The notes beneath the pieces are model-generated. The model was not told where the DNA came from. It saw nothing but the letters and a program-made list of their open reading frames with translations, and made no database searches. A program made the position numbers and the translations under genes. This document shows, piece after piece, positions 1 through 64,000 of a stretch of DNA of 64,000 nt (within the stretch, counting starts at the first letter, position 1; each line of letters begins with the position of its first letter). Location of the stretch: assembly GCA_012401045.1 (NCBI GenBank), contig GCA_012401045.1_4704.2, one strand, 5' to 3'. This DNA is from a phage.

Positions 1-37
1 CAGGCTCTCCAATGAAGGAGAGCCTGTGGCCGTCAGT

Positions 38-739
38 TTAAGATGCAGATAATCTCGCGTACTTCTGGCGAACATGGTTCTTACGGCGAACTTCGTCGTC
101 CTCGTCACGCCATTCGAGGTAAGCAACGAATCGACGTAACTGCGCCGCCGTCATCGTTGACGAGCGGTCTTCTACGTCTAGAACAACGTAACGAACATCA
201 CCAACGCCATCGCAATCAACGTAACTGAATACCAAAAGGCCATCGCCGTACTCAACGATGGTAACTTCGAATCGTTTATCGAACAAATAAAACAGTTCCG
301 ATTCAATGATCATCGGAATGACGCATAAATCAGCACGATTGAGGATTTCCATCATCACCCGTAACGCGCGAGGAGTATGGCGAGCGAACTGGTCGTTAAA
401 ACGTTGTTTCATCGCTTGTTCCACGCCATCTGTTTTTGTTCCAAACCACGGACGTACTACAGATTTCGGTGGTGTAAGACGAAAGCGATATGCTTGTATA
501 AACAACAGAATATCAGCGACGTTAGGAAATTCTTCCTGGTCTTCGTATATCTTGCGGATAATATCCGGAATCGTAACCATCAAGTATTTCTTATCGCCTC
601 CCACTTTCTCGAGATTAGCAATATGTCCTTCTACCACAGGCTGGTAAACGAAATTATACCAATGACGGTATCTTTCGGTACGTTGGTAGTTTGGGATAAA
701 ATTAAGAATAATACTCACTGCGTGTTTTAACGGGTTCAT
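38..739 (-). CDS. hypothetical protein (233 aa)
   Basis: Long ORF at the end of a co-directional minus-strand gene array; no recognisable catalytic motif. Confidence 0.45.
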   Translation of the reverse strand: MNPLKHAVSIILNFIPNYQRTERYRHWYNFVYQPVVEGHIANLEKVGGDKKYLMVTIPDIIRKIYEDQEEFPNVADILLFIQAYRFRLTPPKSVVRPWFGTKTDGVEQAMKQRFNDQFARHTPRALRVMMEILNRADLCVIPMIIESELFYLFDKRFEVTIVEYGDGLLVFSYVDCDGVGDVRYVVLDVEDRSSTMTAAQLRRFVAYLEWRDEDDEVRRKNHVRQKYARLSAS

Positions 740-753
740 CGGAAGGATCCTTC

Positions 754-1188
754 TTATGTTTTAATATGCACATCGTCAATCCCCTCGGTAATCCAGCCGA
801 TGGGAAGGACAATCGTTGTTATCGTGTTATGGGTGTAATGATTGAGAAAGTGGAAATAGTAATTTTTGTTAGACTGTTCGATCCGTAGGTCGAGGTGCGC
901 GTCTTCAGGTAACCGTAACCAAGCACCGTACAGTTCATTAAACTTACGCTGAATTTTACCGGGGTTCATTGGAACCCCACGACCACGACGATGTAGCTGA
1001 CGTAATGATTCAATCAAACACTCAGAGATACCCGTTGTCGTTCCGTTATCGCTTGTATCAATAACGATGAACTCTCGTGACCCACGACCGAGATAAAAGC
1101 CAGCGACAAAAGCTGCAGCAACAAAAATTATCGTACCGATACCAATATACCAATAGTAAGTATCCATAACGACCTCACTTATACCCAA
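754..1188 (-). CDS. hypothetical membrane protein (144 aa, N-terminal TM helix)
   Basis: Hydrophobic N-terminal segment YWYIGIGTIIFVAAAFVAGFYL; 10-nt overlap with upstream gene suggests co-translation. Confidence 0.45.
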   Translation of the reverse strand: MGISEVVMDTYYWYIGIGTIIFVAAAFVAGFYLGRGSREFIVIDTSDNGTTTGISECLIESLRQLHRRGRGVPMNPGKIQRKFNELYGAWLRLPEDAHLDLRIEQSNKNYYFHFLNHYTHNTITTIVLPIGWITEGIDDVHIKT

Positions 1189-1712
1189 TAGTCGGCAAGC
1201 GGTTTTACCTTATTAATGGGCAACTGTACTTTACCGATGTTCTCTACATCCGCATCAGCGTAGAGAACAATTTTATCACCGTCTCTTTCCCAACGAATAA
1301 TGAATCGACCAGGAAGAAGATTACTCTGTTCAAGAGACGCAGTAACCTGTTGTGTTAAAACAGACAACCAAGCAGGCATCAGTGTTGCAACATCTAAGTC
1401 ATTTGACCATTCAGCGCGTTGCTCCACTGGACGTAACATACGTTCGACGGTGCGTTGAACTGTTGCGGTGATATAGCCTTTATCTTCGTCACTGATTGGA
1501 TCAGGACGAGACACAAAACGTTCAGCAGGCTTGTGGGTAATATATTCATGCAAATCGATGAGTGGTGTTGTCATAGTACTCGCTCCATCAGAATGTAATT
1601 GGGTAACCCGCAGGGTTGTCTGCATGCTATTCAGAAGCGCAAAAGCGCCATAAACAACAATGATACTAAGTACGACCAAAACAGAAATCATTAATGTGTA
1701 TTGCATTGTCAT
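1179..1712 (-). CDS. hypothetical membrane protein (177 aa, N-terminal TM helix)
   Basis: Hydrophobic N-terminal segment LMISVLVVLSIIVVYGAFALL followed by soluble domain. Confidence 0.45.
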   Translation of the reverse strand: MTMQYTLMISVLVVLSIIVVYGAFALLNSMQTTLRVTQLHSDGASTMTTPLIDLHEYITHKPAERFVSRPDPISDEDKGYITATVQRTVERMLRPVEQRAEWSNDLDVATLMPAWLSVLTQQVTASLEQSNLLPGRFIIRWERDGDKIVLYADADVENIGKVQLPINKVKPLADYWV

Positions 1713-1807
1713 CTCCTACTCACACGTATCTTGAAGATTAGTTAAAATCAACAAAAGAAAAAACAATATAAAGCAAGGTCCTCTGATATCAGAGGACCTC
1801 GGATCAA

Positions 1808-2464
1808 TTAGCTTGCAGCTTCTTCATTTGTATCAGGTTTGCTTCCCCCTAACAAACCGTCAAACAGACCCGTATGTTTCAGGTAGAAGAGAGCGATAGC
1901 GCCCATTGCTGCTGCGCTCGTCGCCGTTAACGCAACCCCGGCACGATACTGCCATTTACGGTCGGGCTTTTGATCAAGAGCCATACGACGCATGTATTCA
2001 GCCTCTGCTTCATTCCGATGAATTTCGGATTCAGCCAAGCGGGCTAAGGTATCGCGGTCAAGGTTATCATAACGTACGTTCATGGTGGTTTCCTCTTGTT
2101 TGGAAGTTGATTGCTTAGTGGATTCTTGGTCAACAGTCGTTTCAGATGGTTCAAACGGCTGGTTGTTCATTTTCTGATCTTTATTGGTCATGATAGACTC
2201 CTTCGATTTTTGAGACGAAATTGATTTAAACCATCGTGGATGGCGGTATTCAGTTTTACATGTGCAGTTAAGTTTCTCGTGCAGGAAAGCGTAAAAACGT
2301 TTTGCGCCTACACGTAAGGCTTTCAGCATTACCCATCCACGAGCACTCAAACGGTGTAGCTGTTGCGGTATGTCGAGTTTCCTAGCCAAGCGAAAGTATC
2401 TTTCAATCACTTCGATAGGAAACCATTGTTGTTCCACATCGGTGAGACTGAAAGTCTTATCCAT
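1808..2464 (-). CDS. hypothetical protein with C-terminal TM segment (218 aa)
   Basis: ATG at 2464; C-terminal hydrophobic stretch VALTATSAAAMGAIALFYL; conserved 24-bp promoter-like motif lies 24 nt upstream. Confidence 0.5.
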   Translation of the reverse strand: MDKTFSLTDVEQQWFPIEVIERYFRLARKLDIPQQLHRLSARGWVMLKALRVGAKRFYAFLHEKLNCTCKTEYRHPRWFKSISSQKSKESIMTNKDQKMNNQPFEPSETTVDQESTKQSTSKQEETTMNVRYDNLDRDTLARLAESEIHRNEAEAEYMRRMALDQKPDRKWQYRAGVALTATSAAAMGAIALFYLKHTGLFDGLLGGSKPDTNEEAAS

Positions 2465-2488
2465 GATTGAAATCTCGCTGGCTTACTT

Positions 2489-2512
2489 CACTTAGGTAAT
2501 ATAGCCGTGAAA
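2489..2512 (-). promoter_or_regulatory. conserved 24-bp promoter-like motif, copy 1 (minus-strand reading TTTCACGGCTATATTACCTAAGTG)
   Basis: Identical 24-mer also at 15021-15044; close variants at 43179-43202 and 51362-51385; each lies 25-140 nt upstream of a minus-strand gene start. Confidence 0.45.
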
Positions 2513-2614
2513 AATGTTGGATTAAGTTAAATACCGCAACCGCAGCTAATTTTATAGGCTTTTAGCCTAAACCAATCATCTTCGGAATCATCATCTTTGA
2601 AACAGGAATCTATC

Positions 2615-3436
2615 ATGGAAAAAGTATTTGTTTGTAAGTTGTTTACCAACGGCAATAGCCAACCAATGTATCTGACCGATCCTGTTCTAGGTAATCGGAA
2701 CAGTACCGTATTCAAAGAGGCTTTCGAATACGCTAAAAATAAAGCCGTGAGAACACTGACGTCTGATGACTGTATCAACGGTATCACGTGGGCAGAGTTA
2801 ATCGGTGATGCCGTTCGACACTTCGTTCGGGATGCGAGAAAACGGGAAATCTGTCTCACGACTATTGTTGTGCGTGAAAACGCAGAAATTTTATCAAACG
2901 TTTTGGTTGATTTTAATGACGTTTGCGTGTTTAATCCAGAGAACACGTTTGAACAATACCTTACTGCCCTGAACAACCAGCTCGGTAAAGATATTCATCC
3001 CGAATTCGCCAAGTTAACATATCAGTTACTTTTTGACGACGTCGATCCAAATACGAAGATCGATACCAGCTTATCGCCCCTGGTAAAGAAATACGGATCG
3101 GTTCTCGCTACGGCAACACCCACCACCGATGGCGGTTATGATATCGAATTGGATGGTCCATTAAAAGAACAAGAGCCTACTGGGGTTAGGGCGGTACATC
3201 ACAACCTCGTCGTTAAATCTGATGGATGCGATGAACATTACGCTATGATAAACGATGAAAACAATTACCGTTTAAGTCAAGCGATTGGTGTTCTACGCTA
3301 TACCGAACCCACTGTTGTAGACGATTATACATCGACAACAACGCACACCACGTGTTTCATTTTCATCTATCCCAATGAAAGTGTGTACATTACCGACTGC
3401 TATGGCAATACCGTAGATAGCTTACGTCGTTATTGA
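2615..3436 (+). CDS. hypothetical protein (273 aa)
   Basis: ORF track starts at TTG 2597; in-frame ATG at 2615 preceded by AGGAA SD at 6-nt spacing; followed by a clean intrinsic terminator. Confidence 0.55.
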   Translation: MEKVFVCKLFTNGNSQPMYLTDPVLGNRNSTVFKEAFEYAKNKAVRTLTSDDCINGITWAELIGDAVRHFVRDARKREICLTTIVVRENAEILSNVLVDFNDVCVFNPENTFEQYLTALNNQLGKDIHPEFAKLTYQLLFDDVDPNTKIDTSLSPLVKKYGSVLATATPTTDGGYDIELDGPLKEQEPTGVRAVHHNLVVKSDGCDEHYAMINDENNYRLSQAIGVLRYTEPTVVDDYTSTTTHTTCFIFIYPNESVYITDCYGNTVDSLRRY

Positions 3437-3442
3437 TTATCG

Positions 3443-3470
3443 AGCCTGTCCTTCGGGGCAGGCTTTTTAT
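3443..3470 (+). terminator. rho-independent terminator (hairpin AGCCTGTCC-TTCG-GGGCAGGCT followed by TTTTT)
   Basis: GC-rich stem with tetraloop and T5 tract immediately after the stop of the 2615-3436 gene. Confidence 0.7.
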
Positions 3471-3545
3471 GCTGTTAAATATCAGGAATAAGAATTAACA
3501 AAATAGGAAAATGGTGTGAATATAACACAAAGGAGGGAGATGATC

Positions 3546-3662
3546 ATGTTACTCATTTTAATGGAGAGAGCATTGCTGGCGGGTATCTGCGCATTCTCTG
3601 TTAAACACGCTGTTGCTATCATGGCTGAAGAAAGGCGTAATACGCATAATGTATTACGCTGA
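3546..3662 (+). CDS. candidate small ORF (38 aa, hydrophobic peptide MLLILMERALLAGICAFSVKHAVAIMAEERRNTHNVLR)
   Basis: Strong SD AAAGGAGGGAG 9 nt upstream of ATG; below ORF-track size cutoff; hydrophobic N-terminal half; expression unproven. Confidence 0.25.
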   Translation: MLLILMERALLAGICAFSVKHAVAIMAEERRNTHNVLR

Positions 3663-3772
3663 AAACACTGTGTGCATTAGTGTATGACGAGAAATCGTCG
3701 AGGCCCCCGTCTTCACGAGGGCCAACACCTATGCATGATTATTCATCGTCTGTTAAACAAAAGGTTATAAAC

Positions 3773-4081
3773 ATGAGCAATTTGAACGTTGAATTTACTT
3801 CAACAACGCCTGTCATGAATGGTGTTGGCACTGAAACCAAAATCGTATTAGAACCCATTCCAGGGTTACGCGATCTCGGTGATTTTTATCCACTGATGCC
3901 GCGTATACGGAAGGCCTTAAACAGTATCGATCTTGATTCCAATAAAGATTTCCAACACGATACAGAAAATACCGATCATGTATTGCTGCCATCAGGGATC
4001 GCAAAATTCACCTACACGCAAACATTGAAAGCCTCTGATGGTGAAATCCGTCGTTTTATCGTTGAAGTAGAAAGCGCATAA
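3773..4081 (+). CDS. hypothetical protein (about 102 aa from ATG 3773; ORF track extends to GTG 3680)
   Basis: The GTG at 3680 and ATG at 3731 lack an RBS; ATG at 3773 has AAAAGG upstream; bidirectional hairpin downstream. Confidence 0.4.
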   Translation: MSNLNVEFTSTTPVMNGVGTETKIVLEPIPGLRDLGDFYPLMPRIRKALNSIDLDSNKDFQHDTENTDHVLLPSGIAKFTYTQTLKASDGEIRRFIVEVESA

Positions 4082-4085
4082 AAAC

Positions 4086-4117
4086 CATCCTCCCTTCCCT
4101 TACGGGTTGGGAGGATG
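4086..4117. terminator. conserved GC-rich hairpin family, copy between convergent genes
   Basis: CATCCTCCC-TTCCC-TTAC-GGGTT-GGGAGGATG; minus-strand reading has GTAA loop and is followed by GGTTTTT. Confidence 0.5.
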
Positions 4118-4134
4118 AAATATGCCGTTAAACG

Positions 4135-4764
4135 TTATTCAACAAACCCTGCATTCAACAGATTGTCGTAAACACGATTAGCGACATCAACAGGAGAATG
4201 TGTGTTACTGGTATCTATACGCAGCGTTTTCGCGTCGCCGAGATAGTCCATAAAATCCATGTAACGATAACGTCGTTTATTGAATGTCGCTTCATCGATG
4301 TTATCAAACATCTGATGTTTAGCGTGACGAACACGGAACCGCCTTAAATACGTAGGATAGTCGATATCCAGATAAACATAGTAAGACGGCATGATAATCG
4401 ACGGTAGGTTCGGCAACAATGCGTCAAACAACTTAACGTTGGCATCATTAACCTGATAAACATACGTCGAAGCAATCGAACGATCGCTAAGCACAGTCTT
4501 CCCTTCGTTAAGGGCTGGATGAATCACCTTGTTGAAGAGATGATTACGTTGCGACATCATCGCCAATAGTTCAGTTTCTGGATCGAATCTGTTCGTTGGT
4601 GTCTGATCTTCCAGGATAAGTTTACGAATGGCTTCTCCGTAGAGCGTACCACCGGGTTCACGTACGACACAGACGTTGTTTAAACGACTGTGTAAAGACG
4701 AGATAACCGAACTCTTTCCTGAATAATCCAGACCTTCAATAACGATATATTTATTACGAGACAT
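4135..4764 (-). CDS. tmk: thymidylate kinase (dTMP kinase)
   Basis: P-loop YIVIEGLDYSGKSS and REPGGT motif collinear with bacterial Tmk; ATG at 4764 with GGAG SD (ORF track begins at TTG 4776). Confidence 0.85.
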   Translation of the reverse strand: MSRNKYIVIEGLDYSGKSSVISSLHSRLNNVCVVREPGGTLYGEAIRKLILEDQTPTNRFDPETELLAMMSQRNHLFNKVIHPALNEGKTVLSDRSIASTYVYQVNDANVKLFDALLPNLPSIIMPSYYVYLDIDYPTYLRRFRVRHAKHQMFDNIDEATFNKRRYRYMDFMDYLGDAKTLRIDTSNTHSPVDVANRVYDNLLNAGFVE

Positions 4765-4780
4765 TCCCCGCTCCAATTAA

Positions 4781-6034
4781 CTACTTCGTTTTCGCCGTTA
4801 TCGGCTGCGATACTGTAATCTCGACCCGATCGACATCGGTACGTTTAACGATGATAAGGCTGCGTTCATCACCGAATGGTTCTGAGATCTTACAAGCCTC
4901 TTTAAGATTTTCGAGAATCGTGCCATGGGGTTCAAACACCGCAAAACCGGAACTAGCGTCGATTCTTATTAAATATACACGCACATTGTTTACGGTAATG
5001 GTGTCATCCGTCTTGAACCCACAGCAGGAGGGTAGACAGAACTGACCATTAACGCAATTAGCTAAGTATGCCTCACCACCGAACATTTCTATTAACGTCA
5101 CCGGTTTAAATGTTTTCTCTGGGAAAGCATTATTAAGAATATCGTTTCCATTCACAAACCAGATCGTTACTTTATCTTCGGAATACGCTAGTCTGTATGG
5201 TTGGGTTGCGGACGCCTGCGCTTTATGCTGGTTAAATAACTTTGATTTTGTCGCAATCACAGCACGACCTTGGGCGTCAAAGTACAGAACTTCATACCCA
5301 ACACATCCGATAAACACGCGACGGTTATTAAGTTCCGGAATTCTGACTACTAACGCATTACCATCTTCCGTCGGTGTAATACCACGTAGGATGATAGATT
5401 CGTTGTTCAATGTTGAGTTGCTCACGATGACGCTTCGCATTACCGCTGGCGACACTATTTCATCTGCTGCAGGTTCAAGTTGCTCCGCTGTTACAGTCAC
5501 GGATCTGTCTTCCTTTTCAACTGGCCAGTTGAAAAGGATTGTTTTATTAAGACAAACAATTGGGGTAATTTCGCCGATACTCCGTATCTTGACTGAGGGG
5601 CAATTGCACACATACGGAACAAAAACATCAATATCGTTGGTCGCTTCTTCAAGCATGCTAGCATACGCCATTGCTTCGGGACGATCGGTGAGATGAATAA
5701 CAGCATAGACGATATCGTCTTTTAACCACGCACGTTTCACTCGTCCTATAACACGATTGATGTCTACAATAACTCTCTGAGCTTTCATCTCCCATTTTAC
5801 TGCATCAGTACCACCCGCAACCACGTTCGGTTTATCCGTGTTTACACGATGAAGGAAACTATTGATTATTTCCTCATCGATCTGGATATCCTTTCTCGCA
5901 AAATTCAACAACGGAATAACGAACTCATTGTTACCGCACTTCTCTGCTCCGCGAATGATAGGAGTACACTTCTTGTTCTCATCTGATCCCCAGATAACTT
6001 TAGTCATTTTCTGTTTCCTTCTTGGGTTTTGCAC
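4781..6034 (-). CDS. hypothetical protein (417 aa), Cys-rich C-terminal half
   Basis: Long ORF in the recombination/nucleotide-metabolism cluster; no metallophosphatase motif order recognisable. Confidence 0.5.
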   Translation of the reverse strand: MQNPRRKQKMTKVIWGSDENKKCTPIIRGAEKCGNNEFVIPLLNFARKDIQIDEEIINSFLHRVNTDKPNVVAGGTDAVKWEMKAQRVIVDINRVIGRVKRAWLKDDIVYAVIHLTDRPEAMAYASMLEEATNDIDVFVPYVCNCPSVKIRSIGEITPIVCLNKTILFNWPVEKEDRSVTVTAEQLEPAADEIVSPAVMRSVIVSNSTLNNESIILRGITPTEDGNALVVRIPELNNRRVFIGCVGYEVLYFDAQGRAVIATKSKLFNQHKAQASATQPYRLAYSEDKVTIWFVNGNDILNNAFPEKTFKPVTLIEMFGGEAYLANCVNGQFCLPSCCGFKTDDTITVNNVRVYLIRIDASSGFAVFEPHGTILENLKEACKISEPFGDERSLIIVKRTDVDRVEITVSQPITAKTK

Positions 6035-6040
6035 AAGTTT

Positions 6041-6655
6041 CTAACGGCGTTTTGTACCGACCTTCCCATTTCGATGGTCATCAAGAATACGCCATTCTTC
6101 GAACAGGAGTTCGGCTGCGAAATAACCTACAGCGATGCTGTCTATCGCATGCTCATCAAGATTCGCTAACACAACACCGTTTCTGGGTGTGATGTTCATG
6201 AGGTTCAACACTTTCTGGCGAACATCGTCCTTACCAACACGGGACGTCATAATCCCAACAGCGCGTTTTGCGCTTCGGTTATCAACCCCTAAGAAAGATA
6301 CCGTAGGATCAAAATCGATAACCGTTGTCTGAATCGCTGAAAACAGCTCGCTGAGCGCCATACCGCTTTGCTTGAAACGACCGATGAATGGCGTCTCACA
6401 AGCGACCGCTTGCGGCTGGTACTCTTGCAATAACGTTGTCAGTGAACGACGGTGTTCTTGGATACGTGCGGCACGATTACCGTATCCAAGCGCAATATCG
6501 CCATCGGGATCATATCGACGTGAAGCGTGCCATGTCCCTGCATACAGCAGTTCAATATCTTCGACACGCACGTCCAAACGTAGTAACGACGCACCGAGTG
6601 TATCGGTGCCAGGGTCGATTGCCAGAATATCGTAAGCGTATTCTGGTGGGATCAT
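6041..6655 (-). CDS. RuvC-like Holliday junction resolvase
   Basis: ILAIDPGTDTLG N-terminal motif, QPQAVACETPF, and C-terminal DEHAIDSIAVGYFA collinear with RuvC catalytic regions; start taken at ATG 6655, which forms an ATGA overlap with the upstream stop (track start 6682). Confidence 0.65.
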   Translation of the reverse strand: MIPPEYAYDILAIDPGTDTLGASLLRLDVRVEDIELLYAGTWHASRRYDPDGDIALGYGNRAARIQEHRRSLTTLLQEYQPQAVACETPFIGRFKQSGMALSELFSAIQTTVIDFDPTVSFLGVDNRSAKRAVGIMTSRVGKDDVRQKVLNLMNITPRNGVVLANLDEHAIDSIAVGYFAAELLFEEWRILDDHRNGKVGTKRR

Positions 6656-7467
6656 GGTGTTACAACAGCCTCTACTGACCATGGGAAGGTTTTCGCAACA
6701 ACACCTTCCAGGAAGCGTTCAACTTCCGATTGCTCATACACCGAAAGCTTTTCGAACGGCGTTTGGTCTTCGGTTAAACCTATCGCATGAATAGGACCCA
6801 GGTCTTTAACCAGAGTAACTTCACCTTTAACGCCTTCGCGTTTAACGATGATCGCATGATCATTAACCTTGGGATCATACAGCACGCGCATCATGGTTAC
6901 CGCGTCATCCGGTTCATGACCGAAATCGATGGCAACACGGGCATTCGTCCCTTCATCGTCCAGAAGCTTGCTTAGCGCTTTACAACGGTCTTCAATCCAA
7001 TCCAAAGCGACCACGGTTTCTTGGCGTAGCTGAACCTCAACCTCTTTTCCTTGTTCGTCGATACGTTTCACGGTAACAAAATCGTGTAATAAACGGTCAG
7101 GAAGGAGAGAAGAAATAAGCTCAATGTTGGGTTCAGGTTTTTCGTTTTCCAGAATGATGGTCGCTTGTGCGTCCAGATGTTCTTTAAAACGGATGTAGCG
7201 CGTTAATCGCAGAACTTCATCTTGGGATTTTGCGTCTTCGGGAATAATCTCCGTCATGACGTTATAAATCTTTTCAGCGAACGTCGGAATTACGGTGATT
7301 GTAATTCGTGCTGGTGTACCACGCTCCTGGTACTCATCGGCTAACTTCTTCGCCATCCCGTTAAAGTAGGTCTGGAGAAACGGTTGCTGCGTTAAAAACA
7401 TTTTCTCCAGATCGGAATAGCGATGCTTGCGTGCATGGCCTAGCTTCTTCATGGGTTTTTTCATCAA
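6652..7467 (-). CDS. hypothetical protein (271 aa)
   Basis: ORF between Rad50-like and RuvC-like genes, translationally coupled to the latter; no nuclease motif identified. Confidence 0.5.
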   Translation of the reverse strand: MMKKPMKKLGHARKHRYSDLEKMFLTQQPFLQTYFNGMAKKLADEYQERGTPARITITVIPTFAEKIYNVMTEIIPEDAKSQDEVLRLTRYIRFKEHLDAQATIILENEKPEPNIELISSLLPDRLLHDFVTVKRIDEQGKEVEVQLRQETVVALDWIEDRCKALSKLLDDEGTNARVAIDFGHEPDDAVTMMRVLYDPKVNDHAIIVKREGVKGEVTLVKDLGPIHAIGLTEDQTPFEKLSVYEQSEVERFLEGVVAKTFPWSVEAVVTP

Positions 7468-7485
7468 CAGAAATCCTTATTTGTC

Positions 7486-9942
7486 TTAAATAATCGTGAC
7501 GTGTTCGTTATACGTTTCAGGGAGAATGATGTTCGTTTTATCAAGAACCATACACTCGGCTTTACGGAATGATGCATGGTTGATCACATAGTGACTGATG
7601 AACCACACCTGGCTTACGCGGTGACCATCAACCAGACGACGAACAAAATCCATGGCATTAGATTGGTGCTGTGGATCAAATGTTGATGCGAATTCATCTA
7701 ACATCAACGGATAATCCGTGAACCCTTTGTAATGCATCATCGCGATGATGAACGCGATATTGATAATTTCCTTTTGTCCCTTACTCCCATAAACAATATC
7801 TTTTCGCGGTGTCGGATACTTCTCAGTTAAAAGCGGAAAACGATAGTTCAATCCTTGCGCGTCGATAGCACACGGGAGTATCTGAAGTTGGTATTCCCAA
7901 ATACTCGCAATGATGCCGTTCATGTACTCAACGAACGCGTTGATGGGACCCGCAATTGTTTCGGCAATCAGTCCGTTGGATGGACTCAACTCATCCAGAA
8001 CAAGTTGTGCGTAACTGAGCTGTTCTTCCACCTCTTTTTGTGTCGTTTCCAACTGAGCCAGAAGCTGCTGGTCGGTTTTAGCTTCCTGTAACTGCTGTTC
8101 GACATGACTTATTCGGCGAACTGTATCAGACATCGCAGCACGTAACGATTTCGTGTAGAGGTGTTGCAGATACTCTAACCACAGTTGCGTTAACGCTTTA
8201 TCGCTGTTATCAGAACGTACCTGATCTTCCATAATCGCCGTAATGGTTTCCAATCTACCTTCCGTAGCTGTGATGGCTTGTGTTAACCGCTCAACGGTTG
8301 TTAACAACTCTGTCCTGTTCTTATAAAGCAATTCTCGACGTTGCTGTAACGGTTCAACATCAACCGCTTGTACCCGTTCGAGCATACCTTGAAGATGCTT
8401 CCGTTCCTGTTCGGCTTGTGTGTAACGCGCAAGTTTCTCAAACGCAAGCAACCAATCGTTAATGATTCCAATGCTGCGGAATCCTAAACCGTTTTTACGT
8501 CCTTCTTCCAGCAGATTATCCCACATGGGTTTAATGGCGTAATAATCCTTCGTCCAACGTGTTAACTGACGATGCTGTTCCATCCAGAGCGTATAGCGCT
8601 GAACCTTCTCACTAAGCTCAGCTAACGATTTCTCTTGTTCTTCAACCCAAGCACGGCCTTTCTGAATGCGTTGTTCAATACTCGCTTTGCTGGTCTTTTC
8701 TGTCTCACCAACGTGAAAGCGATAATTGCATTTTGGACAGCTGGTCTGGGGTTGATGATTCAGGTGGTCAAGATGCGCTTCCAAATCGGCTAACGCATGT
8801 TTCGCGTTACGCAAACGCATTCTTGCCGCCTCTTCCTCCTTGATGTAAGCTTCAGCATCGTAAACATGATAGGTGTTGTCGGTATCAATCCATTCTTGGA
8901 GTAATTCTGTTAACGGAGCCTGAACTTGCGTGAGCTGTTGTAAACAAACCGCAGCGTCCAGATTCATTGTTAAAAGCTCACCTGGATGATCTTGCTGAAG
9001 TTGTTCGTCCAAACGTGCAATGCGGGCTTTAATTTGATCGATATCACCTTCGCCAGACTGTTTCAACTGGTCAAGGATATTATCGATACCCAACAGCTCG
9101 TCAACCTGACTTTCGAGTTTCGCATTCGCATTCGCGAGTTGTTCTCTTAGTTCAGCCAGATTCTGCTGTTCTTGTTGCGATGTTCCTCCTTGGTAACGAA
9201 CAACCGCACGAAGAAGCTCGCGATTAAAATGATGGGCACGTTGTGCGGATTCCAGAAGCTGTCGTTGATCAACATCGCTATCGAATAACGGCAATCCCAT
9301 CATCGCTTCGAGCGCTGAGCGTTGCTGCTTTAACTCCGCTTCCAATCCCTGATGGTCGGTGCCGGTGTATTTCGCTTCAATGCGTTGTGATGTTTCAACC
9401 AACTTATTCAGTGTATGCTCATTCACCGCTTTCAGTGAACGTACTTGTTGCTTAACCACCTGAAACAACTCGAGTGCGTAATCGACGTTAACCGGACATA
9501 TCTGCGTTAATCGTTCGCGACGTTTCATCGGTCCCATTTCGGTGAACTGATAAGCCGTTTCGTAACCTAACAACAAACGAATGGTGTCATCATTAAGTTC
9601 AAAATGTTCTTCGATCAGTTTCCACTGGGCCGGTTGTGTGCCACCACCATTCAGGTTATCGCTATCGTTAACGTAGAACTCATGCTTAAACCCTTTTTCT
9701 AAACGACTGATAAGACGGTATTGCTTATTACGATGTTCGCAGCGGTACTCGTAATACCCGTCTTTATCAAAATCGGCACGCTCAGGAACGGTCGGATACA
9801 GCAAAGGCAATAGACTACTCTTACCGGAACCATTACTACCTAAAATGAGTTGTACGGGATTATCTGGCCGGATGACCAGCTCCCGAATCATCCCGGTATC
9901 AAAACGATTGAATCCACGTAAGTGGAGATAGGTGCATCGCAT
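7486..9942 (-). CDS. Rad50/SbcC-like recombination ATPase
   Basis: Walker A GSNGSGKSS, long coiled-coil middle with CPKC zinc-hook motif, C-terminal SKGQK signature-like and LMLDEFAS Walker B; start taken at ATG 9942 (MRCTYLHLRGF), track start 10005. Confidence 0.7.
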   Translation of the reverse strand: MRCTYLHLRGFNRFDTGMIRELVIRPDNPVQLILGSNGSGKSSLLPLLYPTVPERADFDKDGYYEYRCEHRNKQYRLISRLEKGFKHEFYVNDSDNLNGGGTQPAQWKLIEEHFELNDDTIRLLLGYETAYQFTEMGPMKRRERLTQICPVNVDYALELFQVVKQQVRSLKAVNEHTLNKLVETSQRIEAKYTGTDHQGLEAELKQQRSALEAMMGLPLFDSDVDQRQLLESAQRAHHFNRELLRAVVRYQGGTSQQEQQNLAELREQLANANAKLESQVDELLGIDNILDQLKQSGEGDIDQIKARIARLDEQLQQDHPGELLTMNLDAAVCLQQLTQVQAPLTELLQEWIDTDNTYHVYDAEAYIKEEEAARMRLRNAKHALADLEAHLDHLNHQPQTSCPKCNYRFHVGETEKTSKASIEQRIQKGRAWVEEQEKSLAELSEKVQRYTLWMEQHRQLTRWTKDYYAIKPMWDNLLEEGRKNGLGFRSIGIINDWLLAFEKLARYTQAEQERKHLQGMLERVQAVDVEPLQQRRELLYKNRTELLTTVERLTQAITATEGRLETITAIMEDQVRSDNSDKALTQLWLEYLQHLYTKSLRAAMSDTVRRISHVEQQLQEAKTDQQLLAQLETTQKEVEEQLSYAQLVLDELSPSNGLIAETIAGPINAFVEYMNGIIASIWEYQLQILPCAIDAQGLNYRFPLLTEKYPTPRKDIVYGSKGQKEIINIAFIIAMMHYKGFTDYPLMLDEFASTFDPQHQSNAMDFVRRLVDGHRVSQVWFISHYVINHASFRKAECMVLDKTNIILPETYNEHVTII

Positions 9943-10056
9943 GCTATGATAATCCTTCTTCGATACCTTCTGAACCACGGGTTCAGAATGCGAAGCTGAA
10001 GCCATACTTCAGCGTTATTTTCTATATCGTTATTTAAATCAGTAGGAGATTACAGC

Positions 10057-11145
10057 ATGAGCGACCTGGCAACAGACAATCGCACAAAAGGGAGTCAGCT
10101 AGCTCCAGACAACAACGTAAGCGTTTTCCGTATCTATGCCTTGGGTACTGTTGCTGCCGACTTTTCCAATAAAAGTCTGGAGGAAGATCCTAACCAGACG
10201 CTGGAGGTCTTTCTTGATGAGATGATGTCAGGCGCTGATGGGAAAGTTGAAGCGGCGGGAAGCGTTAAAGAAGTCAGTGCAACAGACGCTCAAGGGAACA
10301 GTTATACGGCGAAAGCGGCAACGACTACCAGTGTACAGTGTTACTGGTTACCCTTTGGTAGTAACCGGATGACAGCACCTAACTTGAGGAAAGGTCAGCG
10401 TGTGGTGGTTTGGCGTACCGCCGATGAAGAACAACTCTACTGGCAACCCAAAGGAGGGGATAGTGAGCTGATGACCATGGAATCGGTTATCCTCACCGTC
10501 AGCGCACGTCCTAGCGCCAAGAAGGACCGTAAATCGATTTCAACGGAAGACTGCTATTACCTAATGGTTGATACCTTCCTCAAGAAAGCGGTTATCGGCA
10601 CCAGCGCACAGCTTGGTGAAGTTACCCAAGTCTACATGGAACTTAATCTGGACGAGGGTTACCTACAGGTTGCGGACAGCGTTCATCAAAATCTGTTGTT
10701 ACTCCATTTTGTCGAGCATATGCTGCGTTATCAAAACCAGGACGACAGCATCATCGACGTGACAAAAAAGAACATCACGTTCCAGTGCGAGGATACGCTC
10801 AAAGCCATTGCTAAGAACGATATCCGAATGAAAGCAAAAAACATTTATACCGAATGTGAGAACTTCGAGCGTACCAGCAAAACAGAAAGCGTTACGAGTC
10901 AGAATGTTTCTTTGAAGTGTGATCGTTACACCGCGCAAGTATCAGGACAGACCACGTTTAAATGTCCGAATACGGTATTCACTGGAGCTGTAAGCTTCAC
11001 AGGTGAAGACGGAAACACGATGACGTTGAATGGGAACTTCGTACACATCGCAGGCTCTTGGCGTTCACCAACCGGAACAAACGTATACACCCACGATCAC
11101 GGTGGTGTAGATCGTGGTAGCGGTCGTACAGACCCGTTCCAATAA
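10057..11145 (+). CDS. hypothetical protein (362 aa), possibly virion or baseplate associated
   Basis: ATG with AGGAG SD; C-terminal Gly-rich region with HDH motif (THDHGGVDRGSG) loosely reminiscent of spike-tip metal sites; assignment speculative. Confidence 0.45.
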   Translation: MSDLATDNRTKGSQLAPDNNVSVFRIYALGTVAADFSNKSLEEDPNQTLEVFLDEMMSGADGKVEAAGSVKEVSATDAQGNSYTAKAATTTSVQCYWLPFGSNRMTAPNLRKGQRVVVWRTADEEQLYWQPKGGDSELMTMESVILTVSARPSAKKDRKSISTEDCYYLMVDTFLKKAVIGTSAQLGEVTQVYMELNLDEGYLQVADSVHQNLLLLHFVEHMLRYQNQDDSIIDVTKKNITFQCEDTLKAIAKNDIRMKAKNIYTECENFERTSKTESVTSQNVSLKCDRYTAQVSGQTTFKCPNTVFTGAVSFTGEDGNTMTLNGNFVHIAGSWRSPTGTNVYTHDHGGVDRGSGRTDPFQ

Positions 11146-11164
11146 AAAAGAAATGCTATACAAC

Positions 11165-11199
11165 CTCCTTCCCCGGCCTTGACGGCTAGGGAAGGAGGA
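11165..11199 (+). terminator. GC-rich hairpin terminator (variant of the conserved hairpin family)
   Basis: CCTCCTTCC...GGAAGGAGG stem followed by ATTATAGTTTATTTATT. Confidence 0.5.
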
Positions 11200-11213
11200 T
11201 TATAGTTTATTTA

Positions 11214-11603
11214 TTAACGCGTTGCATTCTGGATGATTTCTTTTCCGATCTTAACCAAAGCGGGTATCTGTACAGCGGTTGCGCCTCGATGACGAAACGC
11301 GGTCGTTAACGCGGTATCGATACTCACCGCACGTCCGTGAAGACGATCGAAATAGACTTGAGTGATTGCGGTAGCGTAATCCTTTCGCTGTTTCTTGGTT
11401 TGGCTCAACAGCGCCGCACTATGACTAACGATGAAGTAAGCGATTAAGAAGAACGCCGCTGACCGCGAACCAGGTAGAAAACCTTGTCGCTTAGGAAGCA
11501 TCTCACAATCGCGAACAGTATTATCGTTCGCGAGCTCTTCCATGTCAACACAGCATAATTTTGCATAGGTGTGGAGATAGTGGGTAAAAGTTGAATTTAA
11601 CAT
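11214..11603 (-). CDS. hypothetical small protein (129 aa), central hydrophobic segment
   Basis: ORF in array of small co-directional genes. Confidence 0.4.
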   Translation of the reverse strand: MLNSTFTHYLHTYAKLCCVDMEELANDNTVRDCEMLPKRQGFLPGSRSAAFFLIAYFIVSHSAALLSQTKKQRKDYATAITQVYFDRLHGRAVSIDTALTTAFRHRGATAVQIPALVKIGKEIIQNATR

Positions 11604-11708
11604 TTTCTTTCCTCGATTGCCATGAGTTCAATGTATAGCTTAAACGTCACAGAACGACGTATAACGGTTTGTTTTAATTTCTAAGGGGTTTCCTTATCTA
11701 AGATTGAA

Positions 11709-12071
11709 TTAAAGCGTTCTGAAGAGTTCTGTAGCGTTCTCGTCACGTAGACAGGCTTCGTTCAACAATTCAGCTAACAGCTTCGACCGAACTTCAACAA
11801 ATGTCCTGAGGCGATGCTCCCATTCTAAACGGATAGTGTACGTATTATCCAGGTTTTTGTAATCAACGACAGATGTGGAACAACGGGCTTCGCGTTTGTT
11901 CACAGCACTCCAAACATCACGGATAACCGTCACGCCTTTCTTGGTACACGTAAACGTTAAAATAAAGCGATTATTCGCTGCTTCTTCACGGACATGACTA
12001 AATTCACTTCGTAACGATGAGACTTTGATAAGTCGGTCAATAGCTAACGATAAACCGATACGTTGTTGCAT
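11709..12071 (-). CDS. hypothetical small protein (120 aa)
   Basis: ORF in array of small co-directional genes. Confidence 0.4.
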   Translation of the reverse strand: MQQRIGLSLAIDRLIKVSSLRSEFSHVREEAANNRFILTFTCTKKGVTVIRDVWSAVNKREARCSTSVVDYKNLDNTYTIRLEWEHRLRTFVEVRSKLLAELLNEACLRDENATELFRTL

Positions 12072-12072
12072 A

Positions 12073-12498
12073 TCAAATCCCCTCTTTCAGAATCTCATTA
12101 AGACCGTCAGTAATCCAGTCGAACTTCGTCTTAATCATGGCTGGGTTCAATCCATATACTTCCCACACAAGCTGGGGTTTATGTGTTCCATCGTCCAAAC
12201 AAAGCACATCGATTGAGAGTACCATACCACCCGTCAATTTCATGTTCTCGCAACTACGAAGATATGCGGATTCTAGCAATACTTTCCCTAACGCAGTGCA
12301 AGCAAATGTTAACCGGGAAGAGTACAGGTACGATGACGTTTTACAGTAGGTTGCTGATATCGGTTGAATATGTTTGCGGAGTTTGGCGTCTTCACGTAAA
12401 AGCAATAACGTGTGATGTAACCGCGTATGCTCGGTAACCGATGAGCTATACTCACCGATGCACTCTTCGGCGACTGATTTAGGCCATTTAATTTGCAT
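12073..12498 (-). CDS. hypothetical small protein (141 aa)
   Basis: ORF in array of small co-directional genes; 1-nt gap to next gene. Confidence 0.4.
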   Translation of the reverse strand: MQIKWPKSVAEECIGEYSSSVTEHTRLHHTLLLLREDAKLRKHIQPISATYCKTSSYLYSSRLTFACTALGKVLLESAYLRSCENMKLTGGMVLSIDVLCLDDGTHKPQLVWEVYGLNPAMIKTKFDWITDGLNEILKEGI

Positions 12499-12513
12499 GT
12501 TCGATTCCCCTTG

Positions 12514-12957
12514 TTAGCAGTACGTGTCGTTCAACACGCGACTCACGTCTAAATGTTCTAGTTGATGTATAATGCCATCAGCAATGCGTTGTAGATAGGC
12601 TGTCTTATCCAATACCGAATCCGATGAAATCGCCCAGTAGGCTTCTGATACCCGATATTCGCTACCTTCACCGAGACTGACCTGATTAACCAGCTTCACA
12701 TCAGCGTATCTCGTCCCACGTTCAGCGTACCAGTAGATGTTTTCCAGTACGTCCTTTCCCGTTTGTGAAAACACAAACCAAAGCTTCACGTCTAAGCCGG
12801 ATACTTCGACAACAACGCAGCGAAGATGATTCTCCAAAGGCGCAAAAGAGGCTAAACGTTCCAGCGCGTTTTGCAGCGTGGGGTGATTAAGCTTTTCTAG
12901 ATCTTTAGCGGGTTGTTTAGATGATAGCGCGATCGATTTACAGAATTTGGTTTCCAC
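12514..12957 (-). CDS. hypothetical small protein (147 aa)
   Basis: GTG start with AGAGGAA SD; 20-bp palindrome 30 nt upstream. Confidence 0.4.
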   Translation of the reverse strand: METKFCKSIALSSKQPAKDLEKLNHPTLQNALERLASFAPLENHLRCVVVEVSGLDVKLWFVFSQTGKDVLENIYWYAERGTRYADVKLVNQVSLGEGSEYRVSEAYWAISSDSVLDKTAYLQRIADGIIHQLEHLDVSRVLNDTYC

Positions 12958-12987
12958 GGTAGGTTCCTCTTGATAGATGGTAGTAAC

Positions 12988-13007
12988 GGGGATACCGCGG
13001 TATCCCC
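12988..13007. promoter_or_regulatory. perfect 20-bp palindrome GGGGATACCGCGGTATCCCC
   Basis: Located between two small minus-strand genes, about 30 nt upstream of the 12957 start; shares GGATACC half-site with palindrome at 26312. Confidence 0.3.
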
Positions 13008-13065
13008 TAAGTCTTTATAACACATTCCAAGCCATATTGGATACAGGCTCGTTACGTTCGATGAA

Positions 13066-13467
13066 TCACATCAGTTGTTCTTTAAGTTGGGTTAACTTAT
13101 TCGCAACGATGGTCTCAACATCGATGATCTTGTTCATGTTGTCGAGGGTATCCTGCCAGATGAAAATATCCACAGAACGGGTTCCGGTTAACCCGTTCTC
13201 AGGACGATGGTCGCGGGTCACGTAGCGTGGTCTCTGCGGGCTGGTTTGTAACTCGATCCAAAGCGCATCTAACGGACCGTGGTCCGTGACACCTAAGGCG
13301 AAGAATTCACCTCGTACGACCAGAACATCATCAGCCGTCCTGACACGGGTTGATCCTTCGTACACCAATTCCATCTTTGCTCGGCAGGCCGGGTTCCCGT
13401 TCCACGCCTGGACGGCATCGGCAAGGGCTATTGACGTTGCGGTGGTGTTCGTTTGATCATGTTGCAT
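13066..13467 (-). CDS. hypothetical small protein (133 aa)
   Basis: ORF in array of small co-directional genes. Confidence 0.4.
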   Translation of the reverse strand: MQHDQTNTTATSIALADAVQAWNGNPACRAKMELVYEGSTRVRTADDVLVVRGEFFALGVTDHGPLDALWIELQTSPQRPRYVTRDHRPENGLTGTRSVDIFIWQDTLDNMNKIIDVETIVANKLTQLKEQLM

Positions 13468-13543
13468 TCTAAGCTCCTGTAACGCTCTCTAAGCGTCGTT
13501 TTAAGTTAAGGTATGTTTCCCTTCCTTGGGTTAGGTTATTGCG

Positions 13544-13819
13544 TTACACGGCTTTACAGCTTGCGTAAACCACAACTGTTCCGTTGTTGATTGCCTCAAC
13601 AACATCCTGGGTCAGTTTGGTCGCGAGTTTATTATCCGCATTCGGTACGTAATAACCTTCTCCTGTTTCAGTGACTAGGCGGTAACGTACTAATCCCACT
13701 GTACGCTCGACGCGTATCACCTTTTCAAGTTTGTATTTGATGATCTTCGTCAGGCCGACTGTGTCTGACGCGTAGATTGCTTTATAAACCTTGTTCTTTG
13801 CTGTCGGTTTCATCAACAT
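13544..13819 (-). CDS. hypothetical small protein (91 aa)
   Basis: ORF in array of small co-directional genes. Confidence 0.35.
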   Translation of the reverse strand: MLMKPTAKNKVYKAIYASDTVGLTKIIKYKLEKVIRVERTVGLVRYRLVTETGEGYYVPNADNKLATKLTQDVVEAINNGTVVVYASCKAV

Positions 13820-13859
13820 GATTTCTGTTGTACTTTCCTTTTCGCTTGTTGGTGTTGGA

Positions 13860-14159
13860 TTAAGGTTTAGGTTCCGTTTTGTGTTGTGCGAGTAGTGTGT
13901 TGATCTGCTCCCGTTGTTCTTTTAAGTATGCGGGAAGCTGGTCTTCCCGTACCGTTCCGATTTCCAACGTGATGTACCAGCGTTGTTCGGAAGCCTGCCA
14001 TTGAAAACCGCTCTGTAACCGTAGGATGCTAGGATCACGTACCTTGCTTGCGCTGTAACGGTTGAACCAATCCAGGTATTCTGCTTTCCCTTCCTCGTCG
14101 GCAACGTAACGCTGCACGCTGTTCTTGCCTTTGTTCTCGTATCCCGTTGCACGTATCAT
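13860..14159 (-). CDS. hypothetical small protein (about 99 aa)
   Basis: Start taken at internal ATG 14159, which forms an ATGA overlap with the stop of the upstream gene (track start 14213). Confidence 0.4.
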   Translation of the reverse strand: MIRATGYENKGKNSVQRYVADEEGKAEYLDWFNRYSASKVRDPSILRLQSGFQWQASEQRWYITLEIGTVREDQLPAYLKEQREQINTLLAQHKTEPKP

Positions 14160-14938
14160 GCGAACGTTTCTCCTGTAACGTGTTGTGGACGTTGTAGCAT
14201 GGTAGCATCCCATTGTACGATCCGGCTCCGGCTTACCAGCATCATGACGGATTCATCGTCAAGCCCTGGTTGCGCAACCGGCAACCAACGTTCGTTAAGC
14301 ACCTTCGCTTCAACGCGTTTCTTGCGGGGATTGTAACGCACCTCGCTAACCCAAGCGAACCCAAGTGGATGCACAACCCGCGGATAATACGTGCGAAGCA
14401 ATTGATGCATCCGATCTGTCACCTCCAAGCTCGCCTCCGCCATGTAAGGTTTCACCGTGGTAAGCTTTTTGGTGTAATACGTTCCAACGGTATGGTTACG
14501 CCAACTTGGCAAGGCATGATCCCCTTCTCTCAGTTTGCTATCCGAGTTCATCGGCCAGACCTGCTGTTTACCGGCCAGCATCGCGTACTGCCGATCAACG
14601 CAACGAACCTGATCGGCGAACAATGGATCCAGAACATCATCCACCGCACCCTTATTGCGATAACCGTGATGTACCACCAACCTGCTTGCGCTCATCGATG
14701 CGGGATGCTGGCTCTTATGCGCATACAGCCCTCCGTCACCGCGAGGGTCGTAAAGATAGCCGCATGCGCCACGCCATATCACCTTGCCTACGGTTCTCTC
14801 GTTTTCAAGCAGCATCGTCGGCCCATCAAGCAAATTGGTGAACCACTGCACCTTCACGCATTCCGCTTGGACATGCTCAGGTAATGCCTGATACTCTTTT
14901 TGGGTGTATAAGGTATCAAAAATGATTTCATCGTTCAT
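14156..14938 (-). CDS. hypothetical protein (260 aa)
   Basis: ATG with AGAGGA SD; first gene downstream of promoter-like motif copy 2. Confidence 0.5.
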   Translation of the reverse strand: MNDEIIFDTLYTQKEYQALPEHVQAECVKVQWFTNLLDGPTMLLENERTVGKVIWRGACGYLYDPRGDGGLYAHKSQHPASMSASRLVVHHGYRNKGAVDDVLDPLFADQVRCVDRQYAMLAGKQQVWPMNSDSKLREGDHALPSWRNHTVGTYYTKKLTTVKPYMAEASLEVTDRMHQLLRTYYPRVVHPLGFAWVSEVRYNPRKKRVEAKVLNERWLPVAQPGLDDESVMMLVSRSRIVQWDATMLQRPQHVTGETFA

Positions 14939-15020
14939 TTAAAAGATCCTCTGTTTTTCACGTTAATTAAACAACGTATTGATTTCTATTTGACAGAACA
15001 CGAACATTGTACGTATCTAT

Positions 15021-15044
15021 CACTTAGGTAATATAGCCGTGAAA
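15021..15044 (-). promoter_or_regulatory. conserved 24-bp promoter-like motif, copy 2
   Basis: Identical to copy at 2489-2512; about 80 nt upstream of the 14938 start. Confidence 0.45.
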
Positions 15045-15151
15045 GGATTTGTGTTACTGTAAGGGTTTTGTTTTTAAGAAGGGATGGATTTAGAAGAGGT
15101 GTTTCAAGGAAGGTAAACGAGGATAGGTATTTTGATTTAAGTAAGTAAGAT

Positions 15152-15249
15152 GTTATCTGTATTGTCTAAGTTATCTTGTTTATCTTAGGTTTAAGTTGTT
15201 TTTATTTATCTTGTTTGTATGTTTAAATTAGATCAATAAGCTTATCTTC
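15152..15249. repeat. iteron-like short direct repeats (five TTATCT-containing units) in AT-rich non-coding region
   Basis: GTTATCTGT, GTTATCTTGTT, TATCTTAGG, TTATCTTGTTTG, CTTATCTTC within about 100 bp. Confidence 0.35.
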
Positions 15250-15263
15250 AAAACAATGGATAA

Positions 15264-15311
15264 CATGTGTTTACTACGCTCGTTGAGTTATAACTCAACG
15301 GTAACACATGT
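15264..15311. repeat. nested inverted repeat (ACATGTGTT ... GTTGAGTTATAACTCAAC ... AACACATGT)
   Basis: 18-bp perfect palindrome flanked by 9-bp inverted arms, inside the gene-free region. Confidence 0.35.
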
Positions 15312-15719
15312 CATCTGTGCATTACACTCCGTTACATGCTAGTTAACAACGTTTTGTGAAGACAAAACGTTCAACTCAAAAAACATTTGTGATACTCTTC
15401 TTCACGTTGTTCATCAGAGTATCTCGTCTATACTCATTGCATTCGTATACGACATAACCGTTATACGCTAACGCTACGCTTATAGCTTGATAACTCTAAG
15501 GATAAAAACATAAACTCGCTTCGCTCGTTTAGTTTTTCTTTTTCTTAGAGTTATCCTGTTGCTCGTCTCTAAAGGACTTCGCTCCTCCCCCGTCCCCCGA
15601 AGGGGCCGAGGTCGTGGAAATTTTACTTTCCAAATACATTTACAACATCTGTAAACTTTTACTCCAGGTACTTAATCTTATCATTAGAAATTATAAAAGA
15701 GAATAAACACAAACATAAA

Positions 15720-15752
15720 CCTTCCTCCTTCCCTTACGGGTTGGAGGAAGGG
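15720..15752 (-). terminator. conserved GC-rich hairpin family copy downstream of the 15763-16656 gene
   Basis: Minus-strand reading CCTTCCTCC-AACCC-GTAA-GGGAA-GGAGGAAGG followed by TTTATGTTTG. Confidence 0.5.
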
Positions 15753-15762
15753 AGAGATTAAA

Positions 15763-16656
15763 TTATTCGGAAACGTTATAACCGAATACTGCTTTACCGT
15801 AGGTGTGGGTACCGTCGGTTAACGACACCACTAACACATTGCTGTACGTAGCGTTAACACCCTTGTCGGTAGACCCGGTGGTAACACCGTTATAGACAAA
15901 GGTAGCTGTTTGCAGATTGGTTTTCAGTTCATTGATGATATCATCACTCACACCGGTCTGCTCTTTGATCAGGGTAGTCAGGTTACCTGCCAGGCTTGCA
16001 TCGATCTTGGTTTCGTTACTGGTAATAGCTTGTAAACCTGCAGTGTAGGTGCTGAAGTCTAACGGATAGGTTAACAGACGTGCTGACGTTTTGGTACCAT
16101 CGCCTTCATCAACATAGGTTAAGTTACCCAGGTTGGTAACCTTGATGATGTTAGCCAGATCCAGCGTGGTGTTATAAACTTTAACTTGAACAGAGCCATA
16201 CCACGCCAACGAATCTTCTTTGGCTTCCAGGGTGATCGTCTGGATACCATGATCGTCGAAGGTAACAGGATTAGCTAACGTATCGGCTTTGATGTCTTTC
16301 GCTTTATCCAGGAACTTCTCACCGGAAGGCGTGATCATACCGTAGCGTTGAGCTACAAGGTCAACCACATCACCGATGGTGGTGTTAGCAGTAACGTTAA
16401 CACGTACGGCGATCTTCTGGAACCACTTAGCCAGATCCAGACGATGGTAGGTAACATCGCGTTCATTGAAGTAAGGGGTACCTTCACCAGGGCTAAGCGT
16501 TAAAGTTGCTTCTGGAGCAGAAGCGCTTTTGGATTTAAGAACGTATTTAAGATCACTGTATTGGAAGCTGGCACCAGTGTCGGCGTTGAGCTGGTTGATC
16601 TCATCAACGATAAGTTGCCAAGGTGTTTTTAAAGTAAGTGAAACTTGAGTTGCCAT
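15763..16656 (-). CDS. paralogous virion-type protein family member (297 aa)
   Basis: ATG with GAGGT SD; shares about 90-aa domain (Y-x-R-L-D-L ... YG[ML] ... LAW[YT]GSVQV) with ORFs at 16798, 27716, 29538 and 30400; codon usage biased. Confidence 0.55.
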   Translation of the reverse strand: MATQVSLTLKTPWQLIVDEINQLNADTGASFQYSDLKYVLKSKSASAPEATLTLSPGEGTPYFNERDVTYHRLDLAKWFQKIAVRVNVTANTTIGDVVDLVAQRYGMITPSGEKFLDKAKDIKADTLANPVTFDDHGIQTITLEAKEDSLAWYGSVQVKVYNTTLDLANIIKVTNLGNLTYVDEGDGTKTSARLLTYPLDFSTYTAGLQAITSNETKIDASLAGNLTTLIKEQTGVSDDIINELKTNLQTATFVYNGVTTGSTDKGVNATYSNVLVVSLTDGTHTYGKAVFGYNVSE

Positions 16657-16797
16657 TTTCTACCTCTATGGTTGTTACATCACTCTCAAAAGATGTAAGT
16701 GTTTACAGAAATAAGTATATTTTATATTAATGTAAATAATATGGAGAACGACTCCGAATCTCCTTTTCGACCATCAAAAATCAGAGGACACACAATC

Positions 16798-17340
16798 ATG
16801 GCCTTAGACTTTAACAAAGCAGCGAAATCCCTTCTGCTTGATCTTATTAACACCAAAGCGACCCGCACATTGGCTGAAGAAGAACTGCAGTTCGGTACTC
16901 CGGGGGCATCTTCCGAACATGAAAAGAACACCGTTATTCAGCTGGACGCTGCAGTTGGTGCAGAAAACCTGCAGGGTAGTCAGCAGTTCTACTACGATCG
17001 TCTGGCTCTGTCCGAAGTTTTCGCTGATGTAACCGGCGATGTTACTTTCGAACTGCCGCATGGCACTGACAGCATCCAGGCTTCTGAACTGGTAAGCAAG
17101 CTGGTCACCAAATTCGGCCTGGCTTCCCTGACCGGTGAAATCCAGGAAGAAACCTTCCAGCTGTCTGCAGGTACTGTTGGTCAGGTAACTCTGACTGCGA
17201 TCGAGGGCGGCCTGGTATATACCGGCACCCTGCAGGTTGCACTGACCTACGCAGCTGCACCGAAAGATGACCTGGCAACCGTTCTGGCGAATAACGTAGC
17301 TGAAGGCTTCGAGAAACCGACCGTTAGCGTTGTTGGCTAA
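16798..17340 (+). CDS. short highly expressed paralog of the same family (180 aa), candidate abundant virion protein
   Basis: ATG 16798 with GAGGA SD (track start 16699 lacks RBS); strongly optimised codon usage; two hairpins downstream. Confidence 0.55.
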   Translation: MALDFNKAAKSLLLDLINTKATRTLAEEELQFGTPGASSEHEKNTVIQLDAAVGAENLQGSQQFYYDRLALSEVFADVTGDVTFELPHGTDSIQASELVSKLVTKFGLASLTGEIQEETFQLSAGTVGQVTLTAIEGGLVYTGTLQVALTYAAAPKDDLATVLANNVAEGFEKPTVSVVG

Positions 17341-17539
17341 TAAGCACATAGAGCAATAGTATGGGTTTTGTACAGCTCGGCTATTGCTCTTCTACAATTT
17401 GGTTGTAACAATCTGCGTGGTTGCACGCTTATCTTTCTCATTGAGCGCTTCGTATGAAGCGTGGTGTTGAAAGGGTTGTGGATCTCCTCAAGCGGCCAGG
17501 GACCCAGACCAACCTGAATAAACACGAACACCTGTTAAG

Positions 17540-17571
17540 CCCCTCCTCATCCGTTATTGGGTGAGGAGGGG
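17540..17571 (+). terminator. GC-rich hairpin terminator (CCCCTCCTCA...TGAGGAGGGG) followed by TCTTATACGTCTTTATG
   Basis: 10-bp stem, 11-nt loop, T-rich tail, downstream of the 16798-17340 gene. Confidence 0.5.
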
Positions 17572-17634
17572 TCTTATACGTCTTTATGCGTTCCGTTCGT
17601 TCTGGAGCGTTTTAGAACGGTTTACGACAGGGTT

Positions 17635-18270
17635 TTATTCAACACTGAAACCGTTCAAACAGATAGCTTCGTAACGCTTACGTTCACGACGTTTACGCGC
17701 CTGCCAACCGTAAATGAACTTCTCGTCTTTCTCACGACGTTCCGCTAATTCGATGTAATAGGTGCTCTGCATGTCCAGCATTGCATCGATGAGATAATCC
17801 TTACCGGTTGCGCCACGCTTAGCGATATAGGCATCAAGAGCCGCCAGTGATTTGGGGCCCATTGCGCCATCAGCATCAATATCTTTCCAGTAAGTTTGGC
17901 GGTTGTTCATGACGTTCAGATAACGCTGGAGGTTCTTAACTGCGACTGATTTGCCTGCGTTGATACCCAGGTCAAAGAGACGGTCAGCTAAAAACACAGA
18001 ACGTTTCATGACTTCATCAAGCTTCATCTTATCCCAGAAGTGGGCCTTGTAGATAAAGAACGCCATTTCCGTGGTAAGGTTACGCATGTTACCGTTCCAG
18101 CCGAATTTCGTTTTCAGCGTGGTTTTGTATTGATCAGCAAGTGCTTGCGTAATGCCGTGGTTTGTACATTTTCCGCTGTCGTCTGGGTCATCAACATACC
18201 CGCCTTCAACATCGGTTTTGTCGCGAATGATGAATTCGCAGGTAAAATCTTTTTCAGTAATCTTAGCCAT
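17635..18270 (-). CDS. endolysin, GH108-type lysozyme with C-terminal peptidoglycan-binding domain
   Basis: EGGYVDDPDDSGKCTNHGIT motif, YKAHFWD and DGAMGPKSLAAL segments collinear with GH108/PG_binding_3 proteins; ATG with GAGGAG SD. Confidence 0.8.
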   Translation of the reverse strand: MAKITEKDFTCEFIIRDKTDVEGGYVDDPDDSGKCTNHGITQALADQYKTTLKTKFGWNGNMRNLTTEMAFFIYKAHFWDKMKLDEVMKRSVFLADRLFDLGINAGKSVAVKNLQRYLNVMNNRQTYWKDIDADGAMGPKSLAALDAYIAKRGATGKDYLIDAMLDMQSTYYIELAERREKDEKFIYGWQARKRRERKRYEAICLNGFSVE

Positions 18271-18373
18271 TAGAACTCCTCGTTGGAATAACGATTTAGA
18301 GGAACAGGAAGGGTCTAGAACGCGATAAACGATTTAATCCAGGCAAACCCCAGGTTAAACTTTTCTAAGCGTT

Positions 18374-18387
18374 AGAACGCGTTCTAG
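18374..18387. promoter_or_regulatory. 14-bp palindrome TAGAACGCGTTCTA (related CGCGTTCTAGA repeat at about 18315 and TTAGAACGG at about 17605)
   Basis: Repeated GTTCTA-containing palindromic elements flank the endolysin gene. Confidence 0.3.
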
Positions 18388-18396
18388 AGCGCAATA

Positions 18397-20445
18397 TCAA
18401 ATACCTTTGGTTCCTTTCACGTGATGTGCAATTTCTTCAATCATTGCACGCAGGGCACGAAGCTGTTGGTCGTGTTCGTACCAACCGCCTAATAGAACCC
18501 CGCTATACACCATGGTGTCAAGACTTAACAGCCCTTTATCTGATACGTTGATCATTTCCGGGAACTGTTCTTGAACACGCTGTGCGATAACACCGATCTT
18601 CTCGACATCAGGATCGTAGTTGTGACGGAAACGGGCAAGCCCGCTGCGCGCCATTTCACGTAAACGTTCACTGAGAGATTCCGGATGATCTTTCAGATAA
18701 CGGATGTCGTGTTTACTGCGTTCATCCGAGCGGATGTATGCGTTAGGAACATCGATATTGCTGTTGAAGTACAGCGCACTACCACCGCCTGCAGAGTTCC
18801 CCCAATAGAAGCGTGTGATCTCACCGCCACCATTTTCCGTGATGATGACATGTTTACCTAAACGCGTACCACCGTTACCATCAACGAAGACCAGTTTGTT
18901 TCCGCTGTAAGAACCCCAGAACAAGCGTGTATCGATGATGTGTGTTGCAGCGAGACGGGCGTTACGTGGTGTAGAATACACGGTGTTCACATCTTGCTGT
19001 GCATGCGCATCGGAAGCGATACCGTAGTTCTGTACGTTACCCAATCCTACCTGCGCTTTTGTAACAGCATGAGGGTTATCCCGGCGGTTAGCGTGAGCGT
19101 TAACCAGATCACCCGCTAATTTCTGGATTGCCCAGTTGGTAGACTGTGGCGTCATGTAACGGTTAGTTGCAGAACCACCTTGCGCTTCAGCTTGGTTAGC
19201 GGTTGGATAGTTCTCAACGCTCCCTAACCCTACTTGTGCTTTAGACACTTGGTGTGGGTTATTCTTGTCAGCGATGTGTGCATTCAGCGGAACTAACGCG
19301 AAGGTCTCAATGGACGCTTTGGTTGTGTTCGGTGCCATTAATCGGTTAGCTGCAACACCGGCACGCGCTTCTTCTTCAGACGCCATTGGGTAGTCTTGCA
19401 CATTCCCTAACCCAACCTGTGCTTTGGTCACCCTGTGTGGGTTGTTATAATCGGCTTTATGCGCATTAAGCGGAATCAATGCGAATTGTTCGATCGCGGC
19501 AACGGTACGTAGCGGCGTCATGAAACGGTTGTTCGCTGTTCCGGCTTTCGCCTCATCATCCGAAGCGGTCGGGAAGTTATCAACGTTCCCAAGGTTAACC
19601 TGTGCTTTGGTGACGCTGTGTGGGTTATCCCGGCGGTTAGCATGCGCGTCGACTAGATCGCCCGCCAGTTTAGCAATCGCCCAGCCAACCGTTTGTGCGG
19701 TCATGTAACGGTCAGGTGCAGTACCGGCTTCTGCCTCCGCCTTGTTTGCGGTAGGATAGTTCTGTACGTTACCTAGTCCGACTTGGGCTTTTGTTACTTC
19801 GTGCGGGTTATCGGTACGGTTAGCATGCGCGTAATGCAGATCGGTCAGATCTTTATCCGCCGCTTGCATGTCTTTGCGTAGCTGATCGATTGCCGCCCAG
19901 AGACGGTTATCGGACGCAGCATCACCGATAAGTATTGCGGCTTTTAACGAATAGATCGCTAAGCAAAGATGTTCGGTACCGTAAATAGCACTAACGTGGT
20001 GGATGTGTGGTTCAGGCGGATAGAGTTCCGGTTTGTTCTTGATGTCGTCCCAGTTGATCGGACGATCGTCAAGTTTGAGTTCTTCGATAGCCTGATATAA
20101 CGCGTCAATAAGACTTACGTAAACACCACCGATGATACGATAGTCGTTAATTAACGTCCCCTCGATATCATCGTTGATGATGGCGATCGCCGCACAGATT
20201 TCTTTACCTGCGTAAAGCGTCGCATCCTGATACAAGAAGATGGGTTTATAATCCACGCCTCGTACCAGTGTCTTACCGGTAAGCTTTTCAGTGATGACCA
20301 GACTTTCGGTAAAGAACGGTCCGCCATCAAGGGCGTAACATTTATTCTCGGTTCGTGGAACGGTATGCTCTTCACCAACGATGTGGTTGCTGGCGAGTGT
20401 ACCGGTCCAGTCCTCGGGGTACTTCAGGGTAATTGGTGTCGACAT
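18397..20445 (-). CDS. tail fibre protein with C-terminal intramolecular chaperone (S74-type autoproteolytic) domain
   Basis: Five to six repeats of NPHxVTKAQVGLGNVxNY (phage tail fibre repeat type); C-terminal SDERSKHD motif with downstream chaperone-like region. Confidence 0.75.
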   Translation of the reverse strand: MSTPITLKYPEDWTGTLASNHIVGEEHTVPRTENKCYALDGGPFFTESLVITEKLTGKTLVRGVDYKPIFLYQDATLYAGKEICAAIAIINDDIEGTLINDYRIIGGVYVSLIDALYQAIEELKLDDRPINWDDIKNKPELYPPEPHIHHVSAIYGTEHLCLAIYSLKAAILIGDAASDNRLWAAIDQLRKDMQAADKDLTDLHYAHANRTDNPHEVTKAQVGLGNVQNYPTANKAEAEAGTAPDRYMTAQTVGWAIAKLAGDLVDAHANRRDNPHSVTKAQVNLGNVDNFPTASDDEAKAGTANNRFMTPLRTVAAIEQFALIPLNAHKADYNNPHRVTKAQVGLGNVQDYPMASEEEARAGVAANRLMAPNTTKASIETFALVPLNAHIADKNNPHQVSKAQVGLGSVENYPTANQAEAQGGSATNRYMTPQSTNWAIQKLAGDLVNAHANRRDNPHAVTKAQVGLGNVQNYGIASDAHAQQDVNTVYSTPRNARLAATHIIDTRLFWGSYSGNKLVFVDGNGGTRLGKHVIITENGGGEITRFYWGNSAGGGSALYFNSNIDVPNAYIRSDERSKHDIRYLKDHPESLSERLREMARSGLARFRHNYDPDVEKIGVIAQRVQEQFPEMINVSDKGLLSLDTMVYSGVLLGGWYEHDQQLRALRAMIEEIAHHVKGTKGI

Positions 20446-20458
20446 AACCTGGAGGTCC

Positions 20459-23056
20459 TTATAACGTGACTGTACCTAATTTGGTTGTCTTATTGAGATT
20501 AATGACAGAGATCTGGGTATCGCTGGTCGTAATCGTTCCGATATTAACGCGCTGTCCTTTATCATCTTCTTGCTTGTAGATGGTTAACTCCAGTTCTAAC
20601 TGGTCGCCATTAGGAACAACGGAAACGTACCATGTTTTATTACCTGGTGAACTATTATAGTCTTTTAGGTTATAATGGCCTTTAGGTAAGGTCATGGCCT
20701 TACCGGCAAACAAACATGAAATGTCCTCGTTGATATAAACGTCGAAACCGGAAGAAGCGATGACTGTTGAGGCCATTATTCGAGACGCGACGATACCACG
20801 ATTATAGTCGTCGATTGTGGTACCTATGACATTGAATACTTGCCCCCCGTTACCCATAATGGTCGATTCGCTAGTGTTTACGTAGCCGATACCCCAAGTC
20901 GGATGAATGTTCCAGCGGTACCCACTGTTTTGTAAATACGTATACAAGTCTTCATAGGCCGCATTCACCCAACTACCATCACTTTTTCGTCCAGCCCTAA
21001 ATTGGAATGTGTTGCTATTTCCAGATGTTCCTCGGCCAAGAGGGACATGTCCCGCCACCAACCAACCATCTGTACTTTGCATATACGCGAACGAACCGTA
21101 CGCTCTGTTATCGGCCCAAATATTCACGGTATCAACACGTTCAACGTAGGCGATCACCTTTTGTACGCCGGTTATAGCGATTGAACCCTTGCGTGCCGAC
21201 ACATTAACTTCAGCAATTACGACACCCATTTTCCGCTGGCTGCTGTTAAATCCCAATACGACCATTAAACACGGTGCGTTTGTTGTTTCTGGAGGAATCG
21301 TTATCGATTGTTTCCAGTCGGTGATTCCGCTGAGTTTCGTTCCAGTATATGCGTTCCAGACGGTTTGTCCAGCCGATTTCAGATTCTGTTCAGAAATAGA
21401 AATGGCCTCGCCCTCAGGGATTAACGTGTCGTAATTGAGACCAATGTTGCTGGATAGACGAAGGTCGTTTAAGTAAGATCCGCTGAGTGTGACGTTACCG
21501 TTACGATAAATTGTCAAGAATGGCGCAGCCAGGGAGTTTAATACCGTAAAGTTACTCGATGGCATGAAACCATAGACATCGATGCCATTACCGTGGTAAT
21601 GGTAGTTTGTCCAACTACCTTGATAACTTACGGTACGTGCATCGTAGTGGCCTTGTCCAAGACCGCTGCTGGATAACGTGTATATCTTGGTTGCTGATAG
21701 AAATGCGAGATATCCATGCGCTGCCAGAGCTCCAACTACCCTGTCTTTTATCTTTAACCAAGCTGAAGTATACAACGTACTGTCGGGATTCATTTTGGCT
21801 ATTTCATCGTAAGCTGTGCCTGCGAAGTTTCCGATAGTGTACGTACGTATATCCGGCTGTCCGTTATTGTCGTTCTGTACAGCAATTACTTGCCCAGAAT
21901 CATTGATATCGATATTACCGATACAGTTGTGAGCCCCCCACACCCAATATCCATCTTTATAATTGGATTCTCCTTGTGTAAATGTCGACGGTCCTCGCCA
22001 CGCGATGCCGTTCGATTCGGCGTAGTAGGTAGCTTGTCCCGATCCTGGATTCATGGCGTATCTGTTATTGGTCGGGTCAAAATCGATGTAAAAATGATGC
22101 ATTCCTTGACGTTGACGGTTGTCCCGATCATTTGTCCACCACGACGAACCGACCAGAATTCGCGCCTTACCATTTTTTACAGTGGACCATAAACGTATTG
22201 CGGCGCGCCAGACGATTTGACCGATCCCGTTGGACGGGAAACTATTCGTACTGATGCTGTTGCAGACAACGAGCTCGCTGCTGTTGTTTATTTGAGTCCC
22301 TTCAATTGTAACGCCGTTTATGTTAGTAATCAGTGTTGCCGATACACTACCCCCTGTAGGGGCGATAGAGGAACGTTGAACGGTGTAAATTTTTAGTGAT
22401 AATTTATAGCCGCTCCGAATAGCTATACCAATGTAAATAGTTCCGTTAATTTCCCAACAACAAACATCGGGCATTGTTTCTTTGAAATCGGATAAAGCAC
22501 CGTCGATATACATCGCAACGTGTTTACTGGCGTCGAATGTGCCGTCCGTTAACGCGATGAACATTTTGGCATTATTACCGTTGATATCAGCCGCTAATCC
22601 GAGTAGTATGTTGTTCTGATGACAGTAGATGGCTTTAGGTGCTAGATCCAACATAGCTGGTTGGTACTGTCGGCTTGTTGGTATTACGCTAGTAACTGCA
22701 CCATTCTGATCCGTTTTACAAATAACGTAATATACACCGTGTATGATGCTGTTTGTCGCTGACCTCAGTAGGACGATCGTCCCGTCAGATTCACGACATA
22801 TACCGTAATGGCGATAGTCGGTGATTAAACCGATAGCGCCATCGGCCGAACCTTCGATTGCCAGAGGAAAATAACTTTGGTCCCCAACCTGTTCGATATC
22901 GGTTGCGCCAATATCGATGTATTTTTCCATCTCAGTGTTGAACTCAGCGGTACTGTAGGCACCGAGATCGCTCGCCTTTAGTCCCGTTGGGTTGTCACGA
23001 CTGGCGATACGCGTAGTAACGCTACTCACCAGTTCGCTGAACTTTTTCATTGTCAT
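20459..23056 (-). CDS. tail fibre or baseplate-associated protein (865 aa)
   Basis: Embedded in fibre module; N-terminus shares a SEL...DNP...A(A/S) motif with the two downstream small proteins. Confidence 0.5.
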   Translation of the reverse strand: MTMKKFSELVSSVTTRIASRDNPTGLKASDLGAYSTAEFNTEMEKYIDIGATDIEQVGDQSYFPLAIEGSADGAIGLITDYRHYGICRESDGTIVLLRSATNSIIHGVYYVICKTDQNGAVTSVIPTSRQYQPAMLDLAPKAIYCHQNNILLGLAADINGNNAKMFIALTDGTFDASKHVAMYIDGALSDFKETMPDVCCWEINGTIYIGIAIRSGYKLSLKIYTVQRSSIAPTGGSVSATLITNINGVTIEGTQINNSSELVVCNSISTNSFPSNGIGQIVWRAAIRLWSTVKNGKARILVGSSWWTNDRDNRQRQGMHHFYIDFDPTNNRYAMNPGSGQATYYAESNGIAWRGPSTFTQGESNYKDGYWVWGAHNCIGNIDINDSGQVIAVQNDNNGQPDIRTYTIGNFAGTAYDEIAKMNPDSTLYTSAWLKIKDRVVGALAAHGYLAFLSATKIYTLSSSGLGQGHYDARTVSYQGSWTNYHYHGNGIDVYGFMPSSNFTVLNSLAAPFLTIYRNGNVTLSGSYLNDLRLSSNIGLNYDTLIPEGEAISISEQNLKSAGQTVWNAYTGTKLSGITDWKQSITIPPETTNAPCLMVVLGFNSSQRKMGVVIAEVNVSARKGSIAITGVQKVIAYVERVDTVNIWADNRAYGSFAYMQSTDGWLVAGHVPLGRGTSGNSNTFQFRAGRKSDGSWVNAAYEDLYTYLQNSGYRWNIHPTWGIGYVNTSESTIMGNGGQVFNVIGTTIDDYNRGIVASRIMASTVIASSGFDVYINEDISCLFAGKAMTLPKGHYNLKDYNSSPGNKTWYVSVVPNGDQLELELTIYKQEDDKGQRVNIGTITTSDTQISVINLNKTTKLGTVTL

Positions 23057-23068
23057 TATTCACCTCGA

Positions 23069-23554
23069 TTAAATAGGCGAGTCGGGTAGCTGACCATCAT
23101 CGATCTCGATGGTGGCCACCTTACGTGTTGCAGCAAGATGTGATGTACCCTGGATTTTGTTCCAGGTGCCGATACGCATGGCGTTTTTGTAGCTGCTATC
23201 GCTATCGTTCAGCGTGTAAACAAAACCGCTATCGGTTACGGCAAGATAGATCCAGCCTACAGACTCACTGATGCCTGACACGTCCAAAGTTGCTGCTGGC
23301 ACCGTCCCTACCACCGTGTTGTATTCCGCTGTACCTTGACCAATGCTGATCCGTCCGTTGCTGTAAGTGGCTGCCGGAAGCGTTTTATTTCGACTGAAGA
23401 AAAGAAACGGAAGGTAACGCTGAGTAACAAGCGGTGCAAGTTTAGGAGCCACTTCGGTCTTAACGTAGACGTTTGTTTGTGCTGGCGTTACCTCGTGAGG
23501 GTTCTTTTGGGTGAGATACGCTCCCCATTCAGAAAGCAATGTTGATAGCTTCAT
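23069..23554 (-). CDS. tail fibre module small protein (161 aa)
   Basis: N-terminal LSEWGAYLTQKNPHEVTPAQ resembles fibre N-termini and fibre repeat. Confidence 0.4.
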   Translation of the reverse strand: MKLSTLLSEWGAYLTQKNPHEVTPAQTNVYVKTEVAPKLAPLVTQRYLPFLFFSRNKTLPAATYSNGRISIGQGTAEYNTVVGTVPAATLDVSGISESVGWIYLAVTDSGFVYTLNDSDSSYKNAMRIGTWNKIQGTSHLAATRKVATIEIDDGQLPDSPI

Positions 23555-23558
23555 GCGG

Positions 23559-24074
23559 TTACCCCATGTAACGTTTTTGGCCGAGGATGAAGACTTTGTT
23601 AAAGACCACCGAAGTGATTCCTGTTGCGTTACAGCTCACCTGCCCGACGCGAATTGCTGTTGATGTATCGACCCCAGCACTACTCTGCCAGATCCAATCG
23701 ATCGATCCGTCTTTCTGACGAATGAAAAGATAACCGGTTTTGTTCGCCCAGTCGGAAGTAAGTTTTTTGATGTCTAGCGTTCCCTTCGCCAGAATATAGT
23801 CGGTACCGGCGATCATGACGGGTATTTCAGGATACGAGATTACCGTACCGCTGGCAGTAACGTTGCTGATGCGTTCGCTACGAATATCGGTACAGTCACC
23901 GAAATACGCTACGGGGAGTATTCCCTTAGGGAGCTTTTTGCCGATTCTCGTATCGATAGTGTTTTTATCGGGTGCGTCGATTTGCGCTGCAGTGACTTGG
24001 TTAGGGTTATCCTTCCTTGCGTACCATGTCGTCATGCGAGCACCCAATTCACTCATTTTTGTGCCCATTTTCAC
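23559..24074 (-). CDS. tail fibre module small protein (171 aa)
   Basis: N-terminal MSELGARMTTWYARKDNPNQVTAAQ resembles neighbour; paralog of 23069-23554. Confidence 0.4.
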   Translation of the reverse strand: MKMGTKMSELGARMTTWYARKDNPNQVTAAQIDAPDKNTIDTRIGKKLPKGILPVAYFGDCTDIRSERISNVTASGTVISYPEIPVMIAGTDYILAKGTLDIKKLTSDWANKTGYLFIRQKDGSIDWIWQSSAGVDTSTAIRVGQVSCNATGITSVVFNKVFILGQKRYMG

Positions 24075-24084
24075 ATCCTATCGA

Positions 24085-24120
24085 AAAATAAAAAGAAGGA
24101 AAGGTGGGTAGAACCCACCC
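24085..24120 (-). terminator. hairpin GGTGGG-TAGAA-CCCACC with T-rich tail on minus strand (intra-operon terminator or attenuator)
   Basis: Located in the 51-nt gap after the 24126-26279 fibre gene. Confidence 0.4.
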
Positions 24121-24125
24121 ATCCG

Positions 24126-26279
24126 TTATAACGTTTCGAAGTCGGTTGCTTTGATAACCGCGTTGAAGTTGGCAAGGAATTCCTTAAGCAGTGCTTGGAA
24201 GACATCACGAAACGCTGTGTTCGTCTGCAAGCTGGTTAAATAATCGTTCTTAAGGTAATCGCTCAGCTTACCGATCTTCTGCATCTTCTCGCCGTCTTGG
24301 TTCTCTCCAGGTTCTTGGCTGTTGATGTTAACCCATTTGATCCCTTCGAGATCGCCATCGGCAAGGAAGTTGGCGGGTGTCTCATCGTCGTTCAGGATTT
24401 TAATCGTATCACTGGATTCAATGCCACCGTAAGCTTCCAGAAGCTGGTTGACTGTTAGCTTATTGGTGTTGATTGAACCATTGACACCATCGATACCGAT
24501 GCCTGCACCTGTGATGGATGTCGCCGAAAGATCGATCGGTCCGGTTAACTTACCACCGTTGATCGGTAACGCACCAACTTGCTCAGCGGTGTGTGTATGG
24601 TCAGCTAACGCCGCAAACGCCACGATAGACTTATATGTCGAATACGGCGTCATATACGCTGATTGGTTGGTGTTGTCAGCCGCTTCAGTATCGGTAGCGA
24701 CATTAAAGTTCTGCACGTTGCTGAGACCGACCTGCACCTTCGTTACTTCATGCGGGTTGTTCTTATTGACAACGTGTGCTGCAAAACCATCACCAGCTAA
24801 AGCAGTGATTGCCGCTTTTGTCGCAGCCGGTGTCATATAGCGGTTGGTTGCTTCACCCGTTTGCGCCTCTTCGTCGGAAGCAACAGGATAGTTCTCAACG
24901 CTTCCCAAACCGACTTGGGCTTTTGTTACTTGGTGTGGGTTTTCGGTATTCGCAATATGACTACTGAACCCTTGACCCGCCAGTTGCTCGATTGCGTAAC
25001 GAACAAGTATTGGTGTCATGTACTTGTTGTTAACTTGACCATCGATAGCTTCTTGGGTGGTGGCAACCCCGAAGTTTTGCACGCTCCCCAACCCAACTTG
25101 CGCTTTTGTAACAGCATGAGGGTTATTGGTGTTACCGATGTGATCGGTAACCGTTGGGGTGATTAATCCTGCGATAGCGGCTGCCGTGGTCGCAGGGGTC
25201 ATGTATTTATCGTTAGCAACACCCGCAGCAGCTTCTACGTTAGATGCTACACCGTAGTTCAATACATTTCCTAACCCAACCTGCGCCTTGGTTACCCCGT
25301 GGGGGTTGTTCTTGTCTCCGGTATGGGTTGTCAACGTAGCGTTAACGTTATCGATACGCGTGCTTAAGCTATCAGTGATTGCTTTGATTGCGGCTCGTAC
25401 ACCCGCTGGTGTTGTGTACAGATCTGTGGCCGTACCGGTAATGGTTGTATTACTATCGGCTACACCGTAGTTCTCAACGTTTCCGAGTCCCACCTGGGCT
25501 TTCGTTACCTTGTGTGGGTTGTTGTAGTTGCTGATGTGCGCAGCAGCACTATCACCACTCAGGTTAGCGATCATTTTACGCGTCATCGCCAACGTCATGT
25601 ACAGATTTTCACCGATGGTTTCCAGATCGCTCTCGGTCGCCGTTGTGAAGTTCTGAACATTTCCTAACCCAACTTGAGCCTTGGTTACGCCGTGGGGGTT
25701 ATCGCGACGATTCTCGTGCTGCAGCAATGCAGTCATTGCTTTATTGAACCCTTCTTCAAGCGGTTCTTTCAATGATTCGATTGCAGCCACCACATCGTCC
25801 CACGTCATTGTGTCGGTTTCGACATTATGTTGGTGGTTGATTGGCGGGAATACGGAAGGAACGTCAGCAACCTTTTCCCAGAACGTAACGCGAGGGTCGT
25901 AAAGGTTGTTGGCTAAAACGTTAAGAATTTGTTGTTGATCAAGTGTAAACTCACCCCCCAGTGAATAGTAGTTCAGTTGCAACTGTCCACTGAATGCGGT
26001 GTCCAACAGCATGATGGAACCGTATAATTCCAGGCCGGTCAGCGCAGCCATGGCACGGAAGGGGTGAGTGCATAAAAAGTCAACGCCTTCTTCCAGATAC
26101 GCGTTTGTTTCAGGGTTGTAGATCTTTAACCCATTGCGAAAATATGGCGCGTATTTAGGAACGAGAAAGTTAAATCCGGTCCCCGTGGAAGGACGGACAG
26201 TGACGAGTTCTTCTGGAACCCATGCGCCATCCAAATTCCCCTGCGGGTTATACGGAAGGCGTTTAATTTCATCTGTCAT
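24126..26279 (-). CDS. tail fibre protein (717 aa)
   Basis: About eight repeats of NPH[GAQE]VTKAQVGLGNVxN[FY]; ATG with AAAGGG SD. Confidence 0.7.
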   Translation of the reverse strand: MTDEIKRLPYNPQGNLDGAWVPEELVTVRPSTGTGFNFLVPKYAPYFRNGLKIYNPETNAYLEEGVDFLCTHPFRAMAALTGLELYGSIMLLDTAFSGQLQLNYYSLGGEFTLDQQQILNVLANNLYDPRVTFWEKVADVPSVFPPINHQHNVETDTMTWDDVVAAIESLKEPLEEGFNKAMTALLQHENRRDNPHGVTKAQVGLGNVQNFTTATESDLETIGENLYMTLAMTRKMIANLSGDSAAAHISNYNNPHKVTKAQVGLGNVENYGVADSNTTITGTATDLYTTPAGVRAAIKAITDSLSTRIDNVNATLTTHTGDKNNPHGVTKAQVGLGNVLNYGVASNVEAAAGVANDKYMTPATTAAAIAGLITPTVTDHIGNTNNPHAVTKAQVGLGSVQNFGVATTQEAIDGQVNNKYMTPILVRYAIEQLAGQGFSSHIANTENPHQVTKAQVGLGSVENYPVASDEEAQTGEATNRYMTPAATKAAITALAGDGFAAHVVNKNNPHEVTKVQVGLSNVQNFNVATDTEAADNTNQSAYMTPYSTYKSIVAFAALADHTHTAEQVGALPINGGKLTGPIDLSATSITGAGIGIDGVNGSINTNKLTVNQLLEAYGGIESSDTIKILNDDETPANFLADGDLEGIKWVNINSQEPGENQDGEKMQKIGKLSDYLKNDYLTSLQTNTAFRDVFQALLKEFLANFNAVIKATDFETL

Positions 26280-26311
26280 GATGCGCCCTTTACAAGTTGT
26301 TAGTAAGTATG

Positions 26312-26329
26312 GGATACCCTGGGGTATCC
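26312..26329. promoter_or_regulatory. inverted repeat GGATACCC-TG-GGGTATCC in divergent promoter region
   Basis: 8-bp arms; between fibre gene start 26279 and plus-strand gene start 26384. Confidence 0.3.
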
Positions 26330-26383
26330 TGTGTTAACAGCGGTAAAATATTACTGTAACTATAAAATAAGGGGGCCTCTCCC

Positions 26384-27664
26384 ATGTATACATTGGTAAA
26401 AACTTACGGGTTACCCGTAGGTTCTGGCACGGCCTGGACAGCGCTTGAGGCGGGTGAAAGTGTCCTGAGTACGTTGTTCTCAACGTATCAAAAACTCAAG
26501 ATCCAGGTCCACGAAAGCTATGCTGACCAGCAACAAGTTATTGATCTGTACACATTTCAATCCGAGCTTCAAAACAGCAGCGATACGCTCAATGCGTGGT
26601 TGAAAGCGAAATCGGATGCGCATACCAACCTTCGTGGACAGCCTGGCGAGCTGTCGATTAAAACCCACAAGCTTTATTGTCACGACGCTATTACTGTAGG
26701 CTTTCTCCCTAAAGTCGGTAATAGTGGCTATCATCCGAGCAACGCGATCCCTGAGTCGGAACGCACTGATATCCTGTTGACGAAAGCGAATACGAATTAC
26801 GAAAATATCGGCAAACACTGCTTGTTCACCGTAGGCGGTTATGTTCATCCTCACGTCTACGGTAAAGACGTCGGTGTCTATATCCAGGGTGGGTTCAAGA
26901 CGGCACAGCGCAGCCAAGAAAACGATATCGGCATGATTGATTTTAGCCGTATCGGGAGTTTGGAAATCCATGCTATCACAGAAGAGATGATTGCTGATTC
27001 CACGAAGCTCTTGCCGTATAAGGACGAGATGTACTTGCGGTTACCGCGCAAGGTCGCCGAAGATGAAACCGTCGCGCTGGTGTTCGGGGGATATTTACAT
27101 CTTCTTGACGATTGTTACACGATCGTTAGCGACACGACAGCGAAAATAAACTGCATTAACATGTTTCTCTATGAACGGTACTTCCGTTCCCGTAAATACC
27201 TTGATCTAACATCTCTTGGTATTCTGTTGAACGAAGAAGACCCACAGTCCGACATTGTTGCCAATCGTTTATTGTCCGATAAAGCATTAAAAGCGTGGGT
27301 GACGCATCCTTGCAGTTTCTGGGTGTATATCAAAGCAACATCAATTCAGGTTACGCAAGAACCTTTACCACGAAGCGGTGTACCGGGACAGTATTTCTTA
27401 GGTAAGAAACCGGAAGGATTGATTCGGGCCGATCTCGGTGAGTTACCCGCTTACGTGCAGACCTATGAAAAACCGTTATGGGTACTTCACTCGCGCTGGG
27501 GACTTCGTAAGAACATGTTGTTTGAAAATACGTTGTACAAACATACGCGCGTTAAGCGACTTAACGATACGCCTTATCTTCACCAGGTCTGGTTGGAAAC
27601 GCATGCGACGTTGCAGACAGTACACAAGCTCGAATTGATCGATTCCAGTCAGAAAAACAAATAA
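26384..27664 (+). CDS. hypothetical protein (426 aa)
   Basis: ATG with AAGGGGG SD; divergent from fibre module; followed by conserved hairpin. Confidence 0.5.
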   Translation: MYTLVKTYGLPVGSGTAWTALEAGESVLSTLFSTYQKLKIQVHESYADQQQVIDLYTFQSELQNSSDTLNAWLKAKSDAHTNLRGQPGELSIKTHKLYCHDAITVGFLPKVGNSGYHPSNAIPESERTDILLTKANTNYENIGKHCLFTVGGYVHPHVYGKDVGVYIQGGFKTAQRSQENDIGMIDFSRIGSLEIHAITEEMIADSTKLLPYKDEMYLRLPRKVAEDETVALVFGGYLHLLDDCYTIVSDTTAKINCINMFLYERYFRSRKYLDLTSLGILLNEEDPQSDIVANRLLSDKALKAWVTHPCSFWVYIKATSIQVTQEPLPRSGVPGQYFLGKKPEGLIRADLGELPAYVQTYEKPLWVLHSRWGLRKNMLFENTLYKHTRVKRLNDTPYLHQVWLETHATLQTVHKLELIDSSQKNK

Positions 27665-27674
27665 CCAAACATAA

Positions 27675-27706
27675 CCCTCCTCCAACCCGTAAGGGAAGGA
27701 GGAGGG
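27675..27706. terminator. conserved GC-rich hairpin family copy (CCCTCCTCC-AACCC-GTAA-GGGAA-GGAGGAGGG)
   Basis: Between convergent genes; GNRA-type GTAA loop closed by CCC/GGG. Confidence 0.5.
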
Positions 27707-27715
27707 AATATGCTG

Positions 27716-28621
27716 TTATGCTACATATAACGTCAGATAACCGTCGATGAGCGTATTCATCACACTGAGTTGAAGTACGACAGCTTTACTAACATCTGTA
27801 CGTACACCGAACGGTAGTGTTTTGAATTGCTCTGGATCGGCTATTACTTGCGCATTCTGCAAGTTGAGCGGTCCAGGCATTGCTGACAATACCCAGCGAT
27901 CGTTGACCATAAGGCCGTCGATCTCTTCAGAGAGACCCAATTGCAGTGCGTTCATTTCTGCGATTAGTGCCTCCGATTGCGTATCGCCTGAGGTTAGCGT
28001 ATACCCATCGGTAAGCGATGCCAGAACACCAGCAGATACGAACCAGTTGTACGAAACAATAGCGCCTGGGAGTTTACTGCTATCTCGATCGATGATATAA
28101 TTCAACCCAGCCAACATATTGTTGCGAATGAGGTTGTTGAGGTCGTTATGTCCTGAAGTTAACTCAACAAGTAATTGACCAACCCATACTTGGTTACCAG
28201 GTTTAGGTGTTATCGCAACATGTATCGGTGATTTGGATTTATCCAGATCCGCGTCGACGATCTCGGTTTTATTGAGAAGGATACCGTACGTTGATGCTAA
28301 GACAGGTAATATCTCAGAGACCTTGGTTAGTGTATCTAAGGTTTCGATCTCGATGGGCCAGCGGTGCTGTCCACCAGGCCAAATACCCAGTTTACCAAGA
28401 TCGACGCGGTTATAATAGATGTCGACAGAGTTCACCAGCCCCGAACCCGGTTGGGGATGCACGGTTAACTTGCTGTTACGCTTGTACCCTGTGCTTTCAG
28501 AAGCCTCACCGATAACCAGTTTATCCAGCGTTACGCCTCGAGCATCGAAATCGCTATGCTTTCGAATCAGCCGAAAGAGGATTTCTTTCGATTCTAACCC
28601 TAGGATTTCACTGTACTCCAT
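27716..28621 (-). CDS. paralogous virion-type protein family member (301 aa)
   Basis: Contains the IYYNRVDLGKL ... STYGILL family domain. Confidence 0.5.
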   Translation of the reverse strand: MEYSEILGLESKEILFRLIRKHSDFDARGVTLDKLVIGEASESTGYKRNSKLTVHPQPGSGLVNSVDIYYNRVDLGKLGIWPGGQHRWPIEIETLDTLTKVSEILPVLASTYGILLNKTEIVDADLDKSKSPIHVAITPKPGNQVWVGQLLVELTSGHNDLNNLIRNNMLAGLNYIIDRDSSKLPGAIVSYNWFVSAGVLASLTDGYTLTSGDTQSEALIAEMNALQLGLSEEIDGLMVNDRWVLSAMPGPLNLQNAQVIADPEQFKTLPFGVRTDVSKAVVLQLSVMNTLIDGYLTLYVA

Positions 28622-28636
28622 TTAACACCCCTTAGG

Positions 28637-29521
28637 TTACGGTAGGATTTCTGCGCCCGTCGGGCCTGCCTTACGAGCTTCCAACGCACCAAGGTCGTAT
28701 TTCAACGTCAGCGTATCGTTGGTGGTAAATAGGTTGTGGTAAGTCGAAATCAGGTCGGTAACCTGCGCACCGACGATTTCGTTCATGTCGAAGGCAGAAC
28801 CTTGACCATCATCAGCACGAACGATTTTGTCACCAGCGGAGACCATCCCAATTTCAGAAATAACCGCGTACTCTTCACCACCTTCGGTGAGTTTAGCTAC
28901 ATTGAGGTATTCGTTAATATCCCATGGTGTCCAAACCAAAGAGACTTTACAGCTATAATCGTAATACTCCCCGGTCGCCACCAGAATTCCTGTTGTTGGA
29001 ATATCCGGTCGAGGTGGGTTGAGGTTCTTGTCGGTCGGATGCCATTCGATAGTCTGAGCAACACCATCGATGTACTTGGTATATCGCGTGGAGCGGACAA
29101 CGTTATCGAAATCGATGCGACGACCGTAATAACAGATGTATTTTTTACCGTTTTCCAGCGTCTCAATACGACGTAACCCAAATCTAGCACGTTCGTCCGT
29201 GGTCAAATCGTTACCAACTTCACGCATCACGAAAGGTTTGATTTTCCATGGTGAAAGATCGCTTGCTTCGTGAGCGATCGGCATCGAGGAAGGGATGCCG
29301 TTAGCGTTGCGGATGAATTCGTGACCTTGGTTGCCGATACAGAAGTAACGTACAGCAGGATTACCGTCGGGGTAAATCTTTGATTGAATCTGAAGCTTTT
29401 CGTTCAAGGTGCTGTGTTCTTCCCACGCATGAGGAAGACCGAGCGTAAGGTTCGTTTGTACTTGACCGCCGATAATCGTACGGACGATACGATCGGTAGC
29501 ACGGATTTGTGTAGAAGCCAT
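28637..29521 (-). CDS. hypothetical protein (294 aa)
   Basis: ORF between family paralogs. Confidence 0.5.
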   Translation of the reverse strand: MASTQIRATDRIVRTIIGGQVQTNLTLGLPHAWEEHSTLNEKLQIQSKIYPDGNPAVRYFCIGNQGHEFIRNANGIPSSMPIAHEASDLSPWKIKPFVMREVGNDLTTDERARFGLRRIETLENGKKYICYYGRRIDFDNVVRSTRYTKYIDGVAQTIEWHPTDKNLNPPRPDIPTTGILVATGEYYDYSCKVSLVWTPWDINEYLNVAKLTEGGEEYAVISEIGMVSAGDKIVRADDGQGSAFDMNEIVGAQVTDLISTYHNLFTTNDTLTLKYDLGALEARKAGPTGAEILP

Positions 29522-29537
29522 GTCTTTTCCTATTTAA

Positions 29538-30389
29538 TCAGTTATATTGCATCAACAGGATACCGCCGTAGTTCGTGCAGTAATCTTGGCTAAGCGTAAC
29601 GATAACAGCGTTAGCGAACGCGGGGTTAACAGGATAACCCTGTGCGATAAGTTCTGTTGTTTTACCGGTTGCGAGTACGGTAGACCCGTAAAGGTTGTTT
29701 TCGTCTTCACGGCCGTTATAAACCCATGGGGTTGGTGCAACGTTGTTGAATAAGCTAACCATTGCGCTTAGGTTACCACCAACCTTTAACCCGGCAAGAT
29801 CGGAACGGATTGCTGTGCAGTCTATAGCGTAACTGTAGACCAACGCTTGGATACGATTTGCGGTGTAGTACGGGAAATTGAGACCGGTCATCACCGTGGT
29901 CTTCATCATCCCCGCAATATCGTGGGCACTATCGAGAAGATAGAACGTAACGCTCCCCGTCCAAGCCAATCCAGTTGTTTTCAATTCTACGGTGTGTGGG
30001 AACGGATATTCATCGCCTCGTACAATCGGAGAATCGACGCAGCTATCCTGATCGATAACGATACCGTACGTTGATTGAATCAGAGGGATAAGATCGTGTG
30101 TCGTTTTAACCCCGGCATCGATAGCAAGCTTCGGTTCCATCCCCAAGAAGAAGTCTTGGATAGGGATACGATCGTACCACACGTAGCTGCTTTCACGGTA
30201 TTGTGCTGGTGTTACTGTTGCCGAAGGCGATACTTTCGCGCGGGTGTTCCGTTTATACGCATGGTTTCCGTTTTCAGCAACATCCGTGATATCAAGTGCA
30301 TCGAAGTTAAAGTCGAAGTCAGGATTGGCTGCCTGAATAAGTTCAGCGACCAGTACTTTAGGACTTTTGTTTAACAATTTCTGACTCAT
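29538..30389 (-). CDS. paralogous virion-type protein family member (283 aa)
   Basis: Contains YVWYDRIPIQDF ... STYGIVI ... GLAWTGSVTF family domain. Confidence 0.5.
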   Translation of the reverse strand: MSQKLLNKSPKVLVAELIQAANPDFDFNFDALDITDVAENGNHAYKRNTRAKVSPSATVTPAQYRESSYVWYDRIPIQDFFLGMEPKLAIDAGVKTTHDLIPLIQSTYGIVIDQDSCVDSPIVRGDEYPFPHTVELKTTGLAWTGSVTFYLLDSAHDIAGMMKTTVMTGLNFPYYTANRIQALVYSYAIDCTAIRSDLAGLKVGGNLSAMVSLFNNVAPTPWVYNGREDENNLYGSTVLATGKTTELIAQGYPVNPAFANAVIVTLSQDYCTNYGGILLMQYN

Positions 30390-30399
30390 TGTTTATTCC

Positions 30400-31335
30400 T
30401 TAGCCTTGTTCTTCTGGAGAACGACCCTGGAGGCTTGCGGTATGTCCGTCGACGTTGTAATAGAAAATCAATGGACCGCCAACGGCAGTACAGTAGTTTT
30501 CATCCAGACTGATCTCGATACCGTATTGGTAACCTGCTCTTGCTGGAATACGTCCGCCTAACTCACCGTTGAAAGCCACTTTAGCATTATACAGGTTATA
30601 CGGTGCGACATTGTCGTCTAATACCCAACGATCGGTAGTCATTTCAGCCAGAAGATCGGCAACCACCACATCGCTAATAACTGTACCTGTTACCAGCGAA
30701 GCCAGCAGTTCACCGTAATCAGAGGTATCACGACTGTAACTGTAAATCTCACCGCTAGCGCGTACGCCTTGACCAAAGAACTTAAGACCATCCAGCTCCT
30801 TGATCGCGATAATATCATCAAGATTCGGTACACGCGACTTCATCAAGATACGAACGCTCCCCGTCCAAGCCAGGCAGTTAGATGCGACACGAAGCAATTG
30901 TCCGTTAACAGTATCCCAGTTAAGTTCGTCGTTGACGATTTCTTCCGCGGTAAGACCAAGACCGAAACGTTCTTTGATGATAGGCCAGATATCACGCATC
31001 TTGGCGGCGTCTGGCGCATCGATAAGAATAGGCGCTACGTTACGCAGATACGCACCGATGTTAATACGGTCGTAATACAGTGTCGTCGAACCTTCGTAAT
31101 CGTCTAACTCGGTAAGCTTAGCGGTTGCTGTCGCCGTAATCTGGGTGTCGCGCTCATAGGCGCTTTGGTTGGTGGTTGGTGTTCCTAAAACCAATAATTC
31201 AGGGGTTAGGATATGCTCTCCGTTCTGAGGTGGGTTATCGTGGTTGATAAGACCATACACGAGATCGGATGAGGGTAAAGAGACGTCGACCGGGTAAAGT
31301 TCGGTGTCGTCAATAGTTGTTACCGTATCACTCAC
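30400..31335 (-). CDS. paralogous virion-type protein family member (311 aa)
   Basis: Contains LYYDRINIGAYL ... ERFGLGL ... CLAWTGSVRI family domain; GTG start with GAGGAGG SD. Confidence 0.5.
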   Translation of the reverse strand: MSDTVTTIDDTELYPVDVSLPSSDLVYGLINHDNPPQNGEHILTPELLVLGTPTTNQSAYERDTQITATATAKLTELDDYEGSTTLYYDRINIGAYLRNVAPILIDAPDAAKMRDIWPIIKERFGLGLTAEEIVNDELNWDTVNGQLLRVASNCLAWTGSVRILMKSRVPNLDDIIAIKELDGLKFFGQGVRASGEIYSYSRDTSDYGELLASLVTGTVISDVVVADLLAEMTTDRWVLDDNVAPYNLYNAKVAFNGELGGRIPARAGYQYGIEISLDENYCTAVGGPLIFYYNVDGHTASLQGRSPEEQG

Positions 31336-31394
31336 GGTGACCTCCTCGCCAGGAATTAGATAAAAAAGACTTTACGATTTGCTGCGCTATCACG

Positions 31395-33875
31395 TTAAAC
31401 GTCCTCGATAGGCAAAGGTTTAACAATCAAACGATTGAGCGGATTCGATAGACGCATACTGATAGGCTTATACGCAACATGATTCGTCTCACTTAGAGCC
31501 ACTGATCTGAAACGACCGTTCAACTGTTTGTAAATCGGTTCTATCCAGAGACCTCGAAGATCACGTTTACGGAAACGTTGTTCGAACGGTTTGATTGGGG
31601 TTACGGTTAACCCACGCAACGACTCTGACGGTAAACGCTCACGAAGGTCGCGTGGTGCCCGACCTGGGAACGGTGCAAGCCACAAACCATCGAGCGGATT
31701 TTTACGGAAACGCAACGAGACAGGATCGCTAATGACTTGTGCCCAATATTGCGTACTGAATCGAACCGTTTGGGTATTCTCGTAACCGCTACAATCACAC
31801 CAGGTTGGTTTCGGAGGCGCTTCCAAACTTTCAACCGCTGATTCACGCCAGTTCGTCATCGGGTTGTTATCATGCACGAATTTGATAACTTCCGTAGCCT
31901 GGTTATCCGTATCATGAACGTTTGCCTGTGCCCAGTCTTCCCACAGTTCTTCACTACCACTTACTAAACTCGAACCGAGACGAACGGCGATTTTGTTTAG
32001 TGGTTTGATTGGGTCACTGTTGATTGTCTGGATAAAATGGATGGTGTAACTGCTCAATGTCTTAAGCAGCTGCAGCATTCCGTATTGAATATCCTTAAGA
32101 CTGGTGACATCTTCCAAATCCTGGCCGGTGGCCTTTGTGAAGATATCGAGAGCCAGAATACCCGCCTCTTCTTGACTGATTGCGTCAAGCTCCCAATCCA
32201 TCGATAAGAACCATTCCTTGTAAAGCTGTCCAATACCGAAGTCGACACCAACATCCATGTAGAAGTTTTCAACGATGGCTTCAGCCATGCCTCGAGCTTG
32301 ATAATGTTCTTGGAGCTGATACATGAACTGATGACGACGCCAGCCCTGGTAGATCTCGGTAACGGCGCTCAGAAACTCTTCAGTACTGACGACAGCACGC
32401 AGCGTCACTTGCTTATCCAAACACCACCAGATCAGTTTATCGGGAATGATAGCAGGATCGGTAATGCTACGGAGATGGTCGAATGTCGGTAGCGTTAACA
32501 CCCTGACGTGGTTAGCATGGATCTTAGGTACTTCAATCAGCGTCATGCCCATCGAATAGTTCAGCAAATACAAGAACAGCTTGTAGGCATCTTTCATCGA
32601 CATCGTCATGGTATCACCCGTCACCGGGTTGGTTGTCGTTAACCGTGACTGATACATGCCTATTGCGCTAAGATGAATCCATTCATTCAGCAGGAAATCA
32701 TACTTAGGATACAATTCACTGTCTGTAAGGTCTTCGGCTTCACTTTCCAACACCTTGGTCGTTAAGGTATTGTTGTCATGCATCGACATTTTCTCTATCG
32801 TGCGGTTAAGCTCGGTATAATACTCCGCTTCGTTATCCCGCGCTAGAGGGAACTGTTGCTGCATCACGGTGGTGACCTTACGTCTTACCGTGCCATTACC
32901 GACGATCTCTTGAAGGTTAAGCGGTTTACGCTCCATGTAAACTGCGGGTTTTAACGTCTGGGGTATCTCGGAAGCGTCTTGTTTGATCGAGAACGCACCG
33001 ATTGGAATCCCACGATCGGTTAATACCTTTTGAATGAGCTTATCGTAGTTTTCCGTTCTGCCCATGTTTCTTTCAACGTAAGCGATGTTACGATAGAACC
33101 AGAGCATTTGGGATTCGGTCATGTACCGCTTGAATCGATCAAGGCCTTGATGGCTTGCCAGATAACTCCAGATATGGAAGCTATGGGCATAATGGGTATG
33201 ACAGTTTTCCCAACGAATACCTTTTATCATCTCAGGTATTTGTGTGAATAGGATGGCGTATAGCGCAGGCCAATGAAGCATATCGACGCTCTCGTATGCC
33301 GGATGTTCCCAGCGTCTGAAGTAATCGTCGATTTCTTGCTGTAAACGTGGAATAAGATTGGCCTCGCGTGACTCAACCTCTTGTCTATCGTACCAGAGAA
33401 TCTCATGATTGCGTGCCGCAATTGCTTTCTCGATATCGATGGGGTTAAGGATACCCAAGATCAACATACGTTGTTCCGGGTACCGCGCAATTAAACGATT
33501 GAAATAATCTCCGCCATACGCGTATTCCCTTGCCGTCATGCGATGCCGTAACATGTTTTCCTTGGTGAACTCGATCTCTTCGAGCGTATCCAGGGAATTT
33601 ACGGTCATCATTGTCTGACAAGGATGATACTCGCCAGCGAGATTCATGTAGTATAACCACGTGCGTGGGTCGTCCCCGACGGCCATCTGGTAGACTTCGG
33701 AAACCTTGAGGTTTAACCGTTCTGCCGTGATGTCGCTTTTAATAATCAGGGTGTCCGTTAGACGCTGCACGCTTTCCGAATAAAGCTGATAGTCAGTGTT
33801 GGACACGATCGGTCCTCCAAGGAGCCAGTGTAAATGAACGATATAAATAAAGGGCGCGTCGCCCTCGAACGTCAA
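31395..33875 (-). CDS. large hypothetical protein (about 803-826 aa) with C-terminal RFRK...GLW repeats
   Basis: Track start is TTG at 33875; a GTG at 33806 with GGAGGA SD is the more likely start; internal repeat RFRKNPLDGLWLAPFP / RFRKRDLRGLWIEPIY. Confidence 0.5.
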   Translation of the reverse strand: MTFEGDAPFIYIVHLHWLLGGPIVSNTDYQLYSESVQRLTDTLIIKSDITAERLNLKVSEVYQMAVGDDPRTWLYYMNLAGEYHPCQTMMTVNSLDTLEEIEFTKENMLRHRMTAREYAYGGDYFNRLIARYPEQRMLILGILNPIDIEKAIAARNHEILWYDRQEVESREANLIPRLQQEIDDYFRRWEHPAYESVDMLHWPALYAILFTQIPEMIKGIRWENCHTHYAHSFHIWSYLASHQGLDRFKRYMTESQMLWFYRNIAYVERNMGRTENYDKLIQKVLTDRGIPIGAFSIKQDASEIPQTLKPAVYMERKPLNLQEIVGNGTVRRKVTTVMQQQFPLARDNEAEYYTELNRTIEKMSMHDNNTLTTKVLESEAEDLTDSELYPKYDFLLNEWIHLSAIGMYQSRLTTTNPVTGDTMTMSMKDAYKLFLYLLNYSMGMTLIEVPKIHANHVRVLTLPTFDHLRSITDPAIIPDKLIWWCLDKQVTLRAVVSTEEFLSAVTEIYQGWRRHQFMYQLQEHYQARGMAEAIVENFYMDVGVDFGIGQLYKEWFLSMDWELDAISQEEAGILALDIFTKATGQDLEDVTSLKDIQYGMLQLLKTLSSYTIHFIQTINSDPIKPLNKIAVRLGSSLVSGSEELWEDWAQANVHDTDNQATEVIKFVHDNNPMTNWRESAVESLEAPPKPTWCDCSGYENTQTVRFSTQYWAQVISDPVSLRFRKNPLDGLWLAPFPGRAPRDLRERLPSESLRGLTVTPIKPFEQRFRKRDLRGLWIEPIYKQLNGRFRSVALSETNHVAYKPISMRLSNPLNRLIVKPLPIEDV

Positions 33876-36743
33876 ATGAGTAATAATGACGTTGCGAAGG
33901 CACTCATGAACAAATTTGTCGCTCCTGCTCCGCAGTCACGTCTTTATAATACACGTGATGCGGAAGGAGCGAACGGTCGTTTCGGGTTAGTTGTTCCCGA
34001 CCAAATGACGATGAACACGGTTACGCGTGCGACCGCGACAAACATCGAGGATAATAAAAACATCCTCGAGTTGTTCCCTGAACTTAAACGTGTGATGCAG
34101 ATCTACGTTGCCGCGTTGACGAACCCTAACGATCTTAAGACGGTCGAGATGTTTATCGATAGCGAAGATTTCCCCGGCAGAGTCGCAGAAATCGTTCAGC
34201 CGATGATCGATACCATCGACACGCATTTTAAGAATATCTATAAAATAAAGACGCTTATCCCTCGTATCATCGAAGACGTCTTCTTTATCAAGGGCAGTTA
34301 TAACTTCGTTGTTCTGCCGGAAAGCACGCTCGACCGCGCCATTAATGGTAACGGTCAACTGAAACTTGAAGAATACGGATTTAAAGACAACCATTTTGCA
34401 AGTTGGGGGCTTCTAGGTAACGACAGTCGCAAACGCCACGAAAATCAATTACCTGCGACGGTTTCGATGGAAGATTATTTCTCGGGTGTTAATGAAACCA
34501 TACCGTACGATCCTGTTGTTCGCATAGACAGCATCAAGTTTACCAATACCCTGCTTCGCGATAAGGACGGTAAATTCATTGAAGCGAAGATCGATATTCC
34601 GGATATGGTTACGGTTGTCGATAACCCAGACATCCTCCGCATGCCTATTCTGCATCAACGTCGAGCAGCGACAGCAGTGCAGCGTGCGTTACGCGCAAAC
34701 ACGTTAGGAGGTAGTGGTTTGGTAACGCTGTCAGGCGATCCGACCCTAACCGCTAACCGACGTGAGCTGTCGCAAGAACAGGTTAACGAGATCTGGAATA
34801 AGCTCAACATCCAGCGCCACACCAAGGTATCGCCCGTTTACGCGCTGGCAACCCCAGATACGCTTGATCGTCAAAGCGTTGGCCATCCTGGCGTGATGCA
34901 TGTACCACCTGAGGCATTAGAACCCGTACATGCGCCCGGTGATCCTGAGAACCATATCGGGTATTTGGTTCAGTTGGATGAGTTTGGTTATCCAGTACGT
35001 TTGGTTGAAGATGCGGCGTATTACAAGCAGTTGGAAGGTCGGTTGTCGAAGATCACCGCAGATATCGCAGGTACGTCAAGCAACGGCATGGCGAGCGAGA
35101 TGATTGGTGCAGCCAAGAACATGATCCAGGGTACGTCATGTAATCAGGTAGACATGTCGGCCTTCGTATCATCGTACGAATCGCTGATGCAACGTTACAT
35201 TGTCGAACGTATCGTTAACGGTTATCTTGGCAGTGCGGTGGAGATCGGTGCGACATCATCGTTTTATCTGTCGATGCTTGCTCGTAGCCTCGCTCACAAG
35301 CAGACCCGTGTTTTGTTTATTCCTCGAGAGATGGTGACTTACATCGCTTATGAATACAACAAATACGGTATCGGTCGTTCGCTGCTTGAAAGTACGAAGA
35401 TGATCTCATCGCAACGAGCCATGCTCATGGTTCAAGAACTGATGGCGAAAATCAAAAGTTCGTTGAACTATACGACGCTAAGCGTAATGCTTGAAGACAC
35501 CGACAGAAACCCGGTCGATACCGTCGAACAAGCGCTGCATAGTTTCGCTCGTGTCTACCAGTCTGGTTTCCCTCTGGGTGAAACTAACCCGATGGATATC
35601 ATCAACGCGTACGAACGAAGCTCGATTCGATTGAAGGTTGAGGGGAATAACCCACGCTTCCCGAAATTGAATACAGACGTCAGTGTTGAGCAGCGTAACT
35701 ATCAGTCTCCTGATAATGAGCTGATGGATCGTTACCGTCGTGACCATTTCATGGGCTTGGGTGTGTCTCCGGAGATTATCGATACTTCCTACCAATCTGA
35801 ATTCGCAGCTTCTGTGATTACAGCTAACGCGATGCAAGAGAAACAGTTCACGGTTTGTCGTGAGGTGATCACGAATGGGTTATCGGACCACATCAAGAAA
35901 TATACGGCATACAGTCCCGTGTTGTTGACGTCGTTACGAAACACGGTTCGTGCGAACATGTCTAAGCTCTCCCAGGCACAATTGAAGCAGCTTTTTGGTA
36001 GCGATTTCGAAAACGGTGTTATCCGTAACGTTAACGCCTATCAGGAGATTGACGACCAATCAGCAACAATGGATCTGGATTACACTAAACCAGAAGTCCA
36101 GGAAGTTATTGCCGATGCTTATGTGTCCATGTTCTTAAACAGCCTGCGTGTGCGTTTACCGGATAGCAATGCCCGTCGCCTTGAAGATCAGGTACGTGAA
36201 TATAATCAGTACAAGGAAGCGATTACTGCGCAACTTGATGATTATTTAACGCCTGATTACGTCATGGGTCTGGGTGGGGTTGATGAAACAACGCTGCAGA
36301 TGATCCGCGCATGCATTATTGGTACCGCGATGCGTACGTGGGCAAAAGAGAACAACTTCAATCAGGAGCTGGCTGATCTCTTCAGTCTTGACGATAAGAA
36401 GAATGCCGTGCAAGATTGGAAACGTATGTCCATGGAACATATTGAAGTCATGGGTAAATGCATGGGTGATTTTGCATTGTATATTCAGAATCTGACGAAG
36501 AAGATTGAAGAGAAGATGGGAGCTCAAGCACAGGACGGTAGCGTTTCATCTGATGGTTCGTGGTCATCCGATTCAAGTAGCGATACCGGTTCTTCTGATG
36601 ACTTCGGTGGCGGTGACGATTTCGGAGATACCGATTTCGATACCGAAACGATGGAGGAAACCTCAACAGAAGAAACAACCACATCTGAGGATACGACGAC
36701 CGACACAACGTCAGAAGACGATACTTCAGGTGACATTGTCTAA
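33834..36743 (+). CDS. portal protein candidate (969 aa) with acidic Ser/Thr/Asp-rich C-terminal tail
   Basis: Size and highly acidic low-complexity C-terminus typical of portals; ATG with AAGGAG SD; not confirmed by search. Confidence 0.35.
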   Translation: MNDINKGRVALERQMSNNDVAKALMNKFVAPAPQSRLYNTRDAEGANGRFGLVVPDQMTMNTVTRATATNIEDNKNILELFPELKRVMQIYVAALTNPNDLKTVEMFIDSEDFPGRVAEIVQPMIDTIDTHFKNIYKIKTLIPRIIEDVFFIKGSYNFVVLPESTLDRAINGNGQLKLEEYGFKDNHFASWGLLGNDSRKRHENQLPATVSMEDYFSGVNETIPYDPVVRIDSIKFTNTLLRDKDGKFIEAKIDIPDMVTVVDNPDILRMPILHQRRAATAVQRALRANTLGGSGLVTLSGDPTLTANRRELSQEQVNEIWNKLNIQRHTKVSPVYALATPDTLDRQSVGHPGVMHVPPEALEPVHAPGDPENHIGYLVQLDEFGYPVRLVEDAAYYKQLEGRLSKITADIAGTSSNGMASEMIGAAKNMIQGTSCNQVDMSAFVSSYESLMQRYIVERIVNGYLGSAVEIGATSSFYLSMLARSLAHKQTRVLFIPREMVTYIAYEYNKYGIGRSLLESTKMISSQRAMLMVQELMAKIKSSLNYTTLSVMLEDTDRNPVDTVEQALHSFARVYQSGFPLGETNPMDIINAYERSSIRLKVEGNNPRFPKLNTDVSVEQRNYQSPDNELMDRYRRDHFMGLGVSPEIIDTSYQSEFAASVITANAMQEKQFTVCREVITNGLSDHIKKYTAYSPVLLTSLRNTVRANMSKLSQAQLKQLFGSDFENGVIRNVNAYQEIDDQSATMDLDYTKPEVQEVIADAYVSMFLNSLRVRLPDSNARRLEDQVREYNQYKEAITAQLDDYLTPDYVMGLGGVDETTLQMIRACIIGTAMRTWAKENNFNQELADLFSLDDKKNAVQDWKRMSMEHIEVMGKCMGDFALYIQNLTKKIEEKMGAQAQDGSVSSDGSWSSDSSSDTGSSDDFGGGDDFGDTDFDTETMEETSTEETTTSEDTTTDTTSEDDTSGDIV

Positions 36744-36773
36744 ACGGATGTAAAAAAAATAACACATAGTTAA

Positions 36774-36809
36774 CCTTCTCCCCAACCCGATGAGGGAAGG
36801 GGAGAAGGG
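36774..36809 (+). terminator. conserved GC-rich hairpin family variant followed by T-rich tract
   Basis: CCTTCTCCCC-AACCC-GATGA-GGGAA-GGGGAGAAGG then CTATGCGCTATTTAATTTATT. Confidence 0.5.
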
Positions 36810-36828
36810 CTATGCGCTATTTAATTTA

Positions 36829-37101
36829 TTACGAGGTTAACCACGATTCAATTGTGGTGAGTTTGCTTCTCAGTACGCGCCAACTAGGGTGTGGTGGGAT
36901 CACAGCGCCTTTGTCGATTACGGTTAGCTGAACCTGGTACTTCTGCTGCATACGCGCTACCGTGTCGCTTATCGAGAGGAAAAGCTGGTAACGTTCATAT
37001 GCCGTCAGTTCACTGTCCTGTTGAACTGCGTTGGCCGCTAACGTAATTTCGCGTAAGTCCTTTGCATCCACAGAGACGGTAATGAGTTTATATTGACTCA
37101 T
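36829..37101 (-). CDS. hypothetical small protein (90 aa)
   Basis: ORF convergent with the portal candidate. Confidence 0.4.
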   Translation of the reverse strand: MSQYKLITVSVDAKDLREITLAANAVQQDSELTAYERYQLFLSISDTVARMQQKYQVQLTVIDKGAVIPPHPSWRVLRSKLTTIESWLTS

Positions 37102-37162
37102 ACGGTTTCCTTATCAACTAGGGTATTGCAAATACAATACCCACCGTCGGACGATAAGTTAA

Positions 37163-39721
37163 TTACTGCTCTTCACGTTCCAGCAGATACTCGGAAGCGG
37201 TAATACCGTTTACCGTACGTACTGCTTTCAGACGAGTATCATCGCTCAGAATTACAGTAACAGATTGCAGACCTTTTACTTTGGTTTCGAAGGTCTTGAA
37301 CACCTGATCCAGCATACGAGCAATGCTTGGGTTGGTTGCAGCCGATGCGTGGGTGTAACCGCTCTGATTCAGCTTCAGAATCTTGGCGTTGGTCGGTACG
37401 CGAACAACAACATGCGGGCGCATCGCGAATACGCTGTGATTGAACCAGTAAGCGTCGTTACTATCTTCGTCGGTAACGATGTCTGGATTAACACGCATAT
37501 CCTCGACAGCCGCATCCGCCAAACGACGTTCGATTTCATCGGCGTCCAGAGAGCCATCTTTCTCCAGTTCTGCACGATACTCACTCATGGCAACCAGATG
37601 ACGTTCACGATTCGCTGCGGATTTTTCGTGAGCTGCTTTCAGGTAGTCATGCATGTTGTACAGTTCTGCCATGGAAAGACGAATGTTCCACTGACCTTCG
37701 CCGTCACGATTGCAGTAGAGACACTTCAGCATGTTGACCCAGGTATAGTAGCAATTGGAGAATTCATCTTCAATGAACTTCTGGTCCATTTTAAGATCGT
37801 GAATCAGCCAACCGGACAGTTCTCCGATATCATCAACGAAGCTAGAGATGGTGGTTTCAGAGAAGTTCTTCGGTACGATACGTTTGATCAGCTTATTGAC
37901 GTCTTTGGTCATGCTATCGTTCAGGAAATGCCAAATACGCAGAGGAATAACATCTCGATACTGTTGCATGATCTGACGATAAGCTTTGATATCGTCGCTA
38001 CGACCTTTATCAATAGACAACGCATCCAGGAATTCATGGATTGCATCCAGCTCTTTGTCGGTATAGGTTCCCAGATAGGAATTGACGGTGGCAAGGAATG
38101 CTAATGCGTCGTTTTGGTTGACGTCGGTGTTGGTCTGCTGAATGATTGCCACTGAAGCTTTGGTTTCAGCATCCTCAACGCTTGACGCTGCGATTGCGTC
38201 GGTGACGGTAAACAGTTTCATTTCGCGCTGCTCACCGACAACGATTGGCTCACGTTGAACCGGTTTGTTAAGACTAACACGAACAACTTCTGCTTGCGCG
38301 ATGCGATCCAGTTTTGCCATTTCCTGCTCTGCCATACGACGAGCGGTTGGATCTGATTCAAGTTCGATGTATTCCACTTCTTCCTCCGTGAGGGATGTAA
38401 TGTCAACAATGGTTTCATGAAGAATTCCGTTTTCGTCGATACGTGCTCGACGAGCGAAGTGCCTGAAGTCATACAACGTCGGCCAACGACTATTAGGTGC
38501 AAAGTCTTTGGCTTTCAGACGCATCTGCATAAATTCTTCATGTTGAACAACACGACCGTAACGCTTAGCATCTTCGGTCGCATCAATTGGATTAACGGTC
38601 TTTGTTACCGTAGCAGAACGAGCCGTACGAACGGGTTCCGGTTTCACCTGCGCAGGTTCAGGTTGAACGGGTTTCTGCTGCCCAGCCTTAACATGCCATT
38701 CTGGCTCTTCGTACTGTTCAGCAAACTGTTCAGCCGCTGCAAAGATATCGTTGATACCACCAATATCTCCTTCAGGATTTGTCGAGTAAATCCGTGGTTG
38801 TGGTGCCTCGTAACGCGGCGCTGTGTTAACAGGTACCTCATCAACGATAGGATCGTCATCACCAACATCATACAAACGGTTGAACGCACAATCCTTCGAA
38901 TCGATGTATGATGGCGCTTGTGGTTGGACAACCGTAGGTCGAGGTTGTGTGCCGTATCCTGGTGTTGTTGGAGCCATACCACGCATAACTGCAGGACTAG
39001 GTTGGTATTGCGGTTGTGGGTAGGTTCCACCATACATGGCGTACGCAGGCTGTTGTGGTTGACCATACCCGTTGCTAACCATCGCGCTTGCTTGCGGCCC
39101 ACGATAAGTCATCCCCATCTGCATCACCTGCTGCTTCAAACCACGTGATTTCTGAGCGATTTGCGCCAGGCTTCCGCTTTTATTCAGCTGCGTGTACTTA
39201 TTCGCGGCTTCCGGGTTAATGCGTGATAATTCAATCGCGCGATAATATTCCGGGTACTGATTCGGTTCAAAGAGCCACGTTACAAGATGATACAGCGCAA
39301 CTGTACTCACGGCAGCAGAGACGATCTGGTCATCGGACGCGTTCTGTGGCATCGGGTTGATGTAAGAGAACACGTTCCAACAACAGTCTTCAACAAGCGA
39401 TTCCATCATCATATCGTTATTGGTATAACGTGCGACGAACTCGGTTTGTATTTTGTCTTGCTGAGCGAAGTCTTTCAGGACATTAAAGATGGCTTGACGG
39501 ATTTTGACGATCGTCGCTTCTTGGGTGATGAAGTTATAGTTCTGCTGATATGAGGGTTGTTGGTATTGTGGTGGTTGATAGGCGTTATTCGGGTATGCGC
39601 CGTACGGCGATTGCTGATACTGTTGCTGACTAACCTGTTCAGCCGCATAATTAACCGTGCTCGTATAAGGGTTTTCGCTATAGCCCATTTGTTGATACAT
39701 GTTGTTACTGCCATTATACAT
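37163..39721 (-). CDS. hypothetical protein (852 aa) with Q/Y/P/N-rich low-complexity N-terminal region
   Basis: N-terminal about 60 aa and a second stretch around residues 200-270 rich in Q, Y, P, N, G (QQYQQSPYGAYPNNAYQPPQYQQPSYQQNY). Confidence 0.55.
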   Translation of the reverse strand: MYNGSNNMYQQMGYSENPYTSTVNYAAEQVSQQQYQQSPYGAYPNNAYQPPQYQQPSYQQNYNFITQEATIVKIRQAIFNVLKDFAQQDKIQTEFVARYTNNDMMMESLVEDCCWNVFSYINPMPQNASDDQIVSAAVSTVALYHLVTWLFEPNQYPEYYRAIELSRINPEAANKYTQLNKSGSLAQIAQKSRGLKQQVMQMGMTYRGPQASAMVSNGYGQPQQPAYAMYGGTYPQPQYQPSPAVMRGMAPTTPGYGTQPRPTVVQPQAPSYIDSKDCAFNRLYDVGDDDPIVDEVPVNTAPRYEAPQPRIYSTNPEGDIGGINDIFAAAEQFAEQYEEPEWHVKAGQQKPVQPEPAQVKPEPVRTARSATVTKTVNPIDATEDAKRYGRVVQHEEFMQMRLKAKDFAPNSRWPTLYDFRHFARRARIDENGILHETIVDITSLTEEEVEYIELESDPTARRMAEQEMAKLDRIAQAEVVRVSLNKPVQREPIVVGEQREMKLFTVTDAIAASSVEDAETKASVAIIQQTNTDVNQNDALAFLATVNSYLGTYTDKELDAIHEFLDALSIDKGRSDDIKAYRQIMQQYRDVIPLRIWHFLNDSMTKDVNKLIKRIVPKNFSETTISSFVDDIGELSGWLIHDLKMDQKFIEDEFSNCYYTWVNMLKCLYCNRDGEGQWNIRLSMAELYNMHDYLKAAHEKSAANRERHLVAMSEYRAELEKDGSLDADEIERRLADAAVEDMRVNPDIVTDEDSNDAYWFNHSVFAMRPHVVVRVPTNAKILKLNQSGYTHASAATNPSIARMLDQVFKTFETKVKGLQSVTVILSDDTRLKAVRTVNGITASEYLLEREEQ

Positions 39722-39755
39722 TTCTTACGATCCTTTTTATTTATTCGGTTATGTG

Positions 39756-41552
39756 TCAATCGATTATGTCACGATCGTTAATTTCTACAATTTCTTCATC
39801 GAATCGACCGACGTCTTTCTTCAAGCCTGCATTGGTTGCTGCAACGTCATTTGCAATTTGTGGGGTAATGATTAACCGACCGCGTTCGTCGATAGGTGCG
39901 TACATACTGAACTTCTGACGTCCGGTTGGTTCGGAGTGTGGAAGATTCAGATAGCTTGCGCAGAACGGGATGGAACCACTAACCAAACGACTCTCGTCAG
40001 CCAATGCAGCACCGCCTGCGTTTTGGCTCTGGAGAACAACATGCGTGCTCACTTTGAACAGCATGCAATCACCAGGTGACTGAATCGATGTTGCCACTTT
40101 CTCACGTTTGTCACGATTGCTCTGGATATTGAGAATCGCTTCCGTTGCAACTTGATTTCGCAACGCCTTCTGTACATCGCGATTGGTCATCTCTTTACGG
40201 TTGTTCTGTCGTTTACCACGCTCCGTGGTTTTAAGATGGAACCCCAGTTTAAAGATGCTCTTACGCACATCCTCCATGACATATTCCAACACCATCAATT
40301 CCTTACCGAACATCGTCGTGGTATCAACACGACTCATTTCGATAGTAACATTGTCAATCAGATAGGCCATAAATTCATAGAAGTCGTCGCAAGGAATATT
40401 TTCCTGTTTGAACTTCTTCTGCTGAATTTCGTCAACGTAAAGATCGAGACTGTCGATGTGGTGGTTTACATCACGCAACAAACGCGCATCCGCATTGTTG
40501 TTATTAAAGATAATCAAACCGAGTAATGTACGCCAATGGTCTGGCGCATTCGCGAACTCCTCAACCGGATAGTCTTCCGGAAAACGATCGTAATAACGGT
40601 CGATGAGATACAAGAATGCACCGACAAGGCCAAGAACAATACGTTCCGTGCCTCCACGTCTTACAGCAATTTGAATATCAGGATGTTTGTAACGTACAGC
40701 GCTAGCGCTACGACTTTTACCGCTTTTGCTGATACTAAAACCTTTAGGAATAACCCCCATGGTGCGATAGATTACCCATTGGTCACGCGGAAAATCGCGT
40801 TCAGCAAGGTTCCGTCCGGTTACGGCTTCGACACCTGCAAAACGTCGGAAACACTCACCCACCCCGTACTTCGCAAAGAGATAGTGACCCAGTGTGGTTA
40901 CGCTGGTGTGGTTGATGTTGTCACCGTTCACTTTACTTTGTTTGGTAAGATGATAGATTTGTGACCAGGGTAATGACAGGTAATGACGATAATCGATACC
41001 GGTCGGTGTATCATTGCTCAGGAACTGATACGGCGTACGTTTAACCGTGATTTTGTCACGCGGAAGCATGATGAACGCCATGTCTTTCGTGTAACTGATT
41101 ACCGGGTCAGCGAGCACTGCACTGAGAATGAAGTTCGCACCACGTAGACGCATTTTACCACCCTGACCTACCGCGGGTAATAGGAGAGGATGTCGGATAA
41201 TGCAGTAGTCCTTTCCGGGTTCACGACGGTCACCTGATTCCATCGCGCCGTACCAGCGGAATTCTAGCATCACCATAAACACATCGGATGGCGCAAGGTC
41301 GAAGGTCAGCTTACCGCTATCCTTCCCTTTGGTTTTCTTTCCTCCGCTTAAGTAGTGGAACTGTTCGCGGGCCATACAGCGACGCAGGCCATGATACACC
41401 AGATCCTTAGGTAAACTATCTTTGCTGTTCCGCCAAAGACGATCAACATAGGACTCAACATCTTGCATCTTATCGACGACGATGTTGCGTGCTATCTTCT
41501 CGTTCATCTTCGGTGCAAGCCCAGCGACAGCTTTGCAGAATCTAGGATCCAT
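39756..41552 (-). CDS. hypothetical protein (598 aa)
   Basis: ATG 41552 with AAAGGAG SD (track begins at GTG 41555). Confidence 0.55.
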   Translation of the reverse strand: MDPRFCKAVAGLAPKMNEKIARNIVVDKMQDVESYVDRLWRNSKDSLPKDLVYHGLRRCMAREQFHYLSGGKKTKGKDSGKLTFDLAPSDVFMVMLEFRWYGAMESGDRREPGKDYCIIRHPLLLPAVGQGGKMRLRGANFILSAVLADPVISYTKDMAFIMLPRDKITVKRTPYQFLSNDTPTGIDYRHYLSLPWSQIYHLTKQSKVNGDNINHTSVTTLGHYLFAKYGVGECFRRFAGVEAVTGRNLAERDFPRDQWVIYRTMGVIPKGFSISKSGKSRSASAVRYKHPDIQIAVRRGGTERIVLGLVGAFLYLIDRYYDRFPEDYPVEEFANAPDHWRTLLGLIIFNNNNADARLLRDVNHHIDSLDLYVDEIQQKKFKQENIPCDDFYEFMAYLIDNVTIEMSRVDTTTMFGKELMVLEYVMEDVRKSIFKLGFHLKTTERGKRQNNRKEMTNRDVQKALRNQVATEAILNIQSNRDKREKVATSIQSPGDCMLFKVSTHVVLQSQNAGGAALADESRLVSGSIPFCASYLNLPHSEPTGRQKFSMYAPIDERGRLIITPQIANDVAATNAGLKKDVGRFDEEIVEINDRDIID

Positions 41553-41591
41553 CACACACTCCTTTCAGAAAGTTGCTTAAGCAGATTAAAG

Positions 41592-43028
41592 TTACTTTTT
41601 CGATGACGCTTTCTCAAGAATCTTGAAAAAGGTCATACCTATACCGACAACGGCCGCGGTTATGCTCGCAGCGGCTTTCCAAACATCGACGTTACGTTGA
41701 CGTCGCGCTTCTTCCGCTTCACGTTGTCTTTTTGCCTCTTCATCACGTCGACGTATCTCAGCAGCAAACTCGTCGTGCTTACGTTTGGATTCTTCGTCTC
41801 GACGACGAAGTTCAGCGACGAATTCTTCATGTTTGCGTTTAGCCTCGTCGTCACGACGTTTTAAATCAGCTTGATAATCTTCGTGTATTTGTCTACGTAG
41901 ATCATCTTGACGCTTCATTTCGGCTTGGTGTTGTTCCATCCTACGTTTTTGTTCGTCTTTAAGCTGATCGAGTTCGGCTTTATGTTGTTCATCGCGCAGC
42001 TTTGCGTCGGCGCGATGCGCCTCATGCATCTGTGAGATAACTGCCTTGTGTTCATCCGCCATACGTCGCATTTCAGCCATCACCCCTTTAAGGGTTTCTT
42101 CTGATGCCTTACGTTCGTAGCTACGTTGGTCGAAATCATTTTTGTAGGCTTCTTTTTGGATGGGGTCGCGCCAATGCAATGCCGATTCACGTGTCGGAAA
42201 AACATTGTACTTCCACATCTCTTTTTCCAAATCTTCGACCGGTACGAAGATGGAGTCATTATTCCCGAAGGTAACCAACATGCCTGGCGCGCCTGCTCCA
42301 TTCGTTGGTTTTATTTCGAACGCTTTCCCCAACACGTTAACCCATAAGCTATACGGATTATGAAAGTCGGGCGGCGTCCAATGGATAGTGAGTTGCGTTC
42401 CGAGAATCCGGAAACCCTCTGTTTTTCCCGTCAAGCTCCGCGCGCACGTTGCGATGTAGGGGTGATCAATCCCTTTCGTAACGTGGTCTGCGCTTTTGTA
42501 TTCTCCTTTAACTTTTACGATTGCCACGTTGATTTGCGCGACATAAGCGGGTTGATTAAAGTTCAACGTGTTGAGGTCAATTTGACATATTTCATCCAGC
42601 GTATCGTACCAGTCTTGCTGGTCTAATAGACGCGGCATTTTCTCTGTGTTAACAATACGACGGATATGCGGTTTCCTTATCGCGTAACCTGTACCGTTTT
42701 TAACACGGAGTATATCCCGACGTCTACCCGCGTAGACGAAGTTTCTGAATGCACCATTCGCATTAGATACGTCATGGCTGTCAACTATTACAGGACTACG
42801 AAATTTTGAACGTCGTACGATCCTGAATGTATTGCCGTCCTCAACCCTACCAGGAATGTACTGGAACATATTGTCGGAGGTGATAACCAACACGGTATGG
42901 CCAGATTCATTAATACATGCCCATCCTAATTCCAGGTCATATAACGGTTCAGCATAACCGTCAATGCGATAAGCGTGCGTACCATCCCACGGTTCGAACG
43001 CGGTATCACATATTGGCATGGAGGGCAT
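41592..43028 (-). CDS. tail-anchored coiled-coil protein (about 478 aa): globular N-domain, KR/DE-rich repeat coiled coil, C-terminal TM helix
   Basis: Three tandem 17-aa repeats RRRDEE[AS]KRKH[DE]EF[VA]AE[LI]; C-terminal hydrophobic AAASITAAVVGIGMTFFKIL; ATG 43028 with GGAGG SD. Confidence 0.55.
   Translation of the reverse strand: MPSMPICDTAFEPWDGTHAYRIDGYAEPLYDLELGWACINESGHTVLVITSDNMFQYIPGRVEDGNTFRIVRRSKFRSPVIVDSHDVSNANGAFRNFVYAGRRRDILRVKNGTGYAIRKPHIRRIVNTEKMPRLLDQQDWYDTLDEICQIDLNTLNFNQPAYVAQINVAIVKVKGEYKSADHVTKGIDHPYIATCARSLTGKTEGFRILGTQLTIHWTPPDFHNPYSLWVNVLGKAFEIKPTNGAGAPGMLVTFGNNDSIFVPVEDLEKEMWKYNVFPTRESALHWRDPIQKEAYKNDFDQRSYERKASEETLKGVMAEMRRMADEHKAVISQMHEAHRADAKLRDEQHKAELDQLKDEQKRRMEQHQAEMKRQDDLRRQIHEDYQADLKRRDDEAKRKHEEFVAELRRRDEESKRKHDEFAAEIRRRDEEAKRQREAEEARRQRNVDVWKAAASITAAVVGIGMTFFKILEKASSKK
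41690..41850 (-). repeat. tandem about 51-nt coding repeats (3 units) inside the 41592-43028 gene
   Basis: Repeated ACGACGAAG...TTCTTCATGTTTGCGTTT units encoding the RRRDEEAKRKHEEF repeats; boundaries approximate. Confidence 0.4.
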
Positions 43029-43178
43029 CGTCAACCTCCATCAGATTGAAAACTATCACGCATAATACATTTCCCTTTTCTTGTTCTTATCGAGCCGACA
43101 GCCGACGGTTTCAGCATCGTTCCTAGCGCGAGAACGACCTTACGTGTTGTCTATGCCTTATTCATCGCAGGCGTCTGT

Positions 43179-43202
43179 CACCTAGGTAATGTAAGCGTCA
43201 AA
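43179..43202 (-). promoter_or_regulatory. conserved 24-bp promoter-like motif, copy 3 (variant TTTGACGCTTACATTACCTAGGTG)
   Basis: Downstream of capsid-gene hairpin and about 150 nt upstream of the 43028 start. Confidence 0.4.
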
Positions 43203-43236
43203 TTTTTTCTATTCGCAACGATAAACGGCATAGAAA

Positions 43237-43266
43237 CCTCCCCCAACCCTTGCGGGCTGAGGGAGG
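43237..43266 (-). terminator. GC-rich hairpin (family variant) downstream of the capsid-like gene
   Basis: Minus-strand CCTCCC...GGGAGG stem followed by TTTCTATGCC. Confidence 0.45.
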
Positions 43267-43365
43267 CTGACTTATGTATCACGGTGCCGGATGAATGTCC
43301 GGTGCAATGAAACCATCCGCAACGTTGTCATCAAGAATATCATCCAACGAAGCAGCTACGGTAGT

Positions 43366-45588
43366 TCAGTTAGTCTGAACCGGCAGCTTGATGTTTTCAG
43401 TGTAGACCTTACGCAGGTTCACAACGTTAATCAGACCCAGCAGCGGGCAGTTGTTAACGAAGCGGCAGCGCGGCTGAACCATGGTTTCTTTAGAAACCTG
43501 ACCGTTACGGGTAACCTGAGCAACAGATACCAGTTCCGGTACGTACAGGAACATACCGAAGGTCAGCGGATCCGGAGAACCCTGGATACCACGAGACAGG
43601 GTCACGAAGATCTTATCGCGCAGCATGACGTTCGGGTTATCTACAACCACGAAGTTGAAGCTTACACCGACGGTACGGAAATCGCCATCGGTCTGCAGGA
43701 ACTGCGGGATGTAGTTGTCAGTTGCTACTACGCAACGCGGTTTCTCATCGGCGTTGGAAGACAGCAGCTGCAGAGCTGGCTGATAACCAGACTCGGAGTA
43801 CATGCGGTATGCCATCTCACGAATCACGTTCATGATCGCAGCAGACACTTCAGCACGACGTTCTGCAGTGGTGGTACCCTGAACAGATTTCTCCAGGTCC
43901 AGATTGATTTCTTCGAACCACGGACGGATCAGGTAACGACCGAAACCTTCGATCTGGATGTCACCGAACTGACGGAAGCGAGAGGTCGCAACCGCTTTCA
44001 GTGCGTCTTTGTAGCTGAACAGTTTCTCAACCATCAGGTTGTCGAAACGTGCGTTAGCAGCTTGGATCAGAACGTCCAGGTCAGCAGCGTTTTCTTCCCA
44101 ATCCAGCGGACGAGGAATGGAGAACGGAGCCAGCAGGCCGATTGCGTAACGTTCTTGCTTCATGTTGAAGTCAAGGTGCTTACCGCGTTCACGACGGTTG
44201 CTGTTGTTACGGCGGATACGCAGTTCGTAACCAACCAGTTTGAAGCTCAGGTCTTCAGCCAGTTGTTTGAACTCTTCGCTCTTACGCGGTTGTTCGATGT
44301 TGTCCTGATCAACCAGGCGATACAGTTCAGCGTTAGCGCCGTTAACACGCAGACCCGCTTTCTCTACGTTGGAAGAACCGTAAACTTCGATCGCCAGCTG
44401 AGCAGCAGATTTCGCATCGATGATGTCCTGCAGCGCTTCGGCTTTCGCACCTTTAACGTCTTTGGTGTTCTCATCAACGAAGATGGAGTGGGTGTCGAAC
44501 GCCAGGGTCATTTTGCGGAAGTCGCCTTCCAGGGATTTCTGGAAACCGTTGGTGATCAGACCAGATACGTCGAACGGTACGTAAGAGGTTTTGCTGTGCT
44601 TGGTAGATTTGATTTCCACCAGGATTTTGGTCAGCGTGATCTGGGCGTCCAGCGCGTCGGTGTTGTCGCTATAACCGTTAGCCAGGATGCTATCGTCTTC
44701 AGCGATACCGATCATGTCGATCAGTTTATCAACAGCCAGGTAAGACGTTTTATAAGTTACGCCTTTAATTTCGATGTCGCGCGGAGCAACGATAGCTTTG
44801 TCAACGAAGTACTGCGCGTTAGCATCGTCAGCACGATAGATCGGATGCAGATCGGTCACGTCGTTGGACAGAACGTCGTTGTACATGAACGCATCCAGCA
44901 GCGGACGACGTACCCAATCAGCCGGAGTACCGTCGGCGTTACGACGCAGGTGGTTGAACACCAGCGGACGACGGAAAGATACGTCGTAACCGATCTGGTT
45001 CGGAGCCAGAACGATGGTGTTGTACAGTTCGTTACCCATGCGGCTCAGACGAGAAGCCTTCACGTTGAACACAACGGAGTACGGCATCATGTCACGCAGT
45101 TCTTTCTGGTCGTAGGACAGCTGAACCAGTTCTTCAGATTCGCAACCGCAGGAATCAGCAGCCATCATGACGAAGTTAGAGCTGTCAACTTCACGGCCAG
45201 ACGGAGTGGTGCTGATGTTCATGGAACGTGCTTGTTTAGCATATTCCACCGGGTTACCATGAGCCAGCATGATCAGTGCTGCTGCACGAGCCTGCTGTGC
45301 GTTCATGGTGAACAGCTGTTCTTCAATACGCTGCTTCTCTTCCGGAGTGGTGGTTTCGAAGCCCAGCATGGACAGAACCGGTTCTTCTGCTTTACGGATG
45401 TCGCTGCTGAAGCTCTTAACATCCATTTCGTTAACCAGTTTGTCCATGGATTTGAAATCAACCTTAGAAGCAGATTCCATAGACAGGAAGGTGTTCTCCA
45501 GACCTTTGTCTGCTGGTTTGCTACCATTAGCGGTCAGGAACTGGCGAGTGGCCGCGACCTGTTGGCTAAGAAGGGTTTTATCATTCAT
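43366..45588 (-). CDS. major capsid protein candidate (740 aa)
   Basis: Extreme highly-expressed-gene codon bias, capsid-like size for a jumbo phage, AAGGA SD, own upstream AT-rich region; could alternatively be another very abundant virion protein such as sheath. Confidence 0.5.
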   Translation of the reverse strand: MNDKTLLSQQVAATRQFLTANGSKPADKGLENTFLSMESASKVDFKSMDKLVNEMDVKSFSSDIRKAEEPVLSMLGFETTTPEEKQRIEEQLFTMNAQQARAAALIMLAHGNPVEYAKQARSMNISTTPSGREVDSSNFVMMAADSCGCESEELVQLSYDQKELRDMMPYSVVFNVKASRLSRMGNELYNTIVLAPNQIGYDVSFRRPLVFNHLRRNADGTPADWVRRPLLDAFMYNDVLSNDVTDLHPIYRADDANAQYFVDKAIVAPRDIEIKGVTYKTSYLAVDKLIDMIGIAEDDSILANGYSDNTDALDAQITLTKILVEIKSTKHSKTSYVPFDVSGLITNGFQKSLEGDFRKMTLAFDTHSIFVDENTKDVKGAKAEALQDIIDAKSAAQLAIEVYGSSNVEKAGLRVNGANAELYRLVDQDNIEQPRKSEEFKQLAEDLSFKLVGYELRIRRNNSNRRERGKHLDFNMKQERYAIGLLAPFSIPRPLDWEENAADLDVLIQAANARFDNLMVEKLFSYKDALKAVATSRFRQFGDIQIEGFGRYLIRPWFEEINLDLEKSVQGTTTAERRAEVSAAIMNVIREMAYRMYSESGYQPALQLLSSNADEKPRCVVATDNYIPQFLQTDGDFRTVGVSFNFVVVDNPNVMLRDKIFVTLSRGIQGSPDPLTFGMFLYVPELVSVAQVTRNGQVSKETMVQPRCRFVNNCPLLGLINVVNLRKVYTENIKLPVQTN

Positions 45589-45737
45589 TGAAAGTATCCT
45601 TTACAGAATTAACTTATATAAGTCGGTCGATAGACCATAGCGTACACGCGTGCATGCGCCACTATAGTATCAGTAAACACTTACCGTTATTGAGGTCGTG
45701 ATACAACACTAAAAATGCCGCATAACTTTTCCCTACG

Positions 45738-46358
45738 TCATAAACGACGCAGGCGATAATGGATGGAACGATTGGTGCAATATGAACGGAACAGCGGCAA
45801 TTGCGCAACTTCCGCAAGACTCATATTAATTCGCAGGTGTTCAATAACGGCGCTGTAGTTATCAGCAATACGATCGCTCAATAACTCTTCTGCCAATAAA
45901 GGAAGACAATCGACAACAATCGCGATCACATCCTCATTAACATAACGCACCCGAACACTCAACGGACGTTTGTCTGGGCTGTAAGTTGGATCCGCCAAAC
46001 GACGTTCAATATCACGCGGATAGCTCGTCAGTAAATGGTAATAACCATTGTCATAACGATTGATGTACTCACACAGCACATCAACATTCTTCTCTGGCGG
46101 CAAACCTGTTTCGTCATAGTGATACGCAAACATACCACCAAGCAGGTTGTTAAGATGAACCGCAGGGTTCGCTTGTTCGTGTTCTTTCGTGATGAAGAAA
46201 GGCACATTTTGAGCTGCGAAATAAAAACCTACATCATTGGGCGATAGTATGCCGAAAAGACTTTTAGGGTCTAATAACACCTGTAAGTCATCACGCGCAT
46301 TTCGAATAATCGCGTGTTCTACCCAATTCGGAACGACGAGATATCGGAGTTCCTTCAT
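45738..46358 (-). CDS. hypothetical protein (206 aa)
   Basis: ATG with AGAGGT SD; head-to-head with plus-strand gene 40 nt away. Confidence 0.5.
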   Translation of the reverse strand: MKELRYLVVPNWVEHAIIRNARDDLQVLLDPKSLFGILSPNDVGFYFAAQNVPFFITKEHEQANPAVHLNNLLGGMFAYHYDETGLPPEKNVDVLCEYINRYDNGYYHLLTSYPRDIERRLADPTYSPDKRPLSVRVRYVNEDVIAIVVDCLPLLAEELLSDRIADNYSAVIEHLRINMSLAEVAQLPLFRSYCTNRSIHYRLRRL

Positions 46359-46397
46359 TATGATTACCTCTTTGCAAGTATCGAAAGGATTGAGTCG

Positions 46398-48008
46398 ATG
46401 GACCCAAAACAGATAGCCATTAAGATTATTACGTTACTGTTTCGTAATGCACAATTGAACCATCCCGATCCCAGTACGATCGAACATGTTAAATCCGTCT
46501 TAGATAAAGTCGAACCCCCGAAAAACCATCTCGCTACAGACGTAGATAGAGAGGTTTTCAACAACCTGATGAATACCATTCATTGGATGTTGGAACAACC
46601 ATTATCGGAACCTTTCGATAAACAACAGTTGTTACAAAGGATACGTTTGGATTGCCTTGAACAAAGCAATCTTTACGAGATTCTTGCCGACGGACTGTAC
46701 GATATCGAAGACGACGCTCATATCAGTAAGGTCTGTTCACTCTATTACAACGAATTACGTAATCTGATTACCCGTCGTCGTGTTTTCGAAACCTTTAGAA
46801 ACACGTACATGGATATCAGTAACGGGCGACTTGGGGATAAAGAATTTTTCGATGCAATGGCGAATCTGAAATTATCGCTAGACAGTATCGAAATGGATAC
46901 CGAAAATCCCGAAGAGATGTCGTGTATGATTGACGGCTTTATCGCTGACAGCGAAGACGATATCGAGAAAGTCGAACGTATGTTCGTCAAAGCGATGGAA
47001 CGTAACAGTCCTGAAGGTGGATTTGTAACCGGCTGGCAAGGCTTTAATAAAATGTTGGGGTCGGTCGGCGTTTTACGTCGCGGTACCTTAGGACTGATCG
47101 GTGCAATGCAGCACCGGAACAAGTCAGGCGTGTTGTTAAAACTGTTCACACATCTGGCATTGTACAACAAACCCCATTTCTTTTTCCCGGAGCGAGCAAA
47201 GAAAGCATTACTGATTCATTTGTCGACAGAAAACGAAGTGGAAGAAAACACGCTTCAGATATACAAGAACATGCGAGAACAGGAAACAGGCGAATATGTC
47301 GATATTCGTAAGATTGACCCTCGCGAGGCATCACGTTATGTGTTGAAGGTGTTCAACGATGCGGGTTTCTCTGTTTGTATGCGTCGTGTTGATGGGATGA
47401 GTTATAAACAACTCGCTAATCTCATCGACCATTTCGAACGCATGGGTTATGAAGTCATGGCGTTGTTCATTGACTATCTGAAAATGTTCTCATCGGAAGG
47501 GTTGGATAGAAATGGACCGACCGGCGCATGGCTCCAAGAACTCTTCAACAAAGTACGTAACCTCTGCAGCGTCAAACGTATTTTAGGTATGACTGTACAC
47601 CAGCTGTCATCCGATGCGAAGATGCGTGCGCGTGATGGTAACGATGAAGAGTTTGTTGACCAGGTCGCAGGTTTAAGTTACTGGGATGGTTGTAAAGGGA
47701 TCGACCGTGAGATTGACCTTGAAGTGATTGTTGATATCGTTAAGGAGCCGGGCAAACGTCAAAGCTGGCAGGTCTTTGCGTTAGGGAAAGACCGTCAACC
47801 GGATAACGGTTCAACGAAACCTGAAGACAAACATTTCGCGATGCCATTCCAAACCATCGGGATGCTTCCTGATGATTACGGTAAGAAAGCAGTATATTGC
47901 CGCAAGGTTGGCGGACAACCTGTCTCCGAGGGAGGTAAAGGTCCGTGGAACAAGTTCGATGAAAACGCAGCACCGAGTAATGAATTACAATTTGATTTAG
48001 AATTTTAA
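46398..48008 (+). CDS. hypothetical protein (about 536 aa)
   Basis: ATG 46398 with AAAGGA SD (track start is GTG 46314 overlapping neighbour); followed by A13 tract and conserved hairpin. Confidence 0.5.
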   Translation: MDPKQIAIKIITLLFRNAQLNHPDPSTIEHVKSVLDKVEPPKNHLATDVDREVFNNLMNTIHWMLEQPLSEPFDKQQLLQRIRLDCLEQSNLYEILADGLYDIEDDAHISKVCSLYYNELRNLITRRRVFETFRNTYMDISNGRLGDKEFFDAMANLKLSLDSIEMDTENPEEMSCMIDGFIADSEDDIEKVERMFVKAMERNSPEGGFVTGWQGFNKMLGSVGVLRRGTLGLIGAMQHRNKSGVLLKLFTHLALYNKPHFFFPERAKKALLIHLSTENEVEENTLQIYKNMREQETGEYVDIRKIDPREASRYVLKVFNDAGFSVCMRRVDGMSYKQLANLIDHFERMGYEVMALFIDYLKMFSSEGLDRNGPTGAWLQELFNKVRNLCSVKRILGMTVHQLSSDAKMRARDGNDEEFVDQVAGLSYWDGCKGIDREIDLEVIVDIVKEPGKRQSWQVFALGKDRQPDNGSTKPEDKHFAMPFQTIGMLPDDYGKKAVYCRKVGGQPVSEGGKGPWNKFDENAAPSNELQFDLEF

Positions 48009-48037
48009 ACGCAAAAAAAAAAAAAGATTGTACGGTT

Positions 48038-48069
48038 CCCTCCTCCAACCCGTAAGGGAAGGAGGAAGG
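48038..48069. terminator. conserved GC-rich hairpin family copy, flanked by A13/T13 homopolymer
   Basis: CCCTCCTCC-AACCC-GTAA-GGGAA-GGAGGAAGG; preceded by 13 A at about 48012-48026. Confidence 0.5.
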
Positions 48070-48085
48070 TTTATGACCGCTTTGA

Positions 48086-48412
48086 TTAACTTATTGTCAT
48101 GAATTCATTAGGTGAAAATTTCCAGCCGTTCTCAGTGAGAAGCGTGTTGAGTTTTGCCGCAACGATAAGCCATGCATGCATGGCCGTTACATCGTATTGG
48201 CGATTCACTCGACGTTGGTTTTCGATATTGATTTGCTCCTGTTCAGTGATGTTTGGATAAAGTGCGATAGCGCTAGGTTTACCCAGCGCGCTAGTCATCA
48301 CCGCCGTACATTCACTGATAATGTTGTTTAAGTGGTAGTTATACACCGTTCCACGCATGACGCGATGACGGCATTCGATAATAGCGTCGTAAATGATTTC
48401 TCGAGTAATCAT
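48086..48412 (-). CDS. hypothetical small protein (108 aa)
   Basis: ORF in minus-strand array. Confidence 0.4.
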   Translation of the reverse strand: MITREIIYDAIIECRHRVMRGTVYNYHLNNIISECTAVMTSALGKPSAIALYPNITEQEQINIENQRRVNRQYDVTAMHAWLIVAAKLNTLLTENGWKFSPNEFMTIS

Positions 48413-48418
48413 GATAAT

Positions 48419-48820
48419 TTAAAACATACGGTCGTTTTTAGCACGGGCGTCCATTACCAGATCGTAGATGCCTGCGGTTCGTAAGCACTCTTCGTAGTAA
48501 CGATGTGTGCCTTCCTCAGCCATCCACGATAACCCTCGGCTATCCGCAACGATAACCAGTTTGTTATTGTTGAACGCACACACCACACGGTAGGTCGCGT
48601 TGTTATTCGGATCGCGAGTGATAAGTTCGTAAACGCCGTTAACAGGTTTACTGAATTCGCCGTTTAACGGAACGAGTTCGGTAGTACCTTCAGCAAACGT
48701 TACGTTGATCGGTGATGGGTCTTTAGCGATAACAGTATATTCCACATTGTGTTCTTTACTGGTCATAATACCGAAGTAAGAACTCACAGGGGAACGCGGT
48801 ACACTAAGAATATTAAACAT
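48419..48820 (-). CDS. hypothetical small protein (133 aa)
   Basis: ORF in minus-strand array. Confidence 0.4.
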   Translation of the reverse strand: MFNILSVPRSPVSSYFGIMTSKEHNVEYTVIAKDPSPINVTFAEGTTELVPLNGEFSKPVNGVYELITRDPNNNATYRVVCAFNNNKLVIVADSRGLSWMAEEGTHRYYEECLRTAGIYDLVMDARAKNDRMF

Positions 48821-48889
48821 AAATGTTGTCCTCTTAATTGGATTTAGATTGTTGGGTATGTGATTGGAAATGAAAACGTTGTTTCGGTT

Positions 48890-49459
48890 TTAGACGATGA
48901 GTGACCAGGTGGTAAGCACCCCACTTGCGAATTCGAGCTTAAGACGTTTACCGATAAGTTGTTGCTGGATCATCTTCTCGGTGATACGTCGATCATGCTG
49001 AACCGCTTTATCAAACGCTTCTTTCGCTTCAGCTTGGTAGAAGTTCGTTTCTTCGTTTTCGTCGATCTCTTCGAGAGCATCGTCGTCGATGTCAGCAAGT
49101 TTCACTCGACCGTTTTCATCAGGTTGTTCTGCAGGTTCATTGTCATACGGCGTGTCTTTTGTTGGTGCGACACGATGTTGCAACTCGACCTGCGTTAACA
49201 TGATCTCCATCTCACCATCGATAGGAATGATTTCATCGGCGCTGCCGTTTTCGGTCAGCTCGCGACTTTCCAGTAATGTCGTCGTAACAGAGAACACCTC
49301 TTCAACAGGAACCTCATCATCGTCGATGGTGTTAACCGTGTTGCTGGTAACTTCAGCAACAACCATCAAATCAAATGCGTGAGGGTCACCTGGCATTTTG
49401 ATTCCTGGAAGTTTGTTGAGGTACCAAGGATCAAGAATCATGATTTCTGGATTAAACAT
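48890..49459 (-). CDS. hypothetical acidic protein (189 aa)
   Basis: Asp/Glu-rich ORF in minus-strand array. Confidence 0.4.
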   Translation of the reverse strand: MFNPEIMILDPWYLNKLPGIKMPGDPHAFDLMVVAEVTSNTVNTIDDDEVPVEEVFSVTTTLLESRELTENGSADEIIPIDGEMEIMLTQVELQHRVAPTKDTPYDNEPAEQPDENGRVKLADIDDDALEEIDENEETNFYQAEAKEAFDKAVQHDRRITEKMIQQQLIGKRLKLEFASGVLTTWSLIV

Positions 49460-49535
49460 CGTATTTTACCTTTCTATGTTAGGTGGATTTCGGATAGAAG
49501 AATCAATGCATAAACTAATTTAAGTTTGTTAAGGT

Positions 49536-50438
49536 TTACTTAGCCTTTGAGTTATACGGACTAACATGTTGTTGTACTCGTTGGATTGTATCGTAGTACG
49601 GGTTAAGTTGATTGAACATGTTGTTGTGTGGGTGATAGCCATATGGCGCATTTTGCCTTGTTGGTGAGAAACCTTGTTGAGAAGGACGGTTTGAATTAAC
49701 CGCGAGTACGTAGTAAACCAAATTTTGGCGGTCGAACGTTCCTTCGTTTTTGAAGGTGTCGGCGTAGGCGCTTACCGCTGGAGCGAGCCTATCACCATCG
49801 GTTGTAATGATTGTGCCATCGGGATAAACTTCCCGAACGACGCACCATGTTCCGATGAGAACATCTTTGGGTGATGTATTACCGTATCCGGTTGTAACGG
49901 TAAGGTAAGTATCGAACCCTTCAGAACAACAAGGATGACGATAGATGGGTCCTGTCATTTCCAGTCTATCGGTGTCACCGCATTTCTCTATTGAGAGCGA
50001 TGATGTGTCGGTTTTGAAATTGTCAAATTCTTTCTTTAAGTCGATTACGGGTTCTTTCGTATAGTACTTCTTGATTGCTTTGACGTAAAGATCGGGAACG
50101 GTTGTCAGCAATCCGTTATACCTGATTCTCAGGTTTTCGAGTAATCCAAAGATGCTCGCGCATGCCTGTTCGCGAGGTTTTGTAAGATAAGAGATCCCCC
50201 CAGGAACGCTGGGATCTTTGAGAAAGAAGATTGCGTTATTGTCGTTGTGCGATGCGTTGAAGAAAACGATTGATTCGATATATACGGAGCATAGGCTGTC
50301 GTTGGCGTCGTCAGATAACACCCAGATGCACTCATCGGTCGTCTTGTTTAAAAGTTCTGTTTTGTCGACCAAACGTTGTTTCATTGCGAGGAAATGTGCC
50401 TGTTGTTCAGCGGATAATTCACGATAAATGGTGGTCAT
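49536..50438 (-). CDS. hypothetical protein (300 aa), paralog of 50524-51306
   Basis: Shared motif IY-x-HP-x-C ... YLT-x-T-x-G ... REVYPDG-x-I; ATG with AAGGAG SD. Confidence 0.5.
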   Translation of the reverse strand: MTTIYRELSAEQQAHFLAMKQRLVDKTELLNKTTDECIWVLSDDANDSLCSVYIESIVFFNASHNDNNAIFFLKDPSVPGGISYLTKPREQACASIFGLLENLRIRYNGLLTTVPDLYVKAIKKYYTKEPVIDLKKEFDNFKTDTSSLSIEKCGDTDRLEMTGPIYRHPCCSEGFDTYLTVTTGYGNTSPKDVLIGTWCVVREVYPDGTIITTDGDRLAPAVSAYADTFKNEGTFDRQNLVYYVLAVNSNRPSQQGFSPTRQNAPYGYHPHNNMFNQLNPYYDTIQRVQQHVSPYNSKAK

Positions 50439-50523
50439 GTTGAGCTCCTTGATTACGATAAGGATGATTGCGGTTTTGTGGTGTTGGTAGGGCCCTAAAC
50501 AAATGAACCCTACTAATATTAGG

Positions 50524-51306
50524 TTAATCGGGATCGGCGTAGAAATGGTGAGGATAGCCGGAGTACGATCCCGCGTTACCGGTTATGGATTCTTTCTGGG
50601 AATCGACGACGAGTGCATAGAACTGTCGGGAATTTGTTAGCGTTGAGAAATAAGAGGAAAGGACTTTTTCATTCAACGCATCGCAAGGTAGACAGGTGCG
50701 ACCGCAAAACGTCACGATACGGCCGTCAGGATAGATCTCACGAATCATTCTCCACTCGCCAATATCGACTGGTGATGGCGCTGCTACACCACCTGTTATC
50801 GTTAAGTAACGATCGTACGTGGTATGGCATTCAGGATGAACGTAAATCGGTTGGGCATCAATACTATCGTTTTCTGTTTGATCTTTATTCACGTATACCT
50901 CAAGGTAGATTGTTGGTAACCCGGTTAGAACGCCAGTGTCACGACGTTTTTTGGTAATCCGGGGACGGATATTATCGAGCACGCCTTCCAGTTTTTCTGC
51001 GACTTCGTCAGCCGGTAATATATACCCGTATGTTGGTTCTGGGTCATCACCGTGGCTAAATAAGATACGACAGTCGTTTTTATTAAATTCTATATCTTCA
51101 GGTGGGAAGATGATGACGCGAACCGTATGGCGTTCTGCGATATAAAATCCTTCAGGCCCCTCAGTTTTGGTAAGTGTAAAGGACCAGGATGAATGATCTT
51201 CAAGTGACGTGCCTGCCAGGAAAAAGTCCGCCCGAATTGGTGCGTTCCATTTCGCGATCATATTGGCGTGACCAATAACGCCTAATTTTTGATAAATATC
51301 TGTCAT
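50524..51306 (-). CDS. hypothetical protein (260 aa), paralog of 49536-50438
   Basis: Shared Cys/His-containing motif; ATG with GAGGA SD; promoter-like motif copy 4 upstream. Confidence 0.5.
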   Translation of the reverse strand: MTDIYQKLGVIGHANMIAKWNAPIRADFFLAGTSLEDHSSWSFTLTKTEGPEGFYIAERHTVRVIIFPPEDIEFNKNDCRILFSHGDDPEPTYGYILPADEVAEKLEGVLDNIRPRITKKRRDTGVLTGLPTIYLEVYVNKDQTENDSIDAQPIYVHPECHTTYDRYLTITGGVAAPSPVDIGEWRMIREIYPDGRIVTFCGRTCLPCDALNEKVLSSYFSTLTNSRQFYALVVDSQKESITGNAGSYSGYPHHFYADPD

Positions 51307-51361
51307 GATTGTATCCTCGGTTATTAAGAGAATTTACAACGATAACAGTAACCGCTGTTAT

Positions 51362-51385
51362 CACCTAGGTAATGTAGTCGCGAAA
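51362..51385 (-). promoter_or_regulatory. conserved 24-bp promoter-like motif, copy 4 (variant TTTCGCGACTACATTACCTAGGTG)
   Basis: About 55 nt upstream of the 51306 start, immediately downstream of a family hairpin. Confidence 0.4.
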
Positions 51386-51419
51386 TAAACTGGAGTAATG
51401 CGAAATAAGACAGCATAAG

Positions 51420-51451
51420 CCCTCTCCCAACCCGTAAGGGAAGGGAGAGGG
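51420..51451 (-). terminator. conserved GC-rich hairpin family copy
   Basis: CCCTCTCCC-AACCC-GTAA-GGGAA-GGGAGAGGG just past the stop of the 51456-52823 gene. Confidence 0.5.
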
Positions 51452-51455
51452 AATA

Positions 51456-52823
51456 TTAAACGGTTGGACGAACGGTGTTGTCTTTTTCTGGTGCAAGCCA
51501 TAACGTGACCGTACCATGGCATGTCCACTGTGGTTCACGTACAGAAGAACCTGCCATTGTAACAGCGCAATCGGTACGCATGATAACCCCGTATGCTTCG
51601 CAGAGATTGTTATCTTGCATCCACACAACTTTAGCAGGCATGCCGGGATACAACATATCCATGTTTGCGTATTCCCACACCAACTGCATTGTTCTACCGC
51701 GTAATCCAGCAGTATTACTTAATTCACGCCATCGGTTATCGGTTACGCGTCCCATCCCTTTCGCCACCTTCACGTTATCGCTACGTTCTTCAGTTACGTA
51801 CTCGCTAACGTTTACGGTACGACTGATTATCGTATCACCCCCTTTTGATAACGTCATTCCCTGACTCATCTGACTTGCCGAAACAAAACGCCCACCCGCA
51901 TTACCTAACAACGAAGCCGCGTTATTGATGTCGCTTACCGACGCCCCTCTCGTACATGCAATTTCCACGTATTTGTCACGATTGATCCAGGTCTTGTCCA
52001 TGCCCGGAAACATGTCGGCAGGATAGTTGTAAAAGATAGCCGTGCGCCGACCGTCAGAGAAACGGGTTTCGTCGTAGAGAGGATAAATATACAGATACGG
52101 AGATTGATAATAACAACCGACATCCGCTGAATAAATACCGACCTGGTTCTGGATTTTGTCTACGAGATCCATTGCGTTGGTGCCGTGCGGAAGAATAAGC
52201 AACTTGAACAGGTTGTCGTTATTCGGTGCAACAATATCCACGCCCTGCATTTTGAACCCGGTGTCGGCTTCAACCGCAGAAAGTATCTTGCTGAATTCGA
52301 GCCGTAACACATCCAGCACTTTCGACCCGGTATAGTTTTCACCGGTTTCTGATTGCATGAAGCTTTCAAGAACAGGATCGAACAGTTGAAATTGAAGATC
52401 GACCATTTGTTCGTAGTCTTTCTTCGAAGAATCGGTTGCGGTACGTTCGTCGTTAGCAGACATACGACTGTCTACGGTTGTTAAACAAACCGCTCGGTAG
52501 ACGTAAGCTTGTGCGGCATCGTCTACGGTTTGGCGTTGTCCGCGCATCAGGCTGTACGCCTGCACGATGATGCGCATTTTAAGTTGTTGTTGGTACGGTA
52601 GAATGTATTTTCCGTAACTGCCGGGCGGGAACTTTACAGAGATATAGAGTTCATCTCCAGCGTTACGTTCATAGTCTCGATACGTGTGGACTTGAGTCAC
52701 TAAAGGAACAGACACCGTCATTGACGGCGTGATTAATTCCGCGGTGACTTTATACGCAACAGCAACTGCTTCCTGCGCAAATGTACCGATATACCGTCCT
52801 AACGGCGTCTGTTTGTAATCCAT
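51456..52823 (-). CDS. hypothetical protein (455 aa), probable structural protein
   Basis: Long ORF in head-gene region; no enzyme motif. Confidence 0.5.
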   Translation of the reverse strand: MDYKQTPLGRYIGTFAQEAVAVAYKVTAELITPSMTVSVPLVTQVHTYRDYERNAGDELYISVKFPPGSYGKYILPYQQQLKMRIIVQAYSLMRGQRQTVDDAAQAYVYRAVCLTTVDSRMSANDERTATDSSKKDYEQMVDLQFQLFDPVLESFMQSETGENYTGSKVLDVLRLEFSKILSAVEADTGFKMQGVDIVAPNNDNLFKLLILPHGTNAMDLVDKIQNQVGIYSADVGCYYQSPYLYIYPLYDETRFSDGRRTAIFYNYPADMFPGMDKTWINRDKYVEIACTRGASVSDINNAASLLGNAGGRFVSASQMSQGMTLSKGGDTIISRTVNVSEYVTEERSDNVKVAKGMGRVTDNRWRELSNTAGLRGRTMQLVWEYANMDMLYPGMPAKVVWMQDNNLCEAYGVIMRTDCAVTMAGSSVREPQWTCHGTVTLWLAPEKDNTVRPTV

Positions 52824-52825
52824 GT

Positions 52826-53431
52826 TTAACGACCCCGTTGCTGTTGTTGAATGATGAATTCTTCGATCTTCGTACCACGGAATTCGCTGTGACGAACCGC
52901 TTGCAGTTGCTCTTCAACGGTTGGGCCTGCATTGAGACCACCACGACGTGCGCGGTTGATGCCGATTTTACGGCGCTGACCGATTTCACGTAAACGTGAA
53001 GATAATCCGCTCATTTCGGTTGGGTCTTTAATGCGACCGCGTGCAACGTTCCACAGACCACCCATGAACTCTTCGAGAATACGACTGGCTTCGAGAGACG
53101 GTACGCGTGCGTTAGGATCGTTTTCGAGATTGTATTTAACGTATTCCGTGTGTTCCAGAAGAAGCATGAACATCTTCATGGCGTTCACGTCAGGATTTGC
53201 AATACGCATAGGAACACCACGAGAATGTTTTTCAGCAGCCTGCGGTACGGTAAGCTGTGCGGGCACCTCTTCGTTCATGGCCATATCGTCGATTTCTGCA
53301 ACCCCTGAAGAGTAGACGCCGCTGACCTCATTGGTGTAATTGTCCACCATGAATTTACGGGGAATCCAGAATTCGAATTTACGTTCAAATAGACGTTTGG
53401 TTGGGGTATCTTTAACGTGTTGTAGACTCAT
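52826..53431 (-). CDS. hypothetical protein (201 aa)
   Basis: ATGA start/stop overlap with upstream gene. Confidence 0.45.
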   Translation of the reverse strand: MSLQHVKDTPTKRLFERKFEFWIPRKFMVDNYTNEVSGVYSSGVAEIDDMAMNEEVPAQLTVPQAAEKHSRGVPMRIANPDVNAMKMFMLLLEHTEYVKYNLENDPNARVPSLEASRILEEFMGGLWNVARGRIKDPTEMSGLSSRLREIGQRRKIGINRARRGGLNAGPTVEEQLQAVRHSEFRGTKIEEFIIQQQQRGR

Positions 53432-54744
53432 GGTTCAATAGCTCCTGCTCGTAACAGCATAATAACGAACGGTGTGAAATAATAACGATCCAGCGGAGAA
53501 AGCAACGGTATTGCGTCAACCATCTGTTTCAGTGCCGGATGGCTGATCGCTTTCTCATCGACCATATCACGTACCATACTCTCAATAATCGTCATTGGGG
53601 CTTGGTTGCGGTAGAAAGCCTCTGTGAAAACATAGTACGGATCGTCTGCTACCGATGGAAACAACGGAACGCCGTCATACTCCATCGATGTAAGGTTGGT
53701 CACCAACGGATTTGTCGGTGGTGTGTTTTCAGGTACAGCCAACTCTTTACCGACGTCTTCACCGAGCGACGTGGTCGCAGGCCACATACAGAATCGCGCC
53801 CCGCTAAAACGAATCCCACCTGCAGCCGGGTACTGATAGAAACGCTTTGTTGACAACAGTGTGAATTTCACCGTCAACCGCGCCTCGTCTTCCCGACGTC
53901 CGTCCATTACCCATTCAAAGACAGAAATCGCATTCGCTTCCTGGCTGTCGTCTACGTTAAGACGTCCGAAGTTCCATGAAGGTTTTCCTTCAAGCGACGA
54001 CCATAATTTCGTAAACGCGTTAACACACCAGGGATCGTAGGTTGCCGCATCCTGACCAGGAACAAGTAGTGTGTTTAATTCACGGCTGTAAAATTCGTGG
54101 TAATACGCATGACAAAGTCCCAGCGCACGACGGAGATAATCATACTTACGATTGTATTTCTCCGTTGCCATTACGGGATGTTTTCCGTGCTTCAACTGGT
54201 CTTGGTCGTACAGTGTATCCTCAACGATTTTCGCTTCCAGTTCGATAAGCTGTTTTTCGTCAAGAATACGCTGGAAGGAAATATCGCATTCGTAAGCCGG
54301 TGCTAAGCTAATGTTCTTCGGCGTGATTCGGGTGATCGTGTACACCGCGATACGATGATCGAGACCGGAGATTAACAGCATGTTACCTAAAAGAGGAACC
54401 GATACCGCCGGAAGTATACACGTACCCTCGGATTGAAAACGTGCGGTCCCGTTGTCGTACGATGGCGTCAATGACGACATTAACTTGATAGGGTAATGTC
54501 TGATGCGACGGTACTGCTGTTCAGCGATATCGCGGTTAGCTTGAAAACTGCTTTGTTCATCATCGCGACCGAGAATCTGTTCGTAATAATCACATTCTAC
54601 GGAATAACCGGATGCGTAATTCACTAACCCGATTTGACTATTGTATTGCTCATCCACCACCGCAGAACGATAAACATCGTCGCGAGCCTTCGCGGGTTGT
54701 TGGGGGTTGATGATGGGTTTCGCGGGCTTCTTAGCGAGCGCCAT
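53428..54744 (-). CDS. hypothetical protein (438 aa)
   Basis: ORF overlapping upstream gene end by 14 nt. Confidence 0.5.
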   Translation of the reverse strand: MALAKKPAKPIINPQQPAKARDDVYRSAVVDEQYNSQIGLVNYASGYSVECDYYEQILGRDDEQSSFQANRDIAEQQYRRIRHYPIKLMSSLTPSYDNGTARFQSEGTCILPAVSVPLLGNMLLISGLDHRIAVYTITRITPKNISLAPAYECDISFQRILDEKQLIELEAKIVEDTLYDQDQLKHGKHPVMATEKYNRKYDYLRRALGLCHAYYHEFYSRELNTLLVPGQDAATYDPWCVNAFTKLWSSLEGKPSWNFGRLNVDDSQEANAISVFEWVMDGRREDEARLTVKFTLLSTKRFYQYPAAGGIRFSGARFCMWPATTSLGEDVGKELAVPENTPPTNPLVTNLTSMEYDGVPLFPSVADDPYYVFTEAFYRNQAPMTIIESMVRDMVDEKAISHPALKQMVDAIPLLSPLDRYYFTPFVIMLLRAGAIEP

Positions 54745-56296
54745 AGCGTTTCACTCCTACGATGGTACCGACAAGAATTCTCGGTACGAATAAACTACGA
54801 TGTTTGAACCATGAAGCGGTTGTTGGGATACGTTTGATGGCTTCGATAAGCCCGATTAGCGTATAGCATCCCCGACTGTTCTTCTTAGGCCAGTACTTTT
54901 TATCTAGACCTAATACTGCAAACAGCTCATCCACCAGATTGGGATAACAACACAATGCTTCAAGTGTTTCAACCTGTAACTGACTTAAATCTAACAGTAT
55001 CGCTAGACGAACGTGGTAATCACTCCGTAAGTCTAACGGATCTTTCGCTTCAAGATCACCAACGTCGGTTAATGTCCACGCGTCTCTTGCGTAGCGGTAT
55101 TTACCCTTCCAAACCTCAAGGAAAAAAGGAGATTGGTAATGACATTTTGACCATTCTGGGTACTCACGGAACCACCGAACAAGATCGGGATGGAATTCAC
55201 CTTCTTCGGCTAACGAGTCCAACGTCACCAACAGGTTAGGTTGTTCAGGATCGATGGCAAGCAGCGCGGTGAAAAGCGTGCTTGATGGAAGTTCGGTTTC
55301 CACACTTGATGGCGGTAGCCATTCATCCAGATCAGGATACCGATACGCTTGAATCGACTCACCCTGCTCGGGCAAGAACGAATCACGAAGAATGTCCTGA
55401 TACTGCACCACCATACCACCACGACGCGCACGGGATTTATCGCGCACCGAGAGGCTCGGTTTGTAAAGGTACTCTTCGGGGAGTATCTGTTGGTGTACTT
55501 GAACAGGATACCGTGCTACGATATGTGTTGGCGTGTCGTACGTGTAACGGTAAGAGAAGGTTGCGTTGTACGAAGAACTGTTCTCATTCTTCTCTGGCTT
55601 CGGAGCGTCGGTGAAATCAAATTGACCAGAGATCTCTTCTTGCATTTCCCTGATAACCAATTTAACGCTCTTACCGTCACCGGCAACTGTCGTCATGGTG
55701 GTTGCGCGGTTGTCGAACCCGTCTCTAAGGTATTCGCTGAACTTATCCCCGTAACCCGCTATTGCTTCCCGGTGTGTATGAATAACTTTTAACAACATGA
55801 GAAACTGTGTTGGGATCGCATAGCTGTATTCGGCGCTAAGGAAGGCAGCGACATGCTGACTTGTGAGCAACCGTTTCATGTCGTACCACCAACGTTCGGC
55901 AGTGACCTGATCTTCGAACCGTTTGGTGATCTGCATGGTTGCAACCATCGTACTGTAAACAGGTACTAACGATACGCCAAGGTTACGGTCTTCAAATACG
56001 GGAAGACTGTTTCGTTTGTAAACGGTATCGTACATAGAGGCCTGTTCTTCAGGGACAATGTTAAGCTCAATTTGGATAAACCCGTCAGCAGGCCCCTTTA
56101 CATCCTGATCAACAACTTGCGGCGGTTGCTCGTTCGCAGCACTCATTTTAGCGTGAAGAGCTTCCCCTCGAAAAAGAATGTTCTCCCGACTATAATCCCA
56201 CCCGCAAAGCTCGCTGATCTGCCGTAACACCGCGATTGCAACCGGACGTGTTACCGTCGCGTATACGTCATTGATTTTTCGATCAAGTTTAGGCAT
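54731..56296 (-). CDS. hypothetical protein (about 521 aa)
   Basis: ATG 56296 with GAGGA SD (track begins at GTG 56323). Confidence 0.5.
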   Translation of the reverse strand: MPKLDRKINDVYATVTRPVAIAVLRQISELCGWDYSRENILFRGEALHAKMSAANEQPPQVVDQDVKGPADGFIQIELNIVPEEQASMYDTVYKRNSLPVFEDRNLGVSLVPVYSTMVATMQITKRFEDQVTAERWWYDMKRLLTSQHVAAFLSAEYSYAIPTQFLMLLKVIHTHREAIAGYGDKFSEYLRDGFDNRATTMTTVAGDGKSVKLVIREMQEEISGQFDFTDAPKPEKNENSSSYNATFSYRYTYDTPTHIVARYPVQVHQQILPEEYLYKPSLSVRDKSRARRGGMVVQYQDILRDSFLPEQGESIQAYRYPDLDEWLPPSSVETELPSSTLFTALLAIDPEQPNLLVTLDSLAEEGEFHPDLVRWFREYPEWSKCHYQSPFFLEVWKGKYRYARDAWTLTDVGDLEAKDPLDLRSDYHVRLAILLDLSQLQVETLEALCCYPNLVDELFAVLGLDKKYWPKKNSRGCYTLIGLIEAIKRIPTTASWFKHRSLFVPRILVGTIVGVKRYGAR

Positions 56297-56672
56297 CGAT
56301 GTCGTCCTCGCTAATTTCCTCACCTCCTTGTTGTCGATATCCGGTATAATGAATCAGACTGCTCTGTAGAAGCTCTTTAACGAGCCCTAGACGCGTTTTA
56401 TCTGTTTCATTGGACGTTTCCATTAATGTTTCTATTTCGTTGTTTAAAACAGCGTATAGCGCTTCTAACGGCAATCCTTGGATGATTGGTTTGATGGTAC
56501 CTTCCGGTAGTGCCGCAACAGGAATCTGCACGACGGTTTCGTGTGCGGTATGTGGGTTAATACGGCAAATATACATACCGGGTACTGAATGTCGCGGGCA
56601 CGCCGCTACCAAGCATGTCTGTTGCTGCGCACCGTTAAGTGCGAGTGAAAGAAATTTTGCTTCACGTGTCAT
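56289..56672 (-). CDS. hypothetical small protein (127 aa)
   Basis: ORF in minus-strand array. Confidence 0.4.
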   Translation of the reverse strand: MTREAKFLSLALNGAQQQTCLVAACPRHSVPGMYICRINPHTAHETVVQIPVAALPEGTIKPIIQGLPLEALYAVLNNEIETLMETSNETDKTRLGLVKELLQSSLIHYTGYRQQGGEEISEDDIDA

Positions 56673-56724
56673 CGCAGATTCCTGTTTGAAAGATAAGATA
56701 TCACATGATGGTCGACAGCATAAA

Positions 56725-56744
56725 GCCCACCCCGAAGGGCGGGC
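56725..56744 (-). terminator. hairpin GCCCGCCC-TTCG-GGGTGGGC (minus-strand reading) followed by TTTATG
   Basis: Immediately downstream of the 1125-aa gene stop. Confidence 0.45.
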
Positions 56745-56760
56745 TGTTTATGCGTACGGA

Positions 56761-59700
56761 TTACTTGTAGGCACCGCAATGGGCTTTGATGAGGAAAAGC
56801 ACCGCTTGCATCGGTTTATTGAACTGTTGCCATAACGTCAATGCCGGATGGAACAACCAATCTTCCAGGCCGAGAACAATACCGTAGTTAACGACATTAT
56901 TAACATCGTTCTCAACGTTGAGTTCGCTATCCAGGAATTTATCGATTGAACGCAGGGTCTGCATGGCGTTGTCAGCAATAAGCCAAGCTTCATGTGCTTC
57001 ACGAGCCGCACGCAGCACTGCCTCCAGTTCGCTGATAGTAGCTACCGGTAATTCCTCACTGGTGAGGTCGTCAGAAACCGTAAACTGGCGATTGATACCG
57101 GTGTAGATCCACTGCATCAGTTTCGCTGCTTCCTCGTTCGGGTTGTTACGCGTTGTCGCATAAGTCGCGCTCACCTTCACGATGTGCGTTTCACCAAGAT
57201 ACGCTTTGGACCCAACACCTTTACGATCGCTGTCTTTCCACGGTTGTACGGTAGCGACCATGAGCTTATCCCATTTCTGAATAGGAATACGCTTCAGACC
57301 AACAACCGATCCAGCGGATGTTTCGGACTGGTTGCTCTTCCGCACGTCGCTGAGCTCACGATCGATCGCAACGATTAATTCACGCGTCATGTTACCAAGC
57401 ATTTTGATTTCACCCAACGCAGCGATGAGCTTCTTCACATCGGTAACAGGTTCACCACCGATGGTAAGATGACGGATGAAACGTTTCAGAATAATCCGTT
57501 CTGCTGCTGGGTTACCGCGCCGCGCTTTGGCCAACGCTTGCTGTGTTTCGGCGAACAGCTTATCCCATGGAGCCGTAGCGGCGGTATAGTAACGATGGTT
57601 GGTTTCAATCCAGTTACCGATACGGTTGACCGCGGTCTTAACGGTATCCATGAATCCTTCCATCGCAATTTCGGTAGCTTCGACGTTACCCTGGAAGTTA
57701 TCAGGACCGATCTCGCGTGCCGCTACCAGAATACCTTCCACCGCGCTCACCGCGTGGCGACCGATAGCCAGATTTCGCTGCGCTTCTTCAGCACGCTCAA
57801 CGAATTCCACCACCGCAGGATCGTCAACGATTTCCACCTCAGCAACAACACGAGTACCAGCATCGCCTTCCAGTGTTTCGATGGTGACAACAGGATCGTT
57901 TTCACCAGCAACATCCTGGTATTCTTCCTGTTTGAGATCGCCGTTATCAGCCGCTGCGACAGCGGTGAGTATACGAATGGTAACATCGCCGAGTTCTTTT
58001 GCAGCGAATCCGTAAACGGTGCATGCGGTCGTTGCAAAGTTCATCAGGGTACGTGTGCGCTGCGTGACGTAGCGTGCGCCCGATTCGTTTTCCACTTTGT
58101 CTAGATCGCGGAGTAACTGCTCAGCCGTCTCCTGAAGTTGAGTAGCTGCTTTCAGGAGGTCTTCGTCAAACAGTTTTGTTGATGCATCGATCAGCATTTC
58201 AACGCTAACGTTGGGCGGTACAGCATCATCCTGCTGTTTCATGGCGCTAAGTTCGTAACGGAACTCACGAATGCCGTTTAACGCGTCGTCGATAGAATAT
58301 CCGAACGCTTTCACGCCCGCCATTCCAAGAGCTGCTTTCATTTCAGCTGGATGCTGAACTTGCTCGCCTTCCTTGCTGTTCTTTAACTCATCGAAATATT
58401 TCTTCGACGCGTCCGCAATACGTTTACTGTCTTTAACCGCATTTACGATCTTATCGACAGATTTCGAGTCGTTTGCGAGCAGCGTATCCAGTTTATTCCA
58501 CTCAACGTCAACCTTCTTGGTGTCGCTCGGCGGAGGAAGCAGTTTCATCACTGGTGCTGTGCGTTGTTCTTTGGTCAGCTTGTTGGCCTTCTCTTCGATT
58601 TTTTTCTTATTAACACCAAAGAGATTTTTCAAACGCGCCACGAGGGCTTTTAAGAACTTCGCGACCGCTTCGTAAACCGATTTCAGAATCTGTTTAAAGC
58701 GACCCGGCTGCTTTTCCCCGTCTTCCAGATTGAGATCGCTGTTCAGTGCGACATCAAGCTGTTTGTACGATTCCATGATGTATTCGTCTTTGATTTCAGG
58801 ACGAATCTCGAAGCTTTCCATCGGACCTTCAGCCGGACGGAATTCCATTTTCAGTTCGCCTTGCAGGGTAGGGTCGACAATGGCGATCGCTTCACCCTGA
58901 CCATCAGCGTTAAAGCGTTCAGCGTAACGAGTACGGCGAACAATAACACTCTTACCCCCGTCAAGACGACGTACCACCATGGTGCCAGGAATGTACGGTT
59001 GTTCTGTTTCAATGACGGTTACATCTGTTTCACCCTCACCGAGAATAACAGATGCACGCTGTTCAACAACAGGAACATCTAATACACCACGGGCTTCCAG
59101 CTCTTGATGAATTTCGAACGACTCTTGTTTCAGATCTTCATCTTCTTCGTTTTCGTCGTCTTCATCATCGCCACCTTTGGTGTTTTCATCACCCTTGGTG
59201 GTTGTGTCGTCGGTGGCACCAGCGTCAGCGTCGGTGTTAGCAGGTTCTTCGGACGCAGGTTCGGTGGTGTTGTCCTCCGTGGACGACCCGTCAGTGTTAT
59301 CGACATCAACATCACCTTGCAGTTCTGTTTCCTGAGCAACTGCTTCGGCTTTCTGCTCGCCGGTATTGCCGTCATTAGCGTCAACGACAGGTTGTTCGTC
59401 AGCGACGGTATCTTCAACCTTTTCTACTTTCTCCACGACACGTTTAATCACGGTGACTTTGATGGGTTCTTCCGTCGTTTTGGTTTCTGGCGTCGCCTCG
59501 GCTACCTCAGCTGCTGTTTCAGCAACAGGTTCTGCTTTTTCCGGTTCGACGACATTGCCTTTAACACCTTCGGTGGTTTCTGCAGGTTGCGTCGCCTGTT
59601 CGATTTGTGCCGGATTGGTTGGATCGATGGCGTTAGCCGCATCCTGAATCTTGTTCTTCAGGTTGTCGCGGTCAGCGTTAACGGTCGGGTCGTTGGTCAC

Positions 59701-60138
59701 TTTCGGTGCCGGTGTTTCGGTCGGTGCGTTTGCCGGATACGGGTTCTTCGGCTCTTCGCCAGGTGCGGTCGGTACCGCGATCAGAACGAACGGTTGAACA
59801 TCGTTACCGTCTTCCATGGTTACGCCACCGTTGCTCGGTGTGAAACGAATTCGTAAACTACCATCAATAGGACGGGTCACAATAACAGCACGTACGACAT
59901 CCTCACCGTTCTCATCCGTGCTACGAATCACACGAACAGCGTCATCAACGGTAGCCCCTTCCTCGAGCGTATCTGATTCGATCGTCGCTTCGATGCTGTC
60001 TGGCCGTGCCGCTGTAGGTAATGCGATCACTTGCTCTTCTTTATCAGTAGAAAGCGTTGCTTTGACTTCGATAGGTGTATCGCCGCTTTCCAGGTTAAGA
60101 TGCGACTTACGCATCAGATCAGCTAACGATTTTTTCAT
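56761..60138 (-). CDS. giant acidic virion-type protein (1125 aa) with internal repeats and D/E/T-rich low-complexity region
   Basis: Central DDEDDENEEDED tract, T/E/P-rich linker, duplicated about 35-aa segment (VVRAVIVTRPIDGSLRIRF / MVVRRLDGGKSVIVRRTRY); candidate head internal or ejection protein by analogy. Confidence 0.5.
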   Translation of the reverse strand: MKKSLADLMRKSHLNLESGDTPIEVKATLSTDKEEQVIALPTAARPDSIEATIESDTLEEGATVDDAVRVIRSTDENGEDVVRAVIVTRPIDGSLRIRFTPSNGGVTMEDGNDVQPFVLIAVPTAPGEEPKNPYPANAPTETPAPKVTNDPTVNADRDNLKNKIQDAANAIDPTNPAQIEQATQPAETTEGVKGNVVEPEKAEPVAETAAEVAEATPETKTTEEPIKVTVIKRVVEKVEKVEDTVADEQPVVDANDGNTGEQKAEAVAQETELQGDVDVDNTDGSSTEDNTTEPASEEPANTDADAGATDDTTTKGDENTKGGDDEDDENEEDEDLKQESFEIHQELEARGVLDVPVVEQRASVILGEGETDVTVIETEQPYIPGTMVVRRLDGGKSVIVRRTRYAERFNADGQGEAIAIVDPTLQGELKMEFRPAEGPMESFEIRPEIKDEYIMESYKQLDVALNSDLNLEDGEKQPGRFKQILKSVYEAVAKFLKALVARLKNLFGVNKKKIEEKANKLTKEQRTAPVMKLLPPPSDTKKVDVEWNKLDTLLANDSKSVDKIVNAVKDSKRIADASKKYFDELKNSKEGEQVQHPAEMKAALGMAGVKAFGYSIDDALNGIREFRYELSAMKQQDDAVPPNVSVEMLIDASTKLFDEDLLKAATQLQETAEQLLRDLDKVENESGARYVTQRTRTLMNFATTACTVYGFAAKELGDVTIRILTAVAAADNGDLKQEEYQDVAGENDPVVTIETLEGDAGTRVVAEVEIVDDPAVVEFVERAEEAQRNLAIGRHAVSAVEGILVAAREIGPDNFQGNVEATEIAMEGFMDTVKTAVNRIGNWIETNHRYYTAATAPWDKLFAETQQALAKARRGNPAAERIILKRFIRHLTIGGEPVTDVKKLIAALGEIKMLGNMTRELIVAIDRELSDVRKSNQSETSAGSVVGLKRIPIQKWDKLMVATVQPWKDSDRKGVGSKAYLGETHIVKVSATYATTRNNPNEEAAKLMQWIYTGINRQFTVSDDLTSEELPVATISELEAVLRAAREAHEAWLIADNAMQTLRSIDKFLDSELNVENDVNNVVNYGIVLGLEDWLFHPALTLWQQFNKPMQAVLFLIKAHCGAYK

Positions 60139-60153
60139 AAAGCGTTATTCCTC

Positions 60154-61260
60154 TTAAAAGTAATATTTCAGCGCCTCGCGAGAGACATCAAGCATAGCCG
60201 CTGTTGAATTCGTAAAGAACTCGGCATAGCCCACAAGCGGCACCTTGATCCACGCGGTATACGCTGTAAGGTATCGAGAAAGGGCTACCATAGCATCATC
60301 AGAAGCAGTAGTAACTGACAACTGACCTTGTTGACGATAAACGTCGTTAAGTTTTGCTTGTAGATTCCCTGCGATTTCGAGTAACTCGTTGGCGTACTTT
60401 TTACGATGGTAACTAACCAGTAAATCAACACCCGTATTTACCGACTCGAGTAGCACACCAACTTGTTCTAATGTTGGCATTGTAACCACCATATCCCGTT
60501 CAACGGACGGTACATCCTGGACTTCAAACCGTGCGGATTGAATAGCGAGGGACTGTTGAATTGAACCAGAACCTGAGGTGGTAACCTGATCGAGTCGTAG
60601 CGTACGGTTACCCAGTAACGTTACATTGACGAGTCTCGATTCGTTCAGCGTACTGTAGACTTTATGCAATAACGTATACGCGTCACGGTTAATCACATCG
60701 ATTAATGCGGTATCCGTCTGTTTTAAGATAATGTCGAGCGCTCTATCTAACGTATTAGCGAACTGTTTGAAATCATCACGGAACGACGAAGACAAGAGAT
60801 ATTCAGCGATTGCCAAATTCTGTTTGTATAACGTATTCCCAGTTGTGAAGTCGAATCCAAAACTGTTCCCATACCGTAGGTGCGGTGCCAGCGTTGACGA
60901 AGCTTCGAAGCTTTGCGCGATGGGTTTACGACCAACGGCTTTTGTGTAGTGACGGCGGATGTTGCTGAGTTCGAGCTGTAGTGCGCGACTACGATCGATA
61001 AACCGGGCGATAAACGCAGTGATGTTCCGCAACGTTGTCCAGATTGCATCGATGATGGCTTTGATGATTTTCATCGCAAGCTGATTGTACGATTCCATCG
61101 TGAGGAGATCAGCACTTTCCGTGGTATAACTGGTTGTCGGAATACCGCCCGCTTGCTGATAAATGAGCTGGTGAATTTGTCGTTGCGTTGCTGTCTCTGG
61201 CACAGGTAATTTTTTTAACAAGCTTAACGCTTGAATCTGTCCATCATAGGTCTGCAGCAT
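60154..61260 (-). CDS. hypothetical protein (about 368 aa), head-gene cluster
   Basis: ATG 61260 with GAGGAA SD (track start 61302 overlaps upstream gene by 59 nt). Confidence 0.5.
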   Translation of the reverse strand: MLQTYDGQIQALSLLKKLPVPETATQRQIHQLIYQQAGGIPTTSYTTESADLLTMESYNQLAMKIIKAIIDAIWTTLRNITAFIARFIDRSRALQLELSNIRRHYTKAVGRKPIAQSFEASSTLAPHLRYGNSFGFDFTTGNTLYKQNLAIAEYLLSSSFRDDFKQFANTLDRALDIILKQTDTALIDVINRDAYTLLHKVYSTLNESRLVNVTLLGNRTLRLDQVTTSGSGSIQQSLAIQSARFEVQDVPSVERDMVVTMPTLEQVGVLLESVNTGVDLLVSYHRKKYANELLEIAGNLQAKLNDVYRQQGQLSVTTASDDAMVALSRYLTAYTAWIKVPLVGYAEFFTNSTAAMLDVSREALKYYF

Positions 61261-62545
61261 TGCTGGTTTCCTCAAGTTCGAGATGCGCGTCAAGATAATC
61301 ATTAAGACCGTCGATGACGTCGCAGACAGTTAACAGGAATCGGGCAAAAGCAACCGCCTGGAAGCCGACGACGTTACGCGCGATACCCACACGTTGAACG
61401 ATAGCGGATGCGGCGGTATCGTTGTTGTCCATCTGTTGTAGCAGGCGCTCGTAAGGTTGAATCCATTCGTCCTGATCGGCAAGGCTTGCTTCAAGACAAC
61501 GTTTAAATTCCAACTGTCGTAGCGTAGACCATAACGTACTTAATGCGTTGATGATCGCGTTGGTTCCGTCGATAACATCGTTTAACGGCAAGAAACGGAA
61601 TCCGTCTTTTGCTGATTGGAAAGGTACGGCTTCCCACACAACGCTGAATTGCGTTCCTGTTGCGTCTTCGATGTTGTGTAATTTAAGATAGGAAGCACCA
61701 ACAGGTACGTCAACGACTAGATCGTCTGTTCCGGTAGGCGTTAACGGCTTCTCGCATAACGCATCGTTGATGACTTCAAGGATATTCTCCCAACAGGCTT
61801 CGTTTTCTGCAGCGATACCTTCTTTGTTATCCGCTGATGGTGCTTTTAGTAGCCGCATTAATAACGGATCGAGTTGACGATGCCACGCTGCGAGGATTCC
61901 TGTGTTCGTTACGATGTTTTCTGCGGTTTGTCGTAAATCAGCAATACTGCTTACCGCACCGCCTTTCGGATGAAGATAACGCCAGTTGTAGGGAAAGTTC
62001 TCCCAGAACGCGTTATCTTCATCGACGTCGTATTCGGAAATATTTTTCAACGCAACCGCTTTCTTTAATAACGGCTTCACCTGACGAACGAATCGACGAT
62101 AACAACGATTACAGATATCGATCGCGTAACGGTATAACTCGTTCATGTAAAGCCATAACGCTCGGGTTGCTTCTTTTGCGGTCTTGTCAAAACTTTCCAT
62201 GTTCAAGCTCATCCCGCTGGAAGTTTCCTCTTCCAGACCCTCGATGATTTGGTTTGGGTCCATCCCCATCCCGGCTGCTGCGGTTGTTGCGATATGTTTG
62301 ATGGTGTTAATATCGCGTTCTTCAACTTCAGCCATGTTTGGGACAATATCCAGCCTGAGTTTATTTAATGTTTGAAGGTGTTGTTCACCTTCTTTCATCA
62401 CCGTGTTTGTTTCGTCGATTGAGTGAAACTGATTCTCAATATTACTGGCATCGAGAACGTTGCCAGCGATACCGAACGATTCTACAGGTTCATCATCAAT
62501 CCCTTGAAATAACGATGTCATGGGTTGTTGTAACACGTTTTCCAT
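61244..62545 (-). CDS. hypothetical protein (433 aa), paralog of 62694-63983
   Basis: Shared N-terminal SLF and I-x-x-IA-T/S-x-AA-x-x-GM segments with the upstream gene; ATG with AGGAG SD. Confidence 0.5.
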   Translation of the reverse strand: MENVLQQPMTSLFQGIDDEPVESFGIAGNVLDASNIENQFHSIDETNTVMKEGEQHLQTLNKLRLDIVPNMAEVEERDINTIKHIATTAAAGMGMDPNQIIEGLEEETSSGMSLNMESFDKTAKEATRALWLYMNELYRYAIDICNRCYRRFVRQVKPLLKKAVALKNISEYDVDEDNAFWENFPYNWRYLHPKGGAVSSIADLRQTAENIVTNTGILAAWHRQLDPLLMRLLKAPSADNKEGIAAENEACWENILEVINDALCEKPLTPTGTDDLVVDVPVGASYLKLHNIEDATGTQFSVVWEAVPFQSAKDGFRFLPLNDVIDGTNAIINALSTLWSTLRQLEFKRCLEASLADQDEWIQPYERLLQQMDNNDTAASAIVQRVGIARNVVGFQAVAFARFLLTVCDVIDGLNDYLDAHLELEETSNAADL

Positions 62546-62652
62546 TTGGGACTCCTACGTAGGAAAATCTTGGCGGGTGATCATGTCCGCCATTTACCTT
62601 CTGAACCGTTGATTCAGAAGTCAAAAGATAACCGGATACCAACGCCATAAAC

Positions 62653-62684
62653 CTTCCTCCAACCCAACAGGGAAGGAGGAAGGG
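62653..62684 (-). terminator. conserved GC-rich hairpin family copy (loop variant AACA)
   Basis: CCTTCCTCC-AACCC-AACA-GGGAA-GGAGGAAGG; minus strand followed by TTTATGGCG. Confidence 0.5.
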
Positions 62685-62693
62685 ATATGGTGA

Positions 62694-63983
62694 TTATGCT
62701 TTTTCGGTCGCTGCGTTGAAGTATTTCGCAGCAGCAAATACAGCATCCGCATATTGACGTATCGAAGCGCGAAGAATCTTGGTTGACAATACTGTACTTA
62801 AACGTGCCATTTCAGAAACCGCGCTTACATAAGGACGGATGGTTTCACGATCGGCTTCAGGCAGCTTGTCAAGCATATCACCCCACTTCGTTTTGATTTT
62901 CATGCCGTTGAGTTTAGCGGTACGCTCCACAGAACCAGCCAAAGCTTCAACCATGTGGAAATAAGAGGAGTCTATCGTACGGAACACGTTAAGATAGGAA
63001 GTCAATGCACCTTTCAGTTCGTTATCGTCTTTGAAAATGTTTGCGTTCTCTATCTCACCGGTCGCCGTCGTCTCGGTTTCAACCCGAATATTTTTCACCA
63101 ACGTGTAGGCTTTAATCGCATCACGTTCGTTTTCAACAGCATCGAGACCTTGAATAACGAAACGTTTCCCACCGCTCTCTGGAAAAACAACTTTATTCAG
63201 AGCCGATTTGATCGCAAGCAGGTATTTGTCTAAGATAGACGGAAGCAGTGTGAGGTCAGTGAGGTCTGCGACCTTTTTATTGATATCAGCCACTTGCTTA
63301 AACAATGAATCCACCCCGCTTGCGCTTGCAGCGAGTTGTTCGATATGCTTGCTTGCAAACACGGCATTCGCTGATTTCGCATTAGGGAACATATTGACCA
63401 TATTTCCAGTGGGCTTATCCAACTGTTTGATATGGCGCTCACCTTTATTCACAGCGGTTGCGATGTTGACAATTTTGTTGTATGCGACAACCAGGTTCTT
63501 GAACAACATCTGGAACAGTTTGAACAGCTGCTCAGCGATATTCGCAATGATTACCCAGACCGCATATAACGCTTGTGCTGCGCGTTCTTTAAAACCTTCC
63601 AGTACAATAGCTTGCCCTTCCACCAAACGATCGTCGGCTTGGAACATGTCTTCATCGGACATCCCCAGGTTAGCTGCTGACGTCGAAGCAATCTGACGGA
63701 TAAGTGCGATGTCGCTGGCGCGAGCTTCAGGGATCGTAGGTGCGATCATGTACGCGGTATCTTCCAGCGTTGCTGAGGTACGCACCGCAATTTCAGCCAG
63801 TTCGCTGGATTCATCGATCGTCTCGTCGGTACGTCGAATCACCAACTCAACTTCGTCCTCTTCGATTTCTGCGTTAGGATCGTGTTGCTCCGCTGGAATT
63901 GCTGCAAGAAGATCTTCGGCGCTGAGCAATGCGAGTTCGAATGCGTTTTTATTGACGTTATCAAAAAGAGAAATACGTGCCAT
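62694..63983 (-). CDS. hypothetical protein (429 aa), paralog of 61244-62545
   Basis: ATG with AAGGAA SD; similar size and shared motifs with neighbour. Confidence 0.5.
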   Translation of the reverse strand: MARISLFDNVNKNAFELALLSAEDLLAAIPAEQHDPNAEIEEDEVELVIRRTDETIDESSELAEIAVRTSATLEDTAYMIAPTIPEARASDIALIRQIASTSAANLGMSDEDMFQADDRLVEGQAIVLEGFKERAAQALYAVWVIIANIAEQLFKLFQMLFKNLVVAYNKIVNIATAVNKGERHIKQLDKPTGNMVNMFPNAKSANAVFASKHIEQLAASASGVDSLFKQVADINKKVADLTDLTLLPSILDKYLLAIKSALNKVVFPESGGKRFVIQGLDAVENERDAIKAYTLVKNIRVETETTATGEIENANIFKDDNELKGALTSYLNVFRTIDSSYFHMVEALAGSVERTAKLNGMKIKTKWGDMLDKLPEADRETIRPYVSAVSEMARLSTVLSTKILRASIRQYADAVFAAAKYFNAATEKA

Positions 63984-64000
63984 GTTAGTTCCTTAACCTT

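Follow-up and report, generated by a model that had tools for sequence, protein, structure and literature searches.

Three orphan early genes of Goslar-like phages encode candidate membrane proteins

Three adjacent genes, here called A, B, and C, lie near the left end of a 64,000-nucleotide stretch of phage DNA (the window) and are real, orphan genes found in the Goslar-like group only. The window shares 96% identity with Escherichia phage Goslar, a jumbo phage that forms a nucleus, infects E. coli, and is the model in which a membrane-bound early infection vesicle was described. We establish the gene structure of the set, the selection acting on it, its promoter and terminator, its early timing in Goslar, its restricted distribution, and, for the virion entries listed, its absence from the particle. 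What emerges is a small conserved set of early genes, non-virion and clade-specific, with predicted membrane anchors and cytoplasm-facing domains and with its promoter and attenuator located. We propose tentatively, with somewhat less than even confidence, that A, B, and C form an accessory module, expressed early and peculiar to Goslar-like phages. The proteins would insert into the host membrane, act together, and alter it; their likeliest specific role would be in exclusion or anti-defence. A first-pass annotation had noticed a triad of membrane-protein genes at this site and had suggested an early membrane complex. That observation is partly confirmed and the interpretation partly supported.

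Gene Structure of the Locus

A, B, C, and the adjoining gene D correspond to Goslar gp004, gp003, gp002, and gp001, respectively, and all are on the minus strand (Table 1). All four are coding, and dN/dS values of 0.02–0.26 indicate purifying selection. The triad had originally been placed at 1179–2464, an interval that covers only A and B; C (1167–754), the membrane gene completing the triad, lies just beyond it. The description of these genes as the "first" operon has no biological meaning, because related contigs continue uninterrupted across the left end of the window. The open reading frame list starts B at 1712, but the start at 1706 is favored because it is preceded by a ribosome-binding site (AGGAG-N6-ATG), and it is the start annotated in Goslar.

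Table 1. Positions of the genes and regulatory elements in the window
Feature	Coordinates	Strand	Description
Terminator hairpin closing the unit	1..26	-	-20.4 kcal/mol, z = -4.9
Gene D (Goslar gp001), 233 aa, soluble	38..739	-	Last gene of the leftward early unit
Gene C (Goslar gp002), 137 aa	754..1167	-	Predicted N-terminal TM helix 8–26 (nt 1090–1146)
Gene B (Goslar gp003), 175 aa	1179..1706	-	Predicted N-terminal TM helix ~5–27 (nt 1626–1694)
Intrinsic terminator/attenuator between A and B	1774..1801	-	12-bp stem, 4-nt loop, T-rich tail
Gene A (Goslar gp004), 218 aa	1808..2464	-	dN/dS 0.02–0.10; early transcription in Goslar
Internal Shine-Dalgarno and in-frame ATG in A (GAGGAAACCACCATG, Met128)	2081..2095	-	Putative start
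Early (virion RNA polymerase type) promoter motif TTTCACGGCTATATTACCTAAGTGA	2488..2512	-	Motif enrichment and core conservation

An Early Promoter Precedes Gene A

The motif CTAYATTACCTARGTGA occurs at 2488–2504, and the end of its AT-rich core, TATATTAC (2496–2503), is 32 nt upstream of the ATG of A. The extended motif has four matches in the window, each of them on the minus strand; 0.05 would be expected by chance. The bare octamer is not significantly enriched in the window (five matches, 1.7 expected); only the extended motif is. A literature search on the octamer returned no relevant paper. The Goslar genome carries 13 copies of the motif, again all on the minus strand, and those examined are upstream of genes. 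By annotation, copies precede the chimallin gene gp246 with gp247, gp165, and gp040/gp039; the published Goslar virion table labels gp247, gp165, and gp039 as the non-virion RNA polymerase (nvRNAP). The promoter core is also kept upstream of A', the counterpart of A in a distantly related 255-kb contig (L010). Early promoters of jumbo phages have a conserved AT-rich motif of ~10 nt that appears repeatedly ahead of presumed early operons and in their orientation (PMC7598289). The copies in the window and in Goslar have the same recurrence, orientation, and composition. Transcription from promoters of this class is expected to begin ~10 nt downstream of the motif center.

Published Goslar RNA-seq provides the timing. 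Under ChmA knockdown, which arrests infection at the early vesicle stage, gp001–gp004 are still transcribed (log2 fold change of +0.2 to +1.3), and the neighboring genes gp005–gp013, of which gp005 is divergent, drop 2^3- to 2^7.5-fold. Transcripts of gp001–004, gp014–021, gp037–040, and gp044–047 are retained, while those of the genes in between are lost, and the four motif copies in the range of the window coincide with the starts of these early blocks. Transcription of the block in Goslar is therefore early and independent of both the nucleus and the nvRNAP. The knockdown transcriptome was reported to match that of a 5–20 min infection. Given the number of copies in the window and the early transcription of gp001–gp004, the promoter-like motif that had been noted ahead of the genes is genuine. 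The mRNA levels of gp001–gp004 in these data are modest.

The arrangement resembles the early operons of phiKZ-like phages, which are transcribed by the injected virion RNA polymerase: an AT-rich motif stands before co-oriented blocks, the early transcripts match these blocks, and hairpin terminators follow. It differs in that the motif sequence in the window is specific to the Goslar lineage and in that the content of the A–D block has no homologue in phiKZ or other deposited phages. The match between promoter copies and early blocks should help in annotating Goslar-like genomes.

Terminators Divide and Close the Unit

The proposal of a three-gene operon did not hold up, since a strong intrinsic terminator splits A from B and the unit extends into D, a fourth gene whose product has no hydrophobic segment. 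The A/B terminator (-22.5 kcal/mol, z = -6.4) is also annotated in Goslar. It combines a GC-rich hairpin and a U-tract with lower transcription downstream: in vesicle-arrested Goslar infections, read density falls across it from 1243 to 394–516 reads/kb, or ~2.6-fold. L010 has a hairpin of different sequence, followed by a T-run, at the equivalent position between A' and B'. At the other end of the unit, the hairpin at 1–26 is followed in relatives by a variable poly-T tract and a convergent terminator.

The course of expression is well supported. As soon as the genome has been delivered, the polymerase brought in with the virion initiates at the promoter and transcribes A, and the hairpin after A ends ~60% of the transcripts. 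The remainder read into B, C, and the soluble D and stop at the second terminator, at the left edge of the window.

The Module Is Restricted to Goslar-Like Phages and Evolves Faster Than Its Flanks

Among 50,697 phage records, tblastn searches with A, B, and C found Goslar only and no other chimallivirus; the neighboring DUF7194 gene was found in 288 records. A, B, and C thus fall outside the chimallivirus core genome, whose genes are present across nucleus-forming phages. The syntenic site beside DUF7194 in Salmonella SPFM22, Serratia Moabite, Pseudomonas OMKO1, and Erwinia Asesino holds no comparable triad. Two of these four phages have an endolysin gene in the DUF7194 region.

Compared with Goslar, the Goslar-like contigs are 83–94% identical in B, 85–89% in C, and 67–93% in D, versus 97–100% in the flanking genes. 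The same difference is seen at greater distance. L010 encodes A', B', and C' (24–31% identity) in the same order, with the promoter core and the terminator position kept and the downstream genes replaced; three genes without BLASTP similarity to D occupy its place. Identity to L010 is 24–28% for A, B, and C and 57–67% for the flanking genes. Judged by these identities, the module is faster-evolving than its surroundings.

Searches for more distant relatives were largely empty. IMG/VR yielded near-identical relatives only. One protein, P0015, is a remote full-length homologue of B (27% identity); an exhaustive HMMER search for B gave one further match, which was a spurious repetitive protein. 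Family searches of Pfam, PHROGs, NCBIfam, and PADLOC turned up nothing usable for A, B, C, and D or for the distant homologues, and profile-based searches of PDB sequences were equally empty. Structure models were poor, and fold searches were uninformative. A literature search found no genome-wide fitness data for Goslar.

Two leads were rejected. B, C, and D share a similar three-strand C-terminal pattern, but hhalign probabilities below 1% and an absence of BLASTP matches argue against their being paralogues. P0015 matches the FtsH extracellular domain (PF06480) with E = 2.6e-4 and 21.6 bits, under the Pfam cut-off of 25.5, and is the only one of six family members to do so; hhalign against residues 1–130 of E. 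coli FtsH gave a probability of 0.2%.

Predicted Membrane Anchors and Topology

Topology was assessed from hydropathy scales (Kyte-Doolittle and Hessa) and the positive-inside rule only. The strongest segment is in B, where residues 7–25 have a Kyte-Doolittle 19-mer mean of 2.78 and a summed Hessa value of -2.55 kcal/mol. Residues 8–26 of C score 2.24 and -0.67 kcal/mol. A has a hydrophobic segment at ~175–195 (nt 1880–1942) that is rich in Ala, Gly, Ser, and Thr and marginal on both scales (1.76 and +1.09 kcal/mol for residues 177–195), and the homologous segment of A' is below the usual thresholds (1.12 and +4.5). AlphaFold2 placed helices at residues 2–39 of B and 169–197 of A, both with low confidence. 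On these scales, then, one bilayer-spanning helix of ~19–23 residues is clear in B and C, marginal in A, and missing from A'. The first-pass annotation had described two N-terminal TM helices and one C-terminal anchor. The former are strong, the latter is marginal, and the hydropathy scales returned predicted helices rather than none. With so weak a segment in A, and a sub-threshold score in L010, A may sit at the membrane only peripherally or be a soluble protein.

In B and C, basic residues occur solely on the C-terminal side of the helix, and the hydrophobic segments and flanking charges are consistent across the two lineages. By the positive-inside rule, the bulk of A, B, and C is predicted to reside on the cytoplasmic face of the inner membrane, with a translocated part of perhaps 4–23 residues in each. 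B and C would be held by their N-terminal anchors. The B helix is followed by a disordered stretch (40–72) and then by two helices, three strands, and a short helix; the soluble domain of C comprises ~110 residues and has the conserved motifs SECL, IQRxFN, and WxxEGIDDV. A would be tail-anchored, with its conserved N-terminal domain (1–91) in the cytoplasm, a disordered polar linker (92–127), a charged helix, and the weak, small-residue-rich C-terminal segment as anchor, followed by a 23-residue acidic tail. This layout recalls the bacterial tail-anchored proteins of the ElaB/YqjD (DUF883) type, in that the N-terminal part of A is predicted to be cytoplasmic and is joined by a long helix to a hydrophobic segment at the C terminus, rich in Gly and Ala and flanked by basic residues. 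A differs in having a weaker anchor and a distinct conserved N-terminal domain, and it gives no Pfam DUF883 match even at E ≤ 1.

A run of three such genes could be a coincidence, with three unrelated orphans in a variable region happening to carry hydrophobic segments, A perhaps not being inserted in the membrane at all. At a loose threshold (Kyte-Doolittle ≥ 1.6), 14–17% of open reading frames pass, and three in a row are not statistically significant (P = 0.18 for the window, 0.47 for Goslar). The marginal segment of A, the terminator between A and B/C, and the different divergence patterns of A and of B/C are in keeping with the absence of any joint function. At a strict threshold (Hessa sum ≤ 1.1), however, only 11 of 254 open reading frames qualify and P is ~0.015. 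Furthermore, A'-B'-C' have kept their order, promoter, and terminator position at 24–31% identity while the genes downstream were exchanged. We therefore regard coincidence as unlikely.

The Proteins Are Not Virion Components and Are Poor Candidates for Lysis Functions

Late expression with incorporation into the virion would have spoken against an early membrane complex. Transcription in Goslar is early, and in published virion mass spectrometry (Table S4) gp003 is represented by one peptide (~0.26 copies per virion), within the range of non-virion contaminants; gp001, gp002, and gp004 are not among the Table S4 entries listed. On those entries, A, B, and C are not virion components, none reaching at least one copy per virion. 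The single gp003 peptide in the virion preparation indicates that the B protein is made.

Small bitopic membrane proteins in a row are reminiscent of lysis cassettes, and A has features that could extend the likeness. An in-frame internal start at Met128 would yield a 91-aa isoform consisting of the helix and anchor. A second putative site, AAGGAG (2198–2203) with an ATG at 2189–2191, corresponds to Met92, which gene callers picked as the start in two relatives (L023 and P0003) despite an intact long open reading frame. GAGGAAAC-N4-ATG is kept at Met132 of A' although the proteins are only ~26% identical, which is consistent with use of internal ATGs as start sites. The lambda S105/S107 holin/antiholin pair arises from dual starts, and its isoforms are two residues apart. 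A similarly has a putative in-frame start with a good ribosome-binding site inside a membrane-protein gene, but its isoforms would differ by 91–127 residues, and it is expressed early and outside any endolysin context.

Under a lysis function, A would be a holin or antiholin with possible dual starts, and B and C would be spanin-like or regulators that set lysis timing. We consider this very improbable. The genes have an early promoter and vesicle-stage expression, apart from late genes. As had been noted at the outset, they are far from the endolysin: Goslar has two annotated endolysin genes, gp024 (17.7 kb) and gp098 (110.5 kb), which are 15 kb and 108 kb away, respectively, and neither adjoins the triad. 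Late expression and endolysin linkage, the marks of a holin or lysis cassette, are both lacking. Spanin features are lacking as well: the N-terminal helices of B and C contain no Cys and hence no lipoprotein signal, the flanking charges predict cytoplasmic rather than periplasmic domains, and there is no match to holin families or to PHROG or Pfam spanin families. Of the three roles initially suggested (exclusion, injection-channel sealing, and lysis timing), lysis timing is the least likely because of the early expression and predicted cytoplasm-facing domains.

Candidate Roles at the Membrane

The timing of expression raises the question of the early infection vesicle. A, B, and C might be made by vesicle-adjacent polysomes and inserted from the cytoplasmic side into the vesicle membrane. 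Once there, they might label it, anchor ribosomes or chimallin, or assist its opening, either for mRNA to leave or for the genome to pass to the nascent nucleus. Transcription of gp001–gp004 at the vesicle stage is compatible with this, and the very short translocated segments and predicted cytoplasmic facing of the proteins would suit proteins that enter a vesicle already formed. Localized early translation, and polysomes close to the Goslar vesicle, have been reported, and mRNA exit from the vesicle has been described as unclear, as has the way in which phage factors act on its membrane; A, B, and C are three concrete candidates for functional work on Goslar. A core chimallivirus step should have conserved genes, however, and these are absent from all other deposited chimalliviruses, have no positional analogue in the four examined, evolve faster than the flanking core genes, and have modest mRNA levels. 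Such a role is accordingly quite unlikely. A bolder version, slightly more improbable still, makes A, B, and C the first membrane proteins encoded by a nucleus-forming phage for its vesicle; inserted from the cytoplasm into the vesicle around the injected genome, they would serve ribosome or chimallin docking, mRNA exit, or genome release into the nascent nucleus, with unrelated analogues in other chimalliviruses.

A different possibility is that the proteins are membrane-tethered inhibitors of a host membrane machine (e.g., the divisome, the FtsH/HflKC protease, or a transporter) that act through their cytoplasmic domains. Early host-takeover membrane proteins of the SPO1 gp56 type are division inhibitors that, as predicted for B and C, have an N-terminal single-pass anchor and a small soluble domain and are encoded in an early block. 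There is no homology to them, and both the target in the host and the predicted orientation may well differ. The analogy with host-takeover proteins of other lytic phages, the early timing, the predicted cytoplasm-facing domains, the confinement to an enterobacterial phage clade, and the sub-threshold match of P0015 to the FtsH extracellular region would all fit. The FtsH match, however, occurs in a single family member and finds no support in profile comparison with E. coli FtsH, and no other similarity to host-targeting families was seen. Inhibition of a host machine also overlaps with the accessory module and is inseparable from it by sequence. We view it as doubtful.

The accessory module remains our preferred, if tentative, reading. 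A, B, and C would reach the host inner membrane soon after infection and condition it, dispensably, against the host or competing phages. The most probable specific role would be to protect the infected cell, by excluding later phage genomes or by blunting membrane-associated defence; a core role in replication, or one in lysis, seems less likely. If the proteins are ordinary exclusion or anti-defence accessories, the gain is a modest one, three new orphan families with a role. Against the module stand the empty homology searches and the terminator, which divides the transcription of A from that of B and C.

T4 Imm and Sp are small, early, non-virion superinfection-exclusion membrane proteins, accessory in a virulent phage. 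A, B, and C are likewise small, early, and non-virion, are predicted to be membrane proteins, and would be accessory rather than essential. They differ in sequence and family, with no Pfam or PHROG match to superinfection-exclusion families (e.g., T4 Imm) at E ≤ 0.1–1, and their exclusion activity is putative. Proteins that exclude by blocking injection often act on the periplasmic side, as Sp does; the predicted orientation of A, B, and C, toward the cytoplasm, counts against exclusion. Any exclusion would not be absolute, since cells that contain two Goslar nuclei, or that show several DNA foci, have been reported.

Layout of the Locus

Over window bases 1–5485, the sequence is 96.3% identical to Escherichia phage vB_EcoM_Goslar, a nucleus-forming jumbo phage of 237 kb; adding roughly 64 to a window position gives the Goslar coordinate. 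Genes A, B, and C, all annotated as hypothetical proteins in Goslar, form a genuine set encoding predicted membrane proteins that is expressed early and confined to this clade. The first-pass annotation had reported three membrane-protein genes at 1179–2464. Its location was roughly correct and its interpretation reasonable; A and B lie within that interval, but C lies outside it. The description as a single three-gene operon does not hold, as an attenuator after A splits the unit and a soluble fourth gene, D, belongs to it. Past the left end of the window, related contigs continue uninterrupted into a convergent, conserved DUF7194 gene, so this is the "first" operon only because of where the Goslar record was cut. 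That record is linearised inside a poly-T/terminator spot. The poly-T tract past the gp001 terminator (1–65 in L001 and about 11700–11760 in L002–L004, contigs of Goslar-like relatives) differs in length among relatives: the aligned run is 10–17 T, some relatives have 1–2 extra T before it, across a gap, and a convergent terminator follows.

Features of the A–D unit and of other parts of the window
Feature	Position	Strand	Remark
Promoter motif TTTCACGGCTATATTACCTAAGTGA	2488–2512	minus	
Gene A (gp004), 218 aa	2464–1808	minus	
Internal start Met92 of A	2189–2203	minus	AAGGAG-N7-ATG
Internal start Met128 of A	2081–2095	minus	GAGGAAAC-N4-ATG
Hairpin and T-rich tail between A and B	1801–1774	minus	
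Gene B (gp003), 175 aa	1706–1179	minus	start 1706 preferred over 1712 by AGGAG-N6-ATG
Gene C (gp002), 137 aa	1167–754	minus	GAGG-N6-ATG
Gene D (gp001), 233 aa	739–38	minus	
Closing hairpin, end of A–D unit	26–1	minus	
Copies of motif CTAYATTACCTARGTGA	2488, 15020, 43178, 51361	minus	copy 4 spans 51361–51377
gp005–gp007	2615–4081	plus	
ORF-poor stretch, 824 nt	14939–15762		
Insert	49536–51400		
GC-rich hairpin family, first sites	about 4090–4120, 11170–11200, 15720–15750, 27680–27710		
GC-rich hairpin family, further sites	about 36790–36820, 43245–43275, 48035–48070, 51420–51450, 62650–62685		

Early Promoter Motif and Timing of Expression

The promoter-like motif noted upstream of A proved genuine. 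It occurs four times in the window against 0.05 expected. Allowing up to 3 mismatches, Goslar has 13 copies, every one of them minus-strand; by annotation, they precede gp246, the nuclear shell protein, together with gp247, as well as gp165, gp040/gp039, and several small-gene blocks. In the published virion table, gp247, gp165, and gp039 carry the label non-virion RNA polymerase. Lineage-specific AT-rich motifs centred near −10 are described, in a review on the RNA polymerases of jumbo phages, as the early promoters of the injected virion polymerase (PMC7598289).

The paper on the Goslar vesicle (doi 10.1101/2023.09.20.558163) sets 30-min infections in which the shell protein was knocked down beside infections in which it was not (its Supplementary Table 2). 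Knockdown halts infection at the vesicle stage, and the resulting transcriptome is stated to match 5–20 min of normal infection. In these published RNA-seq data, gp001–gp004 are retained upon knockdown (log2 fold change +0.2 to +1.3), whereas the divergent gp005 and gp006–gp013 drop 2^3- to 2^7.5-fold. Among gp001–gp050, the retained blocks are gp001–004, gp014–021, gp037–040, and gp044–047, and every one starts at a motif copy. The motif therefore behaves as an early promoter and A–D are early genes. The divergently transcribed neighbors of A, gp005–gp007, are lost in vesicle-arrested infection and are thus nucleus dependent, so the 150-nt region 2465–2614 has an early unit running leftward on one side and a late unit running rightward on the other. 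Goslar virions are reported to contain over 200 copies each of a group of proteins that includes gp7.

Upstream of motif copy 2 lies an ORF-poor stretch, with the copy at its gp021-proximal end; it matched no Rfam family. Directly downstream of copy 4, about 1.7 kb not present in Goslar holds two ORFs (300 and 260 aa) without a Pfam match and looks like extra early accessory cargo. Outside the window, gp182 (Goslar 165504–165968) has the strongest hydrophobic segment in the Goslar genome (Hessa sum −3.42 kcal/mol) and lies directly behind a motif copy, which makes it a further candidate early membrane protein.

The hairpin downstream of A (−22.5 kcal/mol, z = −6.4) is a terminator in the Goslar annotation. 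In arrested infection, reads per kb fall from 1243 for gp004 to 479, 516, and 394 for gp003, gp002, and gp001; in the control, they fall from 1353 to 838–958. A search of the A–B interval for a second early motif found none, so expression of B–D probably relies on read-through past the A terminator. Many intergenic regions of the window carry a hairpin from one GC-rich family, roughly CCYTCCTCCAACCC-NNNN-GGGAAGGAGGARGG, which is probably a shared terminator element.

Predicted Membrane Segments and Topology

Hydrophobicity was scored as the Kyte-Doolittle 19-mer mean and the summed Hessa scale (kcal/mol). The proposed N-terminal helices are strong in both B (2.78; −2.55) and C (2.24; −0.67), but the proposed C-terminal anchor of A, VALTATSAAAMGAIALFYL, is marginal (1.76; +1.09), and the equivalent segment of a distant homologue, IGLYTLGAGAIAGIGYAGY, scores under the usual thresholds (1.12; +4.5). 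AlphaFold2 draws helices over the A and B segments with low confidence. By hydropathy, D has no comparable segment. In both lineages, Lys/Arg residues flank the helix on the C-terminal side in B and C and on the N-terminal side in A; by the positive-inside rule, the soluble parts of all three are predicted to lie on the cytoplasmic face, and only 4–23 residues would be translocated. At a loose threshold, three such genes in a row are nothing unusual (P = 0.18–0.47); at a strict one, for which 11 of 254 ORFs qualify, they are unusual (P about 0.015). A rival reading is that A, B, and C have no joint function.

Within gene A lie two in-frame start codons, each preceded by a good ribosome-binding site, from which shorter, anchor-only isoforms may be made. 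Met128 is kept at the nucleotide level in a 26%-identity relative (L010, about 9600–9620). Met92 is chosen by gene callers in two other assemblies, even though the full-length frame remains intact and is under selection.

Distribution and Divergence

A tblastn search of 50,697 phage records with A, B, and C matched only Goslar, and a large protein collection held only relatives at 76–99% identity. With the B family as query, an exhaustive HMMER search recovered one true remote homologue, P0015 (27% identity, full length), encoded on L010, a 255-kb contig that shares Goslar's flanking core genes. L010 keeps the gene order, with homologues of A (A′) at 227 aa, of B (B′) at 173 aa, and of C (C′) at 148 aa; A′ is preceded by the promoter core CTATATTACCTA, and between A′ and B′ lies a hairpin of unlike sequence with a T-run. 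BLASTP finds no match to D in L010, where three dissimilar genes follow C′. This comparison defines the conserved module as promoter, A, terminator, B, and C. At the syntenic site of four other chimalliviruses, comparable genes are absent.

Purifying selection acts on all four genes: in comparisons with Goslar and two other relatives, dN/dS is 0.02–0.10 for A (0–0.04 over its N-terminal 91 codons), 0.09–0.15 for B, 0.08–0.10 for C, and 0.12–0.26 for D. Within the Goslar group, identity to Goslar is 83–94% for B, 85–89% for C, and 67–93% for D, against 97–100% for flanking genes; in L010, it is 24–28% for A–C against 57–67%. Synonymous divergence from L002/L003 is 0.7–1.5 in B and in the transmembrane portion of C (1050–1706) but just 0.08–0.3 in A, the remainder of C, and D, which suggests a mosaic tract acquired by recombinational allele exchange. 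This pattern is that of an accessory module interacting with host or competitors. Alternatively, the module could target a host membrane machine.

Function

In the published virion data consulted, gp003 is represented by 1 peptide, at about 0.26 copies per virion, and ranks with contaminants such as non-virion polymerase subunits; gp001, gp002, and gp004 are not among the entries listed there. Library and structure comparisons gave no functional lead. An FtsH-like domain was pursued and rejected, as was the idea that B, C, and D are paralogues. Lysis roles are unlikely because the genes are early, are distant from the two annotated endolysins, carry no lipoprotein signal, and have domains predicted to be cytoplasmic. 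A further rival reading, association with the early infection vesicle, would agree with the timing and the easy-insertion predicted topology of A–C, but is weakened by their narrow distribution and fast evolution. The best-supported reading is of A–C as an accessory module, expressed early and located on the cytoplasmic side of the inner membrane, whose specific role is most probably protective, either excluding later genomes or evading membrane-associated defence.

Follow-up and report, generated by a model that had tools for sequence, protein, structure and literature searches.

The window, a 64,000-nucleotide stretch of phage DNA (contig GCA_012401045.1_4704.2 of GenBank assembly GCA_012401045.1), is 96.3% identical over the region to Escherichia phage Goslar and shares its gene order. 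We identify the source, from its sequence, as a Goslar-like chimallivirus (Chimalliviridae), a jumbo phage that infects E. coli and forms a nucleus. The locus is a block of five genes on the minus strand, which occur in the following order: a Rad50/SbcC-like ABC ATPase (818 aa; 7486..9942); a conserved, clade-restricted 271-aa protein equivalent to Goslar gp011 (6652..7467; 270 aa if read from the ATG at 7464); a RuvC-type Holliday junction resolvase (204 aa; 6041..6655); a 417-aa ORF equivalent to Goslar gp009, encoding a hypervariable accessory protein (4781..6034; about 408 aa from the Met at 6007); and, last in the cluster, a dTMP (thymidylate) kinase (4135..4776; 209 aa from the ATG at 4764). 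The open reading frame of the ATPase spans 7486-10005, and its homologs and the Goslar annotation begin at the ATG at 9942, which gives the 818-aa product starting MRCTY. A sequence-only reading of the window had located all of these ORFs correctly; the interval 6041-9942 that it gave for the cluster takes in the ATPase, 271-aa and RuvC genes, but the kinase and the 417-aa ORF fall outside it.

The gap between the ATPase gene and the 271-aa gene is 18-21 nt, and farther down the block the gaps are 6-33 nt (RuvC to the 417-aa ORF) and 4-16 nt (the 417-aa ORF to the kinase). The ATGA at 6652-6655, read directly from the sequence, joins the end of the 271-aa gene to the start of RuvC by an overlap of their stop and start codons, as had been noted earlier. 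No convincing minus-strand terminator was found inside the five-gene block, and a scan of it limited to sigma-70 promoters and terminators gave results indistinguishable from shuffled sequence. Judging by their spacing only, the five genes are probably co-transcribed.

The ATPase is 99.3% identical to Goslar gp012 and matches the 'SbcC-like' family phrog_77 with an E-value of 7.6e-75. Its ABC head is split into two halves separated by about 490 residues (roughly 160-650), a stretch with little Pro or Gly and an abundance of E, K, Q, R and L. The first half bears the Walker A/P-loop GSNGSGKSS (residues 35-43; 9814-9840, minus strand, checked by translation) and the Q-loop; the second bears a divergent signature motif of the form SxGQ (SKGQ, 720-723) just upstream of the Walker B and D-loop PLMLDEFASTFD (residues 745-756; 7675-7710, minus strand; Walker B LMLDE with D749 and E750), and the H-loop SH (783-784) just downstream of these. 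The only CxxC in the protein, CPKC (residues 402-405; 8728-8739, minus strand), sits at the midpoint both of the protein and of the Pro/Gly-poor region, and is a predicted zinc hook at the apex of a predicted coiled coil. Across eight chimallivirus homologs of 21-50% identity the invariant residues are G35, N37, G38, G40, K41, S43 and Q106 in the first half, C402, P403 and C405 in the hook, and S720, D749, E750, D756, S783 and H784 in the second half; the ABC motifs and the CPxC are kept in all eight of these diverse proteins down to 21% identity, phiKZ gp165 included. The Pfam SMC_N match to the ATPase extends over residues 259-805 and covers only 143 profile positions. With a family profile the central region matches designed coiled coils and keratin in the PDB, and a fragment of human RAD50 (5gox) gives a weak match (E 0.039) to profile positions 297-464, which span the CPxC.

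A PDB search with the single ATPase sequence gave nothing useful, whereas the family profile recovered Rad50 as all of its best five matches (1.6e-9 to 1.3e-8, with 3qku first at 1.6e-9); PtuA and SMC3 trail these at about 2e-6. The protein has the features by which Rad50/SbcC ATPases are recognized: a P-loop and Q-loop, the C-terminal motifs, a coiled-coil insertion and a CxxC hook. By these motif and profile comparisons it is nearer to Rad50/SbcC than to other SMC-like ATPases, and is the core Rad50 homolog of the nucleus-forming phage family, orthologous to phiKZ gp165. The earlier assignment to the Rad50/SbcC type with a zinc hook is thereby upheld by the phrog_77 match, the PDB matches and the invariant motifs; that reading had named an unrelated SMC-like protein as the outcome that would overturn it, and the Rad50 matches stand ahead of SMC3 and PtuA.

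The sequence-only reading also held that neither flanking ORF, of 271 or 417 aa, has the metallophosphatase motifs of an Mre11/SbcD partner, and a motif scan, hmmsearch and hhalign all bear this out. No GN[HN][DE] motif in a phosphoesterase context was found anywhere in the window, and an hmmsearch of the window with a chimallivirus SbcD profile had a best E-value of 1.3. Alignments of the 271-aa and 417-aa proteins to the same profile with hhalign had probabilities of 0.25% and 0.08%, respectively. Phosphoesterase motifs I-VI and profile similarity are lacking in the 271-aa protein and equally in the 417-aa protein; hence, neither is the Mre11/SbcD partner, and the possibility that one of them is a canonical Mre11/SbcD, likewise named beforehand as a refutation, has a negative answer in the profile tests.

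That the 417-aa protein might be a nuclease partner of a non-canonical kind has its place in the same gene block as the only point in its favor. Against this, it is hypervariable, sharing 62% identity with Goslar gp009 and forming 181 clusters at the 90% level; no signal of a phosphoesterase was found in it; and its N-terminal domain is modelled as a protease fold of the T4 gp21/assemblin type and not as a nuclease fold. Further, one sister lineage has a 163-aa ORF of no relation in place of its gene and another lacks the gene, while both of these lineages retain the ATPase, gp011, RuvC and the kinase. This reading is effectively refuted, because the protein is absent from sister lineages that keep the ATPase, and we regard the chance of its being correct as negligible. 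The fold in question is that of the prohead proteases of T4 (gp21) and of the herpesvirus assemblins; the AlphaFold model of the whole protein is of low confidence (pLDDT 45.5). Among 24 homologs, conservation stayed below 70% for every His and Ser of residues 30-165, and a comparison with gp212, the prohead protease of Goslar itself, showed no sequence similarity; the protease fold is apparently inactive, as judged from these residues. Among the DNA-metabolism genes of the block there is, with this ORF, a hypervariable gene whose product has what is probably an inactive prohead-protease fold.

The other two neighbors are what they had been taken to be. RuvC scores 26.0 bits against Pfam PF02075 (cutoff 22.2) and has an E-value of 1.6e-21 against phrog_159; E87, E168, H169 and D172 are invariant among its phage homologs, and five of six have the Asp of the IDPG motif, the sixth being aligned only from after the motif. 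Since it scores under the NCBIfam equivalog cutoffs, it is a divergent phage RuvC. The dTMP kinase has an equivalog-level match to TIGR00041 (111.4 bits against a cutoff of 83.25) and matches PF02223 at 9.8e-28.

A search of the rest of the genome for an Mre11 homolog, which had been proposed as a check, was run on the related complete Goslar genome and recovered gp178. This gene lies outside the window, at 162609-163751 of Goslar, with about 153 kb between it and the ATPase gene, and is labelled 'hypothetical' in the Goslar annotation. It is the sole match to the chimallivirus SbcD profile in the entire Goslar genome, matches phrog_100 ('SbcD-like') at 1.8e-40, and is 32% identical to a protein of Ralstonia phage RP31 annotated as SbcD (E 2e-59); its phiKZ ortholog is PHIKZ065 (gp65). 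The family has the invariant motifs DxH, GD, G-T-x-x-H-D, HG and GHxH (D20, H22, G56, D57, G96, T97, H100, D101, H172, G173, G209, H210 and H212), of which the third is a variant of the canonical GNH[DE]. The Pfam Metallophos model scores gp178 alone at 14.8 bits, below its cutoff of 21.5, and the RP31 ortholog at 23.1 bits, above it. As with the ATPase, a single-sequence PDB search gave nothing useful, whereas the top 17 matches of the family profile, and 18 of 19 overall, are Mre11/SbcD (best 2q8u, 1.2e-6). On these motif and profile matches, gp178 and its orthologs are assigned as the SbcD/Mre11 subunit. Another Goslar phosphoesterase, gp157 (185 aa; Metallophos_2, phrog_547), was rejected as Mre11: it is half-size, belongs to another family and has no match to the SbcD profile. 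A 99% identical copy of the gp178 gene is present on a 237.5-kb IMG/VR contig, and from this and from Goslar (96% identical) we infer that the partner is also encoded by exactly this genome.

Two alternatives had been offered for the partner, a nuclease encoded elsewhere or a non-canonical neighbor: gp178 answers to the former, and sequence, profile and fold give nothing for the latter. The gp178 family might instead be an unrelated phosphoesterase that does not partner the ATPase, given that the two genes are never adjacent in the family, that SMC3, Smc and PtuA are among the weaker PDB matches of the ATPase profile, and that the generic SMC_N, at threshold, is the only named Pfam family match for the ATPase. 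We consider this very unlikely: the best matches of the ATPase profile are Rad50, and its CPxC hook is a hallmark of Rad50/SbcC and not an SMC hinge; nearly all matches of the gp178 family are to Mre11/SbcD, and the family retains the metal-binding motifs. The two families moreover occur in the same phage groups, with homologs of gp178 in 315 phage records and homologs of the ATPase in 287, the per-genus counts being nearly identical. Both phiKZ orthologs also score in one antisense screen, whose top hits include 065 ('Nuclease') and 165 ('SbcC-like nuclease'), both under 'Core genome' (PMC12571901). In addition, orf165 of phiKZ tolerates no transposon insertions (bioRxiv 10.1101/2025.11.23.690004). 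Going by this literature, both phiKZ orthologs matter for infection.

The 271-aa protein, gp011, has no match to any Pfam, PHROG or NCBIfam family, its nearest approaches, well under any threshold, being a PHROG 'head scaffolding' family (E 0.0067) and Pfam Ad_Cy_reg (E 0.0035). Homologs were found in three lineages only among 1.84 billion representative proteins; a further match, to the 632-aa P0124, is to a tandem-repeat protein and most likely spurious. Its AlphaFold model is of low confidence (pLDDT 58.5). Other chimalliviruses with the same ATPase and RuvC have no gp011 homolog. The genes downstream of the ATPase in Ea35-70 and RTH11 are unrelated to each other, and were rejected as diverged versions of it (hhalign probability <=0.2%). 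Genes for proteins of ~290-300 aa that precede RuvC in other genera belong to DUF7941 (RAY gp11) and DUF7208 (Aphrodite1_0058 and PS119XW gp163); these too were rejected as counterparts, as gp011 has no Pfam match and a direct comparison with two of them, RAY gp11 and PS119XW gp163, showed no similarity. It is, then, a conserved, expressed, clade-restricted orphan.

It is conceivable, if improbable, that gp011 serves the Rad50-like ATPase, RuvC or both as an accessory subunit or adaptor specific to the clade, acting besides the distant Mre11-like nuclease. Under such a reading it might have a regulatory role like that of Nbs1 or Sae2, couple end processing to resolution, or take part in import into the phage nucleus. 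Its gene is wedged between those of the ATPase and RuvC, with the short gap upstream and the stop/start overlap downstream, and this exact arrangement is preserved in two sister lineages (L013 and L016), where it is 44-45% identical, a divergence similar to that of the ATPase (49-50%). It is also strongly conserved within Goslar-like phages, a single 90%-identity cluster holding 302 sequences, and its peptides have been detected in Goslar preparations. The conserved order is, however, weak evidence of a functional link, because the three lineages are collinear overall, an unrelated tail-spike gene being equally syntenic; its absence from other chimalliviruses that have the same ATPase and RuvC, and its dissimilarity to the genes adjoining either of them in other genera, likewise speak against such a role. 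We accordingly view with considerable doubt the specific proposal that gp011 is a Goslar-clade-specific factor physically linking the ATPase to RuvC or directing both into the phage nucleus. Were it true, gp011 would be the third component of a viral Mre11-Rad50 machine, and one with no known counterpart.

Taken together, the locus very probably represents the family's core Rad50 ATPase in a five-gene block, with its nuclease partner encoded about 150 kb away. The ATPase would dimerise via its ATP-binding heads and via a CPxC hook, bridged by Zn, at the end of ~240-residue arms. In a physical complex with the phage's own Mre11/SbcD-type nuclease it would process DNA ends and hairpins in recombination-dependent replication, after which RuvC would resolve the resulting branched DNA, probably ahead of packaging. 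This action may take place inside the phage nucleus; a literature search for the localisation of the SbcC-like protein found none. The Goslar annotation already calls the ATPase SbcC-like, and its gene is recognised as belonging to the core set of nucleus-forming phages and as important for infection by phiKZ. The sequence-only reading had treated the lack of an adjacent partner as an anomaly, which it is not: SbcC and SbcD have been described as 'placed in distance' in phiKZ-related phages (PMC7823757), and the pair is ORF65 and ORF279 in RP31 (PMC5468394). With both the ATPase and the separated partner known already, the region is essentially ordinary. What is gained is a correction of annotation, by which gp178 and its orthologs become the predicted SbcD/Mre11 subunit, and a clear negative, namely that no cryptic nuclease resides in either neighbor. 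Two small leads are the conserved orphan between the Rad50-like and RuvC genes and the hypervariable protein with the modelled prohead-protease fold.

Within the family, phiKZ gp165/gp65 and other Chimalliviridae pairs (e.g. RP31 ORF65 and ORF279) are orthologs with 23-27% full-length identity and the same motifs and hook. As in the Goslar clade, phiKZ and other Chimalliviridae have the ATPase gene far from the nuclease gene and divergent from a tail-spike/baseplate gene. Downstream of the ATPase the Goslar clade has gp011, RuvC and dTMP kinase, whereas phiKZ, RP31, Ea35-70, RTH11 and pTD1 have unrelated genes there. The compact recombination module proposed earlier thus holds in the Goslar clade only; in other genera 13-27 kb separate RuvC from the ATPase gene, and a homolog of the 271-aa protein is absent. 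The cellular Mre11-Rad50 and E. coli SbcCD systems (3qku, 3qg5, 6s6v) likewise combine an ABC head split by a long coiled coil and an apical CxxC zinc hook with a partner nuclease bearing the DxH, GD, HG and GHxH metallophosphatase motifs. The phage ATPase differs in its shorter arms (818-aa protein) and its SxGQ signature, and the phage nuclease in having G-T-x-x-H-D in place of GNH[DE] as motif III. Moreover, sbcD and sbcC are adjacent in bacteria, whereas the genes of the phage family are more than 100 kb apart. T4 gp46/gp47 are a phage-encoded Rad50/Mre11 pair for recombination-dependent replication, and genes 46 and 47 lie close together; phrog_77 and phrog_100, which the ATPase and gp178 match, are the families of SbcC-like and SbcD-like proteins of phages in general.

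Over positions 4000-10100 the window matches the beginning of the 237 kb genome of Escherichia phage vB_EcoM_Goslar, a nucleus-forming jumbo phage (Chimalliviridae), at 96.3% identity (window position equals Goslar position minus about 13), and the genes under study are the counterparts of Goslar gp008 to gp012. An ORF scan recovers the cluster described by the sequence-only reading as five consecutive minus-strand ORFs: an 839-aa ORF for the Rad50/SbcC-like ATPase (gp012; 7486-10005); a 271-aa ORF (gp011; 6652-7467); a 213-aa ORF for RuvC (gp010; 6041-6682); a 417-aa ORF (gp009; 4781-6034); and a 213-aa dTMP kinase (4135-4776), the last two falling outside the interval 6041-9942 to which the cluster had been assigned. 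The gap between the ATPase and 271-aa genes is 18-21 nt, and the ATGA overlap of the 271-aa stop codon with the RuvC start is read directly from the sequence at 6652-6655. The RuvC (Pfam, 26.0 bits against a threshold of 22.2; phrog_159, 1.6e-21) and thymidylate kinase (Pfam, 9.8e-28; NCBIfam dTMP-kinase equivalog, 111 bits against 83) assignments likewise hold.

The mechanical ATPase ORF opens with an ATG at 10005. By the Goslar annotation and by comparison with homologs, the gene starts at the second ATG (9942) and encodes 818 aa with the N-terminus MRCTY; since all homologs start at the equivalent ATG (M-R/K-C-T-Y), the 21 extra codons are probably untranslated leader in a divergent intergenic region. 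As had been proposed, the protein is a Rad50/SbcC: it matches phrog_77 (phage SbcC-like) at 7.6e-75, the top PDB matches of its family profile are Rad50 heads, and Walker A (GSNGSGKSS, residues 35-43), CxxC and D-loop are located where they had been read. The CPKC (402-405), its sole CxxC, lies at the exact middle of both the protein and its Pro/Gly-poor, E/K/Q/R/L-rich region (about residues 160-650); it is followed by the signature SKGQ (720-723), Walker B plus D-loop PLMLDEFASTFD (745-756) and the H-loop SH (783-784). Homologs occur in 287 phage records, almost all from phiKZ-like jumbo phages and including PHIKZ165. In an alignment of eight homologs at 21-50% identity, taken from the window, from two metagenomic sister lineages and from phiKZ, RP31, Ea35-70, RTH11 and pTD1, the P-loop residues, Q106, C402-P403-x-C405, S720, D749-E750, D756 and S783-H784 are invariant throughout. 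Searched against the PDB, the alignment profile recovers Rad50 heads first (3qku, 1.6e-9, with both head lobes matched), followed by PtuA and SMC3 at about 2e-6; the central region weakly matches the human RAD50 fragment 5gox (E 0.039; profile positions 297-464, spanning the CPxC).

In every chimallivirus genus examined (window 9943-11145; loci L002, L009-L013 and L016) the ATPase gene is divergent from a tail-spike/baseplate-hub gene, in the window at 10057-11145 on the plus strand (Goslar gp13, phiKZ gp164), a spike in Goslar (bioRxiv 10.64898/2026.04.21.720040). This head-to-head pairing of a DNA-repair and a virion gene is retained across 21-50% protein identity.

The ATPase had appeared to be without a recognizable Mre11/SbcD partner, leaving two options: a nuclease elsewhere, or a non-canonical partner among the adjacent proteins. 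Among the window ORFs, no motif of the GNH[DE] type lies in a phosphoesterase context, and no SbcD or Mre11 is named in the Goslar RefSeq annotation. In phiKZ-related phages, the SbcC and SbcD genes have been reported to lie far apart, e.g. ORF189 and ORF34 of pSal-SNUABM-04 (PMC7823757) and ORF65 and ORF279 of RP31 (PMC5468394). The gene order around RP31 ORF279 matches the Goslar gp173-gp180 region, and Goslar gp178 (NC_048170.1, 162609-163751, minus strand; L005:46610-47752), which RefSeq calls a 'hypothetical protein', aligns with RP31 ORF279 along its whole length at 32% identity (E 2e-59). Among the PHROG families gp178 falls into phrog_100 ('SbcD-like subunit'; 1.8e-40), and all eight aligned family members share D-x-H, G-D, G-T-x-x-H-D, H-G and G-H-x-H, by sequence the metal-binding motif set of Mre11 with motif III in a variant form. 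In the chimallivirus family this motif reads G-T-x-x-H-D, the canonical form being GNH[DE]. The best 17 PDB matches of the family profile are Mre11/SbcD chains (including T. maritima 2q8u at 1.2e-6, 3qg5, P. furiosus Mre11 and E. coli SbcD 6s6v), and of the 19 listed one is unrelated and weak. Among all ORFs of the complete Goslar genome, this SbcD profile matches gp178 alone; among all those of the window it finds no match (best E-value 1.3).

Homologs of gp178 occur in 315 phage records, with per-genus counts near those of the ATPase: 81 and 81 in Pseudomonas phages, 62 and 60 in Erwinia, 24 and 24 in Salmonella, 23 and 22 in Vibrio, 21 and 21 in Serratia. Its phiKZ ortholog, PHIKZ065, is about 114 kb from PHIKZ165. 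In a phiKZ antisense knock-down screen 065 ('Nuclease') and 165 ('SbcC-like nuclease') are among the top hits, under 'Core genome' (PMC12571901), and orf165 tolerates zero transposon insertions (bioRxiv 10.1101/2025.11.23.690004). On these sequence criteria gp178 is an SbcD/Mre11-family nuclease and the phiKZ gp65 ortholog. Together with the published separation of SbcC and SbcD, this indicates that the partner is encoded elsewhere in the genome, the normal arrangement for the family.

Neither neighbor is an Mre11/SbcD, in agreement with the sequence-only reading: hhalign against the SbcD profile gives 0.25% for gp011 and no relation for gp009. gp011 falls into no family of Pfam, PHROG or NCBIfam, and in 50,697 phage records its only relative is Goslar's own copy. 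A full HMMER search through 1.84 billion representative proteins turned up no more than three lineages, its own plus two that are 45% identical, along with a partial copy from one of those two and a hit, most likely spurious, to a tandem-repeat protein. The phage contigs of the two relatives share the order of the window block: tail spike (opposite strand), ATPase, gp011-like gene, RuvC, an optional small ORF and dTMP kinase. Across the three lineages gp011 (44-45% identity) has diverged to a similar degree as the ATPase (49-50%), kinase (37-44%) and spike (49-54%), and among Goslar-like phages it varies very little (302 sequences in one 90%-identity cluster). Trace peptides of gp011, gp009, gp012, gp178 and the kinase in Goslar virion mass-spectrometry (bioRxiv 10.64898/2026.04.21.720040, Table S4) indicate that all five are made; the traces are probably carry-over rather than packaging.

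The genes following the ATPase in Ea35-70 and RTH11 are unrelated to gp011. Three other chimallivirus genera have a gene of roughly 290-300 aa directly before RuvC (L025:2037-3561, L026:2069-3585, L027:2064-3537), belonging to DUF7941 in RAY and DUF7208 in Aphrodite1 and PS119XW; the annotation of Aphrodite1 lists its gene as a virion structural protein, and host recognition has been linked to DUF7941 proteins in the paper on the Goslar structure. Despite the same position, direct hhalign of gp011 with RAY gp11 and PS119XW gp163 finds no similarity, and a Pfam search with the gp011 family gives no hit. The N-terminal tail of gp011 is basic (7 Lys/Arg in the first 20 residues; pI 5.3 for the whole protein) and is followed, within residues 1-40, by the family's most conserved stretch, S-x-LE-x-x-FL-x-QQP-x-LQ-x-YFN; the two could serve in binding or targeting. 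As an orphan, gp011 is both conserved and expressed; a role with its neighbors is possible but unsupported. The proposed compact repair module stands as an ATPase-gp011-RuvC adjacency in the Goslar clade, but is specific to it, since RuvC and the ATPase gene are 13-27 kb apart in those other genera.

Between the window and Goslar, gp009 shares just 62% identity, against 97.8-100% for the five proteins around it. In public data it splits into 181 separate clusters at the 90% identity level, which range from 62 to 99% identity; its N-terminal half is variable (column identity 0.53-0.67) and its C-terminal half conserved (0.84-0.95). In the sister lineages its position is taken by an unrelated 163-aa ORF or by no gene, and hence it cannot be an obligatory ATPase partner. 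Its N-terminal domain, modeled with a T4 gp21/assemblin protease fold, lacks a conserved His or Ser and has no sequence similarity to the Goslar prohead protease gp212; it has the look of a protease-fold domain that is inactive and evolves fast.

Combining the observed family assignments, motifs, partner gene and matching distribution with established knowledge of Mre11-Rad50 and SbcCD, we propose that the ATPase would dimerize at both its heads and its Zn hook, with the gp178-type nuclease bound to it. Such a complex would act on DNA ends and hairpins, opening or resecting them to feed the recombination-dependent replication by which the large linear genome is copied, and branches would be resolved by RuvC ahead of packaging. 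The dTMP kinase supplies dTDP. The spacing of the five genes suggests co-transcription; a sigma-70 promoter and terminator scan was uninformative for this phage.

The gain is an annotation fix, gp178 passing from RefSeq 'hypothetical protein' to SbcD/Mre11-family nuclease, with gp011 and gp009 as two minor leads. The ATPase was already annotated as SbcC-like, and earlier publications describe it as a core gene of the family and as important in phiKZ infection. As the partner is found elsewhere and the separated SbcC/SbcD arrangement has already been described, the puzzle of the missing nuclease dissolves.

Follow-up and report, generated by a model that had tools for sequence, protein, structure and literature searches.

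Intercistronic and 3'-UTR stem-loops, such as the REP hairpins of malEFG in Escherichia coli, bring about differential mRNA stability or attenuation within operons, and stabilising stem-loops at the 5' end are found in bacterial and phage mRNAs, for example in the ompA leader. Promoter-early stem-loop (PeSL) cassettes occur in T4-type phages. In phage phiKZ, a conserved intrinsic terminator has been defined as 5'-BCCYCCCCHWWDGGGRRGGBYTTATKYYGT-3' (PMC10914365). The late promoter core of this phage is (-3)TATG(+1); the region downstream of it also matters, in a manner left unexplained (PMC7618050, PMC7598289), and all four bases of TATG are required in vitro (PMC7598289). Of 132 mapped transcript 3' ends in the relative 201phi2-1, 52 were classed as canonical intrinsic terminators (PMC11512511), and therefore non-canonical ends are common in the virus family to which Escherichia phage vB_EcoM_Goslar belongs.

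Goslar (NC_048170) belongs to the Chimalliviridae and is a jumbo phage that forms a nucleus. The stretch of phage DNA analysed here, which is 64,000 nucleotides long and is called the window below, is a close relative of Goslar, with 91-99.7% identity by megablast of two regions. The gene order in the window is that of Goslar gp001-gp056, and most proteins are more than 93% identical to their Goslar counterparts. Sharp mosaicism was seen at gp009, gp017, gp019, gp021, gp026 and gp056, with 61-79% protein identity (approximately 62-65% for gp009, gp017, gp021 and gp026, and 76% for gp019) against more than 93% for most neighbours. These mosaic genes indicate that cassette exchange is frequent among Goslar-like phages. 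Such phages are also common in metagenomes, the gp030 protein being indexed in 276 blocks.

We examined two palindromes in this window which a sequence-only reading had proposed as operator sites for a dimeric DNA-binding regulator or, alternatively, as RNA hairpins. The anatomy of both sites is established and agrees exactly with that reading. Site 1, GGGGATACCGCGGTATCCCC at 12988-13007, lies in the 108-nt spacer of two co-directional minus-strand genes, at 58 nt from the stop codon of gp018 and 30 nt upstream of the start of gp017 (GTG, 12957). Site 2, GGATACCCTGGGGTATCC at 26312-26329, lies in the 104-nt spacer of two divergent genes, 32 nt from the minus-strand start of gp029 (ATG, 26279) and 54 nt from the plus-strand start of gp030 (26384), so that the distance of about 30 nt to a minus-strand start given in the earlier reading was also correct. 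Both contain the GGATACC/GGTATCC half-site, with unlike spacers of 2 nt (GC) at site 1 and 4 nt (CTGG) at site 2. Perfect Watson-Crick palindromes fold equally well as DNA or on either RNA strand, and for site 1 the predicted RNA fold has an energy of -14.7 kcal/mol whichever strand is used, with z = -2.8 for the sense strand. Based on the analyses described below, we consider it rather probable that the two palindromes, if they act at all, are independent RNA stem-loops on their transcripts and do not form an operator pair. The hairpin alternative is a better fit than operators, although it did not hold for a matched pair and applies instead to two independent stem-loops. The features discussed are collected in Table 1.

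Table 1. Positions in the window of the two palindromes, the neighbouring genes and the predicted promoter, terminator and RNA elements
Feature	Position	Strand	Remarks
Site 1 stem-loop, type-B form	12988..13007	-	GGGGAUAC / CGCG loop / GUAUCCCC, 8-10 bp; between gp018 and gp017
gp018 homologue	13066..13467	-	Hypothetical protein, upstream of site 1; 94% identical to Goslar gp018
gp018 variable 3' untranslated segment	13008..13065	-	Travels with the hairpin variant in alignments
gp017 leader	12958..12987	-	GTTACTACCAT-CTATCAAGAGGAACCTACC with Shine-Dalgarno; conserved in both haplotypes
gp017 homologue	12514..12957	-	Hypothetical protein, mosaic, downstream of site 1; 63% identical to Goslar gp017
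Predicted early (virion RNA polymerase type) promoter	15020..15046	-	cctttcacggc-TATATTAC-ctaagtga; heads the gp021-to-gp014 block with site 1
Early-promoter copies in the window	2488-2514, 15020-15046, 43178-43204, 51361-51387	-	At 2503, 15035, 43193 and 51376
Bidirectional phiKZ-type terminator hairpin	11164..11198		Closes the gp021-to-gp014 block; annotated terminator in Goslar
phiKZ-type terminator motifs	3441-3475, 4086-4125, 11164-11198, 27675-27715, 36770-36815, 43220-43270, 48030-48075, 51417-51455, 56690-56735, 62640-62693		Approximate positions
Site 2 stem-loop	26312..26329	.	GGAUACC(C)/(G)GGUAUCC; divergent gp029/gp030 spacer; identical in 13/13 Goslar-like genomes sampled
Extended RNA stem at site 2	26306..26335	+	13 bp including G.U pairs; plus-strand transcript only
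TATG adjoining the site 2 hairpin	26308..26311	+	Candidate phiKZ-type late promoter core; TGTG in 2/13 genomes
gp029 homologue	24126..26279	-	Virion protein
gp030 homologue	26384..27664	+	Conserved chimallivirus protein; 100% identical to Goslar gp030

For site 1 we compared 22 Goslar-like contigs that span the spacer, which are not necessarily independent isolates, and the haplotype structure at this position is established. Fourteen contigs carry the window form, GGGGATACC-GC-GGTATCCCC, and the other eight, including Goslar (in which the equivalent of site 1 is 13016-13033), have GGGGAC-ATCGCC-GTCCCC (GGGGACATCGCCGTCCCC) instead, with no GGATACC. Both forms are found at the same position, just before the conserved GTTACTAYCAT...CTATCAAGAGGAACCT leader, and both are clamped by GGGGA...TCCCC with differing interiors and one compensatory pair (T-A to C-G). 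GGATACC is therefore dispensable at site 1, while pairing is retained. The window form shows three independent substitutions, of which two affect the central CGCG that would be the loop and one the outermost pair; the stem core has none. By pair counting, 94.9% of cells are paired, compared with 35-63% when partners are slid; covariation across the five distinct sequences was not significant, since 101 of 500 shuffles equalled it. The exact site 1 palindrome is absent from IMG/VR.

The form of the hairpin tracks the 3' end of gp018 (133-aa versus 135-aa forms) and not gp017, and site 1 therefore behaves as part of a gp018 3' cassette. In one contig, L023, a window-type hairpin (96% identity) is joined to a Goslar-type gp017 (93-100%), with the switch immediately after the hairpin; the recombination joint is located within the gp017 leader or at the very start of gp017. 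A Pfam search of the eight proteins gp014-gp021, gp017 and gp018 included, found no domain. In view of this lack of a domain match and of the recombinant L023, gp017 was rejected as an autoregulator that co-evolves with the palindrome upstream of it. In the Goslar-type gp018 3' UTR (Goslar approximately 13045-13075; contigs L017, L018 and L019-L022) a second, longer hairpin was observed upstream of site 1. This hairpin, CCCGCCTGTACCC-CATC-GGGTTCGGGCGGG, is perfectly paired in contig L017 (GGGTACAGGCGGG), and its variants can form U.G pairs on the sense strand only, which hints that it may be an RNA structure.

We also considered whether the palindromes are DNA-level recombination joints or cruciform-prone linkers for the shuffling of gene cassettes. 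Site 1 does lie at a mosaic boundary, between the well-conserved gp018 and the divergent gp017, the crossover in L023 is immediately downstream of its hairpin, and hairpins in this genome form small families of related sequence, of which the TTCTGAACC pair described below is an example. However, the crossover falls in the conserved flank and not in the palindrome, a single recombinant was seen, and site 2 is in the least variable part of its region, so that we regard recombination joints as highly improbable.

The genes around site 1 appear to be transcribed early. Using k-mer enrichment in upstream regions we found two motifs, an early promoter and a GC-rich hairpin followed by (T)TTATGCYG. 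The early-promoter consensus, derived from approximately 11 Goslar sites, is A/T-rich..TTTCACGGC-TATATTAC-YTNNGTGA, in which we take TATATTAC to be the phiKZ early-promoter core. Because the consensus is present at 15035 and no canonical terminator is found before 11164-11198, gp021-gp014 is a probable early operon, its activity being predicted from the sequence, and site 1 would be intercistronic within it, about 2 kb downstream of its likely promoter. Neither the consensus nor its core is found near site 1. Near site 2 there are only the cores AATATTAC and TATTTTAC, which were ruled out as early promoters since the flanking consensus blocks are missing. Site 1 can be likened to the PeSL cassettes of T4-type phages, in that its stem-loop adjoins a mosaic junction and the genes of the block are small, evolve fast and are probably early, but it differs from them in that no promoter is attached to the hairpin and its sequence is not present in many copies.

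The early-promoter copy at 51376 falls within the ORF that is named gp047 in the Goslar annotation, and its presence there casts some doubt on gp047 being a real gene. Downstream of the same promoter, the window has about 1.8 kb of extra DNA (49460-51326) that is absent from Goslar and codes for two minus-strand hypothetical proteins, of 300 aa (49536-50438) and 260 aa (50524-51306). Neither protein has a Pfam match or similarity to gp021. A ..HP.C....D.YLT.T.G.. motif, seen by eye, is common to the two, and they may be paralogues. A further stretch of 824 nt (14939-15762) has no annotated gene, in Goslar likewise, and includes the early promoter at 15035 and two palindromes, at 15281-15300 (CGTTGAGTTATAACTCAACG) and 15348-15371.

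The case for a single dimeric regulator rests first on the half-site. The window has two exact, intergenic inverted repeats of GGATACC where none is expected in window shuffles, and GGATACC itself occurs 16 times, compared with 5.0 +/- 2.2 in dinucleotide shuffles, although 11 of the 16 copies are intragenic. In the whole 237-kb Goslar genome, which we used for half-site counts, there are 60 copies, of which 57 are coding and 25 are in the single frame xxG-GAT-ACC (Asp-Thr). Synonymous-codon shuffles of Goslar gave 44 +/- 5.6 coding copies against the 57 observed, leaving a mild residual. The half-site frequency that the sequence-only reading had asked about is thus above random expectation, but since nearly all Goslar copies are coding and synonymous shuffles largely reproduce the excess, it is mostly coding bias, and GGATACC is ruled out as an over-represented regulatory half-site. 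A search for GGATACC-N(0-12)-GGTATCC, of the kind suggested in the sequence-only reading, found one occurrence in Goslar, which is site 2, and two in the window with no third, and consequently the genome-wide regulon that such a search might have revealed is ruled out.

The sharing of a 7-mer by two hairpins is itself of borderline significance. Among 13 perfect intergenic hairpins in the window, the probability that any pair has a common 7-mer is approximately 0.05, and two pairs have one, namely the two palindromes studied here and a TTCTGAACC pair. This shows a tendency of the hairpins to form small sequence families, which perhaps arise by cassette duplication. The members of the TTCTGAACC family are TTCTGAACC-ACG-GGTTCAGAA (9968-9988) and CTTCTGAA-CCGTTGA-TTCAGAAG (62598-62620); they have a common 13-mer on the minus strand, GGTTCAGAAGGTA, and a copy of GATACC/GGTATCC near each. 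TTACTA directly follows both site 1 and site 2 on the minus strand. As a motif common to hairpins, TTACTA was rejected, since it turned up in 9 upstream regions out of 247, its position varied from one to the next, and it was otherwise not tied to hairpins. Given the common 7-mer (P of about 0.05) and the TTACTA after both sites, some link between site 1 and site 2 may be possible. The presence of GGATACC at both sites is best explained by coincidence or by distant common descent of hairpin cassettes.

Taken with the position of site 2 in the control region of divergent genes, where operators are classically found, and with possible DNA-binding proteins annotated elsewhere in Goslar (gp115, 'similar to transcriptional regulator', and gp119, SANT/Myb), the exact inverted repeats and their borderline 7-mer sharing resemble palindromic operators of dimeric repressors. 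In contrast to such operators, the half-site is not preserved among orthologues of site 1, eight relatives lacking it while keeping the hairpin; there is no regulon, the inverted arrangement being found once in the whole of Goslar; and there is no adjacent regulator gene, the neighbouring proteins having no recognisable DNA-binding domain and the hairpin variant not co-varying with gp017. The spacing also varies, and the step from a 2-nt to a 4-nt spacer would turn the half-sites by about 70 degrees, a difference that rigid dimers seldom accommodate. In addition, site 1 is between two cistrons and far downstream of its likely promoter, the two sites appear to be of unlike temporal class (an inferred early block and a pair of virion-protein genes), and the remaining copies of the half-site are explained by Asp-Thr coding. 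It is therefore very unlikely that one dimeric regulator binds both palindromes.

Site 2 separates two virion genes. Goslar gp29 has been detected in virions and is likely to be a peripheral baseplate or tail-fibre component, and the gp030 homologues of several relatives carry the annotation virion structural protein. Homologues of gp030 are present in 248 phage records, and all non-Goslar records are below 60% identity; among the matches listed, homologues outside the Goslar group are less than 30% identical, and these more distant relatives were rejected for intergenic alignment as too far. Across 13 Goslar-like genomes, the sole variable column of the 104-nt spacer is A26309, which changes to G and turns an A-U pair into G.U. 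This invariance extends over approximately 650 nt (25904-26560), a diversity trough that comprises the spacer, roughly 125 codons at the start of gp029 and roughly 60 at the start of gp030 and is almost invariant even at synonymous sites, compared with 516 variable columns of 4281 elsewhere in the 4.3-kb gp029/gp030 locus. Because the invariance is regional, it says nothing specific about the hairpin, and conservation of site 2 was discarded as a sign of function. The conservation in relatives that the sequence-only reading had suggested checking was therefore found at site 2, as part of a regionally invariant stretch, and failed for the half-site at site 1, where only the pairing is kept. The trough itself may be due to overlapping signals, regulatory or RNA, or else to a sweep or a recombination tract of recent date.

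The predicted fold of site 2 is stronger on the plus strand (-14.3 kcal/mol, 13 bp) than on the minus strand (-11.2 kcal/mol, 7 bp). The extended stem and the A-to-G change weakly suggest that the folded species at site 2 is plus-strand RNA. A doubtful but more credible alternative than those considered above is that the gp030 mRNA begins at G26311 (+1), which is 26382 in Goslar, from a phiKZ-type late promoter formed by the TATG next to site 2, and that site 2 is a 5'-terminal hairpin which guards the gp030 mRNA from 5'-end-dependent decay. TATG is the phiKZ late consensus, for which the region past the start matters (PMC7618050, PMC7598289), gp030 homologues are annotated as virion structural proteins, the segment from +1 to +30 folds at -11.3 kcal/mol with the fold beginning at +1, and like layouts of TATG followed by a hairpin are found upstream of gp023 and of the major head gene. 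On the other hand, the A of this TATG is G in two of 13 genomes, whereas phiKZ needs all four bases in vitro (PMC7598289), and the wobble-extended stem includes TATG itself and would need a start site further upstream. When 86 intergenic TATGs were compared with 2853 control positions, 5'-anchored hairpins were not enriched (13.3% after intergenic TATG versus 11.1% at control G positions, Fisher p = 0.35), and TATG followed by a 5' hairpin was rejected as a general late-promoter architecture. TATG is absent from site 1 and from the minus strand of the 340 nt that precede gp029. Site 2 could begin within 1 nt of a TATG-type start and would then form a 5'-terminal hairpin, as in the ompA leader; it differs in that this start is only predicted, TATG is not conserved in two of 13 genomes and the genome has no general association of TATG with hairpins.

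Returning to the reading of independent stem-loops, we found that perfect inverted repeats with arms of at least 8 bp have a density in intergenic DNA that is 9-12 times that in coding DNA, and that the window contains 19 of them, about twice the 8.6 +/- 3.1 obtained in Markov-1 simulations. This density and intergenic enrichment indicate that the hairpins themselves are not random. That one or both palindromes are nonetheless functionless, as chance or hitch-hiking sequence, is unlikely: repeats with 8-bp arms are indeed expected several times per 64 kb (8.6 in the simulations), and the conservation of site 2 is not hairpin-specific, but inverted repeats are strongly enriched in intergenic DNA, pairing at site 1 is kept across two haplotypes, and substitutions there avoid the stem core.

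The phiKZ-type terminator predominates in this genome. Its motif is abundant in the window in the form CCTCC..CCC-GTAA-GGG..GGAGG followed by TTTATGCYG, so that a chimallivirus of E. coli has it in common with phiKZ. Between convergent gene pairs, the terminator hairpin is often followed by TTATG or TATG on both strands. Goslar has 44 intergenic hairpins with a perfect stem; a terminator-type tail follows 21 of them and is absent from the other 23, which include both sites. The exclusion of canonical signal classes is established for the two sites. Neither has the CCYCCCC ... GGGRRGG stem, their stems being GGGGATAC/GTATCCCC (site 1) and GGATACC/GGTATCC (site 2), and neither has the TTATKYYGT tail on either strand, the tails being GTTACTACC and TAAGTCTTT at site 1 and CATACTTAC and TGTGTTAAC at site 2. 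A scan with the Rho-independent terminator consensus reported neither site, a hairpin being present and a U-tract lacking at both. A phiKZ-type or Rho-independent terminator was therefore ruled out for both sites on stem and tail. No family of Rfam 15 reached the gathering score anywhere in the window, and near the two sites no match had E <= 1. Both sites share with the phiKZ-type terminator (PMC10914365) that they are GC-rich intergenic stem-loops in a chimallivirus, but they differ from it in lacking the C-run/G-run stem and the TTATKYYGT tail, and site 2, between divergent genes, has nothing to terminate. The two sites are members of a populous and heterogeneous class of 'orphan' GC-rich intergenic stem-loops of varied sequence.

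Other perfect palindromes were observed in the window. A 24-bp palindrome, AGGTCCTCTGATATCAGAGGACCT, is located at 1776-1799 between gp003 and gp004 and is followed on the minus strand by CTTTATAT; its equivalent is annotated as a terminator in Goslar. A 28-bp palindrome, TCCTTTTCAACTGGCCAGTTGAAAAGGA, lies at 5511-5538 within the coding sequence of the mosaic gp009, which is 62% identical to its Goslar counterpart.

Drawing on what is known of stem-loops in operons and on the 3' ends of 201phi2-1 (PMC11512511), we infer separate roles for the two sites. Site 1 would be carried inside an early polycistronic transcript running from gp021 to gp014, as part of the gp018 3' end cassette, and would serve as an intercistronic barrier or attenuator. 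Its hairpin may pause or partly stop the polymerase without a U-tract or, alternatively, may keep 3' exonucleases off the upstream segment once the mRNA has been cleaved; in both cases, unequal levels of the genes before and after the hairpin would result. Site 2, in the region that controls the two divergent virion-protein genes, would be a stem-loop in the leader or near the 5' end; it is predicted to fold best on the plus-strand (gp030) RNA and may stabilise the gp030 mRNA. Site 1 is comparable with the malEFG-type stem-loops in that it is GC-rich, has no U-tract, lies between co-directional cistrons, is clear of the downstream ribosome-binding site and is tied to the upstream gene. It differs from them in being known from its sequence, and as its transcript would come from a phage multisubunit RNA polymerase working in a vesicle or phage nucleus, nucleases and polymerase behaviour may differ.

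In conclusion, the GGATACC regulon was a false lead, which our analysis removes, and the two palindromes can be counted as ordinary stem-loops of untranslated DNA; by itself this matters little. Its by-products, the early-promoter consensus, the phiKZ terminator motif and the finding that about half of the intergenic hairpins are tail-less, are useful for the annotation of Goslar-type phages. As the most remote of the readings considered here, the orphan chimallivirus hairpins, with both sites among them, would be recognition signals for a virus-specific step. In this step the multisubunit RNA polymerases of the phage might pause or terminate independently of a U-tract, or a phage RNA-binding protein might bind the hairpins in mRNA export from the vesicle or phage nucleus. 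If this were true, the GGAUACC stem that an early and a late transcript have in common would be genuinely recognised by a protein. If the orphan hairpins define mRNA ends, they would be informative on how the phage RNA polymerases stop or how phage mRNA is processed.

Follow-up and report, generated by a model that had tools for sequence, protein, structure and literature searches.

A nearly invariant structured block in a long gene-free gap of Goslar-like jumbo phages: a candidate non-coding RNA gene

The replication origin, the middle and late promoters and the RNA biology of Goslar, a nucleus-forming chimallivirus and the E. coli model for nucleus-forming jumbo phages, are largely unmapped. 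The closest described counterpart of the locus considered here comes from another nucleus-forming chimallivirus, phiKZ, where short structured RNAs derived from intergenic regions and UTRs, and conserved within the genus, were detected experimentally (PMC10914365). These candidates, obtained by Grad-seq, dRNA-seq and ONT-cappable-seq (PMC10914365, PMC8244752), reside in gene gaps and are bounded by terminators. For Goslar, RNA-seq over an infection time course of 5-60 min has been published, with the results described at the gene level (PMC10541120). Two kinds of replication origin are also pertinent: those built of iterons and an AT-rich region, such as lambda ori, plasmid oriV and T4 oriE, with clustered direct repeats near promoters in the largest non-coding gap, and the transcript-primed ones, such as ColE1 RNA II, the T7 primary origin and T4 oriF/oriG, where transcription from a promoter yields a structured or G-rich RNA and proceeds into AT-rich sequence.

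The window, i.e. the whole stretch of 64 kb analyzed here, is the genome start of an E. coli jumbo phage that is ~90% identical to Goslar. Its longest stretch devoid of ORFs of at least 50 amino acids, already singled out in the initial annotation, spans positions 14939-15762 (824 nt; the next longest in the window is 243 nt). The gap is indeed AT-rich, with a GC content of 0.30-0.40 in its sub-blocks vs 0.469 in the whole window; in the 237-kb Goslar genome, the 25 windows of 300 nt with the lowest GC include all nine that start at 14901-15301, and the minimum of the genome (0.283) falls in the AT-rich part of the gap. There is no conserved protein-coding gene in this place: close relatives all keep a gene-free gap of 830-890 nt, and the homologous stretch in Goslar carries no annotation. 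Comparison with 17 relatives reveals that the gap is a composite of distinct parts that are read on the minus strand (Table 1). Of the three roles initially proposed, the evidence favours that of a non-coding RNA, though for a part of the gap that the initial annotation barely noticed. A regulatory hub is correct at a basic level, given that a terminator, an early-type promoter and a leader all lie here; the RNA and the third role, a replication origin, are considered below.

Table 1. Parts of the gene-free gap and hairpins of its conserved block (window coordinates)
Feature	Position	Strand	Basis
Intrinsic terminator hairpin of the virion-protein gene 15763..16656 (-)	15720..15751	-	Stem, U-rich tail UUUAUGUUUGUGUUUAUU
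TATAAT-like box followed by TGATAAG, candidate block promoter	15683..15697	-	Alignments; by-eye comparison with Goslar early promoters
Ultraconserved structured block, candidate non-coding RNA	15384..15685	-	Conservation, fold, covariation
12-nt palindromic motif GTAAAAGTTTAC, 5' edge of the invariant core	15651..15662	-	Recurrence in Goslar, invariance
H4 hairpin	15638-15656	-	Predicted fold
H5 hairpin	15615-15632	-	Predicted fold
H6 hairpin	15588-15611	-	Predicted fold
H7 hairpin	15572-15587	-	Predicted fold
H9/10 hairpin	15490-15554	-	Predicted fold
H11a hairpin	15454-15483	-	Predicted fold
H11b hairpin	15426-15453	-	Predicted fold
H12 hairpin	15391-15423	-	Predicted fold
U6 run, presumed 3' end of the candidate RNA	15376..15381	-	Abrupt end of conservation
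Hypervariable AT-rich spacer	15151..15375	.	TTATCT repeats (15153-15247), nested inverted repeat 15259-15315, hairpin 15348-15371
Conserved tract, pyrimidine-rich on minus, purine-rich on plus strand	15046..15150	-	Adjoins the early promoter, upstream
Early-type (virion RNA polymerase) promoter motif TTTCACGGCTATATTACCTAAGTGA	15020..15044	-	For gene 14156..14938 and small genes behind it
5' leader, ~85-90 nt, of gene 14156..14938	14939..15019	-	Leaders of 16 relatives compared

The part of main interest is the block (about 15,440-15,740 in Goslar, MK327938). Four phages share a run of 299 identical nt, whose flanks differ by 10-40% between them; over ~10 kb, the second-longest run common to all four measures 107 nt. 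The fully invariant core occupies 15384-15663. Nucleotide diversity in the block is 0.0049, as compared to 0.052 and 0.18 at the second and third codon positions, respectively, of the neighbouring gene; being ten times more conserved than these second codon positions, this 300-nt non-coding block, which adjoins fast-evolving early genes, is a strong candidate to be essential, either as an RNA or in cis. As expected of a non-coding RNA gene in general, it is conserved beyond the neutral level and lacks coding potential. The invariance is near-total, loops and linkers included, and exceeds that of most RNAs; recombination sweeps could account for a part of it, one relative (L026) being a recombinant inside the block. 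The existing variation clusters in H6, in the apex of H11b and at the 5' edge, and stretches of 100 nt stay perfect.

The block is also kept in five further relatives reached by a second route (336-377 bits), four of which have 76-82% identity in the neighbouring gene, and the distant relative L028 retains its 5' module; another phage, L025, with 52% identity in the neighbouring gene, does not have the block at all, and the element is therefore lineage-specific. Nothing resembling it was encountered elsewhere: nhmmer found no paralog in the Goslar genome, no copy was present outside Goslar-like phages among 2.9 million viral contigs, three different core patterns matched only three Goslar-like contigs in IMG/VR, and blastn, at 65-70% sensitivity, matched only Goslar among 50,697 phage records. 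A host origin is unlikely, given that none of 185,579 species genomes contains the core motif and none of 5,426 E. coli genomes shows similarity to the block. Known RNA families do not account for the block either: a search against Rfam 15 at permissive thresholds, with positions 14000-17000 and with the block alone, yielded only chance-level matches (15-18 bits vs thresholds of 34-45), and a scan for tRNA and tmRNA found none.

The block folds into eight hairpins with a minimum free energy z-score of -6.2. What the initial annotation had described here as a CCCC-GAAG-GGG element (CCCCCGAAGGGG, at about 15595-15606) is real, and it is the only hairpin flagged there within the block. On the minus strand the consensus fold reaches -86.7 kcal/mol, 18 kcal/mol better than the -68.7 kcal/mol of the plus strand, and 99.9% of the alignment cells are paired in it. 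Three of the 79 pairs co-vary (11 cells), a score reached by none of 500 shuffles and compared with at most one cell in slid controls; as 71 pairs never vary, the covariation comes down to these three pairs and few independent events. Specifically, pair 106-127 is CG in 12 sequences, UG in four and UA in one, a path from C-G through U.G to U-A in which the G.U intermediate pairs only on the minus strand; pairs 274-280 and 275-279 change from A-U/U-A to G-C/C-G in four to six sequences. Among 18 variant cells, pairing is kept in 14 on the minus strand but in only seven on the plus strand. Furthermore, H6 of L028 shows a change from C-G to G-C. Stem conservation as such is equal in double-stranded DNA, and the UUCG tetraloop of H6 is an unreliable marker of the strand: in L011 this loop is flipped and, therefore, the UUCG loop lies there on the other strand. 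The model initially included H11 as a single long hairpin, which was replaced by H11a and H11b after the clade II sequences had been added.

Within this fold, H11b and the apex of H10 repeat a single module, in which a stem is followed by tandem G.A mismatches and then by a 2-bp stem capped with a GNA triloop; the theme returns in a third hairpin, which has a GAA loop. The module recalls the d(GCGAAGC)-type hairpins, which are unusually stable mini-hairpins of DNA and RNA: the H10 apex reads GCGAAGC, the H11b apex AUGCAAU or, in clade II, GCGAAGC, and the loop variant GUA keeps the G-N-A pattern. The resemblance is at the level of the motif and implies no family assignment, and here the mini-hairpins sit on tandem G.A mismatches in longer stems. 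Two other comparisons were discarded, namely, a CsrA-type GGA sponge, the best site for which (ACAGGAU) is lost in L010 and clade II, and a mimic of the type I-E or I-F CRISPR repeats of E. coli, to which the block bears no real resemblance by eye.

Where would an RNA encoded by the block begin and end? At the 5' edge of the core, the 12-nt motif GTAAAAGTTTAC, a candidate promoter, operator or processing signal, occurs in Goslar in four exact copies and one with a single mismatch, as compared to ~0.03 exact copies expected by our own estimate. All five copies are intergenic or at gene ends, one of them upstream of the chmA early promoter; apart from the block, the motif is found at 81.2, 173.1, 176.8 and 189.0 kb. 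It recurs 5' of two further structured non-coding stretches (z = -4.5 and -5.2), of which the one at 176.5 kb is closed by a canonical terminator. All 17 relatives have the motif unchanged, and L028 keeps it as GTAAGAGTTTAC. Just upstream, the TATAAT-like box with TGATAAG might partly resemble the early-promoter family (TAYATTACC-N3-4-TGATAAG), a weak likeness. On the other side, the alignment columns of the 17 relatives diverge completely past the U6 run, which, together with H12, makes a poor terminator-like arrangement (the 8-bp stem is AU-rich, the loop spans 17 nt and the spacer 7 nt); at the aligned position, L028 has a canonical GC-rich hairpin with a U-rich tail. Both the promoter and the 3' end proposed here are guesses from these patterns.

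We are inclined to conclude, with slightly better than even confidence, that the block is a new non-coding RNA gene of Goslar-like jumbo phages; a previously undescribed gene of this kind appears to be its most likely identity. Leftward on the minus strand, the locus would then comprise the terminator of a late virion-protein gene, the RNA gene as a unit standing alone, a plastic AT-rich spacer, and lastly the early promoter and leader of the operon that follows. The RNA, presumably transcribed by the phage's own RNA polymerases from a promoter at the 5' edge, either GTAAAAGTTTAC or the TATAAT/TGATAAG element, would extend over ~250-310 nt, from ~15685 or ~15630 to the U-run, perhaps with some read-through into the early operon. 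As a string of eight hairpins, with the repeated GNA-triloop modules as putative protein-binding sites, it might act during infection as a stable ribonucleoprotein, a scaffold or a decoy. The likeness to the phiKZ candidates lies in the gap location, the structure, the terminator-bounded context and the conservation in relatives; there is, however, no detectable sequence similarity, the phiKZ RNAs are shorter (70-200 nt), the block is far more conserved than its flanks, and the phiKZ RNAs were seen on northern blots whereas the present one is predicted from sequence. Direct testing is feasible, given that RNA-seq of the Goslar infection exists and that knock-down with dCas13d and selection with Cas13a work on these phages.

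Alternatively, the block could act as DNA, being a replication origin or another cis-acting site; variants of this possibility, sharing its standing, are that a structured transcript primes synthesis in the adjacent AT-rich region or that a phage protein binds GTAAAAGTTTAC and the hairpin modules. We regard this as unlikely. The AT-rich unwinding region of an iteron-type origin has a counterpart in the lowest-GC stretch of the Goslar genome, minus-strand transcription of the block would enter this stretch, the block carries a G-rich run (GGGGGACGGGGGAGGAG), and Goslar encodes a homologue of RNase H, all of which evokes the transcript-primed origins. The 12-nt motif is palindromic, as protein-binding sites often are, and is confined to five places in Goslar; complete invariance would suit a DNA site read by several proteins. 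A limited literature search turned up no mapped chimallivirus origin, and we know of none. The likeness to transcript-primed origins is, however, purely architectural, the AT-rich region being unconserved here in both sequence and length, and the repeats that had suggested an origin do not behave as constant, conserved iterons. The five TTATCT copies are present as initially described, all on the plus strand (15153, 15171, 15180, 15206 and 15242; within 95 nt), but they have only a 6-nt core and irregular spacings (18, 9, 26 and 36 nt), there are 45 copies over both strands of the whole window, and their number in relatives (AGATAA/TTATCT) varies from six to none in L011, the most reduced relative. 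The perfect palindrome exists as well, although it is 20 rather than 18 nt long (CGTTGAGTTATAACTCAACG, 15281-15300), and is nested, as claimed, in an inverted repeat (13-nt arms 15259-15271 and 15303-15315, 92% complementary); the core of the palindrome is an insertion that no relative shares. Only some relatives have the hairpin at 15348-15371, and with its loop flipped, and the distance from the block to the promoter varies from 123 to 444 nt. The eye-catching repeats and palindromes thus sit in the least conserved part of the gap, a warning that such features can be evolutionary noise while the plain sequence beside them carries the signal. No gene recognizable as that of an initiator adjoins the gap: gene 14156..14938 and six genes downstream of it have no match in Pfam, PHROG or PADLOC, and the first of them none in PDB. 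In Goslar, the genome-wide cumulative GC skew does not turn near 15 kb, in a weak test since the skew is dominated by the direction of transcription. Finally, the changes that keep pairing through G.U argue for a single-stranded minus-strand form, and the block is missing from L025. The origin proposal is weakened by these data.

The block could also be a cis-acting part of a longer mRNA and not an RNA of its own, either a long structured leader that acts as an attenuator or antiterminator when middle-phase transcription enters the early operon, or an RNase III-type processing or stability region between transcription units. In favor of this possibility, which we consider unlikely under either variant, the order of block, spacer and early promoter is kept in 17 of 17 relatives and in L028, and GTAAAAGTTTAC also precedes the chmA early promoter. 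The H9/10 hairpin, of 25 bp with an internal loop, is similar in size to the RNase III sites of phage T7. The chmA homologue of phiKZ has both an early and a middle promoter (PMC8244752), and in that phage many short RNAs arise where transcription terminates prematurely within leaders (PMC10914365). Against it, the gene downstream has a separate early promoter, freely varying sequence lies between this gene and the block, the downstream genes are hypervariable and differ between relatives whereas the block does not, and the conservation is far above the needs of a simple attenuator. The H12 loop (AACAACGU) and the next gene's leader (ACGUUGUU) are complementary, but functional pairing between them was rejected, since L014 and L024 combine a changed leader with an unchanged loop.

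A bolder interpretation, which seems quite unlikely, would make the block the combined RNA and DNA core of the replication start, its structured primer transcript entering the most AT-rich stretch, or else an essential structural RNA of a phage ribonucleoprotein. Were this true, the same system would extend to the structured modules that GTAAAAGTTTAC marks at other places of the genome.

It is very unlikely that the block is without function for the phage, i.e. a selfish or recombination-homogenised element that spread recently and whose hairpins are prone to template switching. Such a history would accord with the mosaic identity between the window and Goslar, which includes further long perfect runs (e.g. 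565 nt at 11930-12494), with the recombinant block of L026, with the adjoining hypervariable region, and with the flipping of hairpin loops at least twice in the gap, which represents DNA-level events. Yet no endonuclease or transposase gene is associated with the block, which is single-copy, always in the same place and, as described above, absent from viral contigs outside Goslar-like phages and from species and E. coli genomes; moreover, two clades differ in the block but share perfect stretches of 100 nt, and their differences are compensatory. That the block encodes a small protein, e.g. the 36-aa ORF 15639..15529 on the minus strand, is extremely improbable: although open in all relatives, with four of eight codon changes synonymous, this ORF has no Shine-Dalgarno sequence, its peptide is of low complexity (…GDGGGAK…KKKKN), and the changes that cluster within it consist of an exactly flipped hairpin loop and of compensatory substitutions in the stem; moreover, no ORF in the block has a ribosome-binding site (the only one with a nearby GAGG has a 2-nt spacing), so that the small ORFs are not credible.

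The remaining parts of the gap lie at its two ends, and both motifs that the initial annotation had placed at its bounds are genuine. The terminator hairpin, whose stem comprises 9+3 pairs, is 100% paired across 12 relatives, with compensation seen at one pair, and has a U-rich tail on the minus strand only, as in an intrinsic terminator; copies of the same family lie at 48041-48075, 27678-27703, 62652-62683, 4093-4110 and 51427-51444. An invariant TATG just past it was considered as a late promoter but is not diagnostic, because elsewhere it is part of the U-tail of the same terminator family. At the opposite end, the conserved tract holds a run of 50 nt identical in four phages (15072-15121) and is partly kept even in L011 (CTATCCTC, ACCTTCCTTGA, CATCCCTTCTTAA). 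A sigma-70-like TTGACA-N17-TATCTA on the plus strand (14991-15020) was set aside, its -10 box being weak and the promoter scan not reporting it. The early-type promoter motif is identical over 25 nt to a copy at 2488-2512 and belongs to a family with nine intergenic copies in Goslar, upstream of chmA and about eight other genes (CTATATTACCTAAGTGA here vs TTATATTACCTAGGTGA upstream of chmA); chmA is expressed from 5 min after infection (PMC10541120). It fits the published early promoters of chimalliviruses, with their AT-rich conserved element of ~10 nt near -10 (PMC7598289), although it makes up only ~25 nt of the gap and the start for gene 14156..14938 is predicted. The length of the leader agrees with the ~91-nt distance reported for two Goslar genes (PMC10541120), and its part nearest to the gene (…AATACGTTGTTTAATTAACGTGAAA…AGAGGA) is conserved.

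The gap at 14939-15762, an AT-rich stretch reported to lack a credible ORF, has a counterpart (about 85-90% identity) in Escherichia phage vB_EcoM_Goslar (MK327938, 14975-15817), a 237-kb nucleus-forming chimallivirus, the window covering the initial 64 kb of a phage related to it; Goslar was the sole match in 50,697 phage records. The Goslar counterpart is unannotated and is flanked by the minus-strand genes Goslar_00021 (hypothetical) and Goslar_00022 (DUF7941 virion structural protein). The homologous gap was gathered from 17 Goslar-like genomes by two routes, namely, scans for relatives of the virion-protein gene, which yielded 11 (Goslar, two IMG/VR contigs and eight metagenome contigs), and a protein database search followed by contig look-up, which yielded five relatives; two more distant lineages, with virion gene identities of 52% and 56%, were also retrieved. 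Part of the source contigs belong to Salmonella, Shigella and E. coli assemblies. Goslar-like virion-protein genes (P0007, P0011, P0020, P0027, P0034, P0043) reside on 180-245 kb contigs deposited inside Salmonella enterica, Shigella flexneri and E. coli genome assemblies; therefore, the host range of this group is wider, and its sampling better, than phage databases suggest. Pairwise identity between the window and Goslar is mosaic along the genome, and perfect runs longer than the one described below exist elsewhere, so that the multi-genome comparison is what counts. For instance, a 565-nt run perfectly identical to Goslar (11930-12494), spanning two small early genes, adjoins segments of 65-85% identity, indicating a strongly mosaic relationship.

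All features named in the initial annotation are there. Counting ORFs from 50 aa upward, the gap is, at 824 nt, the longest ORF-free stretch of the window (the runner-up measures 243 nt), and its AT-richness is borne out as well (GC 0.30-0.40 vs 0.469 for the window); in Goslar, the AT-rich part of the gap is the lowest-GC 300-nt window of the genome (0.283). Alignment of the relatives, along with the spacer listing, shows the gap to be composite; its elements, taken in the direction of the minus strand, on which the two flanking genes also lie, are given in the table.

Components of the gap and related elements of Goslar
Feature	Position	Strand	Basis
Virion-gene terminator and U-rich tail	15751-15720	minus	alignments
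Near-invariant block, about 300 nt	15685-15384	minus	alignments
U-run, abrupt end of conservation	15381-15376	minus	alignments
Hypervariable AT-rich spacer	15375-15151	minus	alignments, spacer listing
Conserved pyrimidine-rich tract	15150-15046	minus	alignments
25-nt motif TTTCACGGCTATATTACCTAAGTGA	15044-15020	minus	alignments
Leader, about 85-90 nt, to start codon at 14938		minus	alignments
Further GTAAAAGTTTAC copies, Goslar MK327938 (retrieved sequences L017, L019)	81200, 173098, 176758, 188961	plus, minus, plus, plus	
Non-coding folded stretches, Goslar (z about -5)	176545-176770, 188955-189150	minus, plus	

Both bounding elements had been correctly recognized. The terminator hairpin has five relatives in the window (48041-48075, 27678-27703, 62652-62683, 4093-4110 and 51427-51444), a near-identical family of the form CCTTCCTCC..CCC-loop-GGG..GGAGGAAGG; the copy in the gap has an internal TT/TT mismatch, which is AA/AA in Goslar. 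The promoter-like motif is identical to a second copy at 2488-2512 (minus strand), 27 nt upstream of an ATG.

The block includes a 299-nt run (15384-15682) that is identical in four phages; the next longest four-way perfect run in about 10 kb measures 107 nt, and the protein of the neighboring gene 14156..14938 is only about 61% identical between the window and Goslar. Across ten genomes, nucleotide diversity is 0.0049 in the block and 0.076, 0.052 and 0.18 at codon positions 1, 2 and 3 of the adjacent virion gene. The block also persists, at 336-377 bits (profile self-score 376), in five additional relatives, of which four have 76-82% virion gene identity. Differences between the two clades are limited to the 5' edge and two hairpins, H6 (15588-15611) and the apex of H11b (15426-15453), with 100-nt stretches still perfect. 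The block is single-copy and is not present in E. coli genomes, in 185,579 species genomes or, Goslar-like contigs aside, in IMG/VR; Rfam and ARAGORN searches gave no match. In one relative (L026, ENA ERZ926329), the 5' part carries clade II variants and the 3' part clade I variants, so that a recombination breakpoint lies inside the block.

Either strand of the block gives a good fold (z = -6.2 and -5.9), with greater stability for the minus strand both as a single sequence (-119.8 vs -100.8 kcal/mol) and as a consensus (-86.7 vs -68.7). The consensus of 17 sequences is a row of eight hairpins, with standard pairs in 99.9% of 1,343 cells. Compensatory changes affect three pairs and 11 cells, representing few independent events in two clades: pair 106-127 of H6 is CG in 12 sequences, UG in four and UA in one, and pairs 274-280 and 275-279 of H11b switch from A-U/U-A to G-C/C-G. 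None of 500 shuffles reached the observed covariation, and sliding the partners by 1-3 columns left at most one such cell. In the C-G, U.G, U-A series, the intermediate pairs on the minus strand only; in a 12-sequence analysis, 14 of 18 variant cells remained paired on the minus strand and 7 of 18 on the plus strand, a comparison biased by the minus-strand origin of the structure. With 71 of the 79 pairs invariant, the substitutions speak neither for nor against most helices. The apex of H10 (UAAAC-GA-GC-GAA-GC-GA-GUUUA) and H11b (UAUAC-GA-AU-GCA-AU-GA-GUAUA) share one design, a stem leading through tandem G.A mismatches to a two-pair stem capped by a G-N-A triloop, the G-N-A pattern being retained in all loop variants (GCA, GUA, GAA); a third GAA-loop element (GGAGCGAAGUCC) is found in hairpin H7. 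Read on the plus strand, these modules become U/C mismatches and pyrimidine loops, which we take as further support for the minus strand. The design of the repeated module hints at a putative recurring protein-binding site.

The simplest account, which we consider somewhat better than an even bet, is that the block represents a candidate non-coding RNA gene in its own right, read from the minus strand, one of the roles initially proposed for the gap. The RNA would be about 250-310 nt long, with predicted ends, and its gene would be wedged in, with the terminator of a late gene on one side and sequence upstream of an early operon on the other. Structured intergenic and UTR-derived RNAs, genus-conserved and of unknown function, have been found experimentally in phiKZ (PMC10914365); if the RNA reading holds, the block adds to that class a new member that is unrelated and conserved to an unusual degree. 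The less favored proposal, that the block acts at the DNA level, seems rather unlikely: the genome-minimum GC next door, a palindromic motif, a G-run and the complete invariance speak for it, but the repeats are unconserved, an initiator is missing, the GC skew of Goslar, a check suggested for an origin, is flat, and the substitutions preserve pairing. It is unlikely, too, that the block is a cis-acting leader or processing region, and quite improbable that it is a functionless homogenized segment. That it encodes a micro-protein is hardly credible, there being no usable ribosome-binding site for any block ORF and the changes within a 36-aa ORF being explained by a hairpin-loop flip and stem compensation.

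The spacer on the promoter side of the block had been credited with iteron-like repeats and nested palindromes. Five TTATCT copies are indeed present on the plus strand within 95 nt (the whole window contains 45, on both strands), and the palindrome is perfect and nested in 13-nt arms, but it is 20 nt long (15281-15300), not 18. As a sign of an origin, the repeats do not hold up: the copy number (as AGATAA) varies from 0 to 6 among relatives, with none in L011, and the spacing is irregular (18, 9, 26 and 36 nt). Block and promoter are as close as 123 nt in L011 and as far apart as 444 nt in L014, the palindrome core is a 16-nt insertion seen in the window only, and a hairpin at 15348-15371 occurs in some relatives only, with a flipped loop (TCTTCA in the window vs TGAAGA elsewhere). 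Iterons bound by an initiator are thus an ill-fitting explanation; the variation fits AT-rich DNA prone to slippage and template switching. Exact reverse complementation of the loop between relatives is seen both in this hairpin and in the L011 equivalent of H6 (UUCG vs CGAA), a pattern that points to DNA-level events, either recurrent inversion of hairpins or template switching.

The invariant core of the block starts with a 12-nt palindrome, GTAAAAGTTTAC (15662-15651), which in Goslar has four exact copies and one single-mismatch copy, between genes or at gene ends, an estimated 0.03 or so exact copies being expected by chance; a sixth match (one mismatch), at 32330 within a coding region, appears fortuitous. 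The early promoter of chmA, an early gene of Goslar, is preceded by one copy; another lies 79 nt upstream of a homing-endonuclease gene, and two are at the 5' side of other non-coding stretches with significant folds (z = -4.5 and -5.2), of which the 176.5-kb one ends in a canonical terminator and the 189-kb one in a long GC-rich hairpin. These two stretches are candidates for additional RNA genes built in the same way. The phiKZ homologue of chmA is served by two promoters, one early and one middle, and middle promoters comprise an A-rich run and then TACT about 22 nt ahead of the start (PMC8244752); GTAAAAGTTTAC loosely fits this description and so may be a middle-type promoter, an operator or a processing site being just as plausible. 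Of the distant lineages, L028 retains the 5' module, in which GTAAGAGTTTAC and, next, AATGTATT precede an H6 equivalent that has G-C in place of C-G; after it come about 250 nt of unrelated purine-rich sequence, a canonical GC-rich terminator and, further on, an early promoter; L025 is without the block, and its terminator abuts the early promoter. Therefore, the element is lineage-specific, and its 3' part was exchanged during evolution. The other 820-nt unannotated gap of Goslar includes, at 82405-82923 (plus strand; L017 42405-42923), a group I intron match (RF00028, 44.7 bits, E = 1.5e-9, just below the gathering score) that adjoins an HNH/NUMOD1 endonuclease gene and a DNA polymerase exonuclease-domain gene; this candidate is absent from the annotation of the record.

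The family of the 25-nt motif also occurs upstream of chmA and about eight other Goslar genes. Because chmA transcription begins by 5 min post infection (PMC10541120) and chimallivirus early promoters have a conserved AT-rich element of about 10 nt near -10 (PMC7598289), the motif is read as a putative early promoter recognized by the virion RNA polymerase. The conserved tract next to it, which is specific to the upstream region of this promoter, is purine-rich on the plus strand, with several Shine-Dalgarno-like motifs (AAGGAAGG/AGAAGAGG), and CU-rich on the minus strand, where CACCUCUUCU resembles the 16S rRNA 3' end. The first gene of the early operon (14156-14938, minus strand) is hypervariable, sharing 61% protein identity with its Goslar orthologue; at the nucleotide level, identity amounts to 50-57% over 14536-14917, vs 90-100% in neighboring genes. 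This gene has no match in Pfam, PHROG, PADLOC or PDB, and in L009, another relative, additional paralogous genes lie downstream of its equivalent.
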